Part shown: one piece after another, positions 1 to 64,000 of the stretch
Layout of the letters: every line of letters begins with the position of its first letter
Numbering within the stretch: the stretch's first letter is position 1
Source: an uncultured bacterium
GTDB lineage: Bacteria > Patescibacteriota > Patescibacteriia > Patescibacteriales > UBA12465
Direction of reading: 5' to 3'
NCBI GenBank assembly: GCA_942492765.1
Contig: OW818634.1
Span: 345,159-409,158 of the forward strand
DNA length: 64,000 nucleotides
Translations under genes and position numbers: made by a program
The notes under the pieces: model-generated
The model's input: the letters and a program-made list of their open reading frames with translations, nothing else
Told to the model about the DNA's origin: nothing
The model's database searches: none

Positions 1-63
1 CTTCTCAGTCTCGCCAGTCGTATAGACGGCATGAGCCTTGATTTCTTCATTGATTACAGGCAT
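1..63 (-). CDS. 5' end of a CDS leaving the window (MPVINEEIKAHAVYTTGETEK...); weak resemblance to an IF-3 N-terminus
   Basis: ATG at 61-63 on the minus strand opens a frame that runs to position 1. The INEEI[KR]A..V...GE pattern recalls InfC, but the fragment is too short to decide. Confidence 0.25.
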   Translation of the reverse strand, partial: MPVINEEIKAHAVYTTGETEK

Positions 64-121
64 ATGCTTCCATTATATTACCATCCGGCTAATAGGTCAA
101 TAAGTGTCATTAGGGGTCAAA

Positions 122-1261
122 TTAACTGCGATAAATCCTTAAATATTCCTTAACCATGGCCGCAGTAGAAAAATCCTGACCGGCTAATCCCGTTCCCGAC
201 CCTGACTTCTCGCTCTCCCCTAGATTACTCAATAATTTCAAGAATACCGCCTGATCATTAAGATTAAAACATTTCTCCGGACCGATTATTTCCTCGTTCC
301 CTCCGACCCGGCTAGCTAAGGCTGGTATGCCAGCGCGAACTGCTTCGATCAAGCTAAGCGATAAGCCCTCAAATATTGAAGGCAAGACGAATAAATCAAA
401 AGACTTTAAAAAACGGCTCGCATCTTTTATCTCGCCTCCCAGCAAGACCTCATTCTCTAATTTATAAGACTTAATCAGTCCTTCATATTTAGCCCGCTCC
501 GGACCTTCGCCTATCAATAATAGTTTCGCGTTCGGCCGAATCGCCCTAGCAGCCTTATGAACATTGATCAAGAATTCATAGTTCTTCGGATAAGCTAAGC
601 GGCCGATAGAACCATAGACGAAAGCGGTCTGGAAATCCGCGGCTGCTTCTGGGACCAAGCCTAATATTTTTGCCAATTCTCCGCGCGCCGCTTCCCTGTC
701 TAATAGATATCCCGGCGCGAAATCGCGCCCGTTATAGACTAGATGGCTCTTAGCTCCGACTTTCAATAAGCCGGAAGCGATAGCGAATTCCTGATTCAAG
801 CGGCTGACAAAGATGAGATCATCTAATTTTCTAAAAGCGGCCTTGAAGAAAAGGCGATAAGCGGCTCTCAATACTCCGGCGGCTTTATGTCCGCCGTCTA
901 GGAGCGAAAGCCCGTGGACAGTGAAGACTAAGCGCGGCTTCGGCTGCAAACGGCTCAATCCCCAGACCCCCAAGAGCGCGTTCGTGCTATTAAGATGAAC
1001 GACATTGAACTTCTCTTGAGCGACATAGCTATTCAGTTCAGCCAAAAATCTTAACCACTTCAAGGGATTGAGACCGCGCTCTAAATTCTTTAAGCGGCGG
1101 AAAGGAATACCGGATTTTTCCAGTTCCGCAGGCAGATATTCTCCTGGTCCGCCAGCGACAACGACGTCTTCCCCGGATAATTTCAACCCTTGCGCTAGAT
1201 AAAGCGCAAAATTCTGAGCCCCGCCAATTTCGCTTTTAGTTATAACTAGAAGTATTTTCAT
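122..1261 (-). CDS. glycosyltransferase, GT4/GT1 family
   Basis: 379-aa ORF. It has an N-terminal MKILLV..S..GGAQ Rossmann start and a C-terminal LPS..EG..L...EA.A.G.P motif typical of GT4 enzymes. Confidence 0.8.
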   Translation of the reverse strand: MKILLVITKSEIGGAQNFALYLAQGLKLSGEDVVVAGGPGEYLPAELEKSGIPFRRLKNLERGLNPLKWLRFLAELNSYVAQEKFNVVHLNSTNALLGVWGLSRLQPKPRLVFTVHGLSLLDGGHKAAGVLRAAYRLFFKAAFRKLDDLIFVSRLNQEFAIASGLLKVGAKSHLVYNGRDFAPGYLLDREAARGELAKILGLVPEAAADFQTAFVYGSIGRLAYPKNYEFLINVHKAARAIRPNAKLLLIGEGPERAKYEGLIKSYKLENEVLLGGEIKDASRFLKSFDLFVLPSIFEGLSLSLIEAVRAGIPALASRVGGNEEIIGPEKCFNLNDQAVFLKLLSNLGESEKSGSGTGLAGQDFSTAAMVKEYLRIYRS

Positions 1262-1318
1262 ATCTTTAATTCTAGCATTTTTTCAGAAGAATGCCATCTC
1301 CCCGCGCAAAGAAAAAAC

Positions 1319-1327
1319 TGCTATAAT
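1319..1327 (+). promoter_or_regulatory. extended -10 promoter element (tgctataat)
   Basis: TGnTATAAT lies 19 nt upstream of the DedA ATG at 1347. Confidence 0.5.
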
Positions 1328-1346
1328 GATATAGTAAATCAAAATT

Positions 1347-2156
1347 ATGGAACAAGGTCTGAATTTCTTCCTCGCTATCTCCGGCCGCTTCGCCTGGCTG
1401 GGTAATTGGCTATTCTTCTTTATCGCTCTGGTTGAATGCGTGCCCTTCATAGGCGCCTTCTTTCCGGGAGCGACTATGATAAATGTCGGCAGTTTTTTTG
1501 CCGCCCAGGGATTTTTCAATGTCTGGGGCCTCATTATCTTCGCTTTTGTCGGCGCCGTACTCGGCGACTGGAGCGGCTACGCGCTCGGGCGCTGGGGCGG
1601 AAAATGGCTGGAAGAAAAAGGGATTATCAAGACCGCCTGGCTCGCTAAAGGCGAAGAATTCTTCCAGAAATACGGCACGAAGAGCATACTCTGGGGCCGC
1701 TTCTTCGGTGCGACACGGGCGGTCGTGCCCTTCGTCGCCGGCGCTTCTAAGATGAAGCAGAGGACTTTCTTGTTCTGGAATATAATCAGCGCGCTAGTCT
1801 GGGCGTTCTGGAATGTCGGCCTCGGTTATTTTTCCGGTAATCTGATTGCCGTTATCATTGAAAAATGGTCACAAAAGATCGGAGCCGGACTTTCGATCAT
1901 AGCGGTCATCGCTCTGATATATCTGACAATTAAAAAACATGGCGAGAGCTATTGGCAATATTTCAAGCACGTCACTTCTGTCTTCATGGAAAAAATAGCG
2001 GCTAATTCTTGGTTCCAGGATCTGAGCCGCCGTCAGCCGGCTATTCCAGAAATCATCAGCGTCAAAAAAAGCCAGGAAAAGATTTTCGCCGGCTTTATCG
2101 GACTAATAAGTTTGATTATCATCTATCTTCTCGTCCTGATATTGGACCTGTTCTAG
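1347..2156 (+). CDS. DedA/SNARE-associated family membrane protein
   Basis: 269-aa polytopic ORF. The E.VPFIG.F.PG...... and G..GR..G....FV.G motifs are typical of DedA. Confidence 0.85.
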   Translation: MEQGLNFFLAISGRFAWLGNWLFFFIALVECVPFIGAFFPGATMINVGSFFAAQGFFNVWGLIIFAFVGAVLGDWSGYALGRWGGKWLEEKGIIKTAWLAKGEEFFQKYGTKSILWGRFFGATRAVVPFVAGASKMKQRTFLFWNIISALVWAFWNVGLGYFSGNLIAVIIEKWSQKIGAGLSIIAVIALIYLTIKKHGESYWQYFKHVTSVFMEKIAANSWFQDLSRRQPAIPEIISVKKSQEKIFAGFIGLISLIIIYLLVLILDLF

Positions 2157-2157
2157 G

Positions 2158-2796
2158 TTATTCTGTTTCTTTATCTGTGAATATAACTAATCTTTTTGAA
2201 TAGCTCTTAGAATCTTTGTCCCAAACCCCTTCGCAGGTAATAAGATTAAGGTGCGCTTTGCCGTCGGCGACGTTAAATATGCTCGCTACATCTGCTTTAG
2301 GGTGATAGCGCTTAATTTCCCGGACCACGAAAATAGTGGTCGATCCCTGGCTATCTTGCACATATAACTTATCACCCGCCCGCAACTTATGCAGGTTATC
2401 AAATACCGACCCCCGGCCATTCTTGCGGCCGTAATGTCCAGTAATGACGGCACTGCCGCTTTCTCCGGGGCGCGGCCCGATATTGAACCAGGCCACATTT
2501 GAAAAATTTTTCGGTATGCCGACTGCTCCCTTAGGCGTTAAGCCGACACTCTCGAAGGCGGCATCAACTTTTATCTTAGGAATCTTAAGACGTACGGGCA
2601 AACCGGGATTGGCCTGCGCTGGCTCGATTTTTGCCTGATTCTGTTTTAAAAAAGTAGTCGCATCCTGAACGAAAAATTCTGGGCTGCTCTGAGTCGATCT
2701 AATAGGAAGAATACAAAAGATAGCTCCTGAAAAAAACACTATTCCTGTCAGAATAATCTTTAACGACCCTCGTTTGGCAGACTTTTTTGCTTTCAT
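2158..2796 (-). CDS. sortase family transpeptidase
   Basis: It has an N-terminal membrane anchor, ITGH, LITC (the catalytic Cys in a TLxTC-like motif) and a downstream Arg. It sits next to an LPNTG substrate. Confidence 0.8.
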   Translation of the reverse strand: MKAKKSAKRGSLKIILTGIVFFSGAIFCILPIRSTQSSPEFFVQDATTFLKQNQAKIEPAQANPGLPVRLKIPKIKVDAAFESVGLTPKGAVGIPKNFSNVAWFNIGPRPGESGSAVITGHYGRKNGRGSVFDNLHKLRAGDKLYVQDSQGSTTIFVVREIKRYHPKADVASIFNVADGKAHLNLITCEGVWDKDSKSYSKRLVIFTDKETE

Positions 2797-2817
2797 GAAT
2801 TGAGATAATCAACCCAT

Positions 2818-2843
2818 AAAGGCCCCGCTCGAGCGGGGCCTTT
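2818..2843 (-). terminator. perfect 26-nt palindromic hairpin (aaaggccccgctc/gagcggggccttt)
   Basis: A GC-rich stem is flanked by A and T runs. It lies between the stop of the LPNTG gene and the start of the sortase gene. Confidence 0.55.
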
Positions 2844-2864
2844 ATAGCTATGCTCGAAATAAGA

Positions 2865-4673
2865 TTACGCGCGCTTTCGCAAAATAACGGCCATAGAAAC
2901 TGAAATTAAGACAAGAGCTCCGGCCAGCATTATCCATAAGATATTGCCTTCTGGGGCTAAACCGGTATTTGGCAGAGCTGGAACCGCGGTAGCTACGACG
3001 ACGGTTGCAATGGCTAAATCTCTCGCGATCAGACCATTCGCTTCGCCGGTAGCGATAGCGGTATTGGTCGTCGTTTCGGTAAGCTTGGATTGGCAAGTAT
3101 AGGTCCAGACCTCGGCCACATCTAATTTAGAATCCATATTAATATCGCCGGAAATATATTGCATCGGGCTGCATTTGTCATCAGTCAGAGTCACGTTGCT
3201 GAGCGCAACCGTTCCCGGGTTGCTTATCTTCTCGGTATAAGTGACCCAGCCGCCGCCAGCGAGTAAAGCGAGCGGTTTCGGCAGCTTAGTCACATGGATC
3301 AAAGGTGGCACTATCGGCAGGCCGACGACGACGTGAGCGCTAGCAATATCAACGGCGCTCAAGCCGTTAGCCCAGCCGGTCGCGACGACGGTGTTCGTAT
3401 GAGTCTCCGAGAGTGTCGTGGAGCAGGTATATTTCCAGGTCTCACTGACTTCCAGTTTGCTATTGCTATTCATATCCCCAGAAATCAACTTAATCGGGCT
3501 GCAAGTATCGCCAATCATCGTGATATCGGTAACTGGTACAGTACCGATATTGCGGAGAGTATAGGTATACTCTACCAAGCCCGGTCCGCTCGGCAGGGCT
3601 AGGGGATTAGGCACTTTCACTACCTCTATAAGCGGAGGAACTGGCGGAGCGATAACAGGCGAGCCGATATCATTGTTAGTGACGATACAGAATTTATTCT
3701 CTCCGGGCGAAAGATTGACATAGCCGGCGGCATCGCAGTCGCCAGAGAATGTCCGAGTATAATTAGGGCTGGTAGTTTCGGTAACGACATAGACGCCGGC
3801 TGGCGCTCGGAAAGTATTGGTGATACCGGAAACAACCGGAACGTCGCTAACAAACAAAGGAAAATCAGCTACAGTTTTGGTGCCGCCATTATCGTTAATA
3901 ACCACCTTGACGACGTTGATCGTCCCGGTGCGGATCGAACTGCCTCCAGAAGAAACAGCGGCGCAGGTCGGGCCAGTGATAGTATCGCTTAACAGAGTCA
4001 CATCGCCGCCGACAGCCAAAGCGCGGCCATCCAAAGTGACATTAGCGCCAAAATGAATACCTGTCCCGGCTAGAATCGTACCGACAAAAGAGCTGCCATT
4101 GATGGTCGCTAATGTTTCCACACGCCAGAAAACATCGCAAGCCCTGGCTCCGTTAATAAGATTAATCGAGCCGGAAGAAATCAAATCGCTGGAGGCTCTG
4201 AATATATAGACACCCGGACCGTCGAGAGTAAGTATGCCACCATTCAGCCGCCCAGCGCCAATATCATAGACTCCCGAAGAAAGAACTAAACCATCGAGAA
4301 CCGGACCTTGACTAGAGGTCAGGGGCTGGCTCGGAATGCCTGTCGTAAAGGCGGTGCTAGCGTCGGCTTGAACGCTCGGCGCTAAGATAGCCGTCGCTCC
4401 ATCGGGTCCGGTACCGTTCGTATCATATATCGTCCCTGCCACTTCCCCAGTCGTTAAGCCAGCATAATTAGTGCCGGCGGCATTCAATCCGACATCGCCG
4501 CTAATAACGGAGGTCGGAGAATTGGTAATAGCCGTATTGGCTAAAATTGAAAAACTCGCCGCTGCTCCGAGATCTGGCAACGTGGCCGCCGCCTGTACAG
4601 GAGCCAGTCCTGATAAGCCGAGCAAAAAAGCTACGGCTAGGGCGACTGCTAGAATCTTGTTATTTTTGTTCAT
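2865..4673 (-). CDS. LPXTG-anchored surface protein with an N-terminal ice-binding-like (DUF3494-type) beta-solenoid and two tandem ~115-aa conserved repeat domains
   Basis: It has a signal peptide and an LGAAASFSILA...ITN.....ISGDVG start typical of DUF3494. Two PPLI.V.K.P.PLAL...G...YT units follow. The C-terminus is LPNTG plus a hydrophobic stretch and RKRA. Confidence 0.8.
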   Translation of the reverse strand: MNKNNKILAVALAVAFLLGLSGLAPVQAAATLPDLGAAASFSILANTAITNSPTSVISGDVGLNAAGTNYAGLTTGEVAGTIYDTNGTGPDGATAILAPSVQADASTAFTTGIPSQPLTSSQGPVLDGLVLSSGVYDIGAGRLNGGILTLDGPGVYIFRASSDLISSGSINLINGARACDVFWRVETLATINGSSFVGTILAGTGIHFGANVTLDGRALAVGGDVTLLSDTITGPTCAAVSSGGSSIRTGTINVVKVVINDNGGTKTVADFPLFVSDVPVVSGITNTFRAPAGVYVVTETTSPNYTRTFSGDCDAAGYVNLSPGENKFCIVTNNDIGSPVIAPPVPPLIEVVKVPNPLALPSGPGLVEYTYTLRNIGTVPVTDITMIGDTCSPIKLISGDMNSNSKLEVSETWKYTCSTTLSETHTNTVVATGWANGLSAVDIASAHVVVGLPIVPPLIHVTKLPKPLALLAGGGWVTYTEKISNPGTVALSNVTLTDDKCSPMQYISGDINMDSKLDVAEVWTYTCQSKLTETTTNTAIATGEANGLIARDLAIATVVVATAVPALPNTGLAPEGNILWIMLAGALVLISVSMAVILRKRA

Positions 4674-5115
4674 AAACTTTTAAATTAATACTAAATATAT
4701 GTAAATTTTCTATTTATTATAAGAAGATTGGAATTATCAAAAAAGCCCAAACAACACTTGTCTGAGCTTCTAATGCGAGCTTCTCTATGAACTTTTAAAT
4801 TAAACATATCTTAATCATACCACAAACCGCCTAAGCATGATATAGGCTGGCCTAATCATGGCCATTGATGCGACAATCGCGCTCCTCCGGACCATAAAGA
4901 TCCCTGATCTGTCCGCAACGCAAGCACTTAATCTCAATGTGGCCCTTGAAGTCTCCTTTAAAGAGCAATTTCCCGCAATTGCAGCGGTGCTCATTTAGAA
5001 CCGAAGGTGATGTCATTTATTTATGGAGATAATGAACTTCTTTTGAGCCTCTGAATAAAATTATGCCATATTTAAGATATTACGTAAATACCGGCTATGG
5101 CCATTGCTAAATTCA

Positions 5116-5124
5116 TGATATAAT
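5116..5124 (+). promoter_or_regulatory. extended -10 promoter element (tgatataat)
   Basis: TGnTATAAT lies 33 nt upstream of the hemerythrin ATG. Confidence 0.5.
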
Positions 5125-5157
5125 ATATAAAAGATAAGAAATTAAAATAAAAAAAAT

Positions 5158-5571
5158 ATGGCCACGATTAATTGGACCAAGGAATATTCGGTCGGCGTCA
5201 AGGAGCTAGACGAACAGCACCAGAAGCTGATCGCTATTATCAACCAGCTCTTCACCCTCTACTCTGAGAAAAAATTCAAGGATATCGATGTCGAGCCGAT
5301 CTTCAAGCAATTGCTTGATTATGCGGATTATCATTTCAGCACTGAAGAGCATTATTTTGCTCTTTATAATTACGAGAAGAAGGAGCCGCATATTGCCATG
5401 CATGATGCCTATCGCCAGAAAATCAAGGACCTGAAAGATGAATATGATGCCAACAATAGCGAGAAGACTCTCTTCGCCATCAATAACTTCCTTAATGACT
5501 GGTGGATATGGCATATCAATAATGCTGATAAGGAATACACCGCCTACTTTAACGCCAACGGCTTAAAATAA
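5158..5571 (+). CDS. bacteriohemerythrin (hemerythrin-like metal-binding protein)
   Basis: The ORF starts W...YSVGV.ELD.QH..L and has H..EE, H and W..H....D ligand-bearing helices. Its 137-aa size is typical. Confidence 0.85.
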   Translation: MATINWTKEYSVGVKELDEQHQKLIAIINQLFTLYSEKKFKDIDVEPIFKQLLDYADYHFSTEEHYFALYNYEKKEPHIAMHDAYRQKIKDLKDEYDANNSEKTLFAINNFLNDWWIWHINNADKEYTAYFNANGLK

Positions 5572-5586
5572 ACCTCATATACAAAA

Positions 5587-5613
5587 ATACCCGGCTTTAG
5601 CTGGGTATTTTTT
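5587..5613 (+). terminator. intrinsic terminator after hemerythrin
   Basis: The stem atacccg/tgggtat is followed by a T7 run. Confidence 0.55.
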
Positions 5614-5730
5614 ATATGTGTTGACAAAACATCAAGAAAAATGCTAAGTTATTCTGACCAAATATACCTTATTTGGCAAACTAAATCAGTCCTTTAAAAA
5701 CAGAATGCAAACAATAAAAACCACATAATA

Positions 5731-7257
5731 ATGGAAAACTTAAGCATGTTGCAGACTTCCGGCCAGGATCGGAAAATCGCTAAATTTCTAGCTTCTAAGA
5801 TTGAATGTCTTATCGTTCTCTTAGGAATACCGACTTTTTCGCAGAAAATAACGACCGTTTTCGGCAACAGACAATATATAACCCTGGCTGAATTAAGCCA
5901 ATTATATTGCCGCCTGCCCAAAGAACGTCTCGACGAATTAAAACCAGTGCTCAGCCAGATCGCCAGCGATTTCATGGGCTGGCTTAATTTCTTCAAGACT
6001 TATCGCTTTAATAAAGCGATTAGGCCTCTAGCGGTCGGCGTCATGATAACATTCGCTAAGACCTTTGAAGAAAGGCGGCTGATGCTCGAATATCTGGAAG
6101 AAAAAGAAAGGAGCCTGGTGCTCGAAACTATGAAGATTGACGCCAAAGATTGGCCAGAAGTCATAGTTATCTTGAACCAAGAGTTCGACGCTAAACTATA
6201 TAAGATGGCTTTACGCTTAGCCAGACACGATAAAGAAAAGCTACTGGCTATGACCAGGCTGACAAATATCAGCAACCAAAGACGAGCCTATCTTTATAGG
6301 CGCCTATTAGAGATGGATGATTCGCTGACGAGCGAAGAATTTCTTTCTATGTATAGATGTTTAAATCATAAATCAATCATGCGCCCCCGGATCATCGCGA
6401 TCCTAGAGAAACAAAAAAATCCTTTTTCTTTCTGGTTTAGAATATACCAGGTGGAACTTCATAATAGCCGACTGAAAAATCTCGGCTGGAACAAGCTTAA
6501 GGATGTCGAAGTATCTCCTGAAATACTTGTAAAAACCTGCAATAACTGCAGAGACAAGAAATTCATGGGGCTGGCGGCTGCCAAGCTGCGAGAAATGAAA
6601 CTATCCCAAGAACATTGGGAAAAATTGTATGACGCAACGACGCTCAACGCGCCGCAAATACGAGAAACAATCCTAGATAAGCAGAGATTAGCGATATCCC
6701 TTGACGCCAGTCAAGAATCGATGAAAATCTCAGCCCTGCTATATATTAAGAGCATCCATTATTACCCGATCATCGCCGAAAATATCATGATCGGCATGAT
6801 AAATTCCCTACCCGAACGCCATAATCCGACCGGATTAAGGTTTGCGGCCGCAGAACTCCCTGCTCAGCATCCTAACCTTCCCAAGGCTTGGCCGCTTAAG
6901 GATAAGCGCCAAGACCCCCTAGGACTGCAAGCCGCGCTTAAAGAGCGTTCCGCTCGATTGAATATGATAAGAAGCCTAATAATAAAAAGCGACACGCATT
7001 CTTTTAAGAAAATAATGCTGGTGTTAGCTCCGAAAATTAGCGACCACGAAGAATGGATCAATCTTTCAAAACAATCCAAACCCTACCCCCACCTCCAAAG
7101 ATTGATCATCGAAGAATATAGAAAATTTTTCATCCAAGATTTCCGGTACAGACACATGTCATCTCCTTCCGCAAAAACCACTCCTACCGACCTGCGGAAT
7201 CGCGAGATTCGGAAAATCTGGGAAATAAAATTAAAAGAAGTAAAATTAGTTGCCTAA
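5731..7257 (+). CDS. hypothetical all-alpha cytoplasmic protein (508 aa), no recognisable family
   Basis: This is a long uninterrupted ORF in a visibly AT-richer stretch, followed by two hairpin terminators. I recognise no motifs in it. Confidence 0.5.
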   Translation: MENLSMLQTSGQDRKIAKFLASKIECLIVLLGIPTFSQKITTVFGNRQYITLAELSQLYCRLPKERLDELKPVLSQIASDFMGWLNFFKTYRFNKAIRPLAVGVMITFAKTFEERRLMLEYLEEKERSLVLETMKIDAKDWPEVIVILNQEFDAKLYKMALRLARHDKEKLLAMTRLTNISNQRRAYLYRRLLEMDDSLTSEEFLSMYRCLNHKSIMRPRIIAILEKQKNPFSFWFRIYQVELHNSRLKNLGWNKLKDVEVSPEILVKTCNNCRDKKFMGLAAAKLREMKLSQEHWEKLYDATTLNAPQIRETILDKQRLAISLDASQESMKISALLYIKSIHYYPIIAENIMIGMINSLPERHNPTGLRFAAAELPAQHPNLPKAWPLKDKRQDPLGLQAALKERSARLNMIRSLIIKSDTHSFKKIMLVLAPKISDHEEWINLSKQSKPYPHLQRLIIEEYRKFFIQDFRYRHMSSPSAKTTPTDLRNREIRKIWEIKLKEVKLVA

Positions 7258-7303
7258 CTTACTGCCCCAAAGCCAATCCTCGGATTGGCTTTTTTATTTA
7301 CTA

Positions 7304-7353
7304 AAAAACACCCGAGCGGGTGTTTTATTTTATGGGCGGAGAGGCAGGGATTC
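7304..7353 (-). repeat. partial duplicate of the tRNA-Ser(TGA) 3' end plus its terminator hairpin
   Basis: The 50-nt unit aaaaacacccgagcgggtgttttattttatgggcggagaggcagggattc closely matches 7411-7461. Its last 18 nt (7336-7353) are identical to tRNA positions 7444-7461. Confidence 0.7.
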
Positions 7354-7444
7354 ACCCCTCCGCTTCGCTTCGGAGTGTAAACTTCTCATCCCTGCTTTCA
7401 TCCACAAAACAAAAACACCCCTGCGGGTGTTTTCATTTTGTGAG

Positions 7445-7531
7445 CGGAGAGGCAGGGATTCGAACCCTGGGTCGACTTTCATCGACGACAGTTTTCAAGA
7501 CTGTTCCATTAAACCGCTCTGGCACCTCTCC
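7445..7531 (-). tRNA. tRNA-Ser (anticodon TGA)
   Basis: Reverse complement GGAGAGGTGCCAGAGCGG...ACAGT-CTTGAAA-ACTGT folds as a cloverleaf. It has a long variable arm, a CAGGG-TTCGAAT-CCCTG T arm and a 7-bp acceptor stem. Confidence 0.9.
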
Positions 7532-7629
7532 TAATTTTTTCTAAAATTAGTCTAACATATAAATATTTCAAAAACAAGCCGCCCTTTTTCATTGGGGCGG
7601 CTTGTTTAAAAATATCGCTTAACTCAAAT

Positions 7630-8391
7630 TTAGTCGAATAAATTGCCTCCATCCTCGATCATCGGGACTGGAGCAGTGCTGGTTGCCGAAGTCCGGCAAG
7701 CTTTCAAGCTCTCCTGATAGGCCTTCCAGGTATCGCTCTGAAGCTTCTTAGAAGCTTCTCTTATCACTTTGTGAGCTTCACCGAAAGTCTTGACGCAAGC
7801 GTTCAGGGTCTCGCGCGGAGACGAGGTAGCAATAACGGCAGCCTGCTGGCAAGCGCTGCGAGCAGACAGGGCGACATTAAGCTCAGTAGCCGCAACAGTC
7901 ACTCTCGCCATCAAAGCCTTATCTTTGACATCGATAGCTGACACGACGCAAGCGGAAATCTCCGGGGCGATAATGAAAGGAGTCGAAGTGGCCCTCTTCT
8001 TGATGCCCCAAAGAGCAGTGCCTATCCTCTGAATCTTCTCATACATATTAACCAGTCCCGGATGCTCGATCTTCTCTAACTTATTCGAATCTTCAGGCTT
8101 CTTCAGTTCGATTCGCTCAGTCGAAGTCGCTTTTCTAACACCAAACAAGGAATTACCGATCTTCTTGATCATCTGGAAATACTTGATATATTCCGGGGAA
8201 GGAATCTTTTCTAAATCAGCAGGAACAGTGGTTGTAGTCGCGGTCGCCGGATATGATGTCGTGACTGCCTCAGTCGCAGTGATCACGGTCGTAGCTTCGA
8301 CCTCTGAATCCGTGTCTTCCGCTCTCACGGCTGTCGCGATCAAGCCGAAAACGAAAGAAGCGATAATCAGAGAATAGATTGTCTTCTTCAT
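7630..8391 (-). CDS. secreted hypothetical protein with an internal tandem repeat
   Basis: It has a signal peptide and a T/A-rich linker. Two copies of [YM][FY]..I..IG..L[FW]G[VI][RK]K are present. Confidence 0.5.
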   Translation of the reverse strand: MKKTIYSLIIASFVFGLIATAVRAEDTDSEVEATTVITATEAVTTSYPATATTTTVPADLEKIPSPEYIKYFQMIKKIGNSLFGVRKATSTERIELKKPEDSNKLEKIEHPGLVNMYEKIQRIGTALWGIKKRATSTPFIIAPEISACVVSAIDVKDKALMARVTVAATELNVALSARSACQQAAVIATSSPRETLNACVKTFGEAHKVIREASKKLQSDTWKAYQESLKACRTSATSTAPVPMIEDGGNLFD

Positions 8392-8490
8392 AGTTTTTTA
8401 AGATTAATTAATAAAACTTAACCTTTATTTATTATACAACATCTACTATAATAAATAAATCGCTCAAAAAATTAATTACTCTGGATAGTT

Positions 8491-9918
8491 ATGCTAAAAA
8501 ATAAACACTCCCTGCTAGAGGGTCCAATCATAAAATCTCTGCTAACTTTAGCCTTACCGATAATTATTGCTAATGTTTTTCAGGCTGCCTATCAATTGAC
8601 TGATTCTTTCTGGGTTGGGCGCTTAGGCGAAAAGGCGGTCGCATCGGTCGCTATCAGCTCTCCGGTCATCTTCCTGTTGACTTCTTTGGGGATAGGTTTT
8701 GCTGTCGCCGGCTCGACTCTGACTGCTCAATACTTCGGCGCCAAAAAAGAGAAAATGGTCAACCATTCGGCCGCTCAGACCTTATTGATGGTTGGTGGCG
8801 TCTCTCTGCTGCTCAGTCTTATCGGCTTGATTTTCGCGCCGCAGATATTGAAACTGATCGGCGCTCCGGCCGACATCTACGCGACTGCTCTGAGCTATAT
8901 GCGTGTGGTCTTCATCGGCCTCCTGCCTAATTTCTGTTTCTTCATGTTCCAGTCTATAATGCGCAGTATCGGCAAGCCTTCCCTGCCGGTCTATATAGTC
9001 ATCGGTACGGTCATCCTTAATTTTATCCTCGACCCCTTATTCATGTTCGGCTGGGGCTTCATCCCGCGCCTGGAAGTTGCCGGCGTCGCTTTCGCGACTT
9101 TAATGACTCAGACTTTAGCGGCCGTCATCGGCTTCGCCATCCTCTTCTCTGGCAAGCGCGGCATCCATCTGAAGCTAAGATATCTTATTCCTGATAAAAA
9201 ATTCATTTCCCGCTCTTTCTTCCTAGGACTGCCAGCCTCTATCGAGCAATCTGCCCGCAGCCTAGGCATGGTCGTCATGACCTCGCTCATTGCCGGCTTC
9301 GGAACTTTGGCCGTCGCTTCTTACGGCGCCGCTTCTAACATAATTCAATTAATCATCATCGTCTCCATCGGCCTGTCCGCTGCGACGGCGACTCTAGCCG
9401 GACAAAATATCGGCGCCGGCAATATCGAAAGAGCTGAACGCATCGTGAAGCTGAGCATGAGAATCTCGTTCATCAGCTTATCTATCGCCGGGCTGTTAGT
9501 TTACTTCTTCGCGCCCGCTCTCATAGCCTTCTTCGTGCCTAATGACGCGGCGATTGTCGCTGGCGGCGCGGCTTTCCTGCGCATCCTAGCTTTAAGCTTC
9601 GGCTTAATAGGCATCCAGATGTCGGTCAATGCGATCATGCAAGCTTCCGGGAATACTCTGACCTCAATGATCATCACTCTGACTTCGCAATGGGCGTTGC
9701 AGTTGCCCCTCGCTTTTGTGCTTTCTAAATATACTTCTCTAGGCATAAACGGCCTTTGGTATGCTTTCCCCGCAACCAACGTCTTGATCGCCTTGATTGC
9801 TTTCCTCACTTTCAGGACCGGAAGATGGAAGAAAAAACGCCTGACATCTGATGACAGGCTCGCTTCGGAAATATCCGAGAATATCCAAACCGAGGAACTA
9901 GTTCCTTACGACGCTTAA
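8491..9918 (+). CDS. MATE family efflux transporter
   Basis: 475-aa ORF with about 12 TM segments. The N-terminal L.LA.P......Q..Y...D..WVGRLG motif is typical of MATE/NorM. Confidence 0.9.
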   Translation: MLKNKHSLLEGPIIKSLLTLALPIIIANVFQAAYQLTDSFWVGRLGEKAVASVAISSPVIFLLTSLGIGFAVAGSTLTAQYFGAKKEKMVNHSAAQTLLMVGGVSLLLSLIGLIFAPQILKLIGAPADIYATALSYMRVVFIGLLPNFCFFMFQSIMRSIGKPSLPVYIVIGTVILNFILDPLFMFGWGFIPRLEVAGVAFATLMTQTLAAVIGFAILFSGKRGIHLKLRYLIPDKKFISRSFFLGLPASIEQSARSLGMVVMTSLIAGFGTLAVASYGAASNIIQLIIIVSIGLSAATATLAGQNIGAGNIERAERIVKLSMRISFISLSIAGLLVYFFAPALIAFFVPNDAAIVAGGAAFLRILALSFGLIGIQMSVNAIMQASGNTLTSMIITLTSQWALQLPLAFVLSKYTSLGINGLWYAFPATNVLIALIAFLTFRTGRWKKKRLTSDDRLASEISENIQTEELVPYDA

Positions 9919-9936
9919 TTTAATAATCACCAGCAG

Positions 9937-9960
9937 AACCGGGATTAAAACCCGGTTTTT
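9937..9960 (+). terminator. intrinsic terminator after the MATE gene
   Basis: The stem aaccggg/cccggtt is followed by a T run. Confidence 0.55.
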
Positions 9961-9979
9961 TGTTTTATCCACAGATACC

Positions 9980-10008
9980 TTGTATAAAAAGGTAGCAGGT
10001 GATATACT
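9980..10008 (+). promoter_or_regulatory. sigma70-type promoter: TTGTAT, 17-nt spacer, (TGa)TATACT
   Basis: The -35 box is at 9980-9985 and the extended -10 at 10000-10008, 29 nt upstream of the PadR ATG. Confidence 0.5.
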
Positions 10009-10037
10009 GTTATCAAGACAATAAAAAATCCAAAAAT

Positions 10038-10379
10038 ATGGAAAATGATTTTAAAAAATCCCTGGAGAACGCCGCTGCGCAGATGCGCAAAGGCGTCTTG
10101 GAATTCGCCATCCTTCTCGTCATCGCTAAGCGCAAAACTTATGCCAACGAAATAATTTCCCGCCTGAAAGAGGCCCGACTCACTGTCGTCGAAGGGACTG
10201 TCTATCCTCTCCTCTCCCGGCTGAAGAACGCCGAATTATTAGACTATGACTGGAAGGAATCTAAATCCGGACCGCCGCGAAAATATTATACTTTGACTGA
10301 AAGAGGCCGGCAATTTTTAAAGGGTTGCGATGAACAATGGCAAAATTTAGAGAAAGCGATTGATAATTTAAAAAAATAA
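10038..10379 (+). CDS. PadR family transcriptional regulator
   Basis: The winged-helix motif G.L....L......Y..EI...L........EGT.YP.L.RL....L......ES..GP.RKYY.LT..G is present. The ORF-track start at 9999 is likely too early, so I use the ATG at 10038. Confidence 0.9.
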   Translation: MENDFKKSLENAAAQMRKGVLEFAILLVIAKRKTYANEIISRLKEARLTVVEGTVYPLLSRLKNAELLDYDWKESKSGPPRKYYTLTERGRQFLKGCDEQWQNLEKAIDNLKK

Positions 10380-10383
10380 TCAT

Positions 10384-11763
10384 ATGGAAAAAACAATTTC
10401 AATAAACCTCAGCGGACAAAATTTCTTAATCGAAGAAGAAGCTTATGAAAAACTCGCGGCATATCTAGAGAGCATAAAACGCCACTGCGGCGCCGGCGCT
10501 GACTCCGTCGAAGTTATTGCCGATATTGAAAACAGCATGGCCGAAAAATTAAGATCATCTCTGACGCCCTATAAAGAAATAATCACTGTTAAGGACGTGG
10601 AAGCCCTGATAACGATTATGGGGACCATCGAAGATTTTAATCGTGAAGTTGGTAATTTCGATGAGGCAGACAGCGAAGCGGGCGGGACGGCCAAGAAAAT
10701 GAGGCGCAAGCTTTATCGCGATACCGACAATGCCGTCATCGGCGGCGTCGCCGCCGGACTAGGCGCTTATTTCGATATCGATCCGGTTCTTTTTCGCATC
10801 GTCTTCTGCGGTTTGATATTCGCCGCCGGCAGCGGACTTTTGGTCTATATTCTCCTCTGGATTGCGATGCCGGAAGCGAAAACCGCTCATCAAAAACTAG
10901 AGATGCAGGGGCAGACGCCGACTCTCGCTGCTTTTAAGAACCTGGCAAAAACCGGAAAGCAGCTCCAAGAGAATTGGAAAAAACGCTGGCGCAAGCGTTC
11001 GGCCTTGGAAAAAATTTTTAATCTCCCGCTACTCATCATTAATGGACTATTTTTCGCCTTAAAAAACATCTGGCAAGTTGTCTGGCCTGTGATAAAATTC
11101 TGTTTCGGATTATTTCTAACGGTTTTTTCCTTTATTGTTTTAGGTCTCACCGGGGTCGGCAGCTTGTTTTTACTTTTATATAACAGCCCTTCTTGTTACC
11201 TCTCTTTCATCCCTATTTCAGAAATGACTCGGGCTATTCCCTATACTTGGATTATCGTCTCCGGCTTTCTGTCCTTGGCCATACCGGCCATTCTCGTTCT
11301 GATCGGCGGCCTTGCTATCCTGCGCCGAAAAAATATCATGAATTTTGCCGCTGGATCTATCTTGGTCGGAATCTGGATGGCAGCCGGGATATCGTTCTGC
11401 GCTTTGGGATTGCGCTATTACCCGGAATTAGAAAAAAAATTCAATGATTATCCTTTAACCATTGAATCGGAAAAACTAATCGATATGACCGGAATAAAAG
11501 AAGTGGAAACGAACAGCTATTATATAAATGTCGCGGTCAGCGCCGCCACCAGTACCCCGGCCACTCTAAGCGGACGCGCGGTTGATTTGGAAAATATCGC
11601 CATCAGCCGCGAAGGGGAAAAATTAATTCTTAAAGAAAAGCCTTTCCATTTTGATGGCATCTGCTTTGATTGCCATCTACGGCCCGTGACATTACAGATC
11701 GCGACCAGCTCGACTCTAAAAATAAACCCCGACACTGCTAGCTCCACCGAAAAAGCCCTCTAA
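10384..11763 (+). CDS. PspC domain-containing membrane protein
   Basis: The PspC motif RKLYRDTDNAVIGGVAAGLGAYFDIDPVLFRIVF is followed by multiple TM segments. Pairing with an upstream PadR is common. Confidence 0.8.
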   Translation: MEKTISINLSGQNFLIEEEAYEKLAAYLESIKRHCGAGADSVEVIADIENSMAEKLRSSLTPYKEIITVKDVEALITIMGTIEDFNREVGNFDEADSEAGGTAKKMRRKLYRDTDNAVIGGVAAGLGAYFDIDPVLFRIVFCGLIFAAGSGLLVYILLWIAMPEAKTAHQKLEMQGQTPTLAAFKNLAKTGKQLQENWKKRWRKRSALEKIFNLPLLIINGLFFALKNIWQVVWPVIKFCFGLFLTVFSFIVLGLTGVGSLFLLLYNSPSCYLSFIPISEMTRAIPYTWIIVSGFLSLAIPAILVLIGGLAILRRKNIMNFAAGSILVGIWMAAGISFCALGLRYYPELEKKFNDYPLTIESEKLIDMTGIKEVETNSYYINVAVSAATSTPATLSGRAVDLENIAISREGEKLILKEKPFHFDGICFDCHLRPVTLQIATSSTLKINPDTASSTEKAL

Positions 11764-11776
11764 TGAGGGCTTTTTG
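11752..11776 (+). terminator. intrinsic terminator overlapping the PspC-gene stop
   Basis: The stem aaagccctc/gagggcttt is followed by a T run. Confidence 0.55.
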
Positions 11777-11962
11777 TCAATCAATAGATTGAAAAAAATC
11801 ACAATGTCCGTCTGACGGCACCTCGCTCTGAGCTTCTGAGCAGAATCCGCGACCATTCTCCGGAGTAAAGCTTGAGCAATGGCGGCACTGGCTCGCTTCG
11901 TTCGGCCAATCAGCCATAAATTCCGCCTCGATTTCATGGGACATAAGCTTTCTTATTATAAT

Positions 11963-13957
11963 CTATTTCTTATCTTTTGTTGCGGCCGCTTTCTTGGCCG
12001 GCGCCGGGGTCTTAGCAGCTTGAATCTCTAGAATAGGAGCGCCTGCCGGCGCTTTCTGGGTTAACGGCAACGTAAAAAAGAAAGTCGCGCCTTGGCCAAG
12101 CTCGCTAATCACTCCGATCTGCCCGCCTAGACTCTCAATATTCTGCTTACAGATATAAAGACCCAGGCCCATGCCATCCTGAGAGCGGGAAAGAGACGGC
12201 TCAAGCTGAGAAAATTTTAAAAACAAGCTCTTCTGCTTCTCTTTAGATATGCCCTGCCCGGCGCCGGTGACAGCCAAGCGTACAGTCTCCGCGTCTGGCT
12301 TGGTCACTAGGACTGTTATAGTCTGATTCTTCGGACCATATTTAACGGCATTATCGACAAAATTATAGACTACTTGCGAAATCTTGAGCTTATCGCCTTC
12401 CATATTTATTCCCTTAGCCTGAATATCGAAAGCGACTTTAGATTCTGACCGCTTCGCTAAAATTCCTAAAGATGTTTCCATCGAGGCGATCAGTTCATCA
12501 AAAACTAATTTTTCTATACTGACCCCAGTCTTGCCGATTTCGTTACGACTGGCAGTAAGCATCGTCTTGATCAGATTAGTCAATTTTAAGCCCTCAGTAT
12601 GGATGAGCGAGATAAAACCTTTATAATCCTCAGGGATGGTCTTGGGCTGTTTCTCCATGACCTCAGACAAGCCGACAATAGAGATGAGCGGGGTCTTGAG
12701 TTCATGGGTCGCGATATTCAAAACTTCATTCTTTAAGCGGTCGACCTCTTTCAGTTGATTAATAGTCACTTTAGCAGCCGCGAGTTCGGTCACATCCACG
12801 CCAGTTCCGAGAATCGCCTGCGCGGCATTGCTATCGTTCTTTAGAACGCTGAAATGCCAGACTATATTCTTTTCTGCTTTATCCTTAGCGATGAGCACGT
12901 TCTCAATCGTGTCATTCGGGGTGATATCGCCGACCAAGAAATTCAAAAGGCTGCGGGTCTTGATCTGATCGGCTTTCTTGACGAAAAGAGTAACCCAGTC
13001 CTTCCCCATGATATCTTCGGCTTCAGCTTTCAATATTTCCCGGCCTTTCTTGTTGATGAGCAGAACATTATTATTAACATCGAAAATAAGGACAAGAACG
13101 CCGGCCACATCCAGATACTGTTGTAATTTTCGTTTCTCCGACTTGAGATGATTGCGCGAATTCTTTATCTCCGTATTATACTCCTGTAATTTCTTAACGC
13201 TTGATTTTAGAGAGATGATCATCGTATGGAAAGCGTTAGCGAGAATGGAAAATTCGTCATTGCCTTGTACGAGTGTCTTATCTACCTCGACGTCGAGATT
13301 TCCGCCTTCGATTACCCAGGCCAGCTTCGTCAGTTTAATAAGCGGCATGATCAGTTTGCCGGAAAAAAAGAACGCGTACCAGACGCAGCCCGCTGTTGTC
13401 AGTATCAGCAGCAGGACGGCTAAAAGTCCGCTGATCAGGTTAATCCTGTCGATCTCGACTTGCAGATTCTTGGCATATTCGAATTCCGCCAAGAGGAGCT
13501 TATTGACGTTCTCTTGGACAAAGGTATTCTTCCGGCTGGCGGCCTCATAACGGCTCACAGCTTCCAGATAATCGCCGGCGGCGAGATTATTGACGCCGAT
13601 TTCTATATCGAAAATGACGTCATTGATGTTGTTCTCCAGACCATTAAAGACTATACGGCTCTTATTATTAACGATGGAATTATTGAGCCCGGCTAAGATG
13701 TTTTTGGTATCGGAATAAAACTGATTGAAGCGGCCTATCTCCGCCTGATTAGACGGAGACTTGATGCGCTTATCAAAAGAAGAGACTAGGCTAGAAGTGT
13801 CGCCGATAAGAGTGAATTCTGAAATCATGTTACCGGCCAGATTTCGATATTTAGACAGGATCAGGCGATCCATCGCGACAAAAAAGCTCTCCGAGATCAA
13901 TAAGACCGCGATAATCGTAAAGAACGAGATTAAGATTTTTTTCTTGATATTCTGCAT
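11963..13957 (-). CDS. sensor histidine kinase (2 TM, extracytoplasmic domain, HAMP, PAS, HisKA, HATPase_c)
   Basis: The H-box ATHELKTPL is present, with N/G boxes DNAVKYG, G.G.GIS and GMGLGLYI. The start is set at MQNIKKK to avoid overlapping the upstream gene. Confidence 0.85.
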   Translation of the reverse strand: MQNIKKKILISFFTIIAVLLISESFFVAMDRLILSKYRNLAGNMISEFTLIGDTSSLVSSFDKRIKSPSNQAEIGRFNQFYSDTKNILAGLNNSIVNNKSRIVFNGLENNINDVIFDIEIGVNNLAAGDYLEAVSRYEAASRKNTFVQENVNKLLLAEFEYAKNLQVEIDRINLISGLLAVLLLILTTAGCVWYAFFFSGKLIMPLIKLTKLAWVIEGGNLDVEVDKTLVQGNDEFSILANAFHTMIISLKSSVKKLQEYNTEIKNSRNHLKSEKRKLQQYLDVAGVLVLIFDVNNNVLLINKKGREILKAEAEDIMGKDWVTLFVKKADQIKTRSLLNFLVGDITPNDTIENVLIAKDKAEKNIVWHFSVLKNDSNAAQAILGTGVDVTELAAAKVTINQLKEVDRLKNEVLNIATHELKTPLISIVGLSEVMEKQPKTIPEDYKGFISLIHTEGLKLTNLIKTMLTASRNEIGKTGVSIEKLVFDELIASMETSLGILAKRSESKVAFDIQAKGINMEGDKLKISQVVYNFVDNAVKYGPKNQTITVLVTKPDAETVRLAVTGAGQGISKEKQKSLFLKFSQLEPSLSRSQDGMGLGLYICKQNIESLGGQIGVISELGQGATFFFTLPLTQKAPAGAPILEIQAAKTPAPAKKAAATKDKK

Positions 13958-13976
13958 ATAGCGCTTCTGAAATTGC

Positions 13977-15023
13977 TTATTGCTGAGCGGACTTATAAAC
14001 TTCTTCGTAAGTATAGAACCCATCCTTGATTATAGTCCCCATTATATTCTTCTTATAGACGATCGAGGGTTCAAAAAAATATGAGGACACCATAATCTTC
14101 CCATTATTGATGACATCCGTAACTTCCAGCGCCTCGCCTTTAGCGAGCGCAACAGCACTCTCGGCCGCCTTATAGGCCAAAGAGCTGATGGGTTTATAAA
14201 CAGTAGAAAATTGCGTGCCAGCCACTATCCTCTGAACGGCTGAAAGATCGGCATCTTGACCGGAGACCACCACCTTGCCGTCCAATCCTCTTTCTTTAAG
14301 GGCCTGGACAACGCCGGAAGCAATACCGTCGTTAGCCGCTATAACGGCATCAACTGTCTGTCCGGACTCAAGATATTCTTTCATCGTCTTATAGGCTTCC
14401 TCGGGTTTCCAATCGTCGGTAAACTTATCTACGACCATTTTGATTTCTCCGCCGATAATCCTTGAGGCTAGGGCATTCATGGTTCCGTCCCGAAAAAGGT
14501 GAGAATTATTATCAGACGGCGAGCCGCCGATATAAGCAAAGTTTCCTTTGTCGATTACGGACAAGACGCTTTCCGCCTGCAGCTTCCCGACCGTCGTATT
14601 ATCAAACGAGATATAGAGATCTATATCGCTGTCTTTTATCAGACGATCATAAGAAATCACTTTTATCCCCGCCTGTTTAGCCTTTTCTATCGCCGGCCAG
14701 ATAGCTTCCGAGTCGGAAGGCATGACAACTATCACGCTGACGCCTTGGCTGACAAGGCTCTCAATCTGCAAGATCTCTTTTTCAATATCATAATCCGAAG
14801 AAACGACACTGACTTCCGCTTCCAGTTCTTGAGCTCTCTTGATGAATAACTCCTTGTCCTTGACCCATCTTTCTTCGCGAGTCGCGCCTACGGAAAAACC
14901 GATGATTATCGGTTTCTCTCCGGCTAAATACGTCTGCTTCTCGTTCAATAAGCGATTAAAAAAATAGATGCCGCCCAAGACCAGCGAGGCTAGGAGAACC
15001 AGGACGATTATGATTTTTTTCAT
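13977..15023 (-). CDS. periplasmic-binding-protein fold (sugar/XylF-like type I) solute-binding protein
   Basis: It has a signal anchor. The IGFS......R W..D......A...G......S..D...Q..QIE.L...G V..I.. pattern is typical of Peripla_BP_4 proteins. Confidence 0.75.
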   Translation of the reverse strand: MKKIIIVLVLLASLVLGGIYFFNRLLNEKQTYLAGEKPIIIGFSVGATREERWVKDKELFIKRAQELEAEVSVVSSDYDIEKEILQIESLVSQGVSVIVVMPSDSEAIWPAIEKAKQAGIKVISYDRLIKDSDIDLYISFDNTTVGKLQAESVLSVIDKGNFAYIGGSPSDNNSHLFRDGTMNALASRIIGGEIKMVVDKFTDDWKPEEAYKTMKEYLESGQTVDAVIAANDGIASGVVQALKERGLDGKVVVSGQDADLSAVQRIVAGTQFSTVYKPISSLAYKAAESAVALAKGEALEVTDVINNGKIMVSSYFFEPSIVYKKNIMGTIIKDGFYTYEEVYKSAQQ

Positions 15024-15026
15024 ATA

Positions 15027-15836
15027 TTAAAACTTGACCCACTTCGTCTCTATCTCCTCCAGCGTTCCATCCTTCTCCATATCCGATAAGATAGAGTTGA
15101 TTCTCTGCGTCAAAGAATCGTTGCCGATCTTAGTGATGATGCCGTAGGTCTCTTTAGTAAAAGGGACGCCGACTATCTTTAGCCCGGTATTATTCTTTAT
15201 CATATCCAAAGCCTGGATATAATCGACTATGATCACATCGAATTTTCCGCTCTTGAGGTCATTGACAATATTGAGCCCGCCGCCCTCGGAGCTATCAAAG
15301 CTGAGATAGGGGAAAATAGCGTTTTCCGCGGTATATTTCCGAGCTTCATCCTGGCCAGTGGTATCCTTCTGAACAGCAATTTTCTGGCCCGCCAAATTGG
15401 CTACGCCCCTGATCGTCTGGTTATCCGAGCGGACGACTATCACCTGCCCGCCATGGAAATAATGATCACTGAAGAGAACCTCCTTCTGGCGCTCTGGAGT
15501 AATGGTAATGCTGGAAATAGCTAAATCTATCTCGCCGTTCTTGACTTCGGAAAATAATTGATCCCAACCGCGGTCTTCAAATGCTAATTTTACGCCCAAG
15601 CGAGAAGCTATTTCTTTGGCCACATCGACGTCAACGCCGGCCGGATTATTATTCGCGTCAAAAAATTCCATCACCCCATACGGAATATCAGAACCGACTA
15701 TTAAAGTCCCCTTCTTTTCAATATTAGCCAAAGAATTATCGGCTGTCCTAAAATTTTCATACCAAGTCCATATTCCCGCGGCCGCAGCGATGACTAGGAT
15801 CGCCGAGACAGCGAGAAGCAAAATCTTTTTTTTCAT
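15027..15836 (-). CDS. type II (SBP_bac_3, amino-acid-type) solute-binding protein
   Basis: It has a signal anchor. The G.L.VG.D..Y.P.EF.D......G.DVD.A.EIA..LGVK..F....W motif is present. Confidence 0.8.
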   Translation of the reverse strand: MKKKILLLAVSAILVIAAAAGIWTWYENFRTADNSLANIEKKGTLIVGSDIPYGVMEFFDANNNPAGVDVDVAKEIASRLGVKLAFEDRGWDQLFSEVKNGEIDLAISSITITPERQKEVLFSDHYFHGGQVIVVRSDNQTIRGVANLAGQKIAVQKDTTGQDEARKYTAENAIFPYLSFDSSEGGGLNIVNDLKSGKFDVIIVDYIQALDMIKNNTGLKIVGVPFTKETYGIITKIGNDSLTQRINSILSDMEKDGTLEEIETKWVKF

Positions 15837-15943
15837 AGAGATTATAATATTACGGGCTAATTAGCCCTGCCACTGATTACGGGGCTCAGGCCCTCGCTAA
15901 TGGCTATTGCATTATATTCTTTATAATTATAACATATTATGGT

Positions 15944-16348
15944 ATGAAAATAAATTATCTCAAGAGCAGCTTTATTTTCTGGAGGAAACTGATCAATGCC
16001 TGGTCTTTTCTGTTTTTCACCATGATAATAATAGACTTCGCTTATAATAACGCCTACGAAGACATCTTGAACGCAATCGCTACTATCTATATCACCGTCT
16101 TAGCGATTTATGTCAGCAACAAGGAGTTCGAGCGCTGGTACGACCGGCATGAAGAAAACCACCCCGGGGAGATATTTGTCATTATCTGGACGGTTCTCAT
16201 AATCGTTTTCTTCTTGCTAGACCTCATATACGGCAAGACCTATAAGCTGCCCGGGGCAGTCGTTTCCGCCTATATTGCCGTACTGACTATCTTGGTCATC
16301 ACTCGTAAATCTAAAGAATTATATAAGCTCCGGCGGCGGAAAAAATAA
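15944..16348 (+). CDS. hypothetical 4-TM membrane protein
   Basis: 134-aa hydrophobic ORF with a basic C-terminus. Confidence 0.5.
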   Translation: MKINYLKSSFIFWRKLINAWSFLFFTMIIIDFAYNNAYEDILNAIATIYITVLAIYVSNKEFERWYDRHEENHPGEIFVIIWTVLIIVFFLLDLIYGKTYKLPGAVVSAYIAVLTILVITRKSKELYKLRRRKK

Positions 16349-16377
16349 TAGCCTGAATACCCTGCTTTAAGATATCT

Positions 16378-16406
16378 AAAAAACGGCCCGCATCGGACCG
16401 TTTTTT
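16378..16406. terminator. bidirectional hairpin between convergent genes
   Basis: The stem aacggcccg/cggaccgtt has an A run upstream and a T run downstream. Confidence 0.5.
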
Positions 16407-16425
16407 ATATCTTGATTTAGGGAAT

Positions 16426-16809
16426 TTAGAAACAACTCTTAGCTTTCAGATAATCACTGACTGAAGGCGCCTCTCCGGACTTTATCTGAGTGACTCTTTC
16501 CTGCCCTAAAAATTCCACAGCGCATTTCTCCTGAGCCGGAGTTATGGCCGTCGGTACGGTCTTCAGGTCGACGCCCAATGTTTGCAGCGTCTTTTCCTGA
16601 GACGGAGACAGAAGGGGGTGATCATAAGTCGTTTCGGAACTCTTGCTCGCCGGGCTGAAGATATCGGCGTTTATGCCCAAAGGCTTCTTGATCACTATAT
16701 AAGCCAGTAATAGAATAGCTAAGAAAATAAAAGCAACCGCAATAATACCGACGATCATGAAAAATTTTTTTAGAATCAAAAACTTTCCCGGCTTCTGGTT
16801 CTCAGACAT
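16426..16809 (-). CDS. hypothetical single-pass membrane protein
   Basis: The ORF is trimmed to MSENQKPG. One TM segment is followed by an extracytoplasmic tail. Confidence 0.45.
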   Translation of the reverse strand: MSENQKPGKFLILKKFFMIVGIIAVAFIFLAILLLAYIVIKKPLGINADIFSPASKSSETTYDHPLLSPSQEKTLQTLGVDLKTVPTAITPAQEKCAVEFLGQERVTQIKSGEAPSVSDYLKAKSCF

Positions 16810-16847
16810 ATTTTTTATATTATCCGGGGCGGACCCGGCGATCAAAA

Positions 16848-17756
16848 TTATTTAGCGAATAGCCGATTGAGCCAGCCGAACAGGCTAGCTCCTTGCTGGG
16901 CGTAACCCAAAGAATTTTCTATTTCTAGATCAGCCTGTTCAAGCAGCTTTATCTGTTCTGTCAGCTGCTGCTGATCGCCTTGATTAGCGAGCATATTCTT
17001 GACTTGATTCAATTGCTTTATCTGTTCGCGATTCTGTTCTAATGTCTTTTCAGCATTATTTATCTCCCCATAATTAGGGCCTAAGAAGAACTTAGCCAAG
17101 GCGCTCCGGCTCTGGACTTTAGCCAGGCTCGTTTCCAATTTCTCTTGATTCTGCGTCTGAGCCTGAGCAATCGTCTTTATCTGCTGGCCGATTCCGCCGT
17201 TTCTTTCGGAAATCTGCAGCATCGTCTGCACCGCGCTGGCTACCTGACTCCTTCTCTGCTGAGCGACAGCCGAACCCGCTTGATTCTCAGCCGGAGTACT
17301 AGTTCCGCTGCCATCCTGCAGCTTCTGTTGCGCTTGCTGCCTGGCCTGAATAGCAGAGTTCGTCCCTGATTGAGAAGCGTTTCCGGTCTGCATCTGCGCG
17401 TTATTCCCTGCCTGATTCTGGGCATTAACGCCCGTATTAGCCGTTTGAGTTTGGACCTTGACTTGGCCGCCGACCCCGTTGCCATCTTGGAGTTTCTGTT
17501 GAACCTGTGTCTGGACCGACGCGGCGGCTCTAGGGGCAGCCGGGTTAGCGACCTCGCTACTTTGGATCCGCTCTTCGGTCATCATCTGGACGTTCGCCTC
17601 CGCACCCGTATCAGCGGTCTGAGCCTGAACTTGAGCCTGGGTCTGGGTCTGCGTCTGCGTCTGCGTGCCTGCGCCGCTTGAACCAGCGGCGTAAACGCTG
17701 CCGGCTAGAGCGAGCGTCACCGCAATAGCGCTGACGATTAAAAGATTTTTTCTCAT
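16848..17756 (-). CDS. secreted Q/T/A-rich low-complexity protein with a C-terminal coiled coil
   Basis: It has a signal peptide (MRKNLLIVSAIAV..A), a TQTQTQTQTQAQVQAQ tract, two ~45-aa Q-rich repeats ending QQKLQDG.G, and a coiled-coil tail. Confidence 0.55.
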   Translation of the reverse strand: MRKNLLIVSAIAVTLALAGSVYAAGSSGAGTQTQTQTQTQAQVQAQTADTGAEANVQMMTEERIQSSEVANPAAPRAAASVQTQVQQKLQDGNGVGGQVKVQTQTANTGVNAQNQAGNNAQMQTGNASQSGTNSAIQARQQAQQKLQDGSGTSTPAENQAGSAVAQQRRSQVASAVQTMLQISERNGGIGQQIKTIAQAQTQNQEKLETSLAKVQSRSALAKFFLGPNYGEINNAEKTLEQNREQIKQLNQVKNMLANQGDQQQLTEQIKLLEQADLEIENSLGYAQQGASLFGWLNRLFAK

Positions 17757-17834
17757 ATTTTTTCCCATTCGGCTCGCTGGGCGGCTAGGCGCCAAGCGAA
17801 CATCATGGCTTAATTAACAACGTTTTATAAGATA

Positions 17835-17843
17835 AGTATAGCA
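17835..17843 (-). promoter_or_regulatory. extended -10 promoter element (tgctatact on the minus strand)
   Basis: It lies 78 nt upstream of the ATG at 17756. Confidence 0.4.
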
Positions 17844-17870
17844 TATCTTATAGACCCCTGCCAAAAAATA

Positions 17871-17897
17871 AAAACTCGGCATCAGCCGAGTTTTTTT
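17871..17897 (-). terminator. intrinsic terminator after the Ham1-like gene
   Basis: The stem aaaactcggc/gccgagtttt has flanking A and T runs. Confidence 0.55.
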
Positions 17898-17898
17898 A

Positions 17899-18504
17899 TC
17901 ATTGAAGTCCGATCTTATTTATGAAATCGCATAATTCCCGACCAATCGTTTTCTGCCAAAAATCATCTTGTTCTTCCGGCGTCATCTCGGCGACGTATCG
18001 ACCTGTTTCTGGACAGATCTGGATAGATTCCAGGGGGTAGTCTTTGATTGTCTTAGGGCTAGGTTGGCTGACGAAGAGGCGCGGCGATTTCATGATCATT
18101 TCCTCTGTCTGGCCGTCAGGATATGCCAAGCATATTCCATATTCCCAATAGCCGCCGATGCGGCCGCCGAGCTTTTCTACTAATCCAGAATAATGAGCTA
18201 ATACTTCTGAATCGGACGCCCGATCAGACCGACCGCCAATGCGACGCACATTAAGACCGGGCTGCTGCTCAAGCGCTAAGCCGTCGAGATAAAGGGCGTT
18301 ATCAGTCGAAAGAACTGGCGACCCGATAGCCGCGGCGTAAAAAATCGCCTTGCTTCTGGCGTTTTCTAGGGCCGTCGACCCGTCCTCTTTTATTTCGGGA
18401 AATTCCTGATCTGGCAATCCTTGAATTTCTAGATTAAGGGACTTAAGGGCACAGTTTATCTGCCAAATCTTGGCGCTGTTCTTGGTTCCGATGATTAGAG
18501 CCAT
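17899..18504 (-). CDS. non-canonical purine NTP pyrophosphatase-like protein (Ham1/RdgB family)
   Basis: It starts I.GT.N..K and has E.G.T..ENA..KA and S.DN.L.LDGL...PG motifs in Ham1 order. Confidence 0.55.
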   Translation of the reverse strand: MALIIGTKNSAKIWQINCALKSLNLEIQGLPDQEFPEIKEDGSTALENARSKAIFYAAAIGSPVLSTDNALYLDGLALEQQPGLNVRRIGGRSDRASDSEVLAHYSGLVEKLGGRIGGYWEYGICLAYPDGQTEEMIMKSPRLFVSQPSPKTIKDYPLESIQICPETGRYVAEMTPEEQDDFWQKTIGRELCDFINKIGLQ

Positions 18505-18579
18505 AAAGGCGGAGAGCTTGGTATTATATTGGAACGCTCGTTAATAATAAAGTTATTGATATTATAGCTTTGGACAAAT

Positions 18580-18612
18580 AAAAAAGGAAGCTCGATGGTT
18601 TTGAACTTCCTC
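18580..18612 (-). terminator. intrinsic terminator after the lipoprotein gene
   Basis: The stem aggaag/cttcct is followed by a T run on the minus strand. Confidence 0.45.
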
Positions 18613-18634
18613 TTAAGAACGTGAACAAATTAGT

Positions 18635-19279
18635 TTAGTACTTTACAATCCCAATTTCGTTTTTAGGGACAATTACGGTGCATCCCCCAATCGGACTGTC
18701 GTGCCACATTATACCCAGCATCATTCTGGTTTCTCCTCCTAACTCTGGAACTACTATTATGGCAACCAACTCTTCCGTCAGATTTCTTTCATATAGAATT
18801 TTACTTTCATCCCTTTTACAAAAGAAGACAATATCTTTTTTAGAATTTTTTATAAAATTCCTATTAGACAGGCAAAATTCCACAACCTGATTCTGAGTCA
18901 ACCATTTCCATTCGTTGTCCAGGGGCAAAGAATAAAAAACGTCCTTCATTTTTTCCGCATTTTCTATTTGATATGCGGCAACTTTTTGCTCGGGAGAGGG
19001 TAATCCGGGGTTTTGACTCATGCCTAATGCTTCATATTCAGCCTTCCATCCGGTATGCCAGGGATAGGCAACCGTTTCCATGGAATTTTGCACGTTTACT
19101 GTGCCGTTCAAAGAACGAAGCAGGCTATTGTCCAGAGTAGCTTCAGGCATCAATTTTGTTTCCACAGATTTCTCTGTTTTTACTGTTGTTGCCGTAGTTG
19201 AGCGATGGCCGGATTTGCTTTCGCAAGATGAAAGAGCGAACAAGCAAACGCATACAAATACAAATGTCAGATTTTTCAT
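18635..19279 (-). CDS. hypothetical lipoprotein (214 aa)
   Basis: The signal peptide has the lipobox L-S-S-C (MKNLTFVFVCVCLFALSSC). Composition is AT-rich. I recognise no family. Confidence 0.55.
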   Translation of the reverse strand: MKNLTFVFVCVCLFALSSCESKSGHRSTTATTVKTEKSVETKLMPEATLDNSLLRSLNGTVNVQNSMETVAYPWHTGWKAEYEALGMSQNPGLPSPEQKVAAYQIENAEKMKDVFYSLPLDNEWKWLTQNQVVEFCLSNRNFIKNSKKDIVFFCKRDESKILYERNLTEELVAIIVVPELGGETRMMLGIMWHDSPIGGCTVIVPKNEIGIVKY

Positions 19280-19763
19280 GATTTTTCCTTTTTTTGTGAA
19301 AGTTAATATTAATTTGATTAATTACTAAATCGGCCTATTTTTAGACAAACTTGGTAATTAATCAAATATAACCTTGTTTTTCAACGAACCATTCAATAAA
19401 CATATTATAGCATATCAGTCAATACTTGTCAAGAGTAAGAAAATATGGCCTATCTCCTAAAAATCAACGTAAATCTGCACGTGCATTTACGTCTATCCCG
19501 CTAGTTTAAAATACCTTTGACCATTCTTTCAGCCGAAAATGGTCAAAACCTGTTTTGCTATAGTCTACAGGTAAATCTTCAGATGAAGTTTCCTGTAAGT
19601 CGGTTTGTTAATATTAAACAAAATATGGTCAATTTCTTGACCTAAATCTTGACCTAAACTTTGTCCAATACCGTTCTGTTATTATTAGATAAATAATACT
19701 TATTTTCTTCCCCTAAACTTACCCCGGAACTTTCGGGAACTATGATTTGCTAATGTAAGATAT

Positions 19764-19839
19764 GGCCGAGGTTCCGTTTTTTTTCTTTCTTCGGCGGATC
19801 CCCCGTAGGGGGAGCCGAAAAAGAAAAACGGACCCGGCC
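19764..19839. other. long imperfect hairpin (~76 nt)
   Basis: The arms ggccgaggttccgttttttttctttcttcggc and gccgaaaaagaaaaacggacccggcc flank a central ccccc-gta-ggggg. Confidence 0.4.
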
Positions 19840-20019
19840 TATATATATTATTAATAGTTAATATATTGACTTGATTATATGCACACTTAAGAACCGGCTC
19901 CCTATATATAATTAACTTGACCATACGCACACACCTAGCCGTCATCACGAAGATTCAACAAAATAATCAACAATATTTAATGGTTATCTTTGTTAAAAAG
20001 AACAGCTAATTAGAAATAT

Positions 20020-21567
20020 ATGAAATACATCCTTTACGCTCGTAAATCCTCGGAAGATAAGAGCAAACAAATCCTATCCCTGGAAAGCCAAGTTTCAGAA
20101 ATGAAAAAACTAGCCTTTAGTTTAGGGTTGGTTATTGATTTGGTTTATACCGAGAGCAAATCTGCCAAACTGCCAAATAATCGGCCGATATTTTTGGAAA
20201 TGGTTAAGCTTTTGGAAAGCGATAACTCGGCCGAGGGCTATGGCATATTGTGTTGGAAAATTGACCGCCTCTCTCGTAATCCAATAGATAGCGGAAAGAT
20301 TCAATGGCTACTCCAACAGGGCAAGATTAAGGCCATTCAGACGAGCGATAGACAATACTTGCCGAGCGACAATGTGCTACTTTTAAACATTGAAGGCTCA
20401 ATGGCTAATCAGTATATTTTGGACTTATCAAAAAATGTTAAGCGTGGAATATTAACCAAGATAGAAAAAGGACTGTGGCCGAACTTCGCCCCGATTGGTT
20501 ATCTAAACGACGGGAAAGGTGGAATCGTGATTGATAAGATAAGGGCGAGATATATCAAGAAAATATTTAAGTTATATTCTACGGGAAACTATACAATGAA
20601 AGAATTGGCTAATTTAATGTATGATAAAGGCTTTAGAAGTCGGAGCGATATTAAATATCATAAAAGCAAAATCTATAAACTAATAAATGATTCTTTCTAT
20701 TGCGGAATTATGAGGTTCCACGGCAAAGAATACGAGGGCAAGCACGAAACGCTGATTTCTAAAAAATTATACGCCGACTGTCAAAAAGTAATGACAGAGA
20801 AACAGCACCCCAAAAAGAAACAACCCCATTTTCATTTTAGAGGATTAATGATTTGCGCCAATTGTGGCTGTCTGCTAACAGCCACACGCAAGAAAAAGAG
20901 ATATGTCTATTACTACTGTACCAATGGCCGAGGCGGATGTAGCGAACATAATCACTACTTAACTGAGAAAGAAGTTATTAATGCCCTGTCTGGCATATTT
21001 GACCGAATGTATATTGACGAGGACGAAATAGAGCGAATGCACGATAACAGCGTTGAATTATTAATTAATCATAATCCGGATAACCAAGAATATTTGGAAT
21101 CTAAAAATCACCTCTTAAATGAGATTAGGAAAAGAGAAAACAGAAAAGAAGAATTATTTAATCTTCGGTTAGACAAGAAGATTAGCTCGGAAGATTATGA
21201 GACAAAAGAGGCTATTATAAAAAACGAGATTAAGGAGTTTAACGATAGTCTGAAAAAACTAGAAAACGAGCAAGAAGTCGTCTTAACTAAAGAGGCTTTG
21301 GAACTCACTAAAAAATTCTTTTTAGCCCCAAAATCAATGAAAAAAGCGTTTTTCAAAATTAGTTTGGACGATAAACAGAAAATGCTAAATCAGATACTTT
21401 GGAACTCCGAAATTGAAAACAAAAAATTAGCTAAGATTAACTTCAAAGAACCCTTTGAAACCCTAGCTAATTGCTCTGAAAATCACGATATTGACAAACT
21501 GCGGAGAGAGAGGGATTCGAACCCTCGGTACCTTGCGGTACACACACTTTCCAGGCGTGCGCACTAG
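20020..21567 (+). CDS. large serine recombinase (resolvase catalytic domain, recombinase domain, zinc ribbon, coiled coil)
   Basis: The start YARKSS...K...SLESQ carries the catalytic Ser region. The zinc ribbon is C.NCGC...19...YYYCTNGRGGC, followed by a long K/E-rich coiled coil. The last 22 codons are antisense to the tRNA. Confidence 0.9.
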   Translation: MKYILYARKSSEDKSKQILSLESQVSEMKKLAFSLGLVIDLVYTESKSAKLPNNRPIFLEMVKLLESDNSAEGYGILCWKIDRLSRNPIDSGKIQWLLQQGKIKAIQTSDRQYLPSDNVLLLNIEGSMANQYILDLSKNVKRGILTKIEKGLWPNFAPIGYLNDGKGGIVIDKIRARYIKKIFKLYSTGNYTMKELANLMYDKGFRSRSDIKYHKSKIYKLINDSFYCGIMRFHGKEYEGKHETLISKKLYADCQKVMTEKQHPKKKQPHFHFRGLMICANCGCLLTATRKKKRYVYYYCTNGRGGCSEHNHYLTEKEVINALSGIFDRMYIDEDEIERMHDNSVELLINHNPDNQEYLESKNHLLNEIRKRENRKEELFNLRLDKKISSEDYETKEAIIKNEIKEFNDSLKKLENEQEVVLTKEALELTKKFFLAPKSMKKAFFKISLDDKQKMLNQILWNSEIENKKLAKINFKEPFETLANCSENHDIDKLRRERDSNPRYLAVHTLSRRAH

Positions 21568-21586
21568 ACCACTATGCGACCTCTCC
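21502..21586 (-). tRNA. tRNA-Ser (anticodon GGA)
   Basis: Reverse complement GGAGAGGTCGCATAGTGG...CACGC-CTGGAAA-GTGTG folds as a cloverleaf. It has a long variable arm, a GAGGG-TTCGAAT-CCCTC T arm and a matching acceptor stem. Confidence 0.9.
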
Positions 21587-21618
21587 AATATCCGCCGTCA
21601 GGCGGAAGTATGTTCTTC

Positions 21619-22320
21619 TTATTTTAATAATCTTTCAACTACGGCCTTCAGCCCTTCGATCTTATCGCCGTTAGAATCGGTGAAATCATCATACGGGCGC
21701 GCTCCCAGGATCATCTCTTCTCCGACAAATATCGTCGGCGCTCCTTTGACCGAATAAGTTTCCGCTTCCTGGACTAACTGTTCTATTTTTACTGATTTTT
21801 GGCTCTTAGTCAAGCAATTCGTAAAATTCCCGGCATCGAGCCCGATCTGCTCGGCATAAGCGCCAAAATTGCCGGCGTTAAGCTGCTTATTGCTAGCTTG
21901 GGCGAACAATAAAGCGCGCATCTCTACCCATTTCCCCCCTTCTCCGGCACAATCAACAGCCGCCTGCGCTTGGCCAGATAAGGAAGAATTCTTAAAATAA
22001 GGGCGGATGACGATGGCGACCTTGTCGCCGGATTCGGCTCGTATCCTATCCAAAGTTTCTGCTAATTTCGCGCTATAGATATTGGCGTAATCTTCATAAA
22101 CAAAAATCTTGAGCGAGGCGTTCGCCGAGCCGAAAATCTTATCTTCCGCTTTCAGCTCCGGATATTTGGAGGACACGAAGCTCTGCGCTTTGGCTTCCGA
22201 CGGCATCCCGACTAAAGGCGAATTCAAGGTGCCGACCTTTTTCGGCCGGATGATCATAGCGATAATGATGACCGCCAGGATGACAGCGGCGGCAATCACA
22301 TACATGTAGATTTTTTTCAT
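21619..22320 (-). CDS. DsbA/BdbD-like thioredoxin-fold protein lacking the CxxC active site
   Basis: It is membrane anchored. Family landmarks are present (A..CA.E.GK...M...LF, F..CL, GAPT.FV). The position of F.D.QCPYC instead reads YEDYANIYS. Confidence 0.6.
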   Translation of the reverse strand: MKKIYMYVIAAAVILAVIIIAMIIRPKKVGTLNSPLVGMPSEAKAQSFVSSKYPELKAEDKIFGSANASLKIFVYEDYANIYSAKLAETLDRIRAESGDKVAIVIRPYFKNSSLSGQAQAAVDCAGEGGKWVEMRALLFAQASNKQLNAGNFGAYAEQIGLDAGNFTNCLTKSQKSVKIEQLVQEAETYSVKGAPTIFVGEEMILGARPYDDFTDSNGDKIEGLKAVVERLLK

Positions 22321-22343
22321 AGAGATATGAAGATTATATATTT

Positions 22344-23780
22344 TTATTCTAAGATGCTAGCTGCTCTTAATATTAGTCCTTCCTTCAAGCGCGGCCCGAT
22401 GAGTTGCGCGCCGATAGGCATGCGCTTCCCTTCTTCGACTTCGACAGTCCCGACTGGAACGGAAATCGCCGGCAAGCCGGCCAAGCTCGCGCCCGTAACA
22501 AATATATCTTCCAGATACATAGCCAATGGATCATTAACGCGTTCCCCGATCTTGAAGGCCGGATGCGGCGAAGTCGGCGTCAATAAAATATCGACTGTCT
22601 TGAAAGCTCTCTCGAAATCCTGAATGATCAGAGTGCGGACGGCCTGCGCTTTCTTATAATACGCCTCATAATAACCGGCGCTGAGAGTGTAGGTCCCGAG
22701 CATAATCCGGCGTTTTGCTTCCGGTCCGAAGCCGGCTCCGCGCGTCGCTTTATAGAATGCCTGCAGATTATCCGCCTCAGTTTTTGCTAGCCCCCAGCCG
22801 ATGCCGTCAAAACGCGCTAAATTAGAGCTGACCTCCGAAGGCGTAATGATATAATAAACCGGGATGCCATATTTAGTATAAGGCAAGCTGAGGTTTATCA
22901 ATTCCGCTCCGGCGGCTTTAAGCTTATCAGCGGCAGCCATTATTCTTGCGGCCACTTCTCTGTCCAAATCTTTCAGATAATATTCTGCCGGCAAGCCGAC
23001 CCTAAGACCTTTTAAGGATTTATGCGCAATCTCTTTCTCATAAGCCTCGATCGCTTCCGGGGCGGTCGTCGCGTCGCGCTCGTCATCACCGGCAATAGCC
23101 TTTAAGACCAGAGCGGCGTCATAAACGGTTTTTGCCAGGGGGCCGACGACGTCGGTAGAAGAGGTCATAGATAATAGGCCGAAACGGGAAACGCGTCCAT
23201 AGCTCGGTTTTAAGCCTATTACGCCACAGAAGCTAGCTGGACAGCGCACCGAACCTCCTGTGTCGGTTCCTAGGGCAAATAAGCACATATTAGCCGCCAC
23301 AGCGGCCGCACTACCACCCGATGATCCCCCGGCTACCCGGCTTAGATCATGAGGGTTCTTAGTCGGACCAAAGGCGGAATTTTCCGTCGAAGCGCCATGA
23401 GCGAATTCATCCAGATTAGTCTTCCCTAACATGACCGCGCCAGCGGCCTTCAGCTTGGCTACCACCGTCGCGTCATAAGGAGCGATATAATTCTCTAAGA
23501 TCTTAGAAGCGGCCGTCGTCCTGATGCCTTTAGTCATTAAAATATCTTTACAGAGATACGGGATGCCAAGCAAGTCGCCGCGTTCGCCAGATTTTATCCG
23601 CTTATCAGCCGCCGCGGCTTCAGCCAAAGCTTCTAGCTCGCAGACAGTCAGACAGGCGTGGATATCCTTATCCGCTTTTTTTATTTTTTCCAGACACGCT
23701 TTCGCTAGATCAACGGCGTTGATTTCTCCGTTATCCAGTTTCGCGCGCGCTTCTTTTATTGTCAGTTCGTTTAAGTTCAT
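22344..23780 (-). CDS. gatA: Asp-tRNA(Asn)/Glu-tRNA(Gln) amidotransferase subunit A
   Basis: The amidase signature GGSSGGSAAAVAA is present with full-length GatA-like order. The start is set at MNLNELTIKE (23778-23780), 4 nt after the gatC stop. The longer ORF-track start overlaps gatC. Confidence 0.92.
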   Translation of the reverse strand: MNLNELTIKEARAKLDNGEINAVDLAKACLEKIKKADKDIHACLTVCELEALAEAAAADKRIKSGERGDLLGIPYLCKDILMTKGIRTTAASKILENYIAPYDATVVAKLKAAGAVMLGKTNLDEFAHGASTENSAFGPTKNPHDLSRVAGGSSGGSAAAVAANMCLFALGTDTGGSVRCPASFCGVIGLKPSYGRVSRFGLLSMTSSTDVVGPLAKTVYDAALVLKAIAGDDERDATTAPEAIEAYEKEIAHKSLKGLRVGLPAEYYLKDLDREVAARIMAAADKLKAAGAELINLSLPYTKYGIPVYYIITPSEVSSNLARFDGIGWGLAKTEADNLQAFYKATRGAGFGPEAKRRIMLGTYTLSAGYYEAYYKKAQAVRTLIIQDFERAFKTVDILLTPTSPHPAFKIGERVNDPLAMYLEDIFVTGASLAGLPAISVPVGTVEVEEGKRMPIGAQLIGPRLKEGLILRAASILE

Positions 23781-23784
23781 AATT

Positions 23785-24072
23785 TTACAAAACTCTCTTA
23801 ACCTTAACCTGCCCGCCTTCCCTCTCGCCTTGATTAAGGGCGGCTTCAGTTTCCTGCTCATCCCAAACATGAACGTCATCGGCGCGCCAGATATCGCTGA
23901 GCCCGCTGACTTGCGCCGTCGGCTCGACATTCTTCGTATTGACTTCATTCAGCTGGCTGATATATTTCAAAATGGAATCGAGCTGGCCGCCGAATTTAGT
24001 CATTTCTTCTTCGCTGAGCTCTAAACGCGACAGTTCGGCGATATGTTTTATCTCTTCTCTAGTGATAGCCAT
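23785..24072 (-). CDS. gatC: Asp-tRNA(Asn)/Glu-tRNA(Gln) amidotransferase subunit C
   Basis: 95-aa ORF. The motif I.HIA.LSRLELSEEE......L..IL.Y...L.EV.T..VEPT is present, and the gene lies directly upstream of gatA. Confidence 0.88.
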   Translation of the reverse strand: MAITREEIKHIAELSRLELSEEEMTKFGGQLDSILKYISQLNEVNTKNVEPTAQVSGLSDIWRADDVHVWDEQETEAALNQGEREGGQVKVKRVL

Positions 24073-24073
24073 A

Positions 24074-26263
<2,190 letters not shown>

Positions 26264-26298
26264 TCAACAAGCCTTTTACGATGTAGAAGATTCTTAAT

Positions 26299-26793
26299 TT
26301 ACAAGATTCTTAAGGGGTCATGATAGCGACTCGTTTTTTTAGGGGCCGACTTACTATCCCAAGGATAATACTTTACTTGGAAATCAAGGACGTACTTCTT
26401 GTTTGCCTGCACTATGATAGTATAGGCGTTCGGAATTCTATTATATCCCAGCGTCTGCGCAGGCCATAATATATTGGATCTTATCCAATATACCGCGATT
26501 ATCCTAACCTTTTTGCCTATGAGAGATTGTGCCTCTGTCCCTCGAAACACTCGAGTAGTTTCAGGGGCGATGTCGATACCGGTGGTATCGCCGCAACTGA
26601 GGTCAGTAACTATGCGGACAATCTTCACGTCGACTACATAATCTGAAGTTACGGGCAGTAATTCTTTTACGGAAAAAGTGAAGGCCACAGTATCTTCAGG
26701 AGCGGTTAAATTAAGCTTGTCAGAAGCATTAATCGTATTCGCGCTGATCATGATAGTCATGATCATAGCCGAAAAAAATAAATTCTTTTTCAT
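26299..26793 (-). CDS. secreted hypothetical protein (AT-rich), likely paralogue of the next gene
   Basis: The ORF is trimmed to MKKNLFFSAMIM and has a signal peptide. Size and layout resemble 26819-27277. Confidence 0.5.
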   Translation of the reverse strand: MKKNLFFSAMIMTIMISANTINASDKLNLTAPEDTVAFTFSVKELLPVTSDYVVDVKIVRIVTDLSCGDTTGIDIAPETTRVFRGTEAQSLIGKKVRIIAVYWIRSNILWPAQTLGYNRIPNAYTIIVQANKKYVLDFQVKYYPWDSKSAPKKTSRYHDPLRIL

Positions 26794-26818
26794 AATTCGT
26801 TCTTTTTCAGATTTCAGA

Positions 26819-27277
26819 TTAAAGTGGATCAAAAGTTATATCAAAATTGAGATCATAACTCTTGTTCTTTTTCACCATGAAGCGCTGGGGCTCGGGATTA
26901 AAATGAGTCTCAAAATACTCACTCCTGGCATAAGGTCTCCATGTATAAACATAGAAAACGTTTAATTCAGGAACAACGGTCACTTCTTGGTCGATTAGCA
27001 TCTTGGCGTTATCTCCTCGGAGAGTTATTGAGGTGCCCGGATTGAGATCGACTTGAAAGAAGTCAGTGCCGTTATCCAAGATAACTTGTATAACATATGA
27101 ATTAGAATAGTATCTATTCCAATCATAAAAGGTCAGAATATTAGCGGAAAGAGTAAATGTTACACTATCCTTCGCTTCCTGGATGATTTTCTCATCCGGG
27201 TTAAAGGAGTCATCCTCCTTGCTGCAGCCGGTAGCGAATATCGCCACTATGACTAAAAAGAAAAGGGTCTTTTTCAT
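26819..27277 (-). CDS. hypothetical lipoprotein (AT-rich)
   Basis: The signal peptide has the lipobox A-T-G-C (MKKTLFFLVIVAIFATGC). Confidence 0.55.
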   Translation of the reverse strand: MKKTLFFLVIVAIFATGCSKEDDSFNPDEKIIQEAKDSVTFTLSANILTFYDWNRYYSNSYVIQVILDNGTDFFQVDLNPGTSITLRGDNAKMLIDQEVTVVPELNVFYVYTWRPYARSEYFETHFNPEPQRFMVKKNKSYDLNFDITFDPL

Positions 27278-27364
27278 GACATATTGATTATTTTAAGGTT
27301 CTTTTTTCACTGTTAACTTTATACAGACATTATATAACATTTATCAGATTTTGTCAACTAAACC

Positions 27365-27393
27365 ACAAAACCCTGCTTTTAACAGGGTTTTGT
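27365..27393 (-). terminator. hairpin acaaaaccctg-cttttaa-cagggttttgt (copy 2 of the repeated hairpin)
   Basis: The stem-loop lies downstream of the 27413 gene. Its 24-nt core differs at one position from 26216-26239. Confidence 0.5.
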
Positions 27394-27412
27394 AAGTAAA
27401 TTTAAGGATTTC

Positions 27413-27634
27413 TTATTCTTTGACGGTCGGAGCAGTCTGTTGACCCTGCCCACTGGCATTATTGATAAAAGTGACGATATCGCTGACAGCCTTAGTGTTT
27501 TGAGAGACGGCTGCCTCGATCTGGGCCATAGCGTTAGCCGCGTTATTTAAGCGAGTATTGAATTGCCAGAAGACCATGACCAAGCCTCCAAGGATAAGAC
27601 CAACAACTAAAGGAAAAACAAATTCTCTTTTCAT
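27413..27634 (-). CDS. small single-pass membrane protein (73 aa)
   Basis: The ORF is trimmed to MKREFVFPLVVGLILGG. One TM segment is followed by a helical tail. It is paralogous to 27690-27896. Confidence 0.45.
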   Translation of the reverse strand: MKREFVFPLVVGLILGGLVMVFWQFNTRLNNAANAMAQIEAAVSQNTKAVSDIVTFINNASGQGQQTAPTVKE

Positions 27635-27689
27635 AGTTTTATTATTTAGTTCGCGGCGAGCAGCAAAAGCGGCCGCCGGACTGGTTATA

Positions 27690-27896
27690 TTATTTTTTGT
27701 TAGTCTGGGCATTGAGGTTGGCATTAAAGAAATTAACGATCGCGGTGATCTTGCTGGAATCTTCGATGGTCGAGGTCTGAACCGCCATCAGCTTCTTCTC
27801 AATCTTATTGATGGAGAGATAGAAATAGACGAACATGACTCCGATAAGCGCTAAGCCGATAATGGTCAGCAACGGACCGATCAATGATTTTTTCAT
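27690..27896 (-). CDS. small single-pass membrane protein (68 aa)
   Basis: MKKSLIGPLLTIIGLALIG is followed by a helical tail. The ...I.....S..I.AIVNF.N pattern is shared with the neighbouring gene. Confidence 0.45.
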   Translation of the reverse strand: MKKSLIGPLLTIIGLALIGVMFVYFYLSINKIEKKLMAVQTSTIEDSSKITAIVNFFNANLNAQTNKK

Positions 27897-27933
27897 AGTA
27901 ATGAAAGAAAATTTAATTTAAGAAACTTTTTCT

Positions 27934-27942
27934 ATTATAACA
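27934..27942 (-). promoter_or_regulatory. extended -10 element (tgttataat)
   Basis: It lies 37 nt upstream of the ATG at 27896. Confidence 0.45.
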
Positions 27943-27978
27943 ATTTCGCAAACAATGGTCAAATATCGAGAGTAACGA

Positions 27979-29619
27979 TTATTTATTCATCTCCAAGATA
28001 GTGATTCTAGTCTCGAGCTGATCAATTTTCTTTTGCTGTTCCTTGATCGCTTCGATAAGCGGCGCGACTAGATTGCCATATTGGACGGACTTTAGACCAT
28101 CTTCGTTGATAGAGACTAATTCCGGATAAACTTTTTCCACTTCCTGAGCGATCAAACCAACACTCGATTTGCCGTCCTTCTTCCAATCAAAGGAGACTCC
28201 ACGCAATTGCAGAATCTTATTCAATGAGCTATCAAGAGTCCTGATATTCTTCTTCAGGCTGCGATCAGAATTATAGATGAATGATAAAGCTTCAAGGTTG
28301 CCGGTAAAGCGGCCTTTACCATTAAAATAGCCGGCATAGCCAGTAGTCGATTGACCGAAGACGCCATAACCGGCGGTGCTGAGGCCTTGGACTCCAAAAC
28401 CTGCTCCGGATCCGACGACACCAGCAGAATTTGTTCCAAGAGAATTTCCATATAGGCCGACAGCATCGGAATTAGTAGTTCCTCCATATACGGCGGTCCC
28501 CATGCTGGCGGTGCTAGCATAGATAGCGTAACCAGATCCTCCGTCAACAGTCAATTTTCCAAGCGCTGGATTGGTCGTACCGATACCGACATTGCCGGCG
28601 CTATCGATTCGCAGTCTCTCTATGCCATTAGTATACAGGGATGTGATGCCGTGCGTGTAAGTTGCGGCATTCTTAGATATCTGCCCTATCACCAAGCGTC
28701 CAGCGGCGGCGCCTGTCGTACCCGCGGTATATTGGATAGCCAAACTTCGATCCCAACTTAAGGCATCGGCGAGCACGAAAGCCTGCGTGGTCGGCTGTAT
28801 CATCCACAAGCTGCTTGCGCTAGAATAACTCTGGAGGACGGTTCTGGTCTGTCCTGCGGTACCAGCGATATATATAGCTCCTCCGTTTACGTCAACAGAT
28901 CCTCCTACTTCAAGCCTTGATCCCGGACTAGCTATCCCGATGCCGACGTTGCCGCCATTCAGACCGAAGATAGCTCCTCCATTGTCAAGCGCTATCTTTG
29001 AAGTTGGGCCGGTACTACCATTAAACTCTATATAATCAGGGGAGCCTTCGTTGTAATTAATACCCCAGCTAGTTCCAGACACATAGTCGCCCGAGGGAGA
29101 AAATATCTTGCCATCTGGAGCGCCTGTCACCGCCGGAACAATGCCGCTCGGAACTATTATATAACCAGTGGTCTTAATATTGCCAACTACATCCAGTTTT
29201 TGTGCCGGAGAAGCTGTGCTCACTCCGACGTTCGTTCCGTTGTCAAAAACGATGCTATTTCCTTGTGCAGAGGCACTCGTCCATTTGCTAATATAATTAG
29301 TTGTTCCCGAGCCGGTCAGGCCGCCCGTAGCGGCTAAGGTGCAGCTTTCGACCGCTCCGTTTGCAGCTATTCCTAAGGGATAATAACCAGCTGAACAGTT
29401 AGCCGGATTAGCCGCCAAGGCGCTAGCCGTCGCCGCATTGCCATCATAGGTTGTCCAAGTAAGATTGTGGTTCGGGGATCCTAAAAAGATCATTGAAGAC
29501 CCCGTAGGAATAGTAAAATTCTTTCCGCTTTCGAGAGTCGGACCGGCCGCTAACACTCCACCGACGCCGAAAGCGATTACCAGCCCAGCCACCAAAAAAA
29601 TAAAGATTTTTTTTGACAT
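27979..29619 (-). CDS. secreted tail-fibre-like protein with a C-terminal peptidase-S74 intramolecular chaperone domain
   Basis: It has a signal peptide and GNVGIG..SP/NP fibre repeats. The C-terminus SDRSLKKNI...L..L.GVSFDWK.......GLIAQEVEKVYPELV......L.SVQYGNLVAPLIEAIKEQQ..I is the classic S74 autochaperone. Confidence 0.8.
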   Translation of the reverse strand: MSKKIFIFLVAGLVIAFGVGGVLAAGPTLESGKNFTIPTGSSMIFLGSPNHNLTWTTYDGNAATASALAANPANCSAGYYPLGIAANGAVESCTLAATGGLTGSGTTNYISKWTSASAQGNSIVFDNGTNVGVSTASPAQKLDVVGNIKTTGYIIVPSGIVPAVTGAPDGKIFSPSGDYVSGTSWGINYNEGSPDYIEFNGSTGPTSKIALDNGGAIFGLNGGNVGIGIASPGSRLEVGGSVDVNGGAIYIAGTAGQTRTVLQSYSSASSLWMIQPTTQAFVLADALSWDRSLAIQYTAGTTGAAAGRLVIGQISKNAATYTHGITSLYTNGIERLRIDSAGNVGIGTTNPALGKLTVDGGSGYAIYASTASMGTAVYGGTTNSDAVGLYGNSLGTNSAGVVGSGAGFGVQGLSTAGYGVFGQSTTGYAGYFNGKGRFTGNLEALSFIYNSDRSLKKNIRTLDSSLNKILQLRGVSFDWKKDGKSSVGLIAQEVEKVYPELVSINEDGLKSVQYGNLVAPLIEAIKEQQKKIDQLETRITILEMNK

Positions 29620-29663
29620 AAAGCTTATTGCAAATAATAAATTACGAAGTTCTCTTTTCTTAA

Positions 29664-29672
29664 ATTATACCA
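29664..29672 (-). promoter_or_regulatory. extended -10 element (tggtataat)
   Basis: It lies 44 nt upstream of the ATG at 29619 and immediately after the stop of the upstream gene. Confidence 0.45.
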
Positions 29673-29679
29673 CGTTTCA

Positions 29680-31413
29680 TTATTTACGACAATAATAGTT
29701 AACCAGGATATCACTAATGAAAGGGGAATAAAATTTATCGCTAAGCTTAGGCAAGACTACCTTTAAGAGGAAGTAGCGGGTCGCCGGAACGCTAATATCA
29801 ATATCTTGTTGACTCCCCAACTTGATCCATTGCTGGCTATCGGCAGAAAACAGGAGTTCTGCCTTATCGGCGCTAATCTCATCAACTCCCAAAGAACTCT
29901 TAGCAATCTTAACGATAGTGATTAAGGAGGCATAGCCATCATGGGCTACCGGCAAAGAGACCAGCTCCCCGCCGTTCTCATTCTTAAACCCCTTGTCAAT
30001 GAAATTAAACCAATAATCCCGGCTATTTCTCTTCAGTTTCGCCAGCAGCGTGATAGCGTTATTTTCCGCGCGGCTCAACCTAAAAACAGCTGATTCATCG
30101 TATCTCTGAAACAGGCTATCTAGGATCATTTCGCCAACTATTTCCGACCCTCGGTTCTGCCACAATTTTATAAGGACGGGGTGGTACGAAGTCGAGCTAT
30201 AGACATACCAATTTATATTCGATTCAAAGGCTGTAAATAGGACCTCCGGCTTAAAACCGCCGTTCATGACGCGAGAACCAAAGAAACGACTGATATCAGA
30301 AATCTTATCTCCTTGAATATGATAAGCTATGCCCTTATAAGCCCCGTAAATAATTAAAAAATTATTTTCGCCGCCGCCGAAGCCGAGAAGCCCGAAATAA
30401 GGGGATGTCATCGGCTCCAGAGTTAAGATTCTGGAAAAAGCCTGGCCATCGAAATAATAAGCTATGCCCTCATAACCGCTGCCATTCTTGATAGTGAAGC
30501 CGACTAGCCAGCGCCGGGTTAGCGATCCAATAGACACGGCAGCGATATCCAGACCTGATAATTCTCCAGGCAGACTCAATTTATTACCTTCAAAGAACAG
30601 CTCATTTCCTTTCTGTTCTAGGCAGCGATTATCCAGGCAGCGCTTGTCGCCATAAGGGCCATTGAAGTCGTTCAATCTGACATTATTGAGAATTTCTCTA
30701 TTAGCCATGTCGGAGTTATCGCCTATCTCGGAAAAAACATAATCTGGCTGAAAAAAATAAGCGGCCGCCGCTTCATCATAATAAAGCCCGGTCTGCCCGG
30801 AATCGACATATTTATTATTCGAAAAAGTATCGAAATAAGACCCGAAAAGCAAGGAAGCATCAGCGATATTCGGAGCTACTTCGGGCTGGATTGCCACGAT
30901 GTTTACTGGAGATCCGGTCGCGGGAGAAATTATATTCGGCTGGAAAATCTGCGAGACATGATCTGCTGGGACTGTTGCCTCTGGGATGACTTGAGCGGTC
31001 TCGGTCGGAGCAGAACCAGAAGATGCCTCTGGGTCGGCAACCGCGGGCGCGGGCGCCGAAGCTGCAACTGGCTCTTTGACTGGGGCAGAAGCTGAAGTAG
31101 AAGCTGGATTAGAAGCTGGGGCGGGAGGAATAATAGAGGCGGTATGATTGACGACCGCAAAATTAGCATTCCAATCAGACGAAGTAGCGATAGCTACTGC
31201 CGGTTTTTCCTGGCTGCCAGTCCAGATTTCATCTATCTTTACCGCCAACGGATTCTGAAAATCATTGCTGGAATCAGTGGCGGATATGAGGCCGATATTG
31301 ATCAGAAAATAACAAAAAAAGTAAGAAATAAAATAATAAACGATAGCGACGATAACGGCAATAGCCGCGAGCACTATTTTCTTTACGGTAGCGAGAGATA
31401 AGCTAGTATCCAT
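29680..31413 (-). CDS. membrane-anchored hypothetical protein (577 aa) with a P/A/S-rich linker
   Basis: An N-terminal TM segment is followed by a low-complexity APASNPASTSASAPVKEPVAASAPAPAVADPEASSGSAP linker and a ~400-aa globular region of no recognised family. Confidence 0.55.
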   Translation of the reverse strand: MDTSLSLATVKKIVLAAIAVIVAIVYYFISYFFCYFLINIGLISATDSSNDFQNPLAVKIDEIWTGSQEKPAVAIATSSDWNANFAVVNHTASIIPPAPASNPASTSASAPVKEPVAASAPAPAVADPEASSGSAPTETAQVIPEATVPADHVSQIFQPNIISPATGSPVNIVAIQPEVAPNIADASLLFGSYFDTFSNNKYVDSGQTGLYYDEAAAAYFFQPDYVFSEIGDNSDMANREILNNVRLNDFNGPYGDKRCLDNRCLEQKGNELFFEGNKLSLPGELSGLDIAAVSIGSLTRRWLVGFTIKNGSGYEGIAYYFDGQAFSRILTLEPMTSPYFGLLGFGGGENNFLIIYGAYKGIAYHIQGDKISDISRFFGSRVMNGGFKPEVLFTAFESNINWYVYSSTSYHPVLIKLWQNRGSEIVGEMILDSLFQRYDESAVFRLSRAENNAITLLAKLKRNSRDYWFNFIDKGFKNENGGELVSLPVAHDGYASLITIVKIAKSSLGVDEISADKAELLFSADSQQWIKLGSQQDIDISVPATRYFLLKVVLPKLSDKFYSPFISDILVNYYCRK

Positions 31414-31452
31414 AAATAAAATCTAATCTTGATAAGTCAAGGTTATGCCCAA

Positions 31453-31461
31453 ATTATAACA
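31453..31461 (-). promoter_or_regulatory. extended -10 element (tgttataat)
   Basis: It lies 39 nt upstream of the ATG at 31413. Confidence 0.45.
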
Positions 31462-31485
31462 TAAAAAAATCATAAATAATACCAA

Positions 31486-31514
31486 AAAACATCGACCCGA
31501 AAGCCGATGTTTTT
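31486..31514 (-). terminator. intrinsic terminator after the cupredoxin gene
   Basis: The stem aaaacatcg/cgatgtttt is followed by a T run on the minus strand. Confidence 0.5.
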
Positions 31515-31529
31515 AAGTAAACGATGCGA

Positions 31530-32165
31530 TTATTTGACGATCATAGTGCCGACCTCGCCGCGAGAACGATGATTGCCGACATTACAGAAGAAAGTATAGC
31601 TTCCGGCTTTGTCCGGGGCATTAAAAGAAATGACTCTTGTTTCCTTAGCATAGACTCCGATGCCGATAGCGGACAGGGACGGATCCTCAAAAACTAAAGC
31701 ATGAGCAAAATCAACACCAGTAATAGAGACGGAAACGGCCTGACCTGGCTTGACGGTAAAAGAATTCGGGCTAAAACCAGCAGCGCTGACTTCTAGCTTA
31801 ATGACGCTAGGGGCTAAAGCTTCTTTCTTGACCGGTCCGCTCTCTGACGGAGCCAAAGGAGAGGTCTGGGCGACGTTATTAACAGTCTGTTTGCCGTCTA
31901 AAGTCACGACCTTGTCGTCTTTAGTGATAGCGCTTGCTCCAGGGGCGGCAATCGTCGCATCCTTTAAAACTTCATTAACGACTGGAGCCGGAGCCTCTGC
32001 GCTCGGTGTCGTTTCGTCAGGAGTTCCGGTCATATCTGCCGGTTGATTAGTCTGTGGCTCCTGAGTGCCGGTTTTCTTGCCCTGGAGAGCAGCGACCACG
32101 ATAATCAAAACTATCACCACGATCACTCCCAGGAGAATCAGCATCTTTTTAGATTTGTTTTCCAT
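31530..32165 (-). CDS. membrane-anchored cupredoxin-fold protein
   Basis: The C-terminal F.V.PG..V...I.......H......YTFFC..GNH...G..GT.IV pattern resembles cupredoxin_1/EfeO-type copper sites. Confidence 0.55.
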   Translation of the reverse strand: MENKSKKMLILLGVIVVIVLIIVVAALQGKKTGTQEPQTNQPADMTGTPDETTPSAEAPAPVVNEVLKDATIAAPGASAITKDDKVVTLDGKQTVNNVAQTSPLAPSESGPVKKEALAPSVIKLEVSAAGFSPNSFTVKPGQAVSVSITGVDFAHALVFEDPSLSAIGIGVYAKETRVISFNAPDKAGSYTFFCNVGNHRSRGEVGTMIVK

Positions 32166-32193
32166 ATTTTTTAAATTATGTTAATTGCTATAT

Positions 32194-32202
32194 ATTATAG
32201 CA
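32194..32202 (-). promoter_or_regulatory. extended -10 element (tgctataat)
   Basis: It lies 28 nt upstream of the ATG at 32165 and 3 nt after the stop of the 576-aa fibre gene. Confidence 0.45.
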
Positions 32203-32205
32203 TAA

Positions 32206-33936
32206 TTAATATTCTATCTCCAAGCCGCGAGTCGTCTGATCATTAGATAACGTCGGCCAATCGCGCCAATCAAACCGTTTGGCGGTCAGGCGATAAGATA
32301 TCTCTACGGCCTTATCAGAGCGGAAAATCAGCTTATTGCCGTCAACGAGATAATAGACCTGAGCAGATCTCCCATAAGGAGTGACGGCCACATCAACCGA
32401 GTCCTTATCGTAATCGACGACTTGGTGCCAGAGCCAGAGATCGCTTCCCTCTTTTACGGCAGCAAAATCGATAGTAGCTTCATATTCTTTCGTGGCAATC
32501 AACTTATAGATTCCAATCTTGCCAGTATATTCTTCCTTGACTCCGCCAGCGATAGAGGGAGCAAAAGTAGAGTAATTAATACCCTTGATTGTATAGAGCG
32601 GATCAATAGTCGTGGCGGTTATCTTATTGACCGTTAAGCTGTTAAGATTAGTAATATTATTGTTACCCATATTAATCGCTCCGGCCATAGTTCCACCAGT
32701 GAGAGGCAGGTAGCCGGTAGACATGGCGGCATCGACATAGCCTTTCGTGGCAGCATCACCATCGGCTGTCGGCAGAGCGACATTACCGATCTTATAATTT
32801 CCCGCCAAAATCGCATAACCGGTCGCCGGAACAATAGATAATTTTGCCAGCGGAGTGGTCGTGCCGATGCCGACGTTGCCGCCGGGGTTCATTATTATAT
32901 TGGTAGTAGAAGCTGTCCCAAGAGTTATTGCTCCGCTATTGGTATAGATTGTCATAGCCGCCGTATGGTAGAGAGTCGCGGTCCTTAGGTAGCCGGAAGC
33001 ATATAAATAAGGAAAGGACATATAACCATCTGCTCGGATATACATGGTAGAAGCGGCATACAATAAGAAATCGGTGCCGCCACTTAAGCCGGATGATGTA
33101 AAATCAATCCCATAAAAATCCCCCGTGCCAAAGCCATTTATCTTCAAGCCGTGGCCGGCACCAGCATAAATATTCAATTTAGCTCTTGGAGTAGTTGTGC
33201 CGATACCGACATTACCGCTATTCAGACTCCAGATATCAGTCTCGGCCGTTCCGCCCCAAAGAGAAGCGAAGGAACTTGTTGCCAAAGATATCACTGAATC
33301 GACATATCCTTTAGTCGTCACATCGCCATCGGCTGTCGGCAAGCCGACATTACCGATCTTGAAATTACCCGCCAGAATCGAATAGCCGGAAGTCGGGACA
33401 ATCTCTAGTTTTGCCATCGGAGTAGTCGTGCCGATGCCGACGTTGCCAGTACTCGGAATGGTTAAGACCGGAGTCGCGGTTTGGAATATATAATTCGAGA
33501 CGCCGACCGAGTCACTGCCCAATTTTAGGGTTGCACCGACGCAGACTCCTCCAGATAATTCATAGCCTTGAGCGCAGGCTGAGCAGACTTCAGTACATTG
33601 ATTAAAGGTCGTGCAATTGCTCGGCACGGCAACATTCAGCTTGCAGGTGCCGGTACAATTAGTATAGCCGGTGTCGCAAGATAAGACGCAGGCGTTGATA
33701 TTACAGCTGAAGGCATAGGTTCCGCCCGTCGGGTTGACCGGGCAAGCCGTCGTCGATTCGACCGCGCAAGTATTGGTGTTATTAGTGCACCAAGACTTCC
33801 CTTCCGCCCAATTACAGAAAGTTCCGGCCTTCATTGTGTTAGTTTCGCAGCCGCGTGTCGAGGTATCGGCGCTGGCCGTTGCCGCCGACAATAGGCCGAA
33901 GAGCAGTAGGAGCGAGAATAGGAATCTATTTTTCAT
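32206..33936 (-). CDS. secreted fibre protein, 576 aa: Cys-rich N-domain, two tail-fibre modules, unique Cys-free C-terminal domain
   Basis: It has a signal peptide and about 22 Cys in residues 30-135. Two copies of GNVGIGTTTP.AKL.IVP..GY.ILAGN.KIGNV.LPTADGD..TKGYVD are present. Confidence 0.75.
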   Translation of the reverse strand: MKNRFLFSLLLLFGLLSAATASADTSTRGCETNTMKAGTFCNWAEGKSWCTNNTNTCAVESTTACPVNPTGGTYAFSCNINACVLSCDTGYTNCTGTCKLNVAVPSNCTTFNQCTEVCSACAQGYELSGGVCVGATLKLGSDSVGVSNYIFQTATPVLTIPSTGNVGIGTTTPMAKLEIVPTSGYSILAGNFKIGNVGLPTADGDVTTKGYVDSVISLATSSFASLWGGTAETDIWSLNSGNVGIGTTTPRAKLNIYAGAGHGLKINGFGTGDFYGIDFTSSGLSGGTDFLLYAASTMYIRADGYMSFPYLYASGYLRTATLYHTAAMTIYTNSGAITLGTASTTNIIMNPGGNVGIGTTTPLAKLSIVPATGYAILAGNYKIGNVALPTADGDAATKGYVDAAMSTGYLPLTGGTMAGAINMGNNNITNLNSLTVNKITATTIDPLYTIKGINYSTFAPSIAGGVKEEYTGKIGIYKLIATKEYEATIDFAAVKEGSDLWLWHQVVDYDKDSVDVAVTPYGRSAQVYYLVDGNKLIFRSDKAVEISYRLTAKRFDWRDWPTLSNDQTTRGLEIEY

Positions 33937-33945
33937 ATTTTTCTT

Positions 33946-33954
33946 ATTATAACA
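33946..33954 (-). promoter_or_regulatory. extended -10 element (tgttataat) 9 nt from the ATG
   Basis: It directly abuts the stop codon of the 1306-aa gene, implying a near-leaderless transcript for the 576-aa gene. Confidence 0.45.
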
Positions 33955-36900
33955 TTATTGACAGCAAGCAAAACTACGCGCCACGTTACAGGCATTGAGC
34001 GATCCGAAGCCGTCTCCGGAAGCTAATTTTATCCAGACGGTTCCATAATCGCTGCCGACAGCGCTAGTCCAGCCCATACAATCGTTCGCGTTCGCGGTAT
34101 AAGCTGGCGGACCGTTGGAAACCCAAAAGGTCGAACCGGCTGGGATGGCTGCGCCGCCGCCAGTATTGATAGTGTTGAAGATTTCTCCGGTCGTACAGAC
34201 ATGCGTGCCGGCTACGGTCGCGGCACAGAGAGCGTTCGCTCCAGAATAACCGGTTTGAGAGCCGCTGTAAGTAGCCGGAGTCGAAGTAGAATAGGAAGCG
34301 ACGCCGCCGACAGAAGCCAGCGCAGAATTAACCCAGCCCAAGGTCACAACGTCAGAATCGGCCGTTGGCGAAGCGACGTTGCCGATCTTATAATTTCCGG
34401 CCAAGATCGAATAACCACTTGCAGGAACGACTTCTAATCTAGCGAGCGGGGTCGTTGTGCCGATGCCGACGTTGCCGGCGCTAGTTATTCTCATTTGTTC
34501 CGTTGCTAACGTATCCGTCGTTACATTTCTAGTTCCAAAAACTAAATCTCCCAACGTTTTATTAGTAACACTGGTTTCTAAAAATCCTATATAGGCAGGG
34601 GAATACACGGCCGAAGCGCCAACATAACCGAAGCCTATTGCCCGATAGCCTAACCCCCATTCGGAGCCGCCTAAATGCAAATATTCGCCGGCCAGATTAA
34701 CAGAGGTCGGCGGGGTTCCGGCGCCAACAGAACTTAATAACCCGACCTGTAAATGAGCACCAGGATTTGTGATGCCAATCCCGACGTTGCCATTTTGGAG
34801 TATGTTTAGACCGGCGGTATTCTGGCCATTCATATTGCCGACGCTCAAATAGGCACTCGCCGCAATAGCATTATAATTCCAGACCATTCCTCCAAAATTA
34901 CTATTACTTTGACCAAATAGAAACCTTGAGGAATTACTTGTGCTACCAACCACTAAATCTAAAGTTGCGGGAGAATAATTAAAAGCATTTCCAATATATA
35001 CGGCGCCACTGGCCATGGTCACTTTTAATTTATAATTTGGATTGGTTTCCCCAATTCCCACGTTGCCGGCATTTAATACAACATTGCCTGTTCCCTCAAC
35101 GTGAAATTTCGCTACCGGAGTGGTCGTACCGATACCGACGTTACCGCTATTCAGACTCCAGATATCTCCGCTCGTAGTTCCGCCCCAGAGAGAGGAGATG
35201 CTGCTAGTTGCCGAGGCGACAGTCGAATCGACATAGCCTTTAGTAGCGGCATCGCTATCGGCTGTGGGCAAAGCGACATTACCGATCTTGAAATTACCCG
35301 CCAGAATTGAATAGCCGGAGGCCGGAATGACTTCTAATTTAGCAAGCGGGGTCGTTGTGCCGATGCCGACGTTGCCATCAGAAGCTATCTTCATTCTGTC
35401 TGTATTATTTGTTCTAAATAGTATCCCCATAGGAGTCCCTGTTCTCGATTGATTCAAAATAATATCTTGATAGCCTCCTACTGTCCATCCTGAGTATGCG
35501 ACATAATTTGCCAAACCAGTTCCAAAATATATTTTAGCATTAATGTCATCAAATAATATATTTCCGCTCCCTAATTCTAATTTTTGTGTTGGCGCCGTCA
35601 TTCCAATACCAACGTTGCCTTTCAGAATGGTTTTAGTGATGCTATCATTACCCAAAACCACAGAATTGACTCCTACACCAATAGCATTATAGCCAATAAC
35701 GATACTATTACTATCGGAATTATCATAACCTCTCGTATTGCTGCCGATATAAACAGAATTTTCAGCATCCGTCAGCGCCGTTGCGCCATCAGCTTGATAA
35801 CGGCCAGCAGACAAACCAATAGCGGTATTATATCCGCCGGTAGTATTTCCGGCTAAAGCTGTATGGCCGATAGCCATATTATTGTTGCCAGAAGTATTGG
35901 CTAATAAAGCAGCATATCCGATAGCCGTGTTCTGACCGCCGCCGATATTGGCAAGCAGCGAATCCCTTCCCAGGGCGGTATTATTACCTCCTGTGGTATT
36001 AGCTTTCAAAGCCTGATAACCGACAGCTAGATTGCCGCTGCTGGTATTAGCAGTCAGAGCCCAATAGCCAATGGCGGTATTATAAACACCGGAAACATTG
36101 GCCTGTAAAGCATAATAACCGATAGCCATATTTCTATTGCCCAGGTCTAGATTATCATTGAGACCGGCATTATAGCCGATGAACATATTATTCCCCAGGC
36201 CCTGCTGAGAAATACGACCAAATACTTCCAGTTTAGCGCCTGGACTTACCGTCCCGATGCCCACGTTCCCGCTATTTAGATTCCAAACATTCCCTGCTGT
36301 TGTTCCGCCCCACAAGGCAATACTGCTAGTAGCCGAGGCAATCGTCGAATCGACATAGCCTTTCGTGGCCGCATCGGCGTCAGCGGTCGGCAGAGCGACA
36401 TTACCGATTTTATAATTCCCTGCCAGGATAGAGTAACCGGAAGCTGGAACGACTTCAAGGCGAGCGAGCGGGGTCGTTGTGCCGATGCCGACGTTGCCCA
36501 GGCTAGTAATTCTCATCGCCTCAGAATTATTAGAAGAACTTATGGCGATTGATGCCCCTGTATGCTGAGAGCTCAGCGTTAATAGACTGGCATTATTATT
36601 CCAATACATAGCGGCGCCGAAACCGTCAGTCGGGCTGCCAAAAACTATTCCGGAATTAAGAGCGTCTGGCGCATACACGCCAAGATAATTAGTGCCACTG
36701 CTTTCAATCCAGGTTACCGGAACCGTTCCTGGATTTATTAATCCTGGAGTTCCATTACTGATATGGAGTTTCGCCAAAGGGGTCGTCGTGCCAATACCAA
36801 CGTTTCCGGCGGTATCGATTCTCATTCTCTCAAGCTCTACGCCAGTTCTGAAAGAAATATAATTAGTAGTAACGCCATTTTGATCTATAGTCATTATATC

Positions 36901-37875
36901 TCGCCCGCCGCTAAAATTATCATTCATCGCTCTGATTTTGAAAGCTCCATTTGAGGCTACTATTCCAAAAGATTTTTCAAATGTAGACGCATCCGTGTCC
37001 GTAGTATAGAGCGATGGGTTTATAGAACTCAGATGAAGTAATCCAACTGGCGACGTCGTCCCGATGCCCACATTGCCGCTATTTAGATTCCAAACATCCC
37101 CTCCTGTCGTTCCGCCCCAGAGAGTGGTAATGCTACTGGTCGCCGATGAAATTACTGAGTCGACATAGCCTTTCGAGGCAGCATCGCTATCGGCTGTCGG
37201 CAGGGCGACATTGCCGATCTTAAAATTTCCAGCGAGGATAGAGTAGCCGGAAGTCGGAATCACCTCTAACTTAGCGATCGGGGTCGAGGTGCCGATGCCG
37301 ACATTGCTCGAAGACGGAATGAATAAGGTCGGATAAGCCGCGCTTTGGATGACGGACGTACCGGACACGGAGTCATAGCCGAGCTTCAGCATTGAGACGG
37401 TTCCCTCGCAGGTGGCGGTACAGGCATTGAAAGTCTGGCCAGGCAGACAGCCGGGGTTAGCGACACAAGTATGCGTTGCAGAGCATAGCGCATAGCCAGA
37501 AATACAGCCGGTACAATAATTATTGCAAGTATCATAAGTGCTGCAGGGAGAAACCGGCGCGATCGTCGCCGTGCAATTATAATTAGGCCAAGTGCCGCAA
37601 CGAGTATAGCCGCCGGCACAAGTAGCGCCGTAGCCGCAAGCATCGGCCGTCGCGAAATTATTGCACGTGAAAATTGAAGCGCAGATTGGAGACGGCGTCC
37701 AGGTCAAGCATTGAGGCTGGTTGGTGCGACAAGCGCCGCCGCAATAATATTCCCCGATACCGATATTGCAGCCTACGCCCAAACCATTATCAGTCGGACA
37801 ATCATTCGCGCGCGCCGAAAAACCGACCGTCAGGCCGAGAGCGAAGATCAAGATGACTAATGATTTTTTCAGCAT
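33955..37875 (-). CDS. giant secreted fibre protein, 1306 aa: Cys-rich N-domain, four tail-fibre modules, YadA-head-like 14-residue repeats, Cys-containing C-terminal domain
   Basis: It has a signal peptide and about 27 Cys in residues 24-160. Four full modules are present, plus a repeat run NTAIGY.AL.ANT.G.NN.A.G. The C-terminus ends ...CNVARSFACCQ. Confidence 0.8.
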   Translation of the reverse strand: MLKKSLVILIFALGLTVGFSARANDCPTDNGLGVGCNIGIGEYYCGGACRTNQPQCLTWTPSPICASIFTCNNFATADACGYGATCAGGYTRCGTWPNYNCTATIAPVSPCSTYDTCNNYCTGCISGYALCSATHTCVANPGCLPGQTFNACTATCEGTVSMLKLGYDSVSGTSVIQSAAYPTLFIPSSSNVGIGTSTPIAKLEVIPTSGYSILAGNFKIGNVALPTADSDAASKGYVDSVISSATSSITTLWGGTTGGDVWNLNSGNVGIGTTSPVGLLHLSSINPSLYTTDTDASTFEKSFGIVASNGAFKIRAMNDNFSGGRDIMTIDQNGVTTNYISFRTGVELERMRIDTAGNVGIGTTTPLAKLHISNGTPGLINPGTVPVTWIESSGTNYLGVYAPDALNSGIVFGSPTDGFGAAMYWNNNASLLTLSSQHTGASIAISSSNNSEAMRITSLGNVGIGTTTPLARLEVVPASGYSILAGNYKIGNVALPTADADAATKGYVDSTIASATSSIALWGGTTAGNVWNLNSGNVGIGTVSPGAKLEVFGRISQQGLGNNMFIGYNAGLNDNLDLGNRNMAIGYYALQANVSGVYNTAIGYWALTANTSSGNLAVGYQALKANTTGGNNTALGRDSLLANIGGGQNTAIGYAALLANTSGNNNMAIGHTALAGNTTGGYNTAIGLSAGRYQADGATALTDAENSVYIGSNTRGYDNSDSNSIVIGYNAIGVGVNSVVLGNDSITKTILKGNVGIGMTAPTQKLELGSGNILFDDINAKIYFGTGLANYVAYSGWTVGGYQDIILNQSRTGTPMGILFRTNNTDRMKIASDGNVGIGTTTPLAKLEVIPASGYSILAGNFKIGNVALPTADSDAATKGYVDSTVASATSSISSLWGGTTSGDIWSLNSGNVGIGTTTPVAKFHVEGTGNVVLNAGNVGIGETNPNYKLKVTMASGAVYIGNAFNYSPATLDLVVGSTSNSSRFLFGQSNSNFGGMVWNYNAIAASAYLSVGNMNGQNTAGLNILQNGNVGIGITNPGAHLQVGLLSSVGAGTPPTSVNLAGEYLHLGGSEWGLGYRAIGFGYVGASAVYSPAYIGFLETSVTNKTLGDLVFGTRNVTTDTLATEQMRITSAGNVGIGTTTPLARLEVVPASGYSILAGNYKIGNVASPTADSDVVTLGWVNSALASVGGVASYSTSTPATYSGSQTGYSGANALCAATVAGTHVCTTGEIFNTINTGGGAAIPAGSTFWVSNGPPAYTANANDCMGWTSAVGSDYGTVWIKLASGDGFGSLNACNVARSFACCQ

Positions 37876-37886
37876 AACTTAATTAA

Positions 37887-37895
37887 AGTATAACA
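37887..37895 (-). promoter_or_regulatory. extended -10 element (tgttatact) 11 nt from the ATG
   Basis: It lies in the 27-nt gap between the 675-aa and 1306-aa fibre genes. Confidence 0.4.
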
Positions 37896-37902
37896 GCCAT
37901 TA

Positions 37903-39930
37903 TTAGCGGCAACAAGCTATTCTTAAGGAATTATTGCATGTCATCAGCAAGCCGCGCCCTTGCGGCCTGCCCGATCCGGGCATAGCGATCTGCCAATAAG
38001 TTCCGTAAGCGGCCGTCGTAGCGACTGACCTGCCCTCGCAGTCATTGGCCGCGGCCGTATACCCTGGAGGACCGGCAAATATCCAAACATCTTCGGCCGC
38101 TAAAGTTATTCCGGCCGAGATTGACCCCAGGATATTATCAGGCGTACAGACGGAAGAGCTGGCATAGGCGGCCTTGCAGGCATTTTGAGCGGTCGTATAA
38201 CCGGCCGAACCGTTATTGTCGCCGGTATAGGCCGTCGGCGTTATTCCTACGTAAAGAGCCGAGGAAACCACTCCAGAAGCGACATAAGAAGCAACAAAGG
38301 AGTCGACATAACCTTTAGTAGCCGCATCCGAATCAACCGTCGGCAGGGCGACGTTACCGATCTTAAAATTTCCAGCCAATATTGAATAGCCGGAAGCCGG
38401 CACTATTTCGAGGCGAGCGACCGGGCTGGTAGTGCCGATACCGACGTTGCCGCCCGAGGTAAATCTGGCTATCTCGTTCGTGTTAGCAACGCCATCTACA
38501 GTATTATTTTCGACGACCAAGGCGCCCGATGTGACCGGTCCATTAATGCCTCTCACACGTATGCCCATGATATTTACTTTACTAGCTGCTGTTGGCGTAG
38601 TATTCCAGGCGTTGGCGGAAAAACCTAAATACGGCGAAGACTTCTCCGGAGCCACGGCCGTCGCTGATACCGAGGTCAAAATTCTATTATTAAATAATTG
38701 GGCTTCGGTGGTCACGGCATTAGTATAATTATACCCATTTACCACCATGCCCGTGTTAATGGATGTTCCTCCTGTAAAAGACTGGCCGCCATTGACGACA
38801 AACTTCGTATTAGTTACTTCCGAGGCGCCAATGGCAACATTACCGTCTCTATTTATCAAGATCGCGTCCGTCGTCCCATTCATGGCCCGGATTGCTCCAC
38901 CTATTTCAAGATTGCCATTTACTTTAAGGATTCCACTTGTGGCAACGAAAACTTCTTTTATAGAAATAGAGGTGATTGTCATTCTCAATCCGGTGGCGAC
39001 CGGATAAATTATCAGCTTAGCTGTGCTAGCTGCCCTGATATTCTCTGTAAATGTTCCGGTGGTGGTCAGATAACTGCCTGAATTACCGCCAAGAGTAATA
39101 AAAGCAGTGCTGCCGGAAATAGCCGAAACGGTTATAGTCACTTGATAAGTGTGGCCAGCCACAATATTTGTCGCTGCGGATGTAGTGATAGTTCCGACCC
39201 CATCTCCAGATTTGTTGATGCTGTTATTAAACGGCTGATCATATCCGGCTACATTTGATAATGTCCAATTAGTGCCGCTACTGCCAGTCAAAGCAGGCGC
39301 CATTTCAGCGCTTAAAGTAGAATTGATTTGCGCGTTCAAGCCAGCCATCGTGGTTCCGATGTCCAATCCTTGAGACGGCGAAATATTTCCGATACCAACA
39401 TTCCCGCTATTCAAATTCCAAATATTGCCGCCGATCAACCCACCCCAAAGAGTGCTCATGCTGCTAGTCGCGGAAGCGACGAAGGAGTCGACGTAGCCTT
39501 TCGTGGCCGCATCACTATCGGCTGTCGGCAGGGCGACATTGCCGATCTTAAAATTTCCAGCGAGGATAGAGTAGCCGGAAGTTGGAACAACTTCGAGGCG
39601 CGCCAACGGATCATTCGTACCGAAGCCGACATTGCCAGATGAGAATAAGGAGTTGCCTCTGATAGTTCCATTGACCTCCAGGCCCGAGGACGGAGAGCTG
39701 GTCGCGATGCCGACCGGACCGTTAAGAGAAACCGGCAGCCAAGTATTGACGAAATCGCTGAACAGGTCGTTCCAATTCTGAGAAGTCAAGGTATCGGTAA
39801 ACAGCTTATCATAGCTAGAAGTAGCATGATAAGCTTGAGCTGTTTTCGAACCGATTAAAAACAAAAAAATACCGTTCATTACTAAAACAGCTAGAAAAAT
39901 TTTTGATTTTCGTCCTGAAAATAGGGACAT
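37903..39930 (-). CDS. secreted or membrane-anchored fibre protein, 675 aa: two tail-fibre modules flanking a unique central region, Cys-containing C-terminal domain
   Basis: It has an N-terminal hydrophobic anchor or signal. Modules lie at about aa 100-150 and 495-545. The C-terminal domain is homologous to that of the 1306-aa protein and ends ...CNNSLRIACCR. Confidence 0.75.
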   Translation of the reverse strand: MSLFSGRKSKIFLAVLVMNGIFLFLIGSKTAQAYHATSSYDKLFTDTLTSQNWNDLFSDFVNTWLPVSLNGPVGIATSSPSSGLEVNGTIRGNSLFSSGNVGFGTNDPLARLEVVPTSGYSILAGNFKIGNVALPTADSDAATKGYVDSFVASATSSMSTLWGGLIGGNIWNLNSGNVGIGNISPSQGLDIGTTMAGLNAQINSTLSAEMAPALTGSSGTNWTLSNVAGYDQPFNNSINKSGDGVGTITTSAATNIVAGHTYQVTITVSAISGSTAFITLGGNSGSYLTTTGTFTENIRAASTAKLIIYPVATGLRMTITSISIKEVFVATSGILKVNGNLEIGGAIRAMNGTTDAILINRDGNVAIGASEVTNTKFVVNGGQSFTGGTSINTGMVVNGYNYTNAVTTEAQLFNNRILTSVSATAVAPEKSSPYLGFSANAWNTTPTAASKVNIMGIRVRGINGPVTSGALVVENNTVDGVANTNEIARFTSGGNVGIGTTSPVARLEIVPASGYSILAGNFKIGNVALPTVDSDAATKGYVDSFVASYVASGVVSSALYVGITPTAYTGDNNGSAGYTTAQNACKAAYASSSVCTPDNILGSISAGITLAAEDVWIFAGPPGYTAAANDCEGRSVATTAAYGTYWQIAMPGSGRPQGRGLLMTCNNSLRIACCR

Positions 39931-39965
39931 TCAAAATTTATATTTTTCAATTATTTCTTGCCTGA

Positions 39966-39974
39966 ATTATAGCA
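39966..39974 (-). promoter_or_regulatory. extended -10 element (tgctataat)
   Basis: It lies 35 nt upstream of the ATG at 39930. Confidence 0.45.
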
Positions 39975-40022
39975 TTTTTCAAGATAGCTGCCAAGGATTT
40001 TTTGCCCTTCAAAAAATCCGGA

Positions 40023-40382
40023 TCAAATCCGGATTTCGACGCTGCGCTTCGAGTTCTGATATTCTCCGATAGCCCTGAAAACTAAAGGAGGAAAATCGAT
40101 AAAATAGACGTCATAGCGGCTCCCGCCGACTAAATCTGCCTGGAAAATAAGAGCGCCAGGGTCATCCTCATATGAATAGCTATTTTGCCTGAGCTCCCAA
40201 AGCAGCCTTTCAGCTCCGGACTCAGCCGCATAATACGCTTTAGTAGATTGCGCTTGGATACCGCCGGCCTTGATGCCTAAAAAGACGACATAGGCGCCGC
40301 CCATAGCGACCAGAAGCATGCCGGCCATGATGAACATGGTCAGGATCAAGGCGCTCCCCGGCTTGTGGGCATTGATTTTCAT
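40023..40382 (-). CDS. PilX-N-like minor pilus protein (119 aa)
   Basis: The N-terminus GSALILTMFIMAGMLLVAMGGAYV resembles the hydrophobic segment of PilX/GspK-type proteins. It is the last gene of the pseudopilin run. Confidence 0.5.
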   Translation of the reverse strand: MKINAHKPGSALILTMFIMAGMLLVAMGGAYVVFLGIKAGGIQAQSTKAYYAAESGAERLLWELRQNSYSYEDDPGALIFQADLVGGSRYDVYFIDFPPLVFRAIGEYQNSKRSVEIRI

Positions 40383-40384
40383 AG

Positions 40385-40945
40385 TTATTTATAATAGCGC
40401 GAAGTCATTGTCGTCTGGATATCCATCTCTGATTTAAACTCCCCTTGCCCGAGGGCGTGCGCCTTGAGGTTCAGGGTTATCGCCATTTGCGTCGTTGTCG
40501 CGCCGCTAGCGGCGATAAAAGATAATTTATCTATCCTGATCTTAGCCGGCGAAATAAAATCAGAGACCGCGCCGCGCGAAACTCGGAAGCGCTGCCTGTC
40601 GCCAGTGCCATCCTGATCCAGCGAATAGGTAACGCATTGATTATAATAGTTCTTGAAATAAAGGGTATCGCCATAAGCATTACTGCTAATGACATATATC
40701 TCATCATCCGGAATCCCAGCGCAGATGCCTTCGTTCTTTTGAGCCATCCTGATTTCCTTGCCCGTGACTTCCAAAAAATATTTTAGGCTCTCCTGAACAT
40801 TCTGTGTTGCCAGGGCGCTGCGCTGACTATCTATGACCATCTTAAAAATCTGTGTCATGGACAGAATGATGATCGAAAACAAAGACACGGAGACTATCAC
40901 TTCGATCAAGGAGAACCCAGTTGCTTGTAATTTATGATTTTTCAT
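40385..40945 (-). CDS. prepilin-type N-terminal cleavage/methylation domain protein (minor pilin)
   Basis: The N-terminus reads MKNHKLQATG|FSLIEVIVSVSLFSIIIL. Confidence 0.7.
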   Translation of the reverse strand: MKNHKLQATGFSLIEVIVSVSLFSIIILSMTQIFKMVIDSQRSALATQNVQESLKYFLEVTGKEIRMAQKNEGICAGIPDDEIYVISSNAYGDTLYFKNYYNQCVTYSLDQDGTGDRQRFRVSRGAVSDFISPAKIRIDKLSFIAASGATTTQMAITLNLKAHALGQGEFKSEMDIQTTMTSRYYK

Positions 40946-40951
40946 GGAATT

Positions 40952-41449
40952 TTAGCGCCAATTATACAAGACTGTTTCTAAGTCATAGACATAATTACGG
41001 CCATGCTCTCCCCAGAAGATACTGGAATTAACTCGGAAAGAATGGTCGTCTATCGCCTGAATGGTTATCAGGCGAGAAAAGGGGGTTGTTGTCGCCGCCA
41101 GATCATGAGTATAAAAATTAGCCGCGTTCTTATTCAATACCAGCTGCTCAGGCATAACTGGATTATAAGCCTGCGGCGCGGCATCTTCGTAATCCATAAA
41201 ATATTGGCCGGCTGCCAGCTTGTCATCATAAGGCAAGCTCTCGCGCCAATTAGAATCTCGAACCTTGCGGATAAGCTCTATTCCCTCCTGAGCTAATTGG
41301 TAAGCAATCAGATTGCTCTTGTTGTAACTCTGGCTTTGGATATTCTGAACGATGAGTCCGAGGATGCCGATCAGCCCTAAAGACATGATGAACAAGATGA
41401 CGATCACTTCGACTAGAGTAAACCCTTTTTTTGAAAAATTATCTTTCAT
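40952..41449 (-). CDS. prepilin-type N-terminal cleavage/methylation domain protein (minor pilin)
   Basis: The N-terminus reads MKDNFSKKG|FTLVEVIVILFIMSLGLIG. Confidence 0.75.
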   Translation of the reverse strand: MKDNFSKKGFTLVEVIVILFIMSLGLIGILGLIVQNIQSQSYNKSNLIAYQLAQEGIELIRKVRDSNWRESLPYDDKLAAGQYFMDYEDAAPQAYNPVMPEQLVLNKNAANFYTHDLAATTTPFSRLITIQAIDDHSFRVNSSIFWGEHGRNYVYDLETVLYNWR

Positions 41450-41461
41450 AAGCTGCCTAAA

Positions 41462-42034
41462 TCAATCTAAAACTTCGACTAATCCTAAAAAATTGACACG
41501 AACCGTCTTCTTAGTATTATTCCTCCCCTCGGTCAGCTCTATTTCTAAAGACGACGAGGTGGCAGTGGTGGCATCAAAGATATTCGTCCTGGGATCCGGA
41601 GGCAAGAAAGTAACGTTGCCAGAAGCGATATCTGTTCCTCCCTCCATAGTCAGTTTCGATATCCTGATATCGGTCGGCAGGCGCGTTATCCGGCCGCCAT
41701 ATTCGGGTCGGGCTTCGGTCGCTTCGTCCATGCTCATATAGCCCGCGGTCTCCGGCGAATCCAAATCAGCAAAAAGAGTATAATAATCCTTATTAACATC
41801 AAAGGCTATCCCCCAACCGCCGGCCGGAACCGCATTGTTATATTTCACGAGGCCCAAAGTATCATTCTGCGCCAGATGAATATCGGCGACCAGATTCTGA
41901 GCGGTCATGATGAGATCCGTCCGCTTATTAGCCGAACGATAATTAGCTATGAAAAGCGCGGTCACCATGGCAATCATGGAGATGCTCACGACCATTTCTA
42001 TCAGAGTAAAAGCTGGCTTATCTATTGTTCTCAT
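41462..42034 (-). CDS. prepilin-type N-terminal cleavage/methylation domain protein (minor pilin)
   Basis: The N-terminus reads MRTIDKPA|FTLIEMVVSISMIAMV. Confidence 0.7.
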   Translation of the reverse strand: MRTIDKPAFTLIEMVVSISMIAMVTALFIANYRSANKRTDLIMTAQNLVADIHLAQNDTLGLVKYNNAVPAGGWGIAFDVNKDYYTLFADLDSPETAGYMSMDEATEARPEYGGRITRLPTDIRISKLTMEGGTDIASGNVTFLPPDPRTNIFDATTATSSSLEIELTEGRNNTKKTVRVNFLGLVEVLD

Positions 42035-42035
42035 A

Positions 42036-42716
42036 TTATTCGGCTTTGACTTCCCGCCAGATGGGCAGGCCGTAATTTATTCTCAAAGTCGTCGACAGAC
42101 TGCAGACATAATTGTCATTATCCGTTAGGCGTAAAGTGATAGTCGTGCCGGTCGCATGGAAGAAAGTGATTGCGGTCGTCGCATTAGTCGGATCGCTAAT
42201 AATCGCCGAGGCGTCAGTCGTGGTCCAGAGATAGCGGCAATTAGAGCCATAGCAGCTCTGCGGCAAGGCGGGCGAACCGCTCGAATAGAAGACGGAACCG
42301 GAACTTGTAAAATCGGTCGAGGTGCCGACTAGCACGTCAAAAGGAGACCAGCTGAAGAACGGGGTCGGAAACTCATGGCGATAGGTCGTGAAAGTCCTGA
42401 TATTGCCGTCCGGGTTGCCGTCTGTCTGTTCGTCCTCCGCGCCGTCGCCGACATAGCGATTATCATCGGCGCCATACTGATACCACGGGGTCGGATAATA
42501 CTCTCCCCCGTCCAGATAATATAGCCTGACCCACCAATAATAATTACTGTCATAGCTCAAGTTCTGACAATTAGGGTCGGTATTCGGAATGATATATTGC
42601 GAGGCGACTGCGGGAGTTTTCACTCCGCTCCAACAGATATAATCGCCAGTCGAGGTCGCGAAAGTCGGGCTGTCATTAACAACGACTTCATAACCAGCCT
42701 GCACGCCGCTCCGCAA
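42036..42716 (-). CDS. extracellular-type protein fragment ending in a PKD-like domain; probably the C-terminal part of a frameshifted gene
   Basis: It has no signal peptide and a TTG start. Its frame stays open upstream to 42803, overlapping the preceding ORF. The C-terminus C.YLWTT.D.......P.....I.F...G...I.L...D fits a PKD-like domain. Confidence 0.5.
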   Translation of the reverse strand: MRSGVQAGYEVVVNDSPTFATSTGDYICWSGVKTPAVASQYIIPNTDPNCQNLSYDSNYYWWVRLYYLDGGEYYPTPWYQYGADDNRYVGDGAEDEQTDGNPDGNIRTFTTYRHEFPTPFFSWSPFDVLVGTSTDFTSSGSVFYSSGSPALPQSCYGSNCRYLWTTTDASAIISDPTNATTAITFFHATGTTITLRLTDNDNYVCSLSTTLRINYGLPIWREVKAE

Positions 42717-42736
42717 ATACCATTTTAAGACCGCTT

Positions 42737-43489
42737 TCAGGGCGCCTTCGCTGCAAGCATCGCTATAGCTCCATTCGGAGCCGAGAGATGGCCTAGTTGT
42801 AAATTATCGATATAAACTTTATAATCTCGCGTCGCGCAATTACCGATACCCCCGAGTTCACTCTCGCAATTAAAACTCAGCCAGCCAAGATTGCTTGAAG
42901 CGTCGCCGACGAAATCTCCGGGCAGGATTCCATGTCCGGGCAAGGTCGAGCTGGCCAGATAATTCCAACCCTGGTTCATGACTGGTGTAGTAGTCGCGCT
43001 ATCCAGCCTGATCCAGTCTCCGCTGCCGTCGACTCGCGCCCAGCCATACACTTTCTGTTCCTCCGGATTATAACAGGACCAACAGCTATTGCTGGGATTG
43101 CAAGTACTCGGGCAATGAGCGCTGACGCTGGCTCCGCCATCCGGCGGCGTGGCCGAACCATCGAGCGAAATAAACCCGAGCGAATAATTCCAGGCGTCGC
43201 CGGAAAAATTATTGTTAGAATCGATGGAAACGTGATGGACTATGCTCGTGCAAGGCGGGACATAGAAACGGAATCCCGGAGGCGTCGTCAAATTGCCTTC
43301 AATATCTAAACGGTCGCCAGTGACGTCATCTAGACAATCGAAATAAACGTACTGATATTGATTCCCGTACCAGGCCGCGCCACGGACCGTCGAAGTAGCG
43401 GCTTGAGCGTTCTTGGGCGCCAAAAAACAGGCGAAAAAAAAGATCGCCGTCAAAAAAATCAATTTATTTTTTTCCAGAATCAGGGTCAT
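42737..43489 (-). CDS. secreted Cys/Trp-rich protein; probably the N-terminal part of the same frameshifted gene
   Basis: It has a signal peptide (..FLAPKNAQA). G.AW....G.ISL/GWLSFNC-type motifs are present. Confidence 0.5.
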   Translation of the reverse strand: MTLILEKNKLIFLTAIFFFACFLAPKNAQAATSTVRGAAWYGNQYQYVYFDCLDDVTGDRLDIEGNLTTPPGFRFYVPPCTSIVHHVSIDSNNNFSGDAWNYSLGFISLDGSATPPDGGASVSAHCPSTCNPSNSCWSCYNPEEQKVYGWARVDGSGDWIRLDSATTTPVMNQGWNYLASSTLPGHGILPGDFVGDASSNLGWLSFNCESELGGIGNCATRDYKVYIDNLQLGHLSAPNGAIAMLAAKAP

Positions 43490-43500
43490 AATATATTGCC

Positions 43501-43509
43501 ATTATAGCA
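43501..43509 (-). promoter_or_regulatory. extended -10 element (tgctataat) 11 nt from the ATG
   Basis: It overlaps the ybeY stop codon and precedes the ATG at 43489. Confidence 0.4.
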
Positions 43510-43954
43510 CTAATCCGCTTTTCTTTAAAAAATCCCTTCCCCTCCGAATCATTTCGAGGCGTCCCGCCTCAGTCTTGTCATCATAGCCGGCTAAATGCAG
43601 TAATCCATGGACGAATAAGAAATAAAGAAGATATTCGCTCAGTCTTTTCTTTTGCGCGGCCGTTTTCAGGGCGCTGATATCGAGGCCTATCTCCAGAAAC
43701 ATATCCTGATACTTCTTCGGTCTTTGTGTATCTGCGATATTGATGATGATTTCATTCTCTTCTGAAAAAGAGAGGACATCGGTCGCCTTGTCCAAATCGC
43801 GATAATCGCGATTCAGGCTTTTGATCCGGGCTGGCCCGACTATAGCTAACGAGATATCGCCCTTCTTCTTATAGGCGCGCACGAATTTGTCAGCGATGCT
43901 TTCGAGCCTCCTGGCGTTTATTCTTTCTTTGGTAGTGTTGTTGATCTCTAACAT
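43502..43954 (-). CDS. ybeY: rRNA maturation endoribonuclease YbeY
   Basis: 150-aa ORF. The motif TDVLSF...........HGLLHLAGYD is present, but the third metal-ligand position reads D, not H. Confidence 0.85.
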   Translation of the reverse strand: MLEINNTTKERINARRLESIADKFVRAYKKKGDISLAIVGPARIKSLNRDYRDLDKATDVLSFSEENEIIINIADTQRPKKYQDMFLEIGLDISALKTAAQKKRLSEYLLYFLFVHGLLHLAGYDDKTEAGRLEMIRRGRDFLKKSGLVL

Positions 43955-43971
43955 AGGGATGAGTTTTTTAT

Positions 43972-44955
43972 TTACACTAGCCTCCTTATCTTCCGCATAA
44001 GCTCATAAAAACCATATAATATCGGATTAATAATGACATCGTAAGCTCCGGGATAATCCTCTGCCCGACCGCCGAAACCGAGCTTGAAGCGCGTTACGCC
44101 CGGCCATTTATTCTCATCGATACCATAAAAATCATAATACCGATAACCGCCCTCCTTAGCCTTCCTGATCATCGACCATTGCAATAGATACGGCGCCATG
44201 ACATTGCGGAATTCGTTATCGCTCGCGCCGTGCATATAAGTCGCTTTATCGCCCCAGAAACAAAACATACCAGCGGCGATATTTTTTCCCTCATAAACGG
44301 CGAAAAATAATCTAATGAATCCAGGCCAGCCGCTTAATAAATTAAGATAATGCTTGGCGCTATGCAGGCGAAAATCATCGCGCGCGCCGGTCATATCCAT
44401 CAGGCGCCAGAACTCGGAAAAATCCGCGACCGCGCCTTCTTTTATCTCCACGCCTTTCTTGGCCGCTAGATTAATATTATAACGAGTCTTCGGATGCATA
44501 GCTTTGAGCAAGCTCTCTTCATCCGAGTCTAGATCTATTATCAGGGTCTTCTTGGGCTGCAGATCGCGAGTCTTCTTAATCTTGAAGCGGCGGCTTGAAA
44601 GCTCGCTTGGCGGCTCTATCCTTAAGAAAATCGCGCCCTGATCCATTTTCCTTATTTCGAAAAAGAAGAAATCTCCGACCTCTGTCCTCTGTTCTTCTGA
44701 CAAACCCGGTCCGAAGATGATTCCTCGTGGCGCATACCAATACGAATAACCGCCCGGAAGCGGATTTTTCATGATAGTCGCAGCTGCCAGGATATTCCCT
44801 TCCTCTCTCACCCCAATCCGGAGAATTTCCGCCTTTTCCGCTTGCAATAATTCGCCCCAGTTCCAAGACTGCAGAAACTCAGCTCCGCGCGCGTCAGCAG
44901 TGCCTTTAATAAAATCATCTAGCTCTTCTTTTTTCGTAAAATAAAACAATTCCAT
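43972..44955 (-). CDS. FemAB-family peptidoglycan interpeptide-bridge aminoacyltransferase-like protein
   Basis: FLQSWNWGE, YAPRG and the two-lobed GNAT-like length fit the FemAB family. The start is set at MELFYF (ATG 44953-44955). Confidence 0.7.
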   Translation of the reverse strand: MELFYFTKKEELDDFIKGTADARGAEFLQSWNWGELLQAEKAEILRIGVREEGNILAAATIMKNPLPGGYSYWYAPRGIIFGPGLSEEQRTEVGDFFFFEIRKMDQGAIFLRIEPPSELSSRRFKIKKTRDLQPKKTLIIDLDSDEESLLKAMHPKTRYNINLAAKKGVEIKEGAVADFSEFWRLMDMTGARDDFRLHSAKHYLNLLSGWPGFIRLFFAVYEGKNIAAGMFCFWGDKATYMHGASDNEFRNVMAPYLLQWSMIRKAKEGGYRYYDFYGIDENKWPGVTRFKLGFGGRAEDYPGAYDVIINPILYGFYELMRKIRRLV

Positions 44956-44961
44956 GCTTCG

Positions 44962-44970
44962 ATTATAGCA
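44962..44970 (-). promoter_or_regulatory. extended -10 element (tgctataat) 6 nt from the ATG
   Basis: The minus strand reads tgctataat-cgaagc-ATG. This spacing places the transcription start at or next to the A of the ATG, consistent with a leaderless mRNA. Confidence 0.5.
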
Positions 44971-45002
44971 TACTATCATCATTCTTTTCCAGCCGGACAA
45001 TA

Positions 45003-45029
45003 AAAAAAGAGCCGAAAAACGGCTCTTTT
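45003..45029 (-). terminator. intrinsic terminator after the major pilin gene
   Basis: The stem aaagagccg/cggctcttt is followed by a long T run on the minus strand. Confidence 0.6.
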
Positions 45030-45055
45030 ATCCTCAAGTTGGGTTATTAATTCTC

Positions 45056-45502
45056 TTAGTTGATTCCAGCCGGAGTCGCGATCTGCGGCGTATCGCCAGT
45101 AATAGCATTGACGGTTGCGCCTAAGCAATACCTGATAGTATAAGAAACATTGCCGCCAGTCGTCGCATCTTGTCTGGCATAAGTATAGGCCGTTACGTTG
45201 CTGCCGCAATTAGAGCCGTCGGTCGGGAGCGGAGCGCTCGGAACCTGGCGCAAGAAAACGCCGTTGCCGCTAGCGATAGAAGCGCCCGGAGTGACAGAGG
45301 TGGTTGTCGGATAATCGCTCGTATCATTATAATACATTTCCAGAGCGGTCTGAATCTGCTTAACGTCAGAGATGCGCTTAGCATCGCGCGCTCTAGCTCT
45401 GGCTGTATTCAAGGCCAGAATAGAAAGAGTCGATAGTAAGCCGATGATGGCGATAACTACCAATAACTCAATCAAGGTAAAACCTGGTTTATTATTTTTC
45501 AT
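45056..45502 (-). CDS. type IV major pilin (prepilin-type N-terminal methylation domain)
   Basis: The N-terminus reads MKNNKPG|FTLIELLVVIAIIGLLSTLSILALNTARARARDAKR. A strong SD AGGAGG (45510-45515) lies 7 nt upstream, and the gene has its own promoter and terminator. Confidence 0.85.
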   Translation of the reverse strand: MKNNKPGFTLIELLVVIAIIGLLSTLSILALNTARARARDAKRISDVKQIQTALEMYYNDTSDYPTTTSVTPGASIASGNGVFLRQVPSAPLPTDGSNCGSNVTAYTYARQDATTGGNVSYTIRYCLGATVNAITGDTPQIATPAGIN

Positions 45503-45635
45503 AGAGAGTCCTCCTCTCAAGATTAGCGATTCTTGGCTTAATTTTAAATTAAGAGAAAGGCTAAAAATGAATTAATTTTTAAATTATATTTATGTTAAAA
45601 AAATTCCTAAATATTGCTCCAATAGCAATTACCAT

Positions 45636-45644
45636 TAGTATAAC
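45636..45644 (-). promoter_or_regulatory. extended -10 element (tgttatact) with a weak -35 (ttgcgc) 17 nt upstream
   Basis: It lies 133 nt upstream of the pilin ATG, giving a long 5' UTR. Confidence 0.4.
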
Positions 45645-45680
45645 ATCTTTAATATTCGGGCGCAATACTTTGGAGCGTTC

Positions 45681-46886
45681 CTAGAACTGGCTGGCTAAAT
45701 TATACATGGGCAAGAGCACGGCCGCGACCATGACGCCGACGCCGGCACCCATCAGAACCATAATGAGCGGCTCCATTAACTTACTCAGATTATCAAGCAT
45801 ATTGCTGCTTTCTCTGGTATAAAACGAGGTGATGCGATCAAGCACAGAATCGATCTTACCGGTCTTCTCGCCAACAGAAATCATTTGCGGCACCATCTTC
45901 GGGACATAGCTGGATGCCTCGAAGACGGTCGAGAAAGGATTGCCGTCATTGATAGATTCCAAGGTCTCTAGAATCAATTCCTTGTAGATGAGATTACCGA
46001 CGACTTCCGCGACTATCTCCAGGCTGCGGGTGATTGTAACGCCGCCCTTAAGCAGAGTCGATAGGGAGCGGGAGAAGCGCATCAGATATATATATTGGAA
46101 GAGCTTGCCGAAAATAGGCATCTTCAATTTCATCATGTCGATATTTCTCTGCCCGTTATAAGTCTTGAGATAAAATCTGATAGCGATGGCCAGCCCGATT
46201 ACGGCACCGATAATAAGAACCGAGTAATTCCTTAAAAAATCAGAAGCGCCGATGACTATGCGAGTTGAGAGCGGCAGCGTGGCTCCGGTCTCAGTCAAGA
46301 TCGCGGTCAAGTTCGGAATGACATAGACCATTAAGACTATGCCTACTCCGAATAAGGCGGAAATGATAAAGACGGGATATATCATCGCCCCCTTGATCTT
46401 AGAGGCCATATCATAGCTTTTTTCCATCTCATCAGCCAGATAGCTTAAAACTTCGTCTAATTTGCCGGAGGTTTCGCCAGATCTGACGATATTGATAAAA
46501 AATTCAGAAAATATTTTCGGACGCCTCGCAAAAGCATCCGATAAGAAAGCGCCGCCGTCAACTTCGAAGGCGATTTCTGAAATCATATTCTTAAGCGAAA
46601 TATTATTGGTCTGATCGATAAGGATCAAGAGCGATTCCACGACCGGAACGCTAGCCGATATCATGACTGAAAATTGGCGCGAAAAGATGACCAGATCCTT
46701 GGTCTTGATCGGAGCGATGATGCGAGAAATCTTATTGAGCGGCGTATTCGTCACATCAACCAGGCTGGCTATAGTCAGATCTTTCTTGCTTAATTTGGCG
46801 GATGCTTCGCTTTCAGACAAGCCGACGATGGTCCCGCTCTTGGATTTTCCGTTCGAATCTTTAGCTTGATATTTAAAAATCGACAT
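45681..46886 (-). CDS. pilC: type IV pilus platform protein (GspF/PilC family)
   Basis: 401-aa ORF with two T2SSF repeats, each followed by TM segments (...G..L..AL........P......I..GE.SG.L...L). Confidence 0.9.
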   Translation of the reverse strand: MSIFKYQAKDSNGKSKSGTIVGLSESEASAKLSKKDLTIASLVDVTNTPLNKISRIIAPIKTKDLVIFSRQFSVMISASVPVVESLLILIDQTNNISLKNMISEIAFEVDGGAFLSDAFARRPKIFSEFFINIVRSGETSGKLDEVLSYLADEMEKSYDMASKIKGAMIYPVFIISALFGVGIVLMVYVIPNLTAILTETGATLPLSTRIVIGASDFLRNYSVLIIGAVIGLAIAIRFYLKTYNGQRNIDMMKLKMPIFGKLFQYIYLMRFSRSLSTLLKGGVTITRSLEIVAEVVGNLIYKELILETLESINDGNPFSTVFEASSYVPKMVPQMISVGEKTGKIDSVLDRITSFYTRESSNMLDNLSKLMEPLIMVLMGAGVGVMVAAVLLPMYNLASQF

Positions 46887-46895
46887 AAATCAAAA

Positions 46896-48653
46896 TTAGC
46901 TCTCGATGACTCTTAGAACTTCCTCCATCGTGGTCTTCCCCTGCAAGATCTTAATGATGCCATCCTGCTTGATAGACAAGAAATCTTCGGTCTGCTTGAC
47001 CGTATTGATATCGAGGTTGACCTTGCCCTCATCAATGACCTGGCGCAGCTTTTCATTTATCTCGATCACTTCCGCAATCGCGACGCGGCTGGAATAGCCG
47101 GTCATCTCGCAGCGCGGGCAGCCGACCGCCTTATAGACCTTATGGCTTTCTAAAGGCTTATCAATATCCTTGAGATCAGGCAGCTCATCCTGGACTATCT
47201 TCAGGGGGGCATTCTTCAATTCAGCGATTATTTCGCTAATCGCCTCATCAGGCAGCTTGGTTTCTTGCTTGCAATTCTCGCATAAGCGGCGCGCTAAGCG
47301 CTGCGCCACGACAGTTTTCAAGGTCGAAGACAGTAAGAAGCGCTCGATCTTCATATCTAAGAGACGGAAAACCGCTCCCAAAGCGTCATTAGTATGCAAA
47401 GTCGATAAGACCAAATGGCCGGTAAGAGAAGCATTGATTGATAAATCGGCCGTTTCTTCGTCGCGGACTTCGCCGACCATGATGATATTCGGGTCTTGGC
47501 GCAAGAGAGAGCGCAAACCGTTAGCGAAAGAAAAGCCGATCTTCGGACGAACTTGCGATTGATTGATACCCTTGATCTCGTACTCGATAGGATCTTCCAA
47601 AGTCGAGATATTGACTCCTTCCTGATTCAAGATTTCGAGCATCGCGTAAAGAGTCGTGGTCTTACCGCTGCCGGTCGGACCGGTAACCAGAAAGATGCCG
47701 CTCGTTTTCTTGATGCCGTCATTGATGCGCCTTAAAGCCAGCTTATTGAAGCCCAATTCCTCCAGGCCGGGCGCTCCCCTGGAAACATCGAGAATTCTCA
47801 TAACGACCTTCTCATTGCTGGCGAGCGGTAAAGTCGAAACACGAAAATCTATTTCTCGATTATTAACAATGAGGCGGATGCGGCCGTCTTGAGGCACGCG
47901 GGTCTCGTCTAATTTAAGCTTGCCCAAGACCTTGATGCGGGCGATGATCGCATTATGGATGCTCTTCGGCAGAGTCAGCGAAGTATGGAGAATGCCATCA
48001 ATACGATAGCGGACGCGGCTCTCCTTAGCGAACGGCTCAATATGAATATCGGAAGCGCGCGCTTCCACGGCGTGGCGGATAATGACAGAAACGATGCGCG
48101 AAACCGGAGCGCTATTGATATCTTCAGTGCTGAGCTCTTCATTCTCAGTCTTAACAGCCACTAATTCTTCCCCTTCTTCCTTGGCCTTAATCTCTAAGGC
48201 GCTGGAAATTTCCTCTTCGATCTTCTGATACTGCTTGAAGATCTTCTGCCAGCTGGCATTAGATATGAGGAAATACCGGACTTGCAGCTTCTCATCAGCG
48301 GCTAAGAAGTTAACCGCTTCCATCGCTTTCAAGTTAGGTTCAACTAGTCCGATCTTCAAGACGTTACCTTCCCGACCGAAGCAGATGACCTTATAAGTCT
48401 TAGCGATCTCTTCGGGCAAGAATCTGACTGTCTCTTCCGGGACTTCTTCATTTATCAAGTTATAAAAAGGCATGCCGTAAAGATCGGCACGGGCTTCGGT
48501 CAATTGCTCGTCAGAAACTATCTTTTGGGCTAATAAAAATGCGCCCAGATCCTCTTTGTTCTTCGGGGCAGCGCTCCTGATCTCGTCCGCCTTGGCGGCA
48601 TCGATCATCTTCTTAGATAGCAATAGGCTGATCAGCTGTTCGTTCTTATCCAT
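46896..48653 (-). CDS. pilB: type IV pilus assembly ATPase (GspE/PilB family)
   Basis: Walker A GPTGSGKTTT, the Asp box, Walker B, the His box LVLSTLHTND and the tetracysteine C..C...C..C are all present. The start is set at MDKNEQ (48651-48653). Confidence 0.9.
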   Translation of the reverse strand: MDKNEQLISLLLSKKMIDAAKADEIRSAAPKNKEDLGAFLLAQKIVSDEQLTEARADLYGMPFYNLINEEVPEETVRFLPEEIAKTYKVICFGREGNVLKIGLVEPNLKAMEAVNFLAADEKLQVRYFLISNASWQKIFKQYQKIEEEISSALEIKAKEEGEELVAVKTENEELSTEDINSAPVSRIVSVIIRHAVEARASDIHIEPFAKESRVRYRIDGILHTSLTLPKSIHNAIIARIKVLGKLKLDETRVPQDGRIRLIVNNREIDFRVSTLPLASNEKVVMRILDVSRGAPGLEELGFNKLALRRINDGIKKTSGIFLVTGPTGSGKTTTLYAMLEILNQEGVNISTLEDPIEYEIKGINQSQVRPKIGFSFANGLRSLLRQDPNIIMVGEVRDEETADLSINASLTGHLVLSTLHTNDALGAVFRLLDMKIERFLLSSTLKTVVAQRLARRLCENCKQETKLPDEAISEIIAELKNAPLKIVQDELPDLKDIDKPLESHKVYKAVGCPRCEMTGYSSRVAIAEVIEINEKLRQVIDEGKVNLDINTVKQTEDFLSIKQDGIIKILQGKTTMEEVLRVIES

Positions 48654-48657
48654 AAGG

Positions 48658-49056
48658 TTATTTCTTCTCGATATTGAAAGGCAGGCTATTCCCCTGGACG
48701 CAGCCGGCCGCGACCGTTTCTGCCGTGCTGGTCGCCATCTTATCCGCATCCTTAAGAGAGATGGGCTTGCTAGTCACGACATCCGGACGCCAACAGATAT
48801 TATCAAAATTAAAATTAGTGACTTGATTGACTAGCGCGGTAAAACGCGGCAACTTCAAGATGCTCGTATCTAGGGCGCTGGAACTCGCTACCGTCACCAC
48901 GGTCGCGCTGATATCGCTTACTTTAGCGGCCGAGTCAACGCCGGTCTGCTGGCGCAAGACTCCCAGGATAGAATCTTTGAATATAAAAAGAGATAACCCG
49001 GCCAAAACGACAAGGATAATTATGATATAGAGGATAATGGGTGAATTCTTTTTCAT
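48658..49056 (-). CDS. single-pass membrane protein of the pilus operon (132 aa)
   Basis: It has an N-terminal TM segment. It lies between the pilO-like gene and pilB, with 4-nt gaps on both sides. Confidence 0.5.
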   Translation of the reverse strand: MKKNSPIILYIIIILVVLAGLSLFIFKDSILGVLRQQTGVDSAAKVSDISATVVTVASSSALDTSILKLPRFTALVNQVTNFNFDNICWRPDVVTSKPISLKDADKMATSTAETVAAGCVQGNSLPFNIEKK

Positions 49057-49060
49057 ATCT

Positions 49061-49696
49061 CTAGATGGACTGATAATAATAAGTCGTGATAGTGATGGCC
49101 GCAGAATCGTCAGAGGGTGAGAATTCTACGCTCGTCACATCGAAAAGCCGGAGGTTGCTTTCTAATGAACGCAATAGATTCTTAAATCCCGGATAATCAA
49201 TCGAACTGATATTGAGCTGCAGGCTGATAGTGCCGACCTTCTTATTGAGAGCTGGGGCGGAGCCAGTAACGACTGTGCCCTCCTCGGTAACGATCTGAGA
49301 GGGCGCCTTTTTCGCTTCTTCTTGAGAAATGACGATATCGGAAACCAGCCAGCCGCCGCGGCCGATTATCTCCTCTAATTCTCCGAACAGCCTTTCGCGA
49401 ACATAAGTATCCGGCAAGACGCTATTGAATTTCTGCAGATCGGCCGGATTTATCTTCTTGTATATTTCAGAAACGGCCTTAAGGCTGGCAAGCCTCTTCT
49501 GGGTCGTCTCGAACAAAAGCTGTTTCTCCTCCGTGTTAGCGCTGATTGCCGCCTGCGTCGCGCGAAATTTCGGACCCAAGAATACCAGATAAGCGAGGAA
49601 CAAGAAGAATATCAGGGCGGCCGCCAAAATCATATTAAAATAATCATTCAGGAAAACATTCAGGTTATTCTGTTTTTTAACCGGCTGATTGACCAT
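49061..49696 (-). CDS. PilO-like pilus assembly protein
   Basis: One TM segment is followed by a coiled coil and a C-terminal domain. The gene sits after the pilM and pilN-like genes. Confidence 0.5.
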   Translation of the reverse strand: MVNQPVKKQNNLNVFLNDYFNMILAAALIFFLFLAYLVFLGPKFRATQAAISANTEEKQLLFETTQKRLASLKAVSEIYKKINPADLQKFNSVLPDTYVRERLFGELEEIIGRGGWLVSDIVISQEEAKKAPSQIVTEEGTVVTGSAPALNKKVGTISLQLNISSIDYPGFKNLLRSLESNLRLFDVTSVEFSPSDDSAAITITTYYYQSI

Positions 49697-49698
49697 AA

Positions 49699-50325
49699 TT
49701 ATTTCTTAAAGATAGTCGGATTAACCTTGAGCAGAATGCTGAAACTGACGCGATTAGCTTTAGTCTTACTTTTAGAGGAAGCGGCATTAGCTACCTGGAC
49801 TTGCTGGACCAACGGATCATTTAGGAAGGCTTTGACCTGCCAAGAAATATCAGCGTAGGTATCGGCAGTCGCTGACAAGGAATAGACGCCATCTATGCTA
49901 CCGGTAAAACCCTCATAACGGACAGAGCTGAGAGTATTCTTCTCTAGCCAGCTAAAAAAATTGCTCCAATAAATATGATTATTGAGTAGATCAGTGAAGA
50001 CTGCCGATTTTTCTTTATAAGACAGAGCGGTGCTAGCCGATTTCTTAAAAGCGGCCGCTTCCGCGTCCAATTTCATGACCTTGTCGCTTAAAACTTGGAG
50101 CTGAGCCGTTTCTTGGGTCTCCCACCAATTAAGCCCGAAGTAGACTTCGGTCACTAATAGGCCGGCCAAAAAGAGGACCAAAGCTAATACCATGAGATTC
50201 TTATTCCAATCAAAAGAAACCTCCGCCTCCTCCTTGATCAAGTTGACTTCCAAGATCTTCGGATTTTGCAGTTCGTGCTTGCTCGCTTCTGCCTTCTTAT
50301 TCAGTTTCCCTTTTTGCAAAAACAT
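49699..50325 (-). CDS. PilN-like pilus assembly protein
   Basis: A conserved-type N-terminal EVNLI motif is followed by one TM segment and a coiled coil. The gene lies directly downstream of pilM. Confidence 0.55.
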   Translation of the reverse strand: MFLQKGKLNKKAEASKHELQNPKILEVNLIKEEAEVSFDWNKNLMVLALVLFLAGLLVTEVYFGLNWWETQETAQLQVLSDKVMKLDAEAAAFKKSASTALSYKEKSAVFTDLLNNHIYWSNFFSWLEKNTLSSVRYEGFTGSIDGVYSLSATADTYADISWQVKAFLNDPLVQQVQVANAASSKSKTKANRVSFSILLKVNPTIFKK

Positions 50326-50332
50326 TTAATTT

Positions 50333-51385
50333 TTATTCGATTTCCCGCATAGCCAAGCCGATGGCGACTGCCAGGCGCGGCCCGACTTCGCTAAGCACCG
50401 GCCTTAATTCTTCCGGATAGCGGACACGATTCCAAGGGTCACCGATGATGACTTTGATATTCAAACGCTTGGACAGATAGTCGGCTAAATTAAGGAGCAG
50501 GGCGCCACCACCAGAAAGGATGATCTTCTCGACGCTGCCTTTATTCTGGGACTGGAAGAATTCCAACATGTATTCCATCTCGGTTACGATCGGCTCCAAA
50601 GTCTTAATCAGGAGCTGCGGCAATTCTTCAGTCGTATCGGCATTAAGGGTAACGCTCAGATCGAATTTGAATTGTTCCGCTTGAGCGAAAGAAAGGCCGA
50701 GCTTCTCCGCCAAGATGCGCGTGACCGTAGAAGCGCAGACAGCTAGGCTGCGATTAAGCACTGGGATGCTCTCTTTCACGATGAACAGATCCGTACTATT
50801 GGCTCCGATCTCGACGATCATGACTGTCGACTTATCATCGCCGACCAGAGAACGGACGAGCGAAAAAGTTTCAGTTTCCAAACTGGCTAATTCTAATTTG
50901 GCCGCCTTGAAGATATCGATATATTTGCGCACCAGTTTTTTCGGGCTGCCGGTCAAGAATACCTGGAGATTCCCCTTGGTCTGAATCTTGCCGTTCTGAT
51001 CTGGGATGATCTTCCAATCTAAAGTCATTTCATCGAGCGGCAACGGAATGACTTTCTTGGCCTCTTCATTAACTGCTTCGGCCATGTTTTTCTTATCGAC
51101 ATTATTCACGCTGATAATAGAGGAAAAGACGGCAAAGGTCGGGAGCGAGGCCGTCACCTTCTTGGCGGTTATACCCGCTTCTGTCCTGACCTTATTGATC
51201 GCGCGCGCCAAATAATTGGCGTCGTCAACCTTCATGAAATTCACTTCCGAGACATTTTCGCTGAAAGCGTAATTAGAAAGATATATCCGGCGATTCTTTT
51301 TCTTAAGTTCAACCATCTTCAATGACGAATCACCGATGTCAATTCCTAAAAAAAGGTTGTCGCCACCCAAGGAAAAAGAGCTCAT
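50333..51385 (-). CDS. pilM: type IV pilus assembly protein PilM (actin-like ATPase fold)
   Basis: It starts GIDIG..S.K.VEL and has ...V.IGA..T...I and ...I.LSGGGA....L...L motifs. Confidence 0.85.
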   Translation of the reverse strand: MSSFSLGGDNLFLGIDIGDSSLKMVELKKKNRRIYLSNYAFSENVSEVNFMKVDDANYLARAINKVRTEAGITAKKVTASLPTFAVFSSIISVNNVDKKNMAEAVNEEAKKVIPLPLDEMTLDWKIIPDQNGKIQTKGNLQVFLTGSPKKLVRKYIDIFKAAKLELASLETETFSLVRSLVGDDKSTVMIVEIGANSTDLFIVKESIPVLNRSLAVCASTVTRILAEKLGLSFAQAEQFKFDLSVTLNADTTEELPQLLIKTLEPIVTEMEYMLEFFQSQNKGSVEKIILSGGGALLLNLADYLSKRLNIKVIIGDPWNRVRYPEELRPVLSEVGPRLAVAIGLAMREIE

Positions 51386-51481
51386 AAACTTTGCGGGGCT
51401 TTCCCCGTTTTAAATTGAATTATCCGAATTGTTAGTATATAATAATTATATATTATTTAGAAACATTAAACAAGCGAACAT

Positions 51482-52726
51482 ATGAACTTTTTCAGCCGCT
51501 TCAAGAAGGTTTTCCTAATCATCGGCTTTCTCGCTCTAGTCTTCATAATCGGCTATCTTTTGTGGAGTTTTTTCTTCAAGACTGAGACTGTGACCCCGAT
51601 AGCGACAACGACGCCGGGAATCAGCGGCGGATTGCCGTCGGCTGGCGCCGGAACCACTACCGGAACGACCGTCGGCGAAGGCGGAGTCTTGCCAGGAGGA
51701 ATAACCATTCCGACCGAATCTCCTTCCGCCGGAGGAATAAGCCCGGTGGCGGTCGGCGGGTTGACGAAAATCAGCGCGATTACCAAGACTCCGACCCTCG
51801 GACCGACTTTATCTAGCGATGGCAAGGTCCAATATTACGATAAGAGCGACGGAAAATTCTACAAGGTGGACGACAAGGGCAATGTCGTCGCTTTGAGCGA
51901 CAAAATCTTCTTCGATGTCGATAATATCGTCTGGGCGCCGGATAAGAACCAGGCCGTAATCGAATATCCGGATGGCAATAAGATCCTCTATAATTTCCAG
52001 ACCAAGTCACAGGTCACCCTGCCCTCTCATTGGCAGGACTTCTCTTTCTCTCCCGATAGCAGCCGGATAGTTTCCAAGAGCTTGGGGCTGGATGAGGAGA
52101 ATCGCTATCTCGTAGTCTCTAATGATGACGGCTCCAAGGCGACCGCTCTGGAGAATATCGGGACTAACGACAAGAATGTCTATTCTTCCTGGTCGCCGAA
52201 TAACCAGATCGTCGCGATGTACACCGAAGGCGTCGATTTTAATCGCCAAGAAGTCTATTTTGTCGGCCTTAACGGTGAAAATTTTAAATCGACAGTCGTC
52301 GAGGGCCGCGGTTTCGAATCAAAATGGTCGACGACCGGCGACAAGCTCCTATATAGCGTCTATAGCACTGACACCAATCTGAACCCGCAATTATGGATAG
52401 TCGGAGCCAGCGGCGACACCATTGGCCAGAATCGCCAGAGCATCAGCCTGAACACCTGGGCCAATAAATGCACCTTCGCTTCCAATAACGAAGTCTATTG
52501 CGCCGTCCCTGAAAGCCTGAGCAAAGGCGCGGGTATGTTTCCGGAATTAGCCGATAAGACCAAGGACAACCTTTATAAGATAAACCTGACTACTGGAGCC
52601 AAAGAATTGATCGCTATCCCTGACGGCGCCTATAATATCTCCGAAGTCATGGTTCCGACCAACAAAGACTCCCTATATTTCACGGACAAGACGACAAATC
52701 AGATCTATCAGGTTGATCTTCCTTAA
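51482..52726 (+). CDS. membrane-anchored TolB/PD40-like beta-propeller protein
   Basis: An N-terminal TM segment and a G/T/P-rich linker are followed by repeated ...SPD...I.......... blades. Confidence 0.5.
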   Translation: MNFFSRFKKVFLIIGFLALVFIIGYLLWSFFFKTETVTPIATTTPGISGGLPSAGAGTTTGTTVGEGGVLPGGITIPTESPSAGGISPVAVGGLTKISAITKTPTLGPTLSSDGKVQYYDKSDGKFYKVDDKGNVVALSDKIFFDVDNIVWAPDKNQAVIEYPDGNKILYNFQTKSQVTLPSHWQDFSFSPDSSRIVSKSLGLDEENRYLVVSNDDGSKATALENIGTNDKNVYSSWSPNNQIVAMYTEGVDFNRQEVYFVGLNGENFKSTVVEGRGFESKWSTTGDKLLYSVYSTDTNLNPQLWIVGASGDTIGQNRQSISLNTWANKCTFASNNEVYCAVPESLSKGAGMFPELADKTKDNLYKINLTTGAKELIAIPDGAYNISEVMVPTNKDSLYFTDKTTNQIYQVDLP

Positions 52727-52755
52727 AAAACAAATTTACCAGCTTAGACAGTCCT

Positions 52756-52786
52756 AAAAAATCAGGCATCTAGCGCCTGATTTTTT
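52756..52786 (+). terminator. intrinsic terminator
   Basis: The stem aaaaaatcaggc/gcctgatttttt forms a hairpin here. Confidence 0.55.
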
Positions 52787-52800
52787 AAAAAAGAAATAAT

Positions 52801-53475
52801 ATGCCCGAGATATTAACTCGACTTAAAACATTCATCCTAAACCTTCTCTTCCCTATCGAATGCCTCGGATGCGGACGCGAAGGCTCCTGGCTCTGTCAGG
52901 ATTGTTCGAGGCGCTTGCAATTCGAAGATAGCCGGAAAGGCGATGATAAAGCCAGGAAAAACAGATTAAAAGCTCCGGCCCTGGACAAGATCTATATCGC
53001 TGGCGATTACGATGACGCGCTGCTAGCGAATATGATCAAAAAATTCAAATATCATTTCGTAACCGCTCTCGGCCAGCCGCTGGCAGACTTTCTGTCTTTA
53101 TACTGGTCGGGCCAGCTAGCCTTAACGGATATCCCTCTTGTCATTCCCATTCCCCTTTCCGAAAAACGCCGCCGTTGGCGCGGCTTTAATCAAGCGGAAA
53201 TATTAGCGCGTGAATTTGCTGTTAATTTTTCCTATCCTCTCACAAACGGCTTGAAGAGAATAAAACATGGGCGCCCGCAAGCGTCTCTAAGCGAAACCGA
53301 GCGCCTCAAAAACCTTGCCGGCGCTTTCGATTATGCGGGCCCGGATCTGACTGGCCGGACTATAATCCTGATTGATGATGTCATAACGACCGGTGCGACC
53401 CTGAACGAAGCGGCTTTAGCGCTGCGCGCCAAAGGAGCAAAAATAATATACGGCCTAGTCTTAGCTAAAGGCTAG
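52801..53475 (+). CDS. comF: ComF family protein (phosphoribosyltransferase domain)
   Basis: An N-terminal 4-Cys motif C.GC......C..C is present. P.PL...R...RGFNQ and the PRTase loop LIDDVITTGAT follow. Confidence 0.85.
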   Translation: MPEILTRLKTFILNLLFPIECLGCGREGSWLCQDCSRRLQFEDSRKGDDKARKNRLKAPALDKIYIAGDYDDALLANMIKKFKYHFVTALGQPLADFLSLYWSGQLALTDIPLVIPIPLSEKRRRWRGFNQAEILAREFAVNFSYPLTNGLKRIKHGRPQASLSETERLKNLAGAFDYAGPDLTGRTIILIDDVITTGATLNEAALALRAKGAKIIYGLVLAKG

Positions 53476-53477
53476 GA

Positions 53478-53506
53478 TTGACATTATTGAGAAACCACCC
53501 TAATAT
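53478..53506 (+). promoter_or_regulatory. sigma70-type promoter: TTGACA, 17-nt spacer, TAATAT
   Basis: The consensus -35 is at 53478-53483 and the -10 at 53501-53506, upstream of the 53592 gene. Confidence 0.45.
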
Positions 53507-53591
53507 TTTATGAATACGAAATACTTGGAACTTTAACAAAATCCTATAATTCAATTAATCTGATTATTCACTAAACTTGGAGGAATTCAAA

Positions 53592-53936
53592 ATGGCACAC
53601 AAAGAACCTAAAGAAATCAAACAGCCCGAAAAATGGTATAGGCTGGACTTATCCGAACTGGTCAACCGCAAAAAAGAATTCAAACTTTCCGGCTATTATA
53701 GCGACATGAATGTCGCTATCGTCATCGGCGAGAACGAAGGTTATGGAGGAGATTTCAAGCTCACAGAAACAAAGATTACTCCAAAGAACAAGTTCGTCGG
53801 CAATACCGAGAATGGCTCCGTGGTAGCTCTAGCAAAAGCTGAAGAAGCTAAGGCTCTAGCGCTAAAATACATCAGCCGAAAATTAACCTGCGCTAGCAGA
53901 GTTCTAGTCGGCCTGAATAATGTCCCGCTAAAATAG
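53592..53936 (+). CDS. hypothetical protein (114 aa)
   Basis: The ATG at 53592 is preceded by GGAGG (53579-53583) with 8-nt spacing. I recognise no family. Confidence 0.5.
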   Translation: MAHKEPKEIKQPEKWYRLDLSELVNRKKEFKLSGYYSDMNVAIVIGENEGYGGDFKLTETKITPKNKFVGNTENGSVVALAKAEEAKALALKYISRKLTCASRVLVGLNNVPLK

Positions 53937-53966
53937 TCTAAAAAATTGCAAAAATTAAAAATCGTA

Positions 53967-53995
53967 AAAGCCGACTCTAGTAGCCGGCTTTTTTC
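53967..53995 (+). terminator. intrinsic terminator
   Basis: The stem aaagccg/cggcttt is followed by a T run. Confidence 0.5.
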
Positions 53996-54011
53996 ATTTT
54001 ACCGTCCTATC

Positions 54012-54040
54012 TTTACAAAAACCCCTCCCGATACTATAAT
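54012..54040 (+). promoter_or_regulatory. sigma70-type promoter: TTTACA, 17-nt spacer, TATAAT
   Basis: The -35 box is at 54012-54017 and the -10 at 54035-54040. It drives the leader RNA below. Confidence 0.55.
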
Positions 54041-54046
54041 GAGAAT

Positions 54047-54280
54047 ACTTTAGGCTAGCGTCCGAGCCCACCAAACTCGGTTGGAAAAAATATCTTTTTC
54101 TAAATAAAGCGCAGGCTTATCCTGAAAAGAGCTTCCGTCTCCCGCGAACTATCGCGTCTGATCCGGACGGAAGAAGCTAGGTGGAACCGCGAGACCCTGA
54201 TTCCGGCGCCAGTTGCGCCCGATAAGTCCCGTCCTGGCAAAAGCAGTCTTGACTGTTTTTGCGAGGAGGGGACTTTTTTA
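54047..54280 (+). promoter_or_regulatory. T-box-like leader (tRNA-sensing riboswitch) with terminator, upstream of the thrS operon
   Basis: AGGTGGAACCGCG at 54179-54191 matches the conserved T-box core (GGUGGNACCGCG). It follows a long hairpin (54131-54177). An 11-bp terminator stem (54225-54235 / 54264-54274) and a T6 run come next. Confidence 0.55.
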
Positions 54281-54305
54281 AAAGAAAAATTATAAAAACA
54301 AAATT

Positions 54306-54935
54306 ATGGCTTTAGAGGCAACCCACATGAGATTCGCGCTTGATCTCCAGGATAAATATCAAGTCAAAGATACAGAAAAGTATATTGTTGGAGCTATCTA
54401 TCCCGATAGCCGATATTTTACCGGAATTGATAGAACGTTAACACATCCGGCTGACTACGATGATTGGAATTGGGGAGAGGCCGATGACTTTAAGAGAGGC
54501 TGGCTGGCGCATTTGCTGGTCGATGATATCCAATGGCAAGTAATCCAAGAAGTCCTGCCTGATATTTTTACGGGCGATTACGGTCATGATCACGAAATCT
54601 GGGTTAAACATACAGCAATAAAGATTCTTCAGGACATTGAAGACGCTAAAAAATTTAATATCAAGCTCTATCTGCCATATTTGGAATTTACCGCTAACCC
54701 GAATGGAGAAGATATGGAAAAAATCAAAGAATCTAACCAAGTAATCGCTAGGCTTTATACGGAACCGGATAAATTAGACATAAGCAGCTACCACGAGTTC
54801 TGGGAAGGTTTCGGAATCGACAGCGAATTAACCAAGAATCTTATCAGCCAAGCTGAGCAATACCGCACTGATAAGAGAATAATGGCCATAATTAATACTC
54901 TCTACCAAAAGATGCTAGACAAAATTAATCTATAA
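54306..54935 (+). CDS. hypothetical protein (209 aa), first gene after the T-box-like leader
   Basis: It is His/Asp/Trp-rich (THMRFALD..., HLLVDD). It possibly has a metal-dependent hydrolase-like fold, but I make no firm family call. Confidence 0.5.
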   Translation: MALEATHMRFALDLQDKYQVKDTEKYIVGAIYPDSRYFTGIDRTLTHPADYDDWNWGEADDFKRGWLAHLLVDDIQWQVIQEVLPDIFTGDYGHDHEIWVKHTAIKILQDIEDAKKFNIKLYLPYLEFTANPNGEDMEKIKESNQVIARLYTEPDKLDISSYHEFWEGFGIDSELTKNLISQAEQYRTDKRIMAIINTLYQKMLDKINL

Positions 54936-54946
54936 TAATCAACTAT

Positions 54947-55900
54947 ATGAAAAACGAAATCAACGTCGAAGTGAAGCGCCATTCCCTGTCGCATCTCTTA
55001 GCCGCGGCGATCAAAGAACTTTGGCCGAACGCCAAGCTCGCTATCGGACCAGCAATCGAAAACGGCTTCTATTATGACATCGACTTTGGCGATGAGAAGA
55101 TCAGCGATACTAATCTCAAAGAAATCGAAAAAAAGATGGCTCATCTCTTGAAGCAGAATCTGAAATTCGAACGCAGCGAATTGCCGATCGATGAAGGAAT
55201 AAAAAAAGCGAAAGCTGAAGGCGAAATCTATAAGGCGGAACTCATCAGCGACTTAAAAGCTCAAGGAGAAAAGATTGTCAGTTATTATACGGTTGGAAAA
55301 TTCACTGACCTCTGCCGCGGCCCTCATGTCGAAAACACCAACCAGATCAAGCCGGGCAGCTTCAAGCTAGACAAGCTCGCTGGCGCTTATTGGCGCGGCG
55401 ACGAGAAGAACAAGATGCTCACTCGCATCTACGGCTTAGCTTTTGACACTAAAGAAGAATTGGATACTTATTTAAAGATGATGGCCGAGGCGGAAAAACG
55501 GGATCATCGCAAAATCGGCAAGGAACAGGACCTGTTCATGCTCCACGAATGGGCGCCAGGAATCCCCTTCTTCCTGCCTAAAGGTATGACTATGCTGATA
55601 GAGCTCTTAAAATTCATCCGAGAATATTCTTATGGAGACGGCTACCGCGAAGTTAGGACGCCACAATTATTAAACGCGGAGCTTTGGAAAACTTCTGGCC
55701 ACTGGGATCATTACCAGGAAGATATGTTCATCCTCCACCACGCCGACGATGAGTGCGACCTGGGTATCAAGCCGATGAATTGTCCGGCGCACATGCTCGT
55801 CTTCAAGCGCGATATTCATTCTTACCGCGACCTGCCCTTGCGCTTAGCTGAAACTACGACCCTATACCGCAACGAAAAATCAGCACCCTGCACGGTCTGA
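54947..55900 (+). CDS. thrS: threonine--tRNA ligase, N-terminal part (editing/SAD domain and start of the class II core); interrupted by an apparent frameshift
   Basis: H.LSH.L..A motif, DLCRGPH and class II motif 1 are present. The frame ends inside motif 2 (YRNEKS|...) at the TGA at 55898-55900. Confidence 0.85.
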   Translation: MKNEINVEVKRHSLSHLLAAAIKELWPNAKLAIGPAIENGFYYDIDFGDEKISDTNLKEIEKKMAHLLKQNLKFERSELPIDEGIKKAKAEGEIYKAELISDLKAQGEKIVSYYTVGKFTDLCRGPHVENTNQIKPGSFKLDKLAGAYWRGDEKNKMLTRIYGLAFDTKEELDTYLKMMAEAEKRDHRKIGKEQDLFMLHEWAPGIPFFLPKGMTMLIELLKFIREYSYGDGYREVRTPQLLNAELWKTSGHWDHYQEDMFILHHADDECDLGIKPMNCPAHMLVFKRDIHSYRDLPLRLAETTTLYRNEKSAPCTV

Positions 55901-55905
55901 CGCGC

Positions 55906-56691
55906 GTGCGCAGCTTATCACAGGATGATTCCCATATCTTCGCCCGCCCCGACCAGATATTGGATGAAATATCCGTCTTGCTGGGAAAAATCAAGAATAT
56001 CTATCAAATTTTCAATCTGAATATCGACGAAATTCATTTATCAACCCGTCCGGAGCATTTTATGGGCGAGAAAGCTGTCTGGGACCAAGCGGAAGATAAT
56101 CTGAAGACCGCGCTCGAGAATGCGGGATTAAAATATAAGATCAATGAGGGCGACGGTGCCTTTTATGGCCCGAAAATCGATGTCAAAGTCAAAGACGCGA
56201 TCGGACGCCAATGGCAATTGGCGACAATCCAATTAGATTTTCAGCTGCCGAGCCGCTTTGACCTGGCTTATACTGATTCTGACGGCGCCAAAAAAACTCC
56301 GGTCGTGATCCATCGCGCCCTGTTAGGTTCCATGGAAAGATTCATGGGTGTCATCATCGAACATTATTCCGGCGTCTTCCCGGTCTGGCTTTCCCCTGTC
56401 CAGGTCAAGATCGTCTCGGTCGCTGAAACCCATGTTCCGGCTTGCGAGAAACTGGCTGCTGAATTCAAGCAGGCTGGCATCCGCGTCGAGATAGATGATG
56501 CTAACGAGACCGTCGGCAACAAAATCCGTAAGGCCGCTAACGAAAAGGTGCCTTACATGCTCGTCATCGGCGATAAGGAGGCTAATTCCCCGACTCTCGC
56601 TGTCCGCGACCGCGGCGCTATGGAAACGAGAGACATTTCTAAAGATGCTTTTATTTCCGAAATCTTAGGCAATATCAAGAATTATCGCTAG
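55906..56691 (+). CDS. thrS: threonine--tRNA ligase, C-terminal part (rest of the catalytic core and the anticodon-binding domain)
   Basis: This frame already reads TLHGLTRVRSLSQDDSHIF from 55885. Motif 3 and the anticodon-binding domain follow. The true gene is 54947-56691, with one nucleotide missing near 55883. Confidence 0.85.
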   Translation: MRSLSQDDSHIFARPDQILDEISVLLGKIKNIYQIFNLNIDEIHLSTRPEHFMGEKAVWDQAEDNLKTALENAGLKYKINEGDGAFYGPKIDVKVKDAIGRQWQLATIQLDFQLPSRFDLAYTDSDGAKKTPVVIHRALLGSMERFMGVIIEHYSGVFPVWLSPVQVKIVSVAETHVPACEKLAAEFKQAGIRVEIDDANETVGNKIRKAANEKVPYMLVIGDKEANSPTLAVRDRGAMETRDISKDAFISEILGNIKNYR

Positions 56692-56704
56692 CCGACTTAA
56701 AATA

Positions 56705-56713
56705 TGCTATTAT
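56705..56713 (+). promoter_or_regulatory. extended -10-like element (tgctattat)
   Basis: It lies 40 nt upstream of the ATG at 56754. Confidence 0.35.
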
Positions 56714-56753
56714 GAATCTACGTAAAACTTAAAAAAATAATAACATATTCCAT

Positions 56754-57119
56754 ATGAATAAAATGAAAATATTCTTCAAGAAAAACTGGATGCTGATAAT
56801 ACTAGTGATCGTTATAATGTTCATCTTGGCAATCGTGCGCGCTAGAAGCCAAGTTAATATGATTCTCTTCTATAGCGACTCTTGCCCGCATTGCAAGAAC
56901 GTGGAGGCCTACGTCCTAGAGAACGGAGTCAAAGACAAGATAAAATTCGCCGAGAAAGAAGTCTCCCAGAACAAGGCTAATGCCTCCCTGCTGGAAAGTA
57001 AGGCTCGCCAATGCGGCCTTGACCCGAACCAGGGCCTCGGCGTCCCCTTCTTTTTCAATGGCCAGGAATGCTTGATGGGCGACGAGCCGATCATAGATTA
57101 TTTCAAATCTCTGAAATAA
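56754..57119 (+). CDS. membrane-anchored thioredoxin/glutaredoxin-fold protein (CPHC)
   Basis: An N-terminal TM segment is followed by ILFYSDSCPHCKNVE and the cis-Pro region GVPFFF. Confidence 0.6.
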   Translation: MNKMKIFFKKNWMLIILVIVIMFILAIVRARSQVNMILFYSDSCPHCKNVEAYVLENGVKDKIKFAEKEVSQNKANASLLESKARQCGLDPNQGLGVPFFFNGQECLMGDEPIIDYFKSLK

Positions 57120-57125
57120 AAAATT

Positions 57126-57650
57126 ATGTTAACCAGTCAAAACAGAAATAAAGCCGTCGCTCTTGCTTCTGCCGGCGGGCTCGCTTTCGCACTGAAAGCC
57201 CAGGCGATCTGCCCGGTCTGCGTCATCGCGGTCGGCGCCGGTCTAGGACTGAGTGAATACCTAGGCATCGACGATACTGTCGCCGGTGTTTGGATAGGTG
57301 GCATGCTGGTCGCGATCACTATCTGGACCATCAACTGGCTGAATAAGAAAAATTGGTCCCTGGGAAATAAGGATATCCGCGATCTTCTCATCGCCATTCT
57401 CTATTACGGACTGACCCTCTGGCCTCTCTGGGGACAAGGCTTCATCGGCAATCCGGCTAATCGCCTCTGGGGGCTTGATAAGCTGATTATCGGCGTCGGC
57501 GCTGGCAGCCTCGGCTTCCTGGTCTTTACCCTCTGGTATGACCGGATCAAGAAGCGTCGCGGCCACGCTTATTTCCCTTTCCAGAAAGTCGCTATGCCAG
57601 TCGGAGCCTTAGCCGTCTTAAGCTTAATATTTTATTTATTAACCAAGTAA
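57126..57650 (+). CDS. polytopic membrane protein with a single CPVC motif
   Basis: 174-aa ORF with about 5 TM segments. Its only cysteines are in AICPVCVIAVG, at the start of the first TM after a signal-like segment. Confidence 0.5.
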   Translation: MLTSQNRNKAVALASAGGLAFALKAQAICPVCVIAVGAGLGLSEYLGIDDTVAGVWIGGMLVAITIWTINWLNKKNWSLGNKDIRDLLIAILYYGLTLWPLWGQGFIGNPANRLWGLDKLIIGVGAGSLGFLVFTLWYDRIKKRRGHAYFPFQKVAMPVGALAVLSLIFYLLTK

Positions 57651-57654
57651 AAAT

Positions 57655-58182
57655 ATGCCTGATATCTTAAGTCTGCATGACATGATCGAAAAAGTAGACA
57701 AGCTCAAGAAAGACAATGTCCTTGATCTTTCCTCTGATCAGGATCTCTCCATTGCGATCATGAATCTGGTCAGTATCGAGGAGCACTTCTTCTTTACGGG
57801 GGCTAAGACCGGCAATCCAAAATATTACGACCTGCTCGCCGAAGTCCGCGAGATGCGTAAAGACCTCCTTAAGAAAATCGTCAAGGAATATGAAGGCGAA
57901 GTCTGGTGCATTTCCAAACATCTGCTCGGCGCTTCCTATCGCTTGATGGAAGTGGGCACCAAAGCGCAAGGCAAGGGGGATAAGAAGGAAGCGGAAGAGA
58001 TGTTCAAGAAAGCTTATGACTTATATTCCATGTTCTGGGGCTTAAATATGAAGCTGATCGATCTCGGCGATATCAAGAAGATTGAAGAAGGCGCTCTGAA
58101 CAACGAAGATGAGGAGCCGCACGGATTCGCTGGCAAGCTCGGCGCGCTCGTCAAGAAAGTCATCAATTGCTGCATCGAATAA
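57655..58182 (+). CDS. hypothetical cytoplasmic helical protein (175 aa)
   Basis: The ORF follows the previous gene after a 4-nt gap. I recognise no family. Confidence 0.5.
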   Translation: MPDILSLHDMIEKVDKLKKDNVLDLSSDQDLSIAIMNLVSIEEHFFFTGAKTGNPKYYDLLAEVREMRKDLLKKIVKEYEGEVWCISKHLLGASYRLMEVGTKAQGKGDKKEAEEMFKKAYDLYSMFWGLNMKLIDLGDIKKIEEGALNNEDEEPHGFAGKLGALVKKVINCCIE

Positions 58183-58204
58183 GCCAAGATTATCATAAAA
58201 CACA

Positions 58205-58229
58205 AAAGACTGTCTGCCCGACAGTCTTT
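58205..58229. terminator. bidirectional hairpin between convergent genes
   Basis: The stem aaagactgtc/gacagtcttt is flanked by A and T runs. Confidence 0.55.
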
Positions 58230-59077
58230 TATTTTTCAACTACGATCATCTCCCGGACCAATATCTTCGGAAAAGGCAATTTATATCCAGTGTCATAGGA
58301 CCGGATAGCATTGAATATAATCGATGAACTATAGCGATAATTCTCGCCGCGTCGCGTGCCCGGGTCGTTAGTGATGAATTGCTCTGTCTGATAATCATAG
58401 CCCTTGATGACAATCATGTGTTCTTCTGGACCAGGAGCTTTAAAATTAGGATTCTTCAGGGCGCGACCGTTAGTCGGAACCAAGACGATATTCCCCCGCT
58501 CTAACTCTTTCAAAATATCCGAAGAGCTGGCGACTGGCTTGATCGCTACTTTTTCGTAGCTAAAATAATCATTGAACAGCCAGCTCACTACGTCTTTAAG
58601 AGCGACATCGCGATGTTCGCCATACTTTTCCTGTTCAAAATCAGCTAGCGTCAGTATCCTAGCTAGCCATTCTTCTTTAGAAATATTATTTTCTTTGTTG
58701 ACCCAAGCCATCGCCATGGCGACGCTGGCTTCTTCGCAGCCGTCTTGCTGGCGCTCATCGCTCCATTCGCCGAGCGGCGCCTGAGAAGTGAACGGAACTG
58801 GGATGATAAAACTGGATGACGAAGCTTTGGGCACAACTGCCGGAATCGTAGTCGTAGCCGCCGGAGTCATAGTCGCCGTTATTTTCAGAGCTGGCACAGA
58901 AACAAGAACCGAACTCGAGGCGGAAGACACGGGCGTAGACGATGCTGGAGATATAATAGCAGGCAAAGACGGAGCAGAAGGCACTGGGACGTTTTTGTTC
59001 ATCAAAGTCGGCAAGAATAATCCGATTAGCGCCAACCCGAAAATTAACAATAAATATTTTAAACTCCTTTTCATCAT
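58229..59077 (-). CDS. secreted C39-like (Peptidase_C39_2 type) cysteine peptidase domain protein
   Basis: A signal anchor and an S/T/A/P-rich linker are followed by VPFTSQAP.GEW.......GCEEAS.AMA.AW. Confidence 0.65.
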   Translation of the reverse strand: MMKRSLKYLLLIFGLALIGLFLPTLMNKNVPVPSAPSLPAIISPASSTPVSSASSSVLVSVPALKITATMTPAATTTIPAVVPKASSSSFIIPVPFTSQAPLGEWSDERQQDGCEEASVAMAMAWVNKENNISKEEWLARILTLADFEQEKYGEHRDVALKDVVSWLFNDYFSYEKVAIKPVASSSDILKELERGNIVLVPTNGRALKNPNFKAPGPEEHMIVIKGYDYQTEQFITNDPGTRRGENYRYSSSIIFNAIRSYDTGYKLPFPKILVREMIVVEK

Positions 59078-59745
59078 ATCTTATTATCTTTATTCTCTTT
59101 CTTAAACAGAACATAAGAATAAATGGTAATCCAGGCCATCAAGGCTATCAATCCACCGATAAGGATTACGAAAGCAACAGTCGGCGCGAGCCAGGGTGCG
59201 AGAATTAAGCCTAGCCCCCAGATCATGAATAAGCGGCCGCCGAGACGATGCGTCTTATTCCAGACATTATCGGAAGATAATGTCCAAGGAGTCCGCAAGC
59301 CCATAAACCAATTGCGCTTCAGCTTGCCGAAATAATTTCCGAGAGCAATCATTAGCAAACCGATAGCGCCAGAAACGACGACGCCGATATTGACAGCGTA
59401 GCCGAGATTAGAGAAAGTGGCCGCCGCAAAGACCACTAAAAAGACTGATAATATCAGATTGCGGAAGATCCGATAGACGCCGGCGAATTCCTGGTAGCGC
59501 TCGCCTTTGGGGTCAAGCAGCGGCATGACGCTGAACAAGATATACATAGCGACTAAGATGCCGGGAAACAAGATAGAGTGGAACTCGCGGCTGCTCCAGC
59601 CGTTCGCTCGGCCGTAGAAATCCCAATGCGTGACGACTTGCGCCGGTAATTGCGGATAAGCCCAGAGGCTCAAGCCGATGGCAGCCAAAAGGAGCAGGGC
59701 TGGCCAGATTTCTGTCTTAAACGAATACTTGATAGGATTGTTCAT
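59074..59745 (-). CDS. SdpI-family membrane protein (DUF1648 plus SdpI domains)
   Basis: LP..V.THWDF.G.ANGW is present. LGN.FGKLKRNWFMGLRTPWTLSSD.VW..THR follows. Confidence 0.8.
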   Translation of the reverse strand: MNNPIKYSFKTEIWPALLLLAAIGLSLWAYPQLPAQVVTHWDFYGRANGWSSREFHSILFPGILVAMYILFSVMPLLDPKGERYQEFAGVYRIFRNLILSVFLVVFAAATFSNLGYAVNIGVVVSGAIGLLMIALGNYFGKLKRNWFMGLRTPWTLSSDNVWNKTHRLGGRLFMIWGLGLILAPWLAPTVAFVILIGGLIALMAWITIYSYVLFKKENKDNKI

Positions 59746-59751
59746 ATATTT

Positions 59752-60051
59752 TTATAAATTTCCCTTCTTAAGCATCTTAGCAATCCCTTCCATGATCTCA
59801 TCGGCGACGCTCAGATTAATCTCATAAAAAATCTGCCGGCCGTCGCGGCGCGAGGAGACTAGGTCGGCGCGGCGCAGGATATCGAGGTGATGCGACAGGG
59901 TCGCTAGCGTAATATCGACGCTTTTCGCGATCTCGCTGACCGGCAATTCCGATTTCTTCAGGCAGCGCAAGATCTTCTGGCGGTTCGGATCAGCGAGAGC
60001 GGCAAAAGTTCGGCTTAGAGACATAGGCGATTGATTGATATTTAGATACAT
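59752..60051 (-). CDS. ArsR/SdpR-family winged-helix transcriptional regulator
   Basis: The motif FAALADPNR..IL..L......V.EIA......L.T.SHHL..L..A.LV..RR.GR...Y.I is present. Confidence 0.85.
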   Translation of the reverse strand: MYLNINQSPMSLSRTFAALADPNRQKILRCLKKSELPVSEIAKSVDITLATLSHHLDILRRADLVSSRRDGRQIFYEINLSVADEIMEGIAKMLKKGNL

Positions 60052-60098
60052 ATCTAATTATATCTCTAAAAAGAAAAGGCGTCAAGCCTAATATTATA

Positions 60099-60980
60099 TT
60101 ACGAGACTGCCTCTGGTTGGATAATAATCTTATCTTTTTCTATTATTAAATATTTTGGATCTGCCAAGAAATGATCGGCAGTATGATAGAAGAGCAGGAG
60201 TTTGCCGTCCCAATCGACAATCCTGCCGACATAATTGCCCGCCGGAACGAGAGATTCGCCAACCGACTCCCTAAAACCATGAAGCGGGCTGTCGGAAACG
60301 GCATATCTAATCTCGTTCTTGATATCATCACAAAAGATTAAAAACCATTTTCCCGCTAAATGATAAATAGCCGGACATTCTACGATATGGTATTTTCCGG
60401 GGGAGTAGATCGGCTGATGATATTTAATAGAATTATCATCAGCGATTTCCGCCAAACCGACGCAAGCGTTGTCTTCATGGTTGACGGATTTATCTTTGGC
60501 CGCAAAAATCAGATATCTGCGGCCCGCGGATGCAACGCTCCAAGGATCACGGAATAGGATGGCTGGCTCATCAGGATACCATTTATCGATCCGATCAATC
60601 TCATCGGAATATATGGGGTTATCGGCCGAAAGAGCTAGCAGGGGCTGGCTCTGACGGCTCCAATTGCGCAAATCCTTGGAATAGGCAACGCCAATCGACT
60701 GGTGGAGACGACTGCCCCGACCTAAGGCACTATAATACAACACGAACCCATCGTCAGTCTTGACTAGATGCATGGCCCATAAGCTTTTACAATCCCAACC
60801 CCCGATGCTCGGCTGCATTATAATCCCCTCCTCTTCCCAACTAAAACCGTCTCGAGACGAAGCTAACCCAAAAATATTTTCATCCTCGGTTTCACTCGAA
60901 GTTATATAAATCATCCATAATCTGCCGCGCCAAGAAACAATATCGAAATCCCGGCAGTCGCCATTCTTCGGTTTGAACAT
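60099..60980 (-). CDS. GH32/GH-J-clan-like five-bladed beta-propeller glycoside hydrolase
   Basis: An RDP motif (LFRDPW) and an EC motif (IVECPAIY) occur in GH32 order. The N-terminal nucleophile motif is not canonical. Confidence 0.45.
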   Translation of the reverse strand: MFKPKNGDCRDFDIVSWRGRLWMIYITSSETEDENIFGLASSRDGFSWEEEGIIMQPSIGGWDCKSLWAMHLVKTDDGFVLYYSALGRGSRLHQSIGVAYSKDLRNWSRQSQPLLALSADNPIYSDEIDRIDKWYPDEPAILFRDPWSVASAGRRYLIFAAKDKSVNHEDNACVGLAEIADDNSIKYHQPIYSPGKYHIVECPAIYHLAGKWFLIFCDDIKNEIRYAVSDSPLHGFRESVGESLVPAGNYVGRIVDWDGKLLLFYHTADHFLADPKYLIIEKDKIIIQPEAVS

Positions 60981-60992
60981 ATAATTAAATAA

Positions 60993-61688
60993 TTATGGCT
61001 TAAGCTTATACTCTACGAACTTCCCTTTATCCGGCGATACGGAACAAAAAATAATCACTCTGCGCTTCAAATCATAAATAAAAGCGCATCTGGTGGTCGA
61101 TATAGACTCTCTGCCCCGACAAATACTATAAAGCGGGTATCCCTTTTTATCCGATAGAAATTTTTTAATGCCGTTTAAACTTTTAATATCTTTGAGGAGC
61201 TCCCTTCCTCTTAATAGTCTAATTTTTGAAGCTAGTCTCGTCTCTTTTAATTTAGACCCGTTTTTTCTGCTTAATTTAAGACTTATGTTAGTGATTACTC
61301 CTCCGTCCCTAAGCCTAGTAACGGCAAAATCATCCGGGGTTTTCTCCACGATAAAAGCTGTTTTTCCATCAGAAAGAATGCTATTAAACGAGCAGCGACT
61401 CCCCTCTATGACTTTCAAAGCCTCCTTAATATCTTTCTGGTCTAAGAGGCGTCTAGTTATCGTGGAAGAGTCGGGATATTTAACCGGCGGATAAGGCCTG
61501 AGAGTAGCCTCAACAATGCCTATGCCATATTCATTCAACCCTTCGCAATGGCCTTTTTCATCGACGATAAGCAGTTTTTTGACTAGGCCGGTTTCTCTTA
61601 CCACCCTCGTCTTAGCCTTCCTCTCTAAATCGCGAGTCTTAAAGATCAGAAAACTGTCATTTATTTTCTTAGCGGCTAGAGTGCACAT
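60993..61688 (-). CDS. Ntn-hydrolase-like protein (C45/acyltransferase-like, N-terminal Cys)
   Basis: It starts MCT..., with Cys2 as the putative nucleophile. ...TRD, NE.G and a ~230-aa size are compatible with the family. Confidence 0.45.
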   Translation of the reverse strand: MCTLAAKKINDSFLIFKTRDLERKAKTRVVRETGLVKKLLIVDEKGHCEGLNEYGIGIVEATLRPYPPVKYPDSSTITRRLLDQKDIKEALKVIEGSRCSFNSILSDGKTAFIVEKTPDDFAVTRLRDGGVITNISLKLSRKNGSKLKETRLASKIRLLRGRELLKDIKSLNGIKKFLSDKKGYPLYSICRGRESISTTRCAFIYDLKRRVIIFCSVSPDKGKFVEYKLKP

Positions 61689-61707
61689 ATATTATCTTAA
61701 ATAAAAA

Positions 61708-62901
61708 TTACTCACTTATTGAGATTTTTTTTCGCAAAGCAAAGCTGATGATTCCCAAAAAGAGCGTAATAAGATAGACTAAGTGATAATTAAAATTCAG
61801 CTTCTGCGTGTAACTGAGCAGGAAAATAAACAGCGCCGCAATTATTGGATAAATGAAATAAAAGAAAGCGAAGTAAGCTTCTTTATCCCCTTCTCCGGCG
61901 CATTTTATTAATTCCACTTTTTCCACCAAACTCAAGGCGCCGACGGCAAAACCCGTGATAAATAAAGCTAAAAATAAAAAGAATAGACTATCGGCTCCCT
62001 GCCAAATTAAGCTAGAAGCTAGCGTCAATATTCCGAGCTGCCAAGATTTTGCGCCAAAACTTCTATTTTCATAATAATTACGCAATAGATAAAAAGCTAG
62101 GGCAGAGCTCGCAGTAATGACAATAAATGACAGCGGGATAAAATAATAGGAAAGCTCCAGAACTTTGATCATAAAATATTCCATATAAAGCAGGTTACCG
62201 ATCAAAACGCAATTGACGATATTGAACCAAGAAATAAACCAGATGAATCCCTTATCGCTGAGAGTTTTTTTCATTCGAGCTAAAATATTATTTTTTATCA
62301 AGCGCTCACGGGCAGAATCCGGATAAAACAAATAGGTTCCCATCTCTAAGTTGCTAACCATGAACGAGCTCAAATAAAGAACACTCAATAATAACAAAGT
62401 GGGCGGGCTAAATTTTAAAACGAAAAAAGCCACTAAAAACCCGGCGATCCCGCTGACGTTCCCTACTAAGCTGCGCACGCTAAAAAAATAATTTTTGAAT
62501 TTATTCGGCACGATTGAATCCATCCAAGAGAACCAGCACAGATAGCTCCCCCTGCCAGCTAATCCGCTTAAAAATACCGCCAGCGCAACAGCGACAAACC
62601 AATATTTGAATTGGGTAAAAGCAATGACGGCAAAAATCAGATGGGGTAACGTATCAGGAATCATGGACAACACTTGTGAGTATTTTCGGCTTTTAAACAG
62701 ATTCAGGAACTTAAGTCCATAAAATTGAGAAAATATCTGACCGACAAAATGCAGGCTGCTGATTAAACCGATATTAAAAGCACTCGCGCCGAAGGCTACC
62801 AACAGAGTATTAATTGACACCGCTAAGGCCGAGCTTAAATTGGTCAAGCCGCCGCTGATGAATCCGAGAGTAAAAAATTTTGGTTTAGGGGAGTCAGACA
62901 T
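61708..62901 (-). CDS. MFS-type transporter
   Basis: 397-aa ORF with about 12 TM segments in a 6+6 arrangement and a central basic loop. Confidence 0.6.
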   Translation of the reverse strand: MSDSPKPKFFTLGFISGGLTNLSSALAVSINTLLVAFGASAFNIGLISSLHFVGQIFSQFYGLKFLNLFKSRKYSQVLSMIPDTLPHLIFAVIAFTQFKYWFVAVALAVFLSGLAGRGSYLCWFSWMDSIVPNKFKNYFFSVRSLVGNVSGIAGFLVAFFVLKFSPPTLLLLSVLYLSSFMVSNLEMGTYLFYPDSARERLIKNNILARMKKTLSDKGFIWFISWFNIVNCVLIGNLLYMEYFMIKVLELSYYFIPLSFIVITASSALAFYLLRNYYENRSFGAKSWQLGILTLASSLIWQGADSLFFLFLALFITGFAVGALSLVEKVELIKCAGEGDKEAYFAFFYFIYPIIAALFIFLLSYTQKLNFNYHLVYLITLFLGIISFALRKKISISE

Positions 62902-63035
62902 ATAAAGAATTTACCAGACAGAGAGGATAAGACAAGTTTGAAAAGATTATTTCTTAAGTCTCATGCCTGCATGCTATTCCGAAACAATAAACTTTCTATC
63001 AAAAATAGCTCCTATTCAGGGGCTATTTAAATCTG

Positions 63036-63126
63036 CGGAGAAGGAGGGATTCGAACCCTCGATAGGGGTTTACACCCCTATAACAGGTTAGCAACCTGCC
63101 GCTTTCAGCCGCTCAGCCACCTCTCC
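63036..63126 (-). tRNA. tRNA-Ser (anticodon GCT)
   Basis: Reverse complement GGAGAGGTGGCTGAGCGG...GCAGG-TTGCTAA-CCTGT folds as a cloverleaf. It has a long variable arm and a GAGGG-TTCGAAT-CCCTC T arm. Confidence 0.9.
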
Positions 63127-63198
63127 ATCGTCTATTGAATTGTCGTGCGGTTTCTATCAGCTCAACGAGCCATCCCGCTTCCGCTTTTTCCTATTTTT

Positions 63199-63207
63199 TG
63201 ATATAAT
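63199..63207 (+). promoter_or_regulatory. extended -10 element (tgatataat)
   Basis: It lies 59 nt upstream of the ATG at 63267. Confidence 0.45.
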
Positions 63208-63266
63208 CACTATATAAAATCTAGTCTCGCTTGTCAAACCGCCCCGCTCACGGCGGCCCTAAAAAT

Positions 63267-63785
63267 ATGCCTGAAAATAACTCGCAATACCTTCGCTGGC
63301 AAGTGCCCGAATACCGCGTTCCGAAACGCGACCGGAAATGGTATCTAATGGCCGGAATCGTGGCTTTTATCATGATTTTCTTCTGTTTTTTTGCGATTCG
63401 CGGCTGGAAGCTAGTCTTTCTCGGCACTAGCTCTAATTTCCTCTTTGCCCTCTTTCTGATCATCGCTATCATCATCATGATAATCAACGAGAGCCGGCCA
63501 CCCCTGATGGTCGACGTAGAACTGGGTCCGGAAGGCGTCAAGATCGGCTCGAGCTTCTACGACTACGATATGATCAAGAGTTTCGTCGTTCTCTATAAGC
63601 CCAAGCAGAGCCTGAAAAGCGTCTATTTCGAGTTCAAAGGCTCAATTAGGCCTCGCCTGGGCCTACCCCTGCGTCGTTTAGATGCCCTGGCTGTCAGGAA
63701 CTTCCTAGTCCGCTATCTGGATGAGAATCTGGAAAGGACGGAGATGCCGTTATCGGAGAGGTTGACTAAACTACTGAAACTATAA
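63267..63785 (+). CDS. hypothetical 2-TM membrane protein
   Basis: The ORF is trimmed to MPENNSQY. Two TM segments are followed by a soluble C-terminal domain. Confidence 0.5.
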   Translation: MPENNSQYLRWQVPEYRVPKRDRKWYLMAGIVAFIMIFFCFFAIRGWKLVFLGTSSNFLFALFLIIAIIIMIINESRPPLMVDVELGPEGVKIGSSFYDYDMIKSFVVLYKPKQSLKSVYFEFKGSIRPRLGLPLRRLDALAVRNFLVRYLDENLERTEMPLSERLTKLLKL

Positions 63786-63829
63786 TAATATAAGGGTTGT
63801 CAGTTGTTGGCGTCAATGCCGATAAATAA

Positions 63830-63901
63830 GCTTTCATCGTTCAACGGATAGGACGCAAGATTGCGGATCTTGAAATCCAGGTTCGATTCCTGGTGGAAGC
63901 A
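63830..63901 (+). tRNA. tRNA-Arg (anticodon GCG)
   Basis: The acceptor is GCTTTCA/TGGAAGC, the D stem GTTC/GGAC, the anticodon arm CAAGA-TTGCGGA-TCTTG, and the T arm CCAGG-TTCGATT-CCTGG. Discriminator A is present. Confidence 0.85.
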
Positions 63902-63911
63902 CATTTAGCTT

Positions 63912-64000
63912 ATGATAAGCCTCGATTCTAACATAACCGAACTTAACCGCGTCGGCAAAACTACCTCTAAACTACTAAAAAAGCTGGGTCTGGAAACTGT
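63912..64000 (+). CDS. 5' end of a CDS leaving the window; N-terminus resembles RecG helicase
   Basis: MISLDSNITELNRVGKTTSKLLKKLGLETV resembles the usual RecG start (L..L.GVG......L..LGI.T). Confidence 0.35.
   Translation, partial: MISLDSNITELNRVGKTTSKLLKKLGLET

Follow-up and report, generated by a model that had tools for sequence, protein, structure and literature searches.

A probable small integrative element of Patescibacteria with its attachment site across the 3' end of a serine integrase gene

Why should the reading frame of a large serine recombinase (LSR) end inside a tRNA gene encoded on the opposite strand? In the window, by which we mean the whole stretch of 64,000 nucleotides analysed here, an LSR frame runs antisense through 67 nt (21501-21567) of a tRNA-Ser(GGA) gene that is intact and in which CCA is not encoded. 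The locus is, in our view, very probably a small site-specific integrative element in its integrated form, from a Patescibacteria (Falkowbacteria-like) lineage, with an attP site that lies across the 3' end of its integrase gene. The features at its two ends are as follows.

18509..18516, plus strand: attL core GCGGAGAG, a direct repeat of 21501-21508
18517..18581, plus strand: left end of the element, holding the attP right arm and an alternative integrase tail, from reconstruction and arm conservation
18517-18535, plus strand: attP right arm CTTGGTATTATATTGGAAC, with the motif TGG[GT]AC....TTGGAAC
20020..21567, plus strand: LSR ORF in its integrated-state reading, 515 aa
21501..21508, plus strand: attR core GCGGAGAG; the crossover lies within it, narrowed by family comparison to about 21501-21504 (GCGG, tRNA nt 74-71)
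21501..21586, minus strand: tRNA-Ser(GGA), the integration target (attB), by ARAGORN; Rfam score 52.9 bits

With one copy of the 8-bp core counted, the integrated element occupies 18517-21508 (2,992 bp) between a Ham1-like gene and a DsbA-like gene, and its GC content is 0.361, compared with 0.467 and 0.464 in the 10-kb flanks. The attL core is the reverse complement of tRNA nt 67-74 and represents the nucleotides with which the host tRNA-Ser gene originally ended, now displaced; as in site-specific tRNA-associated elements, the proximal tRNA is intact and its 3' end is repeated at the distal end. The octamer occurs five times in the window and is weak evidence taken alone, and it is the cross-genome comparison that identifies the copy at 18509-18516 as the true junction. 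In seven other loci, GCGGAGAG followed by CTTGGTAYYATATTGGAA comes after unrelated host flanks, mostly terminator hairpins, and window positions 18509-18592 are 96% identical to one of these loci (L005). A sister element (L095) is 86% identical over 18509-19575, with the match ending exactly at 18509. On a separate contig of the same MAG (L032), an LSR gene that is 86% identical to that of the window in DNA and 88% in protein runs on into tRNA-Ser(gga), beyond which lies a DsbA gene of only 50% identity; these contigs probably carry the two ends of one element, which, like the seven loci, has the same ends as the window copy in different flanks. The initial annotation had preferred a left boundary at 18570-18580, with a TATAAT at 18561-18566 taken as the promoter of the Ham1-like gene, but the flanks of the relatives and the end of the L095 match move the junction to the 8-nt repeat. 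The TATAAT (minus strand) lies inside the conserved left end of the element, where it is part of the ORF tail of the excised form, and it is also kept in relatives with unrelated flanks.

Unoccupied tRNA-Ser(GGA) genes, which the initial annotation had proposed to look for, were found in two relatives, L090 (DsbA 85% identical) and L091 (71%). There is no LSR at these sites, and the gene order LigA-GatC-GatA-DsbA-tRNA-Ser(gga) continues into a native trailer and terminator. Homology between the window and the empty site spans the whole tRNA and stops at 21499. On the left, synteny with L090, the closest empty-site relative, ends at 17849, not 18509, and the Ham1-like gene (17899-18504) is absent from that genome.

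The LSR matches the Pfam domains Resolvase (PF00239, 7.9e-15), Recombinase (PF07508) and Zn_ribbon_recom (PF13408), and integrases in PHROGs (6.5e-69). Residues R8, S10, D82, R83 and R86, together with the zinc-ribbon cysteines C279, C282, C300 and C307, are invariant in 20 homologues. An AF2 model contains the catalytic, recombinase and Zn-ribbon domains and long coiled-coil helices (334-444) with beta-strands on either side, and with this model Foldseek retrieved full-length serine integrases (9y66, 9iu2, 9tep and 4kis; E=1e-20 to 1e-11), among them Bxb1, PhiC31 and LI Int. The earlier reading holds in this respect: the element is integrated, minimal and AT-rich, and its large serine recombinase is genuine. 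The protein is predicted to have attP x attB activity with a 2-bp staggered crossover. Integration leaves all LSR domains on one ORF and changes the protein only from residue ~496 on.

Across 23 attL/attR pairs, the common cores measure 4-13 nt and include tRNA nt 71-74 in every pair; the crossover is therefore at the extreme 3' end of the tRNA, and attP accordingly lies inside the integrase ORF. The LSR is element-encoded as far as the 8-bp core and past the crossover the DNA is the host's, such that the part of the tail that is unlike the excised form, ERDSNPRYLAVHTLSRRAH and the stop after it, is host tRNA read antisense. The proposal that the tRNA supplies the C-terminus and stop codon in the integrated state thus stands, with the crossover at the very start of the overlap (tRNA nt 71-74), where the exact crossover dinucleotide presumably lies. 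Comparison of homologue C-termini gives the same result: the tails follow whichever tRNA is downstream and differ where there is no tRNA.

The reconstructed attP consists of a left arm ending in GATATTGACAAACT (within coding sequence), the core GCGGAGAG and the right arm CTTGGTATTATATTGGAAC, and its dyad symmetry is weak (12/26 at best). By the same reconstruction, the integrase tail in the excised or attP state is AWYYIGTLVNNKVIDIIALDK, with the stop at 18579-18581. The arm motif is kept in more than 25 loci and in five tRNA-less, attP-type junctions (L085-L089), which read GATATTGACAAWCT-GCGGAGAG-(GG)TGGGACGnnnTTGGAAC and may represent free or tandem elements. The contigs yielded no circular or excised form, and the short ones have no terminal overlaps. 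In three loci (L047, L055 and L010), the LSR lacks a tRNA; behind it come, in the same orientation, a hairpin and/or Rep gene and a second LSR gene or fragment, an arrangement that we read as tandem elements.

We propose that the LSR, the sole enzyme encoded by the window element, would join attP to the extreme 3' end of the tRNA, comprising the discriminator base, the last acceptor-stem pairs and one trailer base (nt 71-74). Because attP and attB have the same sequence at the few positions exchanged, the tRNA would stay intact, with only its 3' trailer replaced upon integration. The integrase ORF would consequently have two state-dependent C-termini: in the excised or tandem state it would end in the left end of the element (...LRRAWYYIGTLVNNKVIDIIALDK, stop), and in the integrated state it would read antisense into the tRNA (...LRRERDSNPRYLAVHTLSRRAH, stop). 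The element further comprises one variable cargo gene, here for a lipoprotein, driven by a conserved consensus promoter, as well as a conserved long hairpin and an integrase promoter region. These internal features are listed below.

18580..18610, minus strand: terminator-like hairpin GGAAGTTC...GAGCTTCC, then a minus-strand T-run, 3' of the lipoprotein gene
18635..19279, minus strand: variable cargo slot, here a 214-aa predicted lipoprotein with a signal peptide ending ...LFALSSC
19272..19433, minus strand: conserved block B with a perfect sigma-70-type promoter, facing the cargo slot and the left end
19760..19846, no strand assigned: long conserved hairpin, with an apical stem CGGCGGATCCCCC-GTA-GGGGGAGCCG on a T-run/A-run lower stem
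19898..20019, plus strand: conserved region 5' of the integrase gene, by DNA similarity in eight loci

Pfam and PHROG searches with the lipoprotein ORF returned no family match. Its homologues in Patescibacteria are 45-88% identical, with two in chromosomal settings without an LSR and one in the sister element L095; in other members of the family, the slot is taken by different small genes on the same strand. The hairpin behind this gene, which a simple scan does not list because of a stem mismatch, is a putative terminator read directly from the sequence. The block B promoter (TTGACA-17-TGnTATAAT, 19432-19404) matches the consensus at 12/12 positions with an extended -10, and the block is 77-88% conserved in ten other loci. 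Between the cargo and integrase genes (19280-20019), no ORF conserved as protein and no conserved small ORF was found; relatives show similarity to this region in all frames, indicating conservation at the DNA level. The part next to the integrase gene (19898-20019) is presumed to be its promoter and leader. The long hairpin has a 51-nt core that is ~92% identical in more than 25 loci, folds as DNA at -29.4 kcal/mol (z = -7.0) and shows compensatory changes in 3 of 10 consensus pairs; it may be a replication origin or another cis element.

Dozens of Patescibacteria genomes show the layout seen here, with attP in the integrase gene and an antisense tRNA tail. Of 74 related loci that could be evaluated, 55 have an LSR ORF that extends into a tRNA gene on the opposite strand, and an antisense T-loop peptide, D[SL]N[PSLQH], is present in the tail of 88 of 117 full-length homologues. 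The related elements measure 2.5-8 kb. In Rep-bearing relatives, the conserved hairpin is directly 5' of a rolling-circle (HUH) Rep gene; in L042, for instance, the ORF between the hairpin and the LSR matches PF23343 REP_ORF2-G2P and phrog_3419, and tblastn detected a Rep in 37 of 80 loci. Given these distant members with an HUH Rep beside the hairpin, the family looks like integrative rolling-circle plasmids. The window copy keeps the hairpin, and tblastn found no Rep in it; it looks as if its subclade has lost the gene.

An alternative that we find unlikely is that the C-terminal swap is a functional switch, silencing or altering the integrase once integrated and providing built-in directionality that dispenses with a separate recombination directionality factor (RDF). 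The idea draws on the arrangement itself, since the integrase gene is convergent with a highly expressed tRNA to which its mRNA is complementary, and the native tail is lost after integration. Placement of att in the ORF is, moreover, kept over LSRs of 36 to 92% identity and eight tRNA types (Ser, Gln, Val, Arg, Met, Leu, Pro and Asp), and no RDF-like gene was found in the minimal elements. The excised-state tail also stays in frame for ~22 codons to a conserved stop, with the ending ...NNK.[VI]DIIALDK common to window-type elements and Val-targeting ones, at an integrase identity of only 59%. However, the conserved tail behaves as a DNA motif: in P0016, two spacer bases are missing and the reading frame is changed while the motif is kept, so the conservation is that of the att arm, and the variable positions of the tail are not confined to third codon positions. 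The integrated-state tails range from a few residues to ~100 aa according to the tRNA, which looks incidental, and that of the window (residues 495-515) is predicted to be disordered (pLDDT < 50). We therefore return to an integrase with attP across its 3' end, and consider the tRNA-encoded tail to be a probable incidental, unstructured by-product of that placement.

Slightly less likely still is that the window copy is an immobile relic, which after a single integration has lost the capacity to excise, replicate or transfer and amounts to a fixed insertion with its recombinase ORF still open. The copy indeed has no candidate for an RDF, the factor that serine integrases need for excision, and no Rep, which leaves its excision and independent replication putative, and there is neither a conserved small ORF in its non-coding region nor circular-junction evidence. 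Decayed relatives exist as well: L090 retains a 3' remnant of an LSR gene, L018 has stacked left ends without an integrase gene, and five further loci have LSR ORFs with internal stops. Nevertheless, the window ORF is intact with all catalytic residues, and neither the att arms nor the promoter or the hairpin, all of them conserved, are damaged. In addition, the sister copy is ~86% identical yet resides in a distantly related host, as judged by its DsbA, which calls for fairly recent horizontal movement; present-day mobility and a route of transfer between cells are presumed.

Descent from a decayed prophage or ICE, of which the locus would be the integrase end, we consider very improbable. 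The initial annotation had hinted at such an origin, and phage and ICE integrases typically have this LSR architecture, but the element is bounded on both sides at a length of 3 kb, no virion, lysis or conjugation genes lie within these boundaries, and the sole PHROGs match is the integrase. The additional gene of the 2.5-8 kb relatives is the rolling-circle Rep, with no capsid, tail or conjugation genes, and LSR relatives in phage and plasmid collections are all below 32% identity, with only 4 distant matches in IMG/VR. That the crossover lies deep in the tRNA (anticodon or T loop), with the element donating the 3' two-thirds as in many tyrosine-integrase islands, is almost certainly wrong, for although the ORF covers 67 nt of tRNA and RDSNP is conserved in homologues and open to misreading as element-borne, only 8 nt of tRNA sequence are left in attL, attP-type junctions lack the T-arm, tails after RR vary with the tRNA present at each site, homology to the orthologous tRNA of the empty site covers the whole gene to 21499, and cores are as short as 4 nt.

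The integrated element with attP in its integrase gene resembles several known systems in part. The window LSR shares its domain order (catalytic, recombinase, and zinc ribbon with an inserted coiled coil) with PhiC31, Bxb1, Listeria A118/LI Int and TP901-1, and like phage-type serine integrases the element has short att sites with a small common core. Where these integrases use protein-coding genes, the family targets the 3' terminus of tRNA genes; it also differs in carrying attP within its own integrase ORF, and in its 2.5-8 kb elements in which no RDF was found. Tyrosine-integrase islands and phages (P4-like and others) integrate at tRNA 3' ends with the int gene adjoining the tRNA, which is restored by attP/attB identity while the displaced fragment remains at the far end; Williams is said to have distinguished, in 2002, sublocation classes for tRNA-targeting elements. 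The enzyme family and mechanism are different here, and the much shorter cores (4-13 nt) are as expected from the 2-bp staggered crossover of a serine recombinase. In cluster G/N/P mycobacteriophages, reportedly described by Broussard et al. in 2013, attP lies in the repressor gene and integration by a tyrosine integrase changes the repressor's C-terminus, a truncation said to be demonstrably regulatory; in the window family, it is the serine integrase whose own gene is altered, and any regulatory role is putative.

In SSV-type 'suicidal' tyrosine integrases (SSV1, pTN3 and pT26-2), att lies in the integrase's own gene, a tRNA is the target and integration changes the ORF, an arrangement that a review of archaeal integrases gives as exclusive to archaea (PMC8371274). 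The window family shares with them the att site inside the integrase ORF and the compact int-plus-att module. The SSV-type enzymes are, however, archaeal tyrosine recombinases (PF16795, Phage_integr_3) whose gene is split into non-functional Int(N) and Int(C), whereas here a bacterial serine recombinase exchanges only its last ~20 codons and keeps its domains intact. Tycheposons of Prochlorococcus are small tRNA-associated integrative elements with cargo, of which 27 of 937 have a large serine recombinase, and by their description alone an att site inside the LSR ORF is not reported (bioRxiv 10.1101/2020.12.28.424599). As far as that description goes, they also belong to a different phylum, mostly use tyrosine recombinases and carry primase/helicase-type replication modules. 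With rolling-circle plasmids and ssDNA phages that have G2P/ORF2-type HUH Reps, the Rep-bearing relatives share a PF23343 Rep beside a conserved hairpin, unlike the window copy, which has no Rep. We know of no described element in which such a Rep accompanies an LSR directed at tRNA genes.

Serine integrases are regarded as using protein-coding or intergenic sites, with tRNA targeting a habit of tyrosine integrases. To our knowledge, very few mobile elements have been described in Patescibacteria. The window family goes against both the generalisation that tRNA targeting is confined to tyrosine integrases and the one that att-in-own-gene integrases are confined to archaea, and no description of tRNA-3'-end LSR elements with attP in int was found in the literature searched. 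With a recombinase, ~1 kb of cis sequences and a one-gene cargo slot, these are among the smallest integrase-based integrative elements, making them attractive minimal models and a possible chassis for Patescibacteria genetics. Their attB is approximately just the tRNA 3' end (GCGGAGAG..AGGGA), which is short, conserved and present in every genome, and is thus of interest for integrase-based engineering.

A more ambitious reading, which we advance tentatively and as a whole think improbable, is that they form an undescribed large Patescibacteria clade of self-contained 'att-inside-int' serine-integrase modules with RDF-independent directionality control. The attB of such modules would be the acceptor/T-stem end of tRNA genes, which is universally conserved, and the new C-terminus together with convergent antisense pairing with the tRNA would rewire the integrase and so control directionality. 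Elements of 2.5-3 kb, each with the enzyme, a promoter-driven cargo slot and an origin-like hairpin, would persist and spread, with Rep possibly supplied in trans from Rep-bearing relatives. If true, this would be the bacterial serine-recombinase counterpart of the archaeal suicidal integrases.

It should be noted that the overlap also bears on annotation: hundreds of 'recombinase family proteins' in databases have spurious tRNA-antisense C-termini (e.g., ...RDSNP...), and the true free-form C-terminus of such recombinases differs from the one in the database.

The initial annotation had described a large serine recombinase (LSR) whose ORF reads antisense through tRNA-Ser(GGA) within an AT-rich stretch, and this description was borne out. 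The LSR ORF (20020-21567, plus strand) encodes 515 aa with Resolvase, Recombinase and Zn_ribbon_recom domains (Pfam) and is classified as an integrase in PHROGs (6.5e-69). The tRNA was located by both ARAGORN and Rfam at 21501-21586 on the minus strand, so that 67 nt of it are read antisense by the LSR ORF, and the GC content of 18517-21508 is 0.361, compared with 0.46-0.47 in both flanks. A sequence search of solved structures returned only weak matches to N-terminal domains. An AlphaFold model, based on 20 homologues, contains a catalytic domain, a recombinase domain, a zinc ribbon and long coiled-coil helices (residues 334-444), with pLDDT <50 for the final ~20 residues; it was matched by Foldseek to the full-length serine integrases 9y66, Bxb1 (9iu2), PhiC31 (9tep) and LI Int (4kis), with E values of 1e-20 to 1e-11. 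By domain content and fold, the protein belongs to the large serine recombinases.

The limits of the element were determined by comparison with related genome loci (designated L001-L095). On the left, similarity of the left-end and non-coding DNA to the DNA upstream of related LSR genes starts at 18509 in many genomes, and unrelated host DNA precedes GCGGAGAG-CTTGGTAYYATATTGGAA in L002, L003, L004, L005, L007, L013 and L015; in most cases this host DNA forms a terminator hairpin, which is what would be expected 3' of a tRNA. Over window 18509-19575, lipoprotein gene included, the sister element L095 shows 86% identity, and its match ends exactly at 18509, beyond which lies a terminator hairpin. 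A contig from the same MAG, L032, begins within an LSR gene (88% protein and 86% DNA identity to the window LSR) that runs into tRNA-Ser(gga), followed by a DsbA only ~50% identical to that of the window. On the right, the order LigA-GatC-GatA-DsbA-tRNA-Ser(gga) is kept in two genomes, L090 (DsbA 85% identical) and L091 (71%), where the tRNA is followed by its native trailer and terminator without a recombinase, and where homology to the window spans the whole tRNA and ends at 21499. Together, the left and right limits of homology define an element of 2,992 bp (18517-21508), a discrete 3-kb insertion at the 3' terminus of a tRNA gene that is bounded by a short direct repeat, has the same ends in different genomes and has unoccupied targets in relatives. 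The left boundary preferred initially, 18570-18580, falls inside the element, as similarity to relatives already starts at 18509, and the TATAAT at 18561-18566 that had been cited in its favor is part of the conserved element end.

Junctions of the element (slashes mark the joins)
18509-18516 and 21501-21508: direct repeat GCGGAGAG, 8 bp, flanking the element
21508 joined to 18517: reconstructed circle/attP junction, ...GACAAACTGCGGAGAG/CTTGGTATTATATTGG...
Reconstructed empty attB: Ham1 start ...CATAAAG/GCGGAGAGAGAGGGATTCG...

An exact-match search of metagenome contigs gave no match to the reconstructed empty site, and a protein scan of metagenome contigs gave no relatives of the DsbA-like protein. 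Exact look-up returned no record of the window DsbA-like protein or LSR, and no second copy of the element or of its blocks was found within the window. The Ham1-like gene was rejected as a part of the element, since L095 has its end at an identical position and is flanked there by different DNA; the host-like GC of the gene also counts against it. This gene is absent from L090, the nearest empty-site genome, in which the flank directly left of the element is not syntenic with the window.

Exactly where left-flank synteny to the window stops, L090 retains about 50 codons from the 3' end of an LSR gene (10930-11073 of the locus, minus strand), which finish in a tail of the attP type, ...NLRSVRDYVRTEKRENTNDFK and a stop codon. 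This remnant stands 2.1 kb from the unoccupied tRNA-Ser(gga), with an aminotransferase and a 159-aa ORF between them, and the equivalent position in the window is filled by the Ham1-like gene (17899-18504). Words like GTTCCAAAGT...GTTCGAACC, resembling an inverted attP right arm, occur 3' of the unoccupied tRNA-Ser(gga) in L090 (8880-8990) and L091 (8868-8900); these may be old att remnants, or may have arisen by chance. Within the window, tRNA-Ser(tga) (7444-7531) and tRNA-Ser(gct) (63035-63126) are unoccupied and have ends of the GCGGAGAG type, and these tRNA species serve as targets in relatives L002, L007, L034 and L035. An 18-nt direct repeat, GCGGAGAGGCAGGGATTC, is present at 7336-7353 and 7444-7461, the former repeating the 3' end of tRNA-Ser(tga) (gene on the minus strand) as an orphan 108 nt past the gene, with a near-identical terminator hairpin before each copy. 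This repeat looks like an earlier integration scar or a small duplication; no recombinase gene was found near it, and the ORF at 5731-7257 has no Pfam match. At the integration sites of the element (window 21498-21501 and 18505-18509) and of its relatives, the tRNA genes lack an encoded CCA, the discriminator being followed only by C. Integration swaps the tRNA 3' trailer and terminator for integrase-antisense sequence, and thus 3' processing must tolerate a new trailer.

The overlap between recombinase and tRNA recurs in related genomes. Among the best 120 homologues listed, 117 are full-length, and the tails of 88 of these contain the peptide D[SL]N[PSLQH], which is the tRNA T-loop translated antisense. 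The loci comprised 80 genome loci, mostly from MAGs of Falkowbacteria and other Patescibacteria (36-92% protein identity), and the LSR ORF overlaps an antisense tRNA by 14-315 nt in 55 of the 74 that could be evaluated. The tRNAs overlapped are Ser (33), Gln (9), Val (4), Arg (3), Met (2), Leu (2), Pro (1) and Asp (1), and the LSR tail past a conserved ...(L/V)RR matches whichever tRNA lies downstream. These sequence patterns argue that the tRNA-overlapping end is a trait of the family and not an accident. Many element-bearing MAGs (L002, L005, L016 and others) are labelled 'uncultured Gammaproteobacteria', 'Planctomycetales' or 'Acholeplasmataceae', and L069, with a 36%-identical LSR, is on a contig labelled as a Thermoplasmatales archaeon; such labels likely reflect placeholder or mis-binned taxonomy, not true host range.

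In the reconstruction, joining 21508 to 18517 yields an ORF of 517 aa that ends in ...DIDKLRRAWYYIGTLVNNKVIDIIALDK and a stop codon. Junctions of this type, GATATTGACAAWCT-GCGGAGAG-(GG)TGGGACGnnnTTGGAAC, occur in homologues that have no tRNA downstream, and the tails of these homologues take the form RRGWD[AE]LGT... or RRVRD.IRTE.... Such a tRNA-less LSR is followed in L047, L055 and L010 by a hairpin and/or rolling-circle replication (Rep) gene in the same orientation and by a second LSR gene or fragment; we read these loci as probable tandem arrays whose first integrase gene would continue into the next element. In one homologous protein, P0016, two spacer bases are missing and the tail is in another frame; the DNA motif TGGGACGTAGTTGGAAC is intact despite the frame change, which indicates that the conserved positions are those of an att arm, not of a peptide. 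Attachment junctions of the attP type are thus found in the family and the end of the ORF is state-dependent: attP lies inside the integrase ORF, which has its tRNA-encoded tail only while integrated. Short LSR-bearing contigs had no terminal overlaps indicative of circularity. In L018, three left-end (attP right-arm) motifs, GCGGGGAGAG-[CT]GGGACGATGTTGGAA, occur ~1 kb apart (2154, 3240 and 4194), each with a terminator-like hairpin before it and with a single LSR downstream; they may be miniature derivatives without an integrase that have stacked up, or tandem copies that have decayed.

For 23 elements attL and attR could be paired, giving identical cores of 4 to 13 nt. The four positions common to all 23 cores read GCGG, GTGG, GCTC or GCTG and correspond to tRNA nt 74-71: a single base of the trailer, the discriminator base and the two final bases of the acceptor stem. 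Strand exchange occurs at these positions provided that all members of the family keep the same register, and the crossover in the window must lie within GCGGAGAG. The tRNA is thus host-derived except for a few identical terminal bases, and the LSR codons past the crossover are host DNA. Dyad symmetry of the reconstructed attP is weak and inconsistent between elements, and the central dinucleotide cannot be named from symmetry. Based on knowledge of serine integrases, we propose that recombinase dimers would bind attP and attB, cleave at a 2-bp stagger within GCGG and, following subunit rotation, religate the ends to form attL and attR. The tRNA acceptor/T-stem (GCGGAGAGnnAGGGA) would be the right half of attB, and it resembles the right arm of attP (GCGGAGAGGGTGGGA); the tRNA trailer, which forms the left half, varies between hosts, so recognition may rest largely on the tRNA half.

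Known phage and plasmid collections contain only distant LSRs, all <32% identical, and IMG/VR only four distant LSR matches. The element operates in the manner of tRNA-targeting integrative elements, except that its enzyme is a serine recombinase. With the archaeal 'suicidal' SSV-type integrases it shares an att site inside int, but it differs in that the enzyme is an LSR, not a tyrosine recombinase, and its gene is not split. According to a review, such 'suicidal' att-in-int integrases are exclusive to archaea (PMC8371274), and a minority of Tycheposons have an LSR at tRNA genes (bioRxiv 10.1101/2020.12.28.424599). In the literature, of which our coverage was incomplete such that an earlier account is possible, neither this Patescibacteria family nor any LSR that carries attP in its own 3' end was found to be described. 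The element is thus of an ordinary kind, an integrase-borne integrative element, in a configuration that is unusual, widespread in one phylum and, with attP in the LSR ORF and a tRNA as target, apparently undescribed. The finding holds up and is now more sharply defined than in the initial annotation.

Features upstream of the recombinase gene
18635-19279, minus strand: cargo gene in the cargo slot, 214-aa lipoprotein
19272-19433: conserved block upstream of the cargo slot, common to related elements
19404-19432, minus strand: perfect consensus promoter TTGACA-17 nt-TGnTATAAT, within the conserved block
19760-19846: long hairpin with T-run/A-run stem and GC-rich apex (DNA fold -29.4 kcal/mol, z = -7)

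In relatives, the cargo slot is filled by different small genes in the same orientation; several of these have signal or lipoprotein leaders, and others encode DUF3800, NYN or an IS110 transposase. Homologues of the lipoprotein occur also in ordinary chromosomal contexts. The promoter faces the cargo gene and the left end of the element and is therefore outward-facing relative to the host flank. The ATG of the Ham1-like gene lies 4 nt from the element junction, and we speculate that expression of genes lying beyond the tRNA 3' end, in this case the Ham1-like gene, is restored by the outward promoter. Region 19280-20019 contains no conserved small ORF suited to be a hidden RDF (recombination directionality factor) or Xis gene, as all frames match relatives equally and thus carry no coding signal, and the non-coding region contains no Rfam family besides the tRNA.

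The 51-nt core of the hairpin is ~92% identical, with some compensatory changes, in >25 loci. The hairpin is present also at L025 8746-8793, L041 8742-8789, L042 ~3711-3785 and in >20 other loci, and is highly conserved among elements with integrases only ~50% identical. An A-run follows the stem in both directions, so on neither strand does the hairpin form a canonical terminator. In 37 of the 80 loci the hairpin and the integrase gene are separated by a gene for an HUH rolling-circle Rep (PF23343, phrog_3419), and the position of the hairpin just upstream of Rep in these relatives makes it a candidate origin. Rep is absent from the subclade of the window (L001-L009, L013-L015), and the window holds no Rep remnant. 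It is tempting to speculate that the hairpin is a rolling-circle origin, that Rep-less elements are replicated in trans and that transfer between cells occurs via natural transformation.

A cyclodipeptide synthase homologue (PF16715, 3.3e-27) at 846-1481 of L042, up to about 5 kb upstream of the Rep and LSR module, may or may not be cargo. In the window, the gene at 16848-17795 (minus strand) encodes a protein of 315 aa that looks secreted and contains long low-complexity repeats rich in Q, T and A (TQTQTQTQAQVQ...); the gene coincides with a local GC peak of 0.57-0.59.
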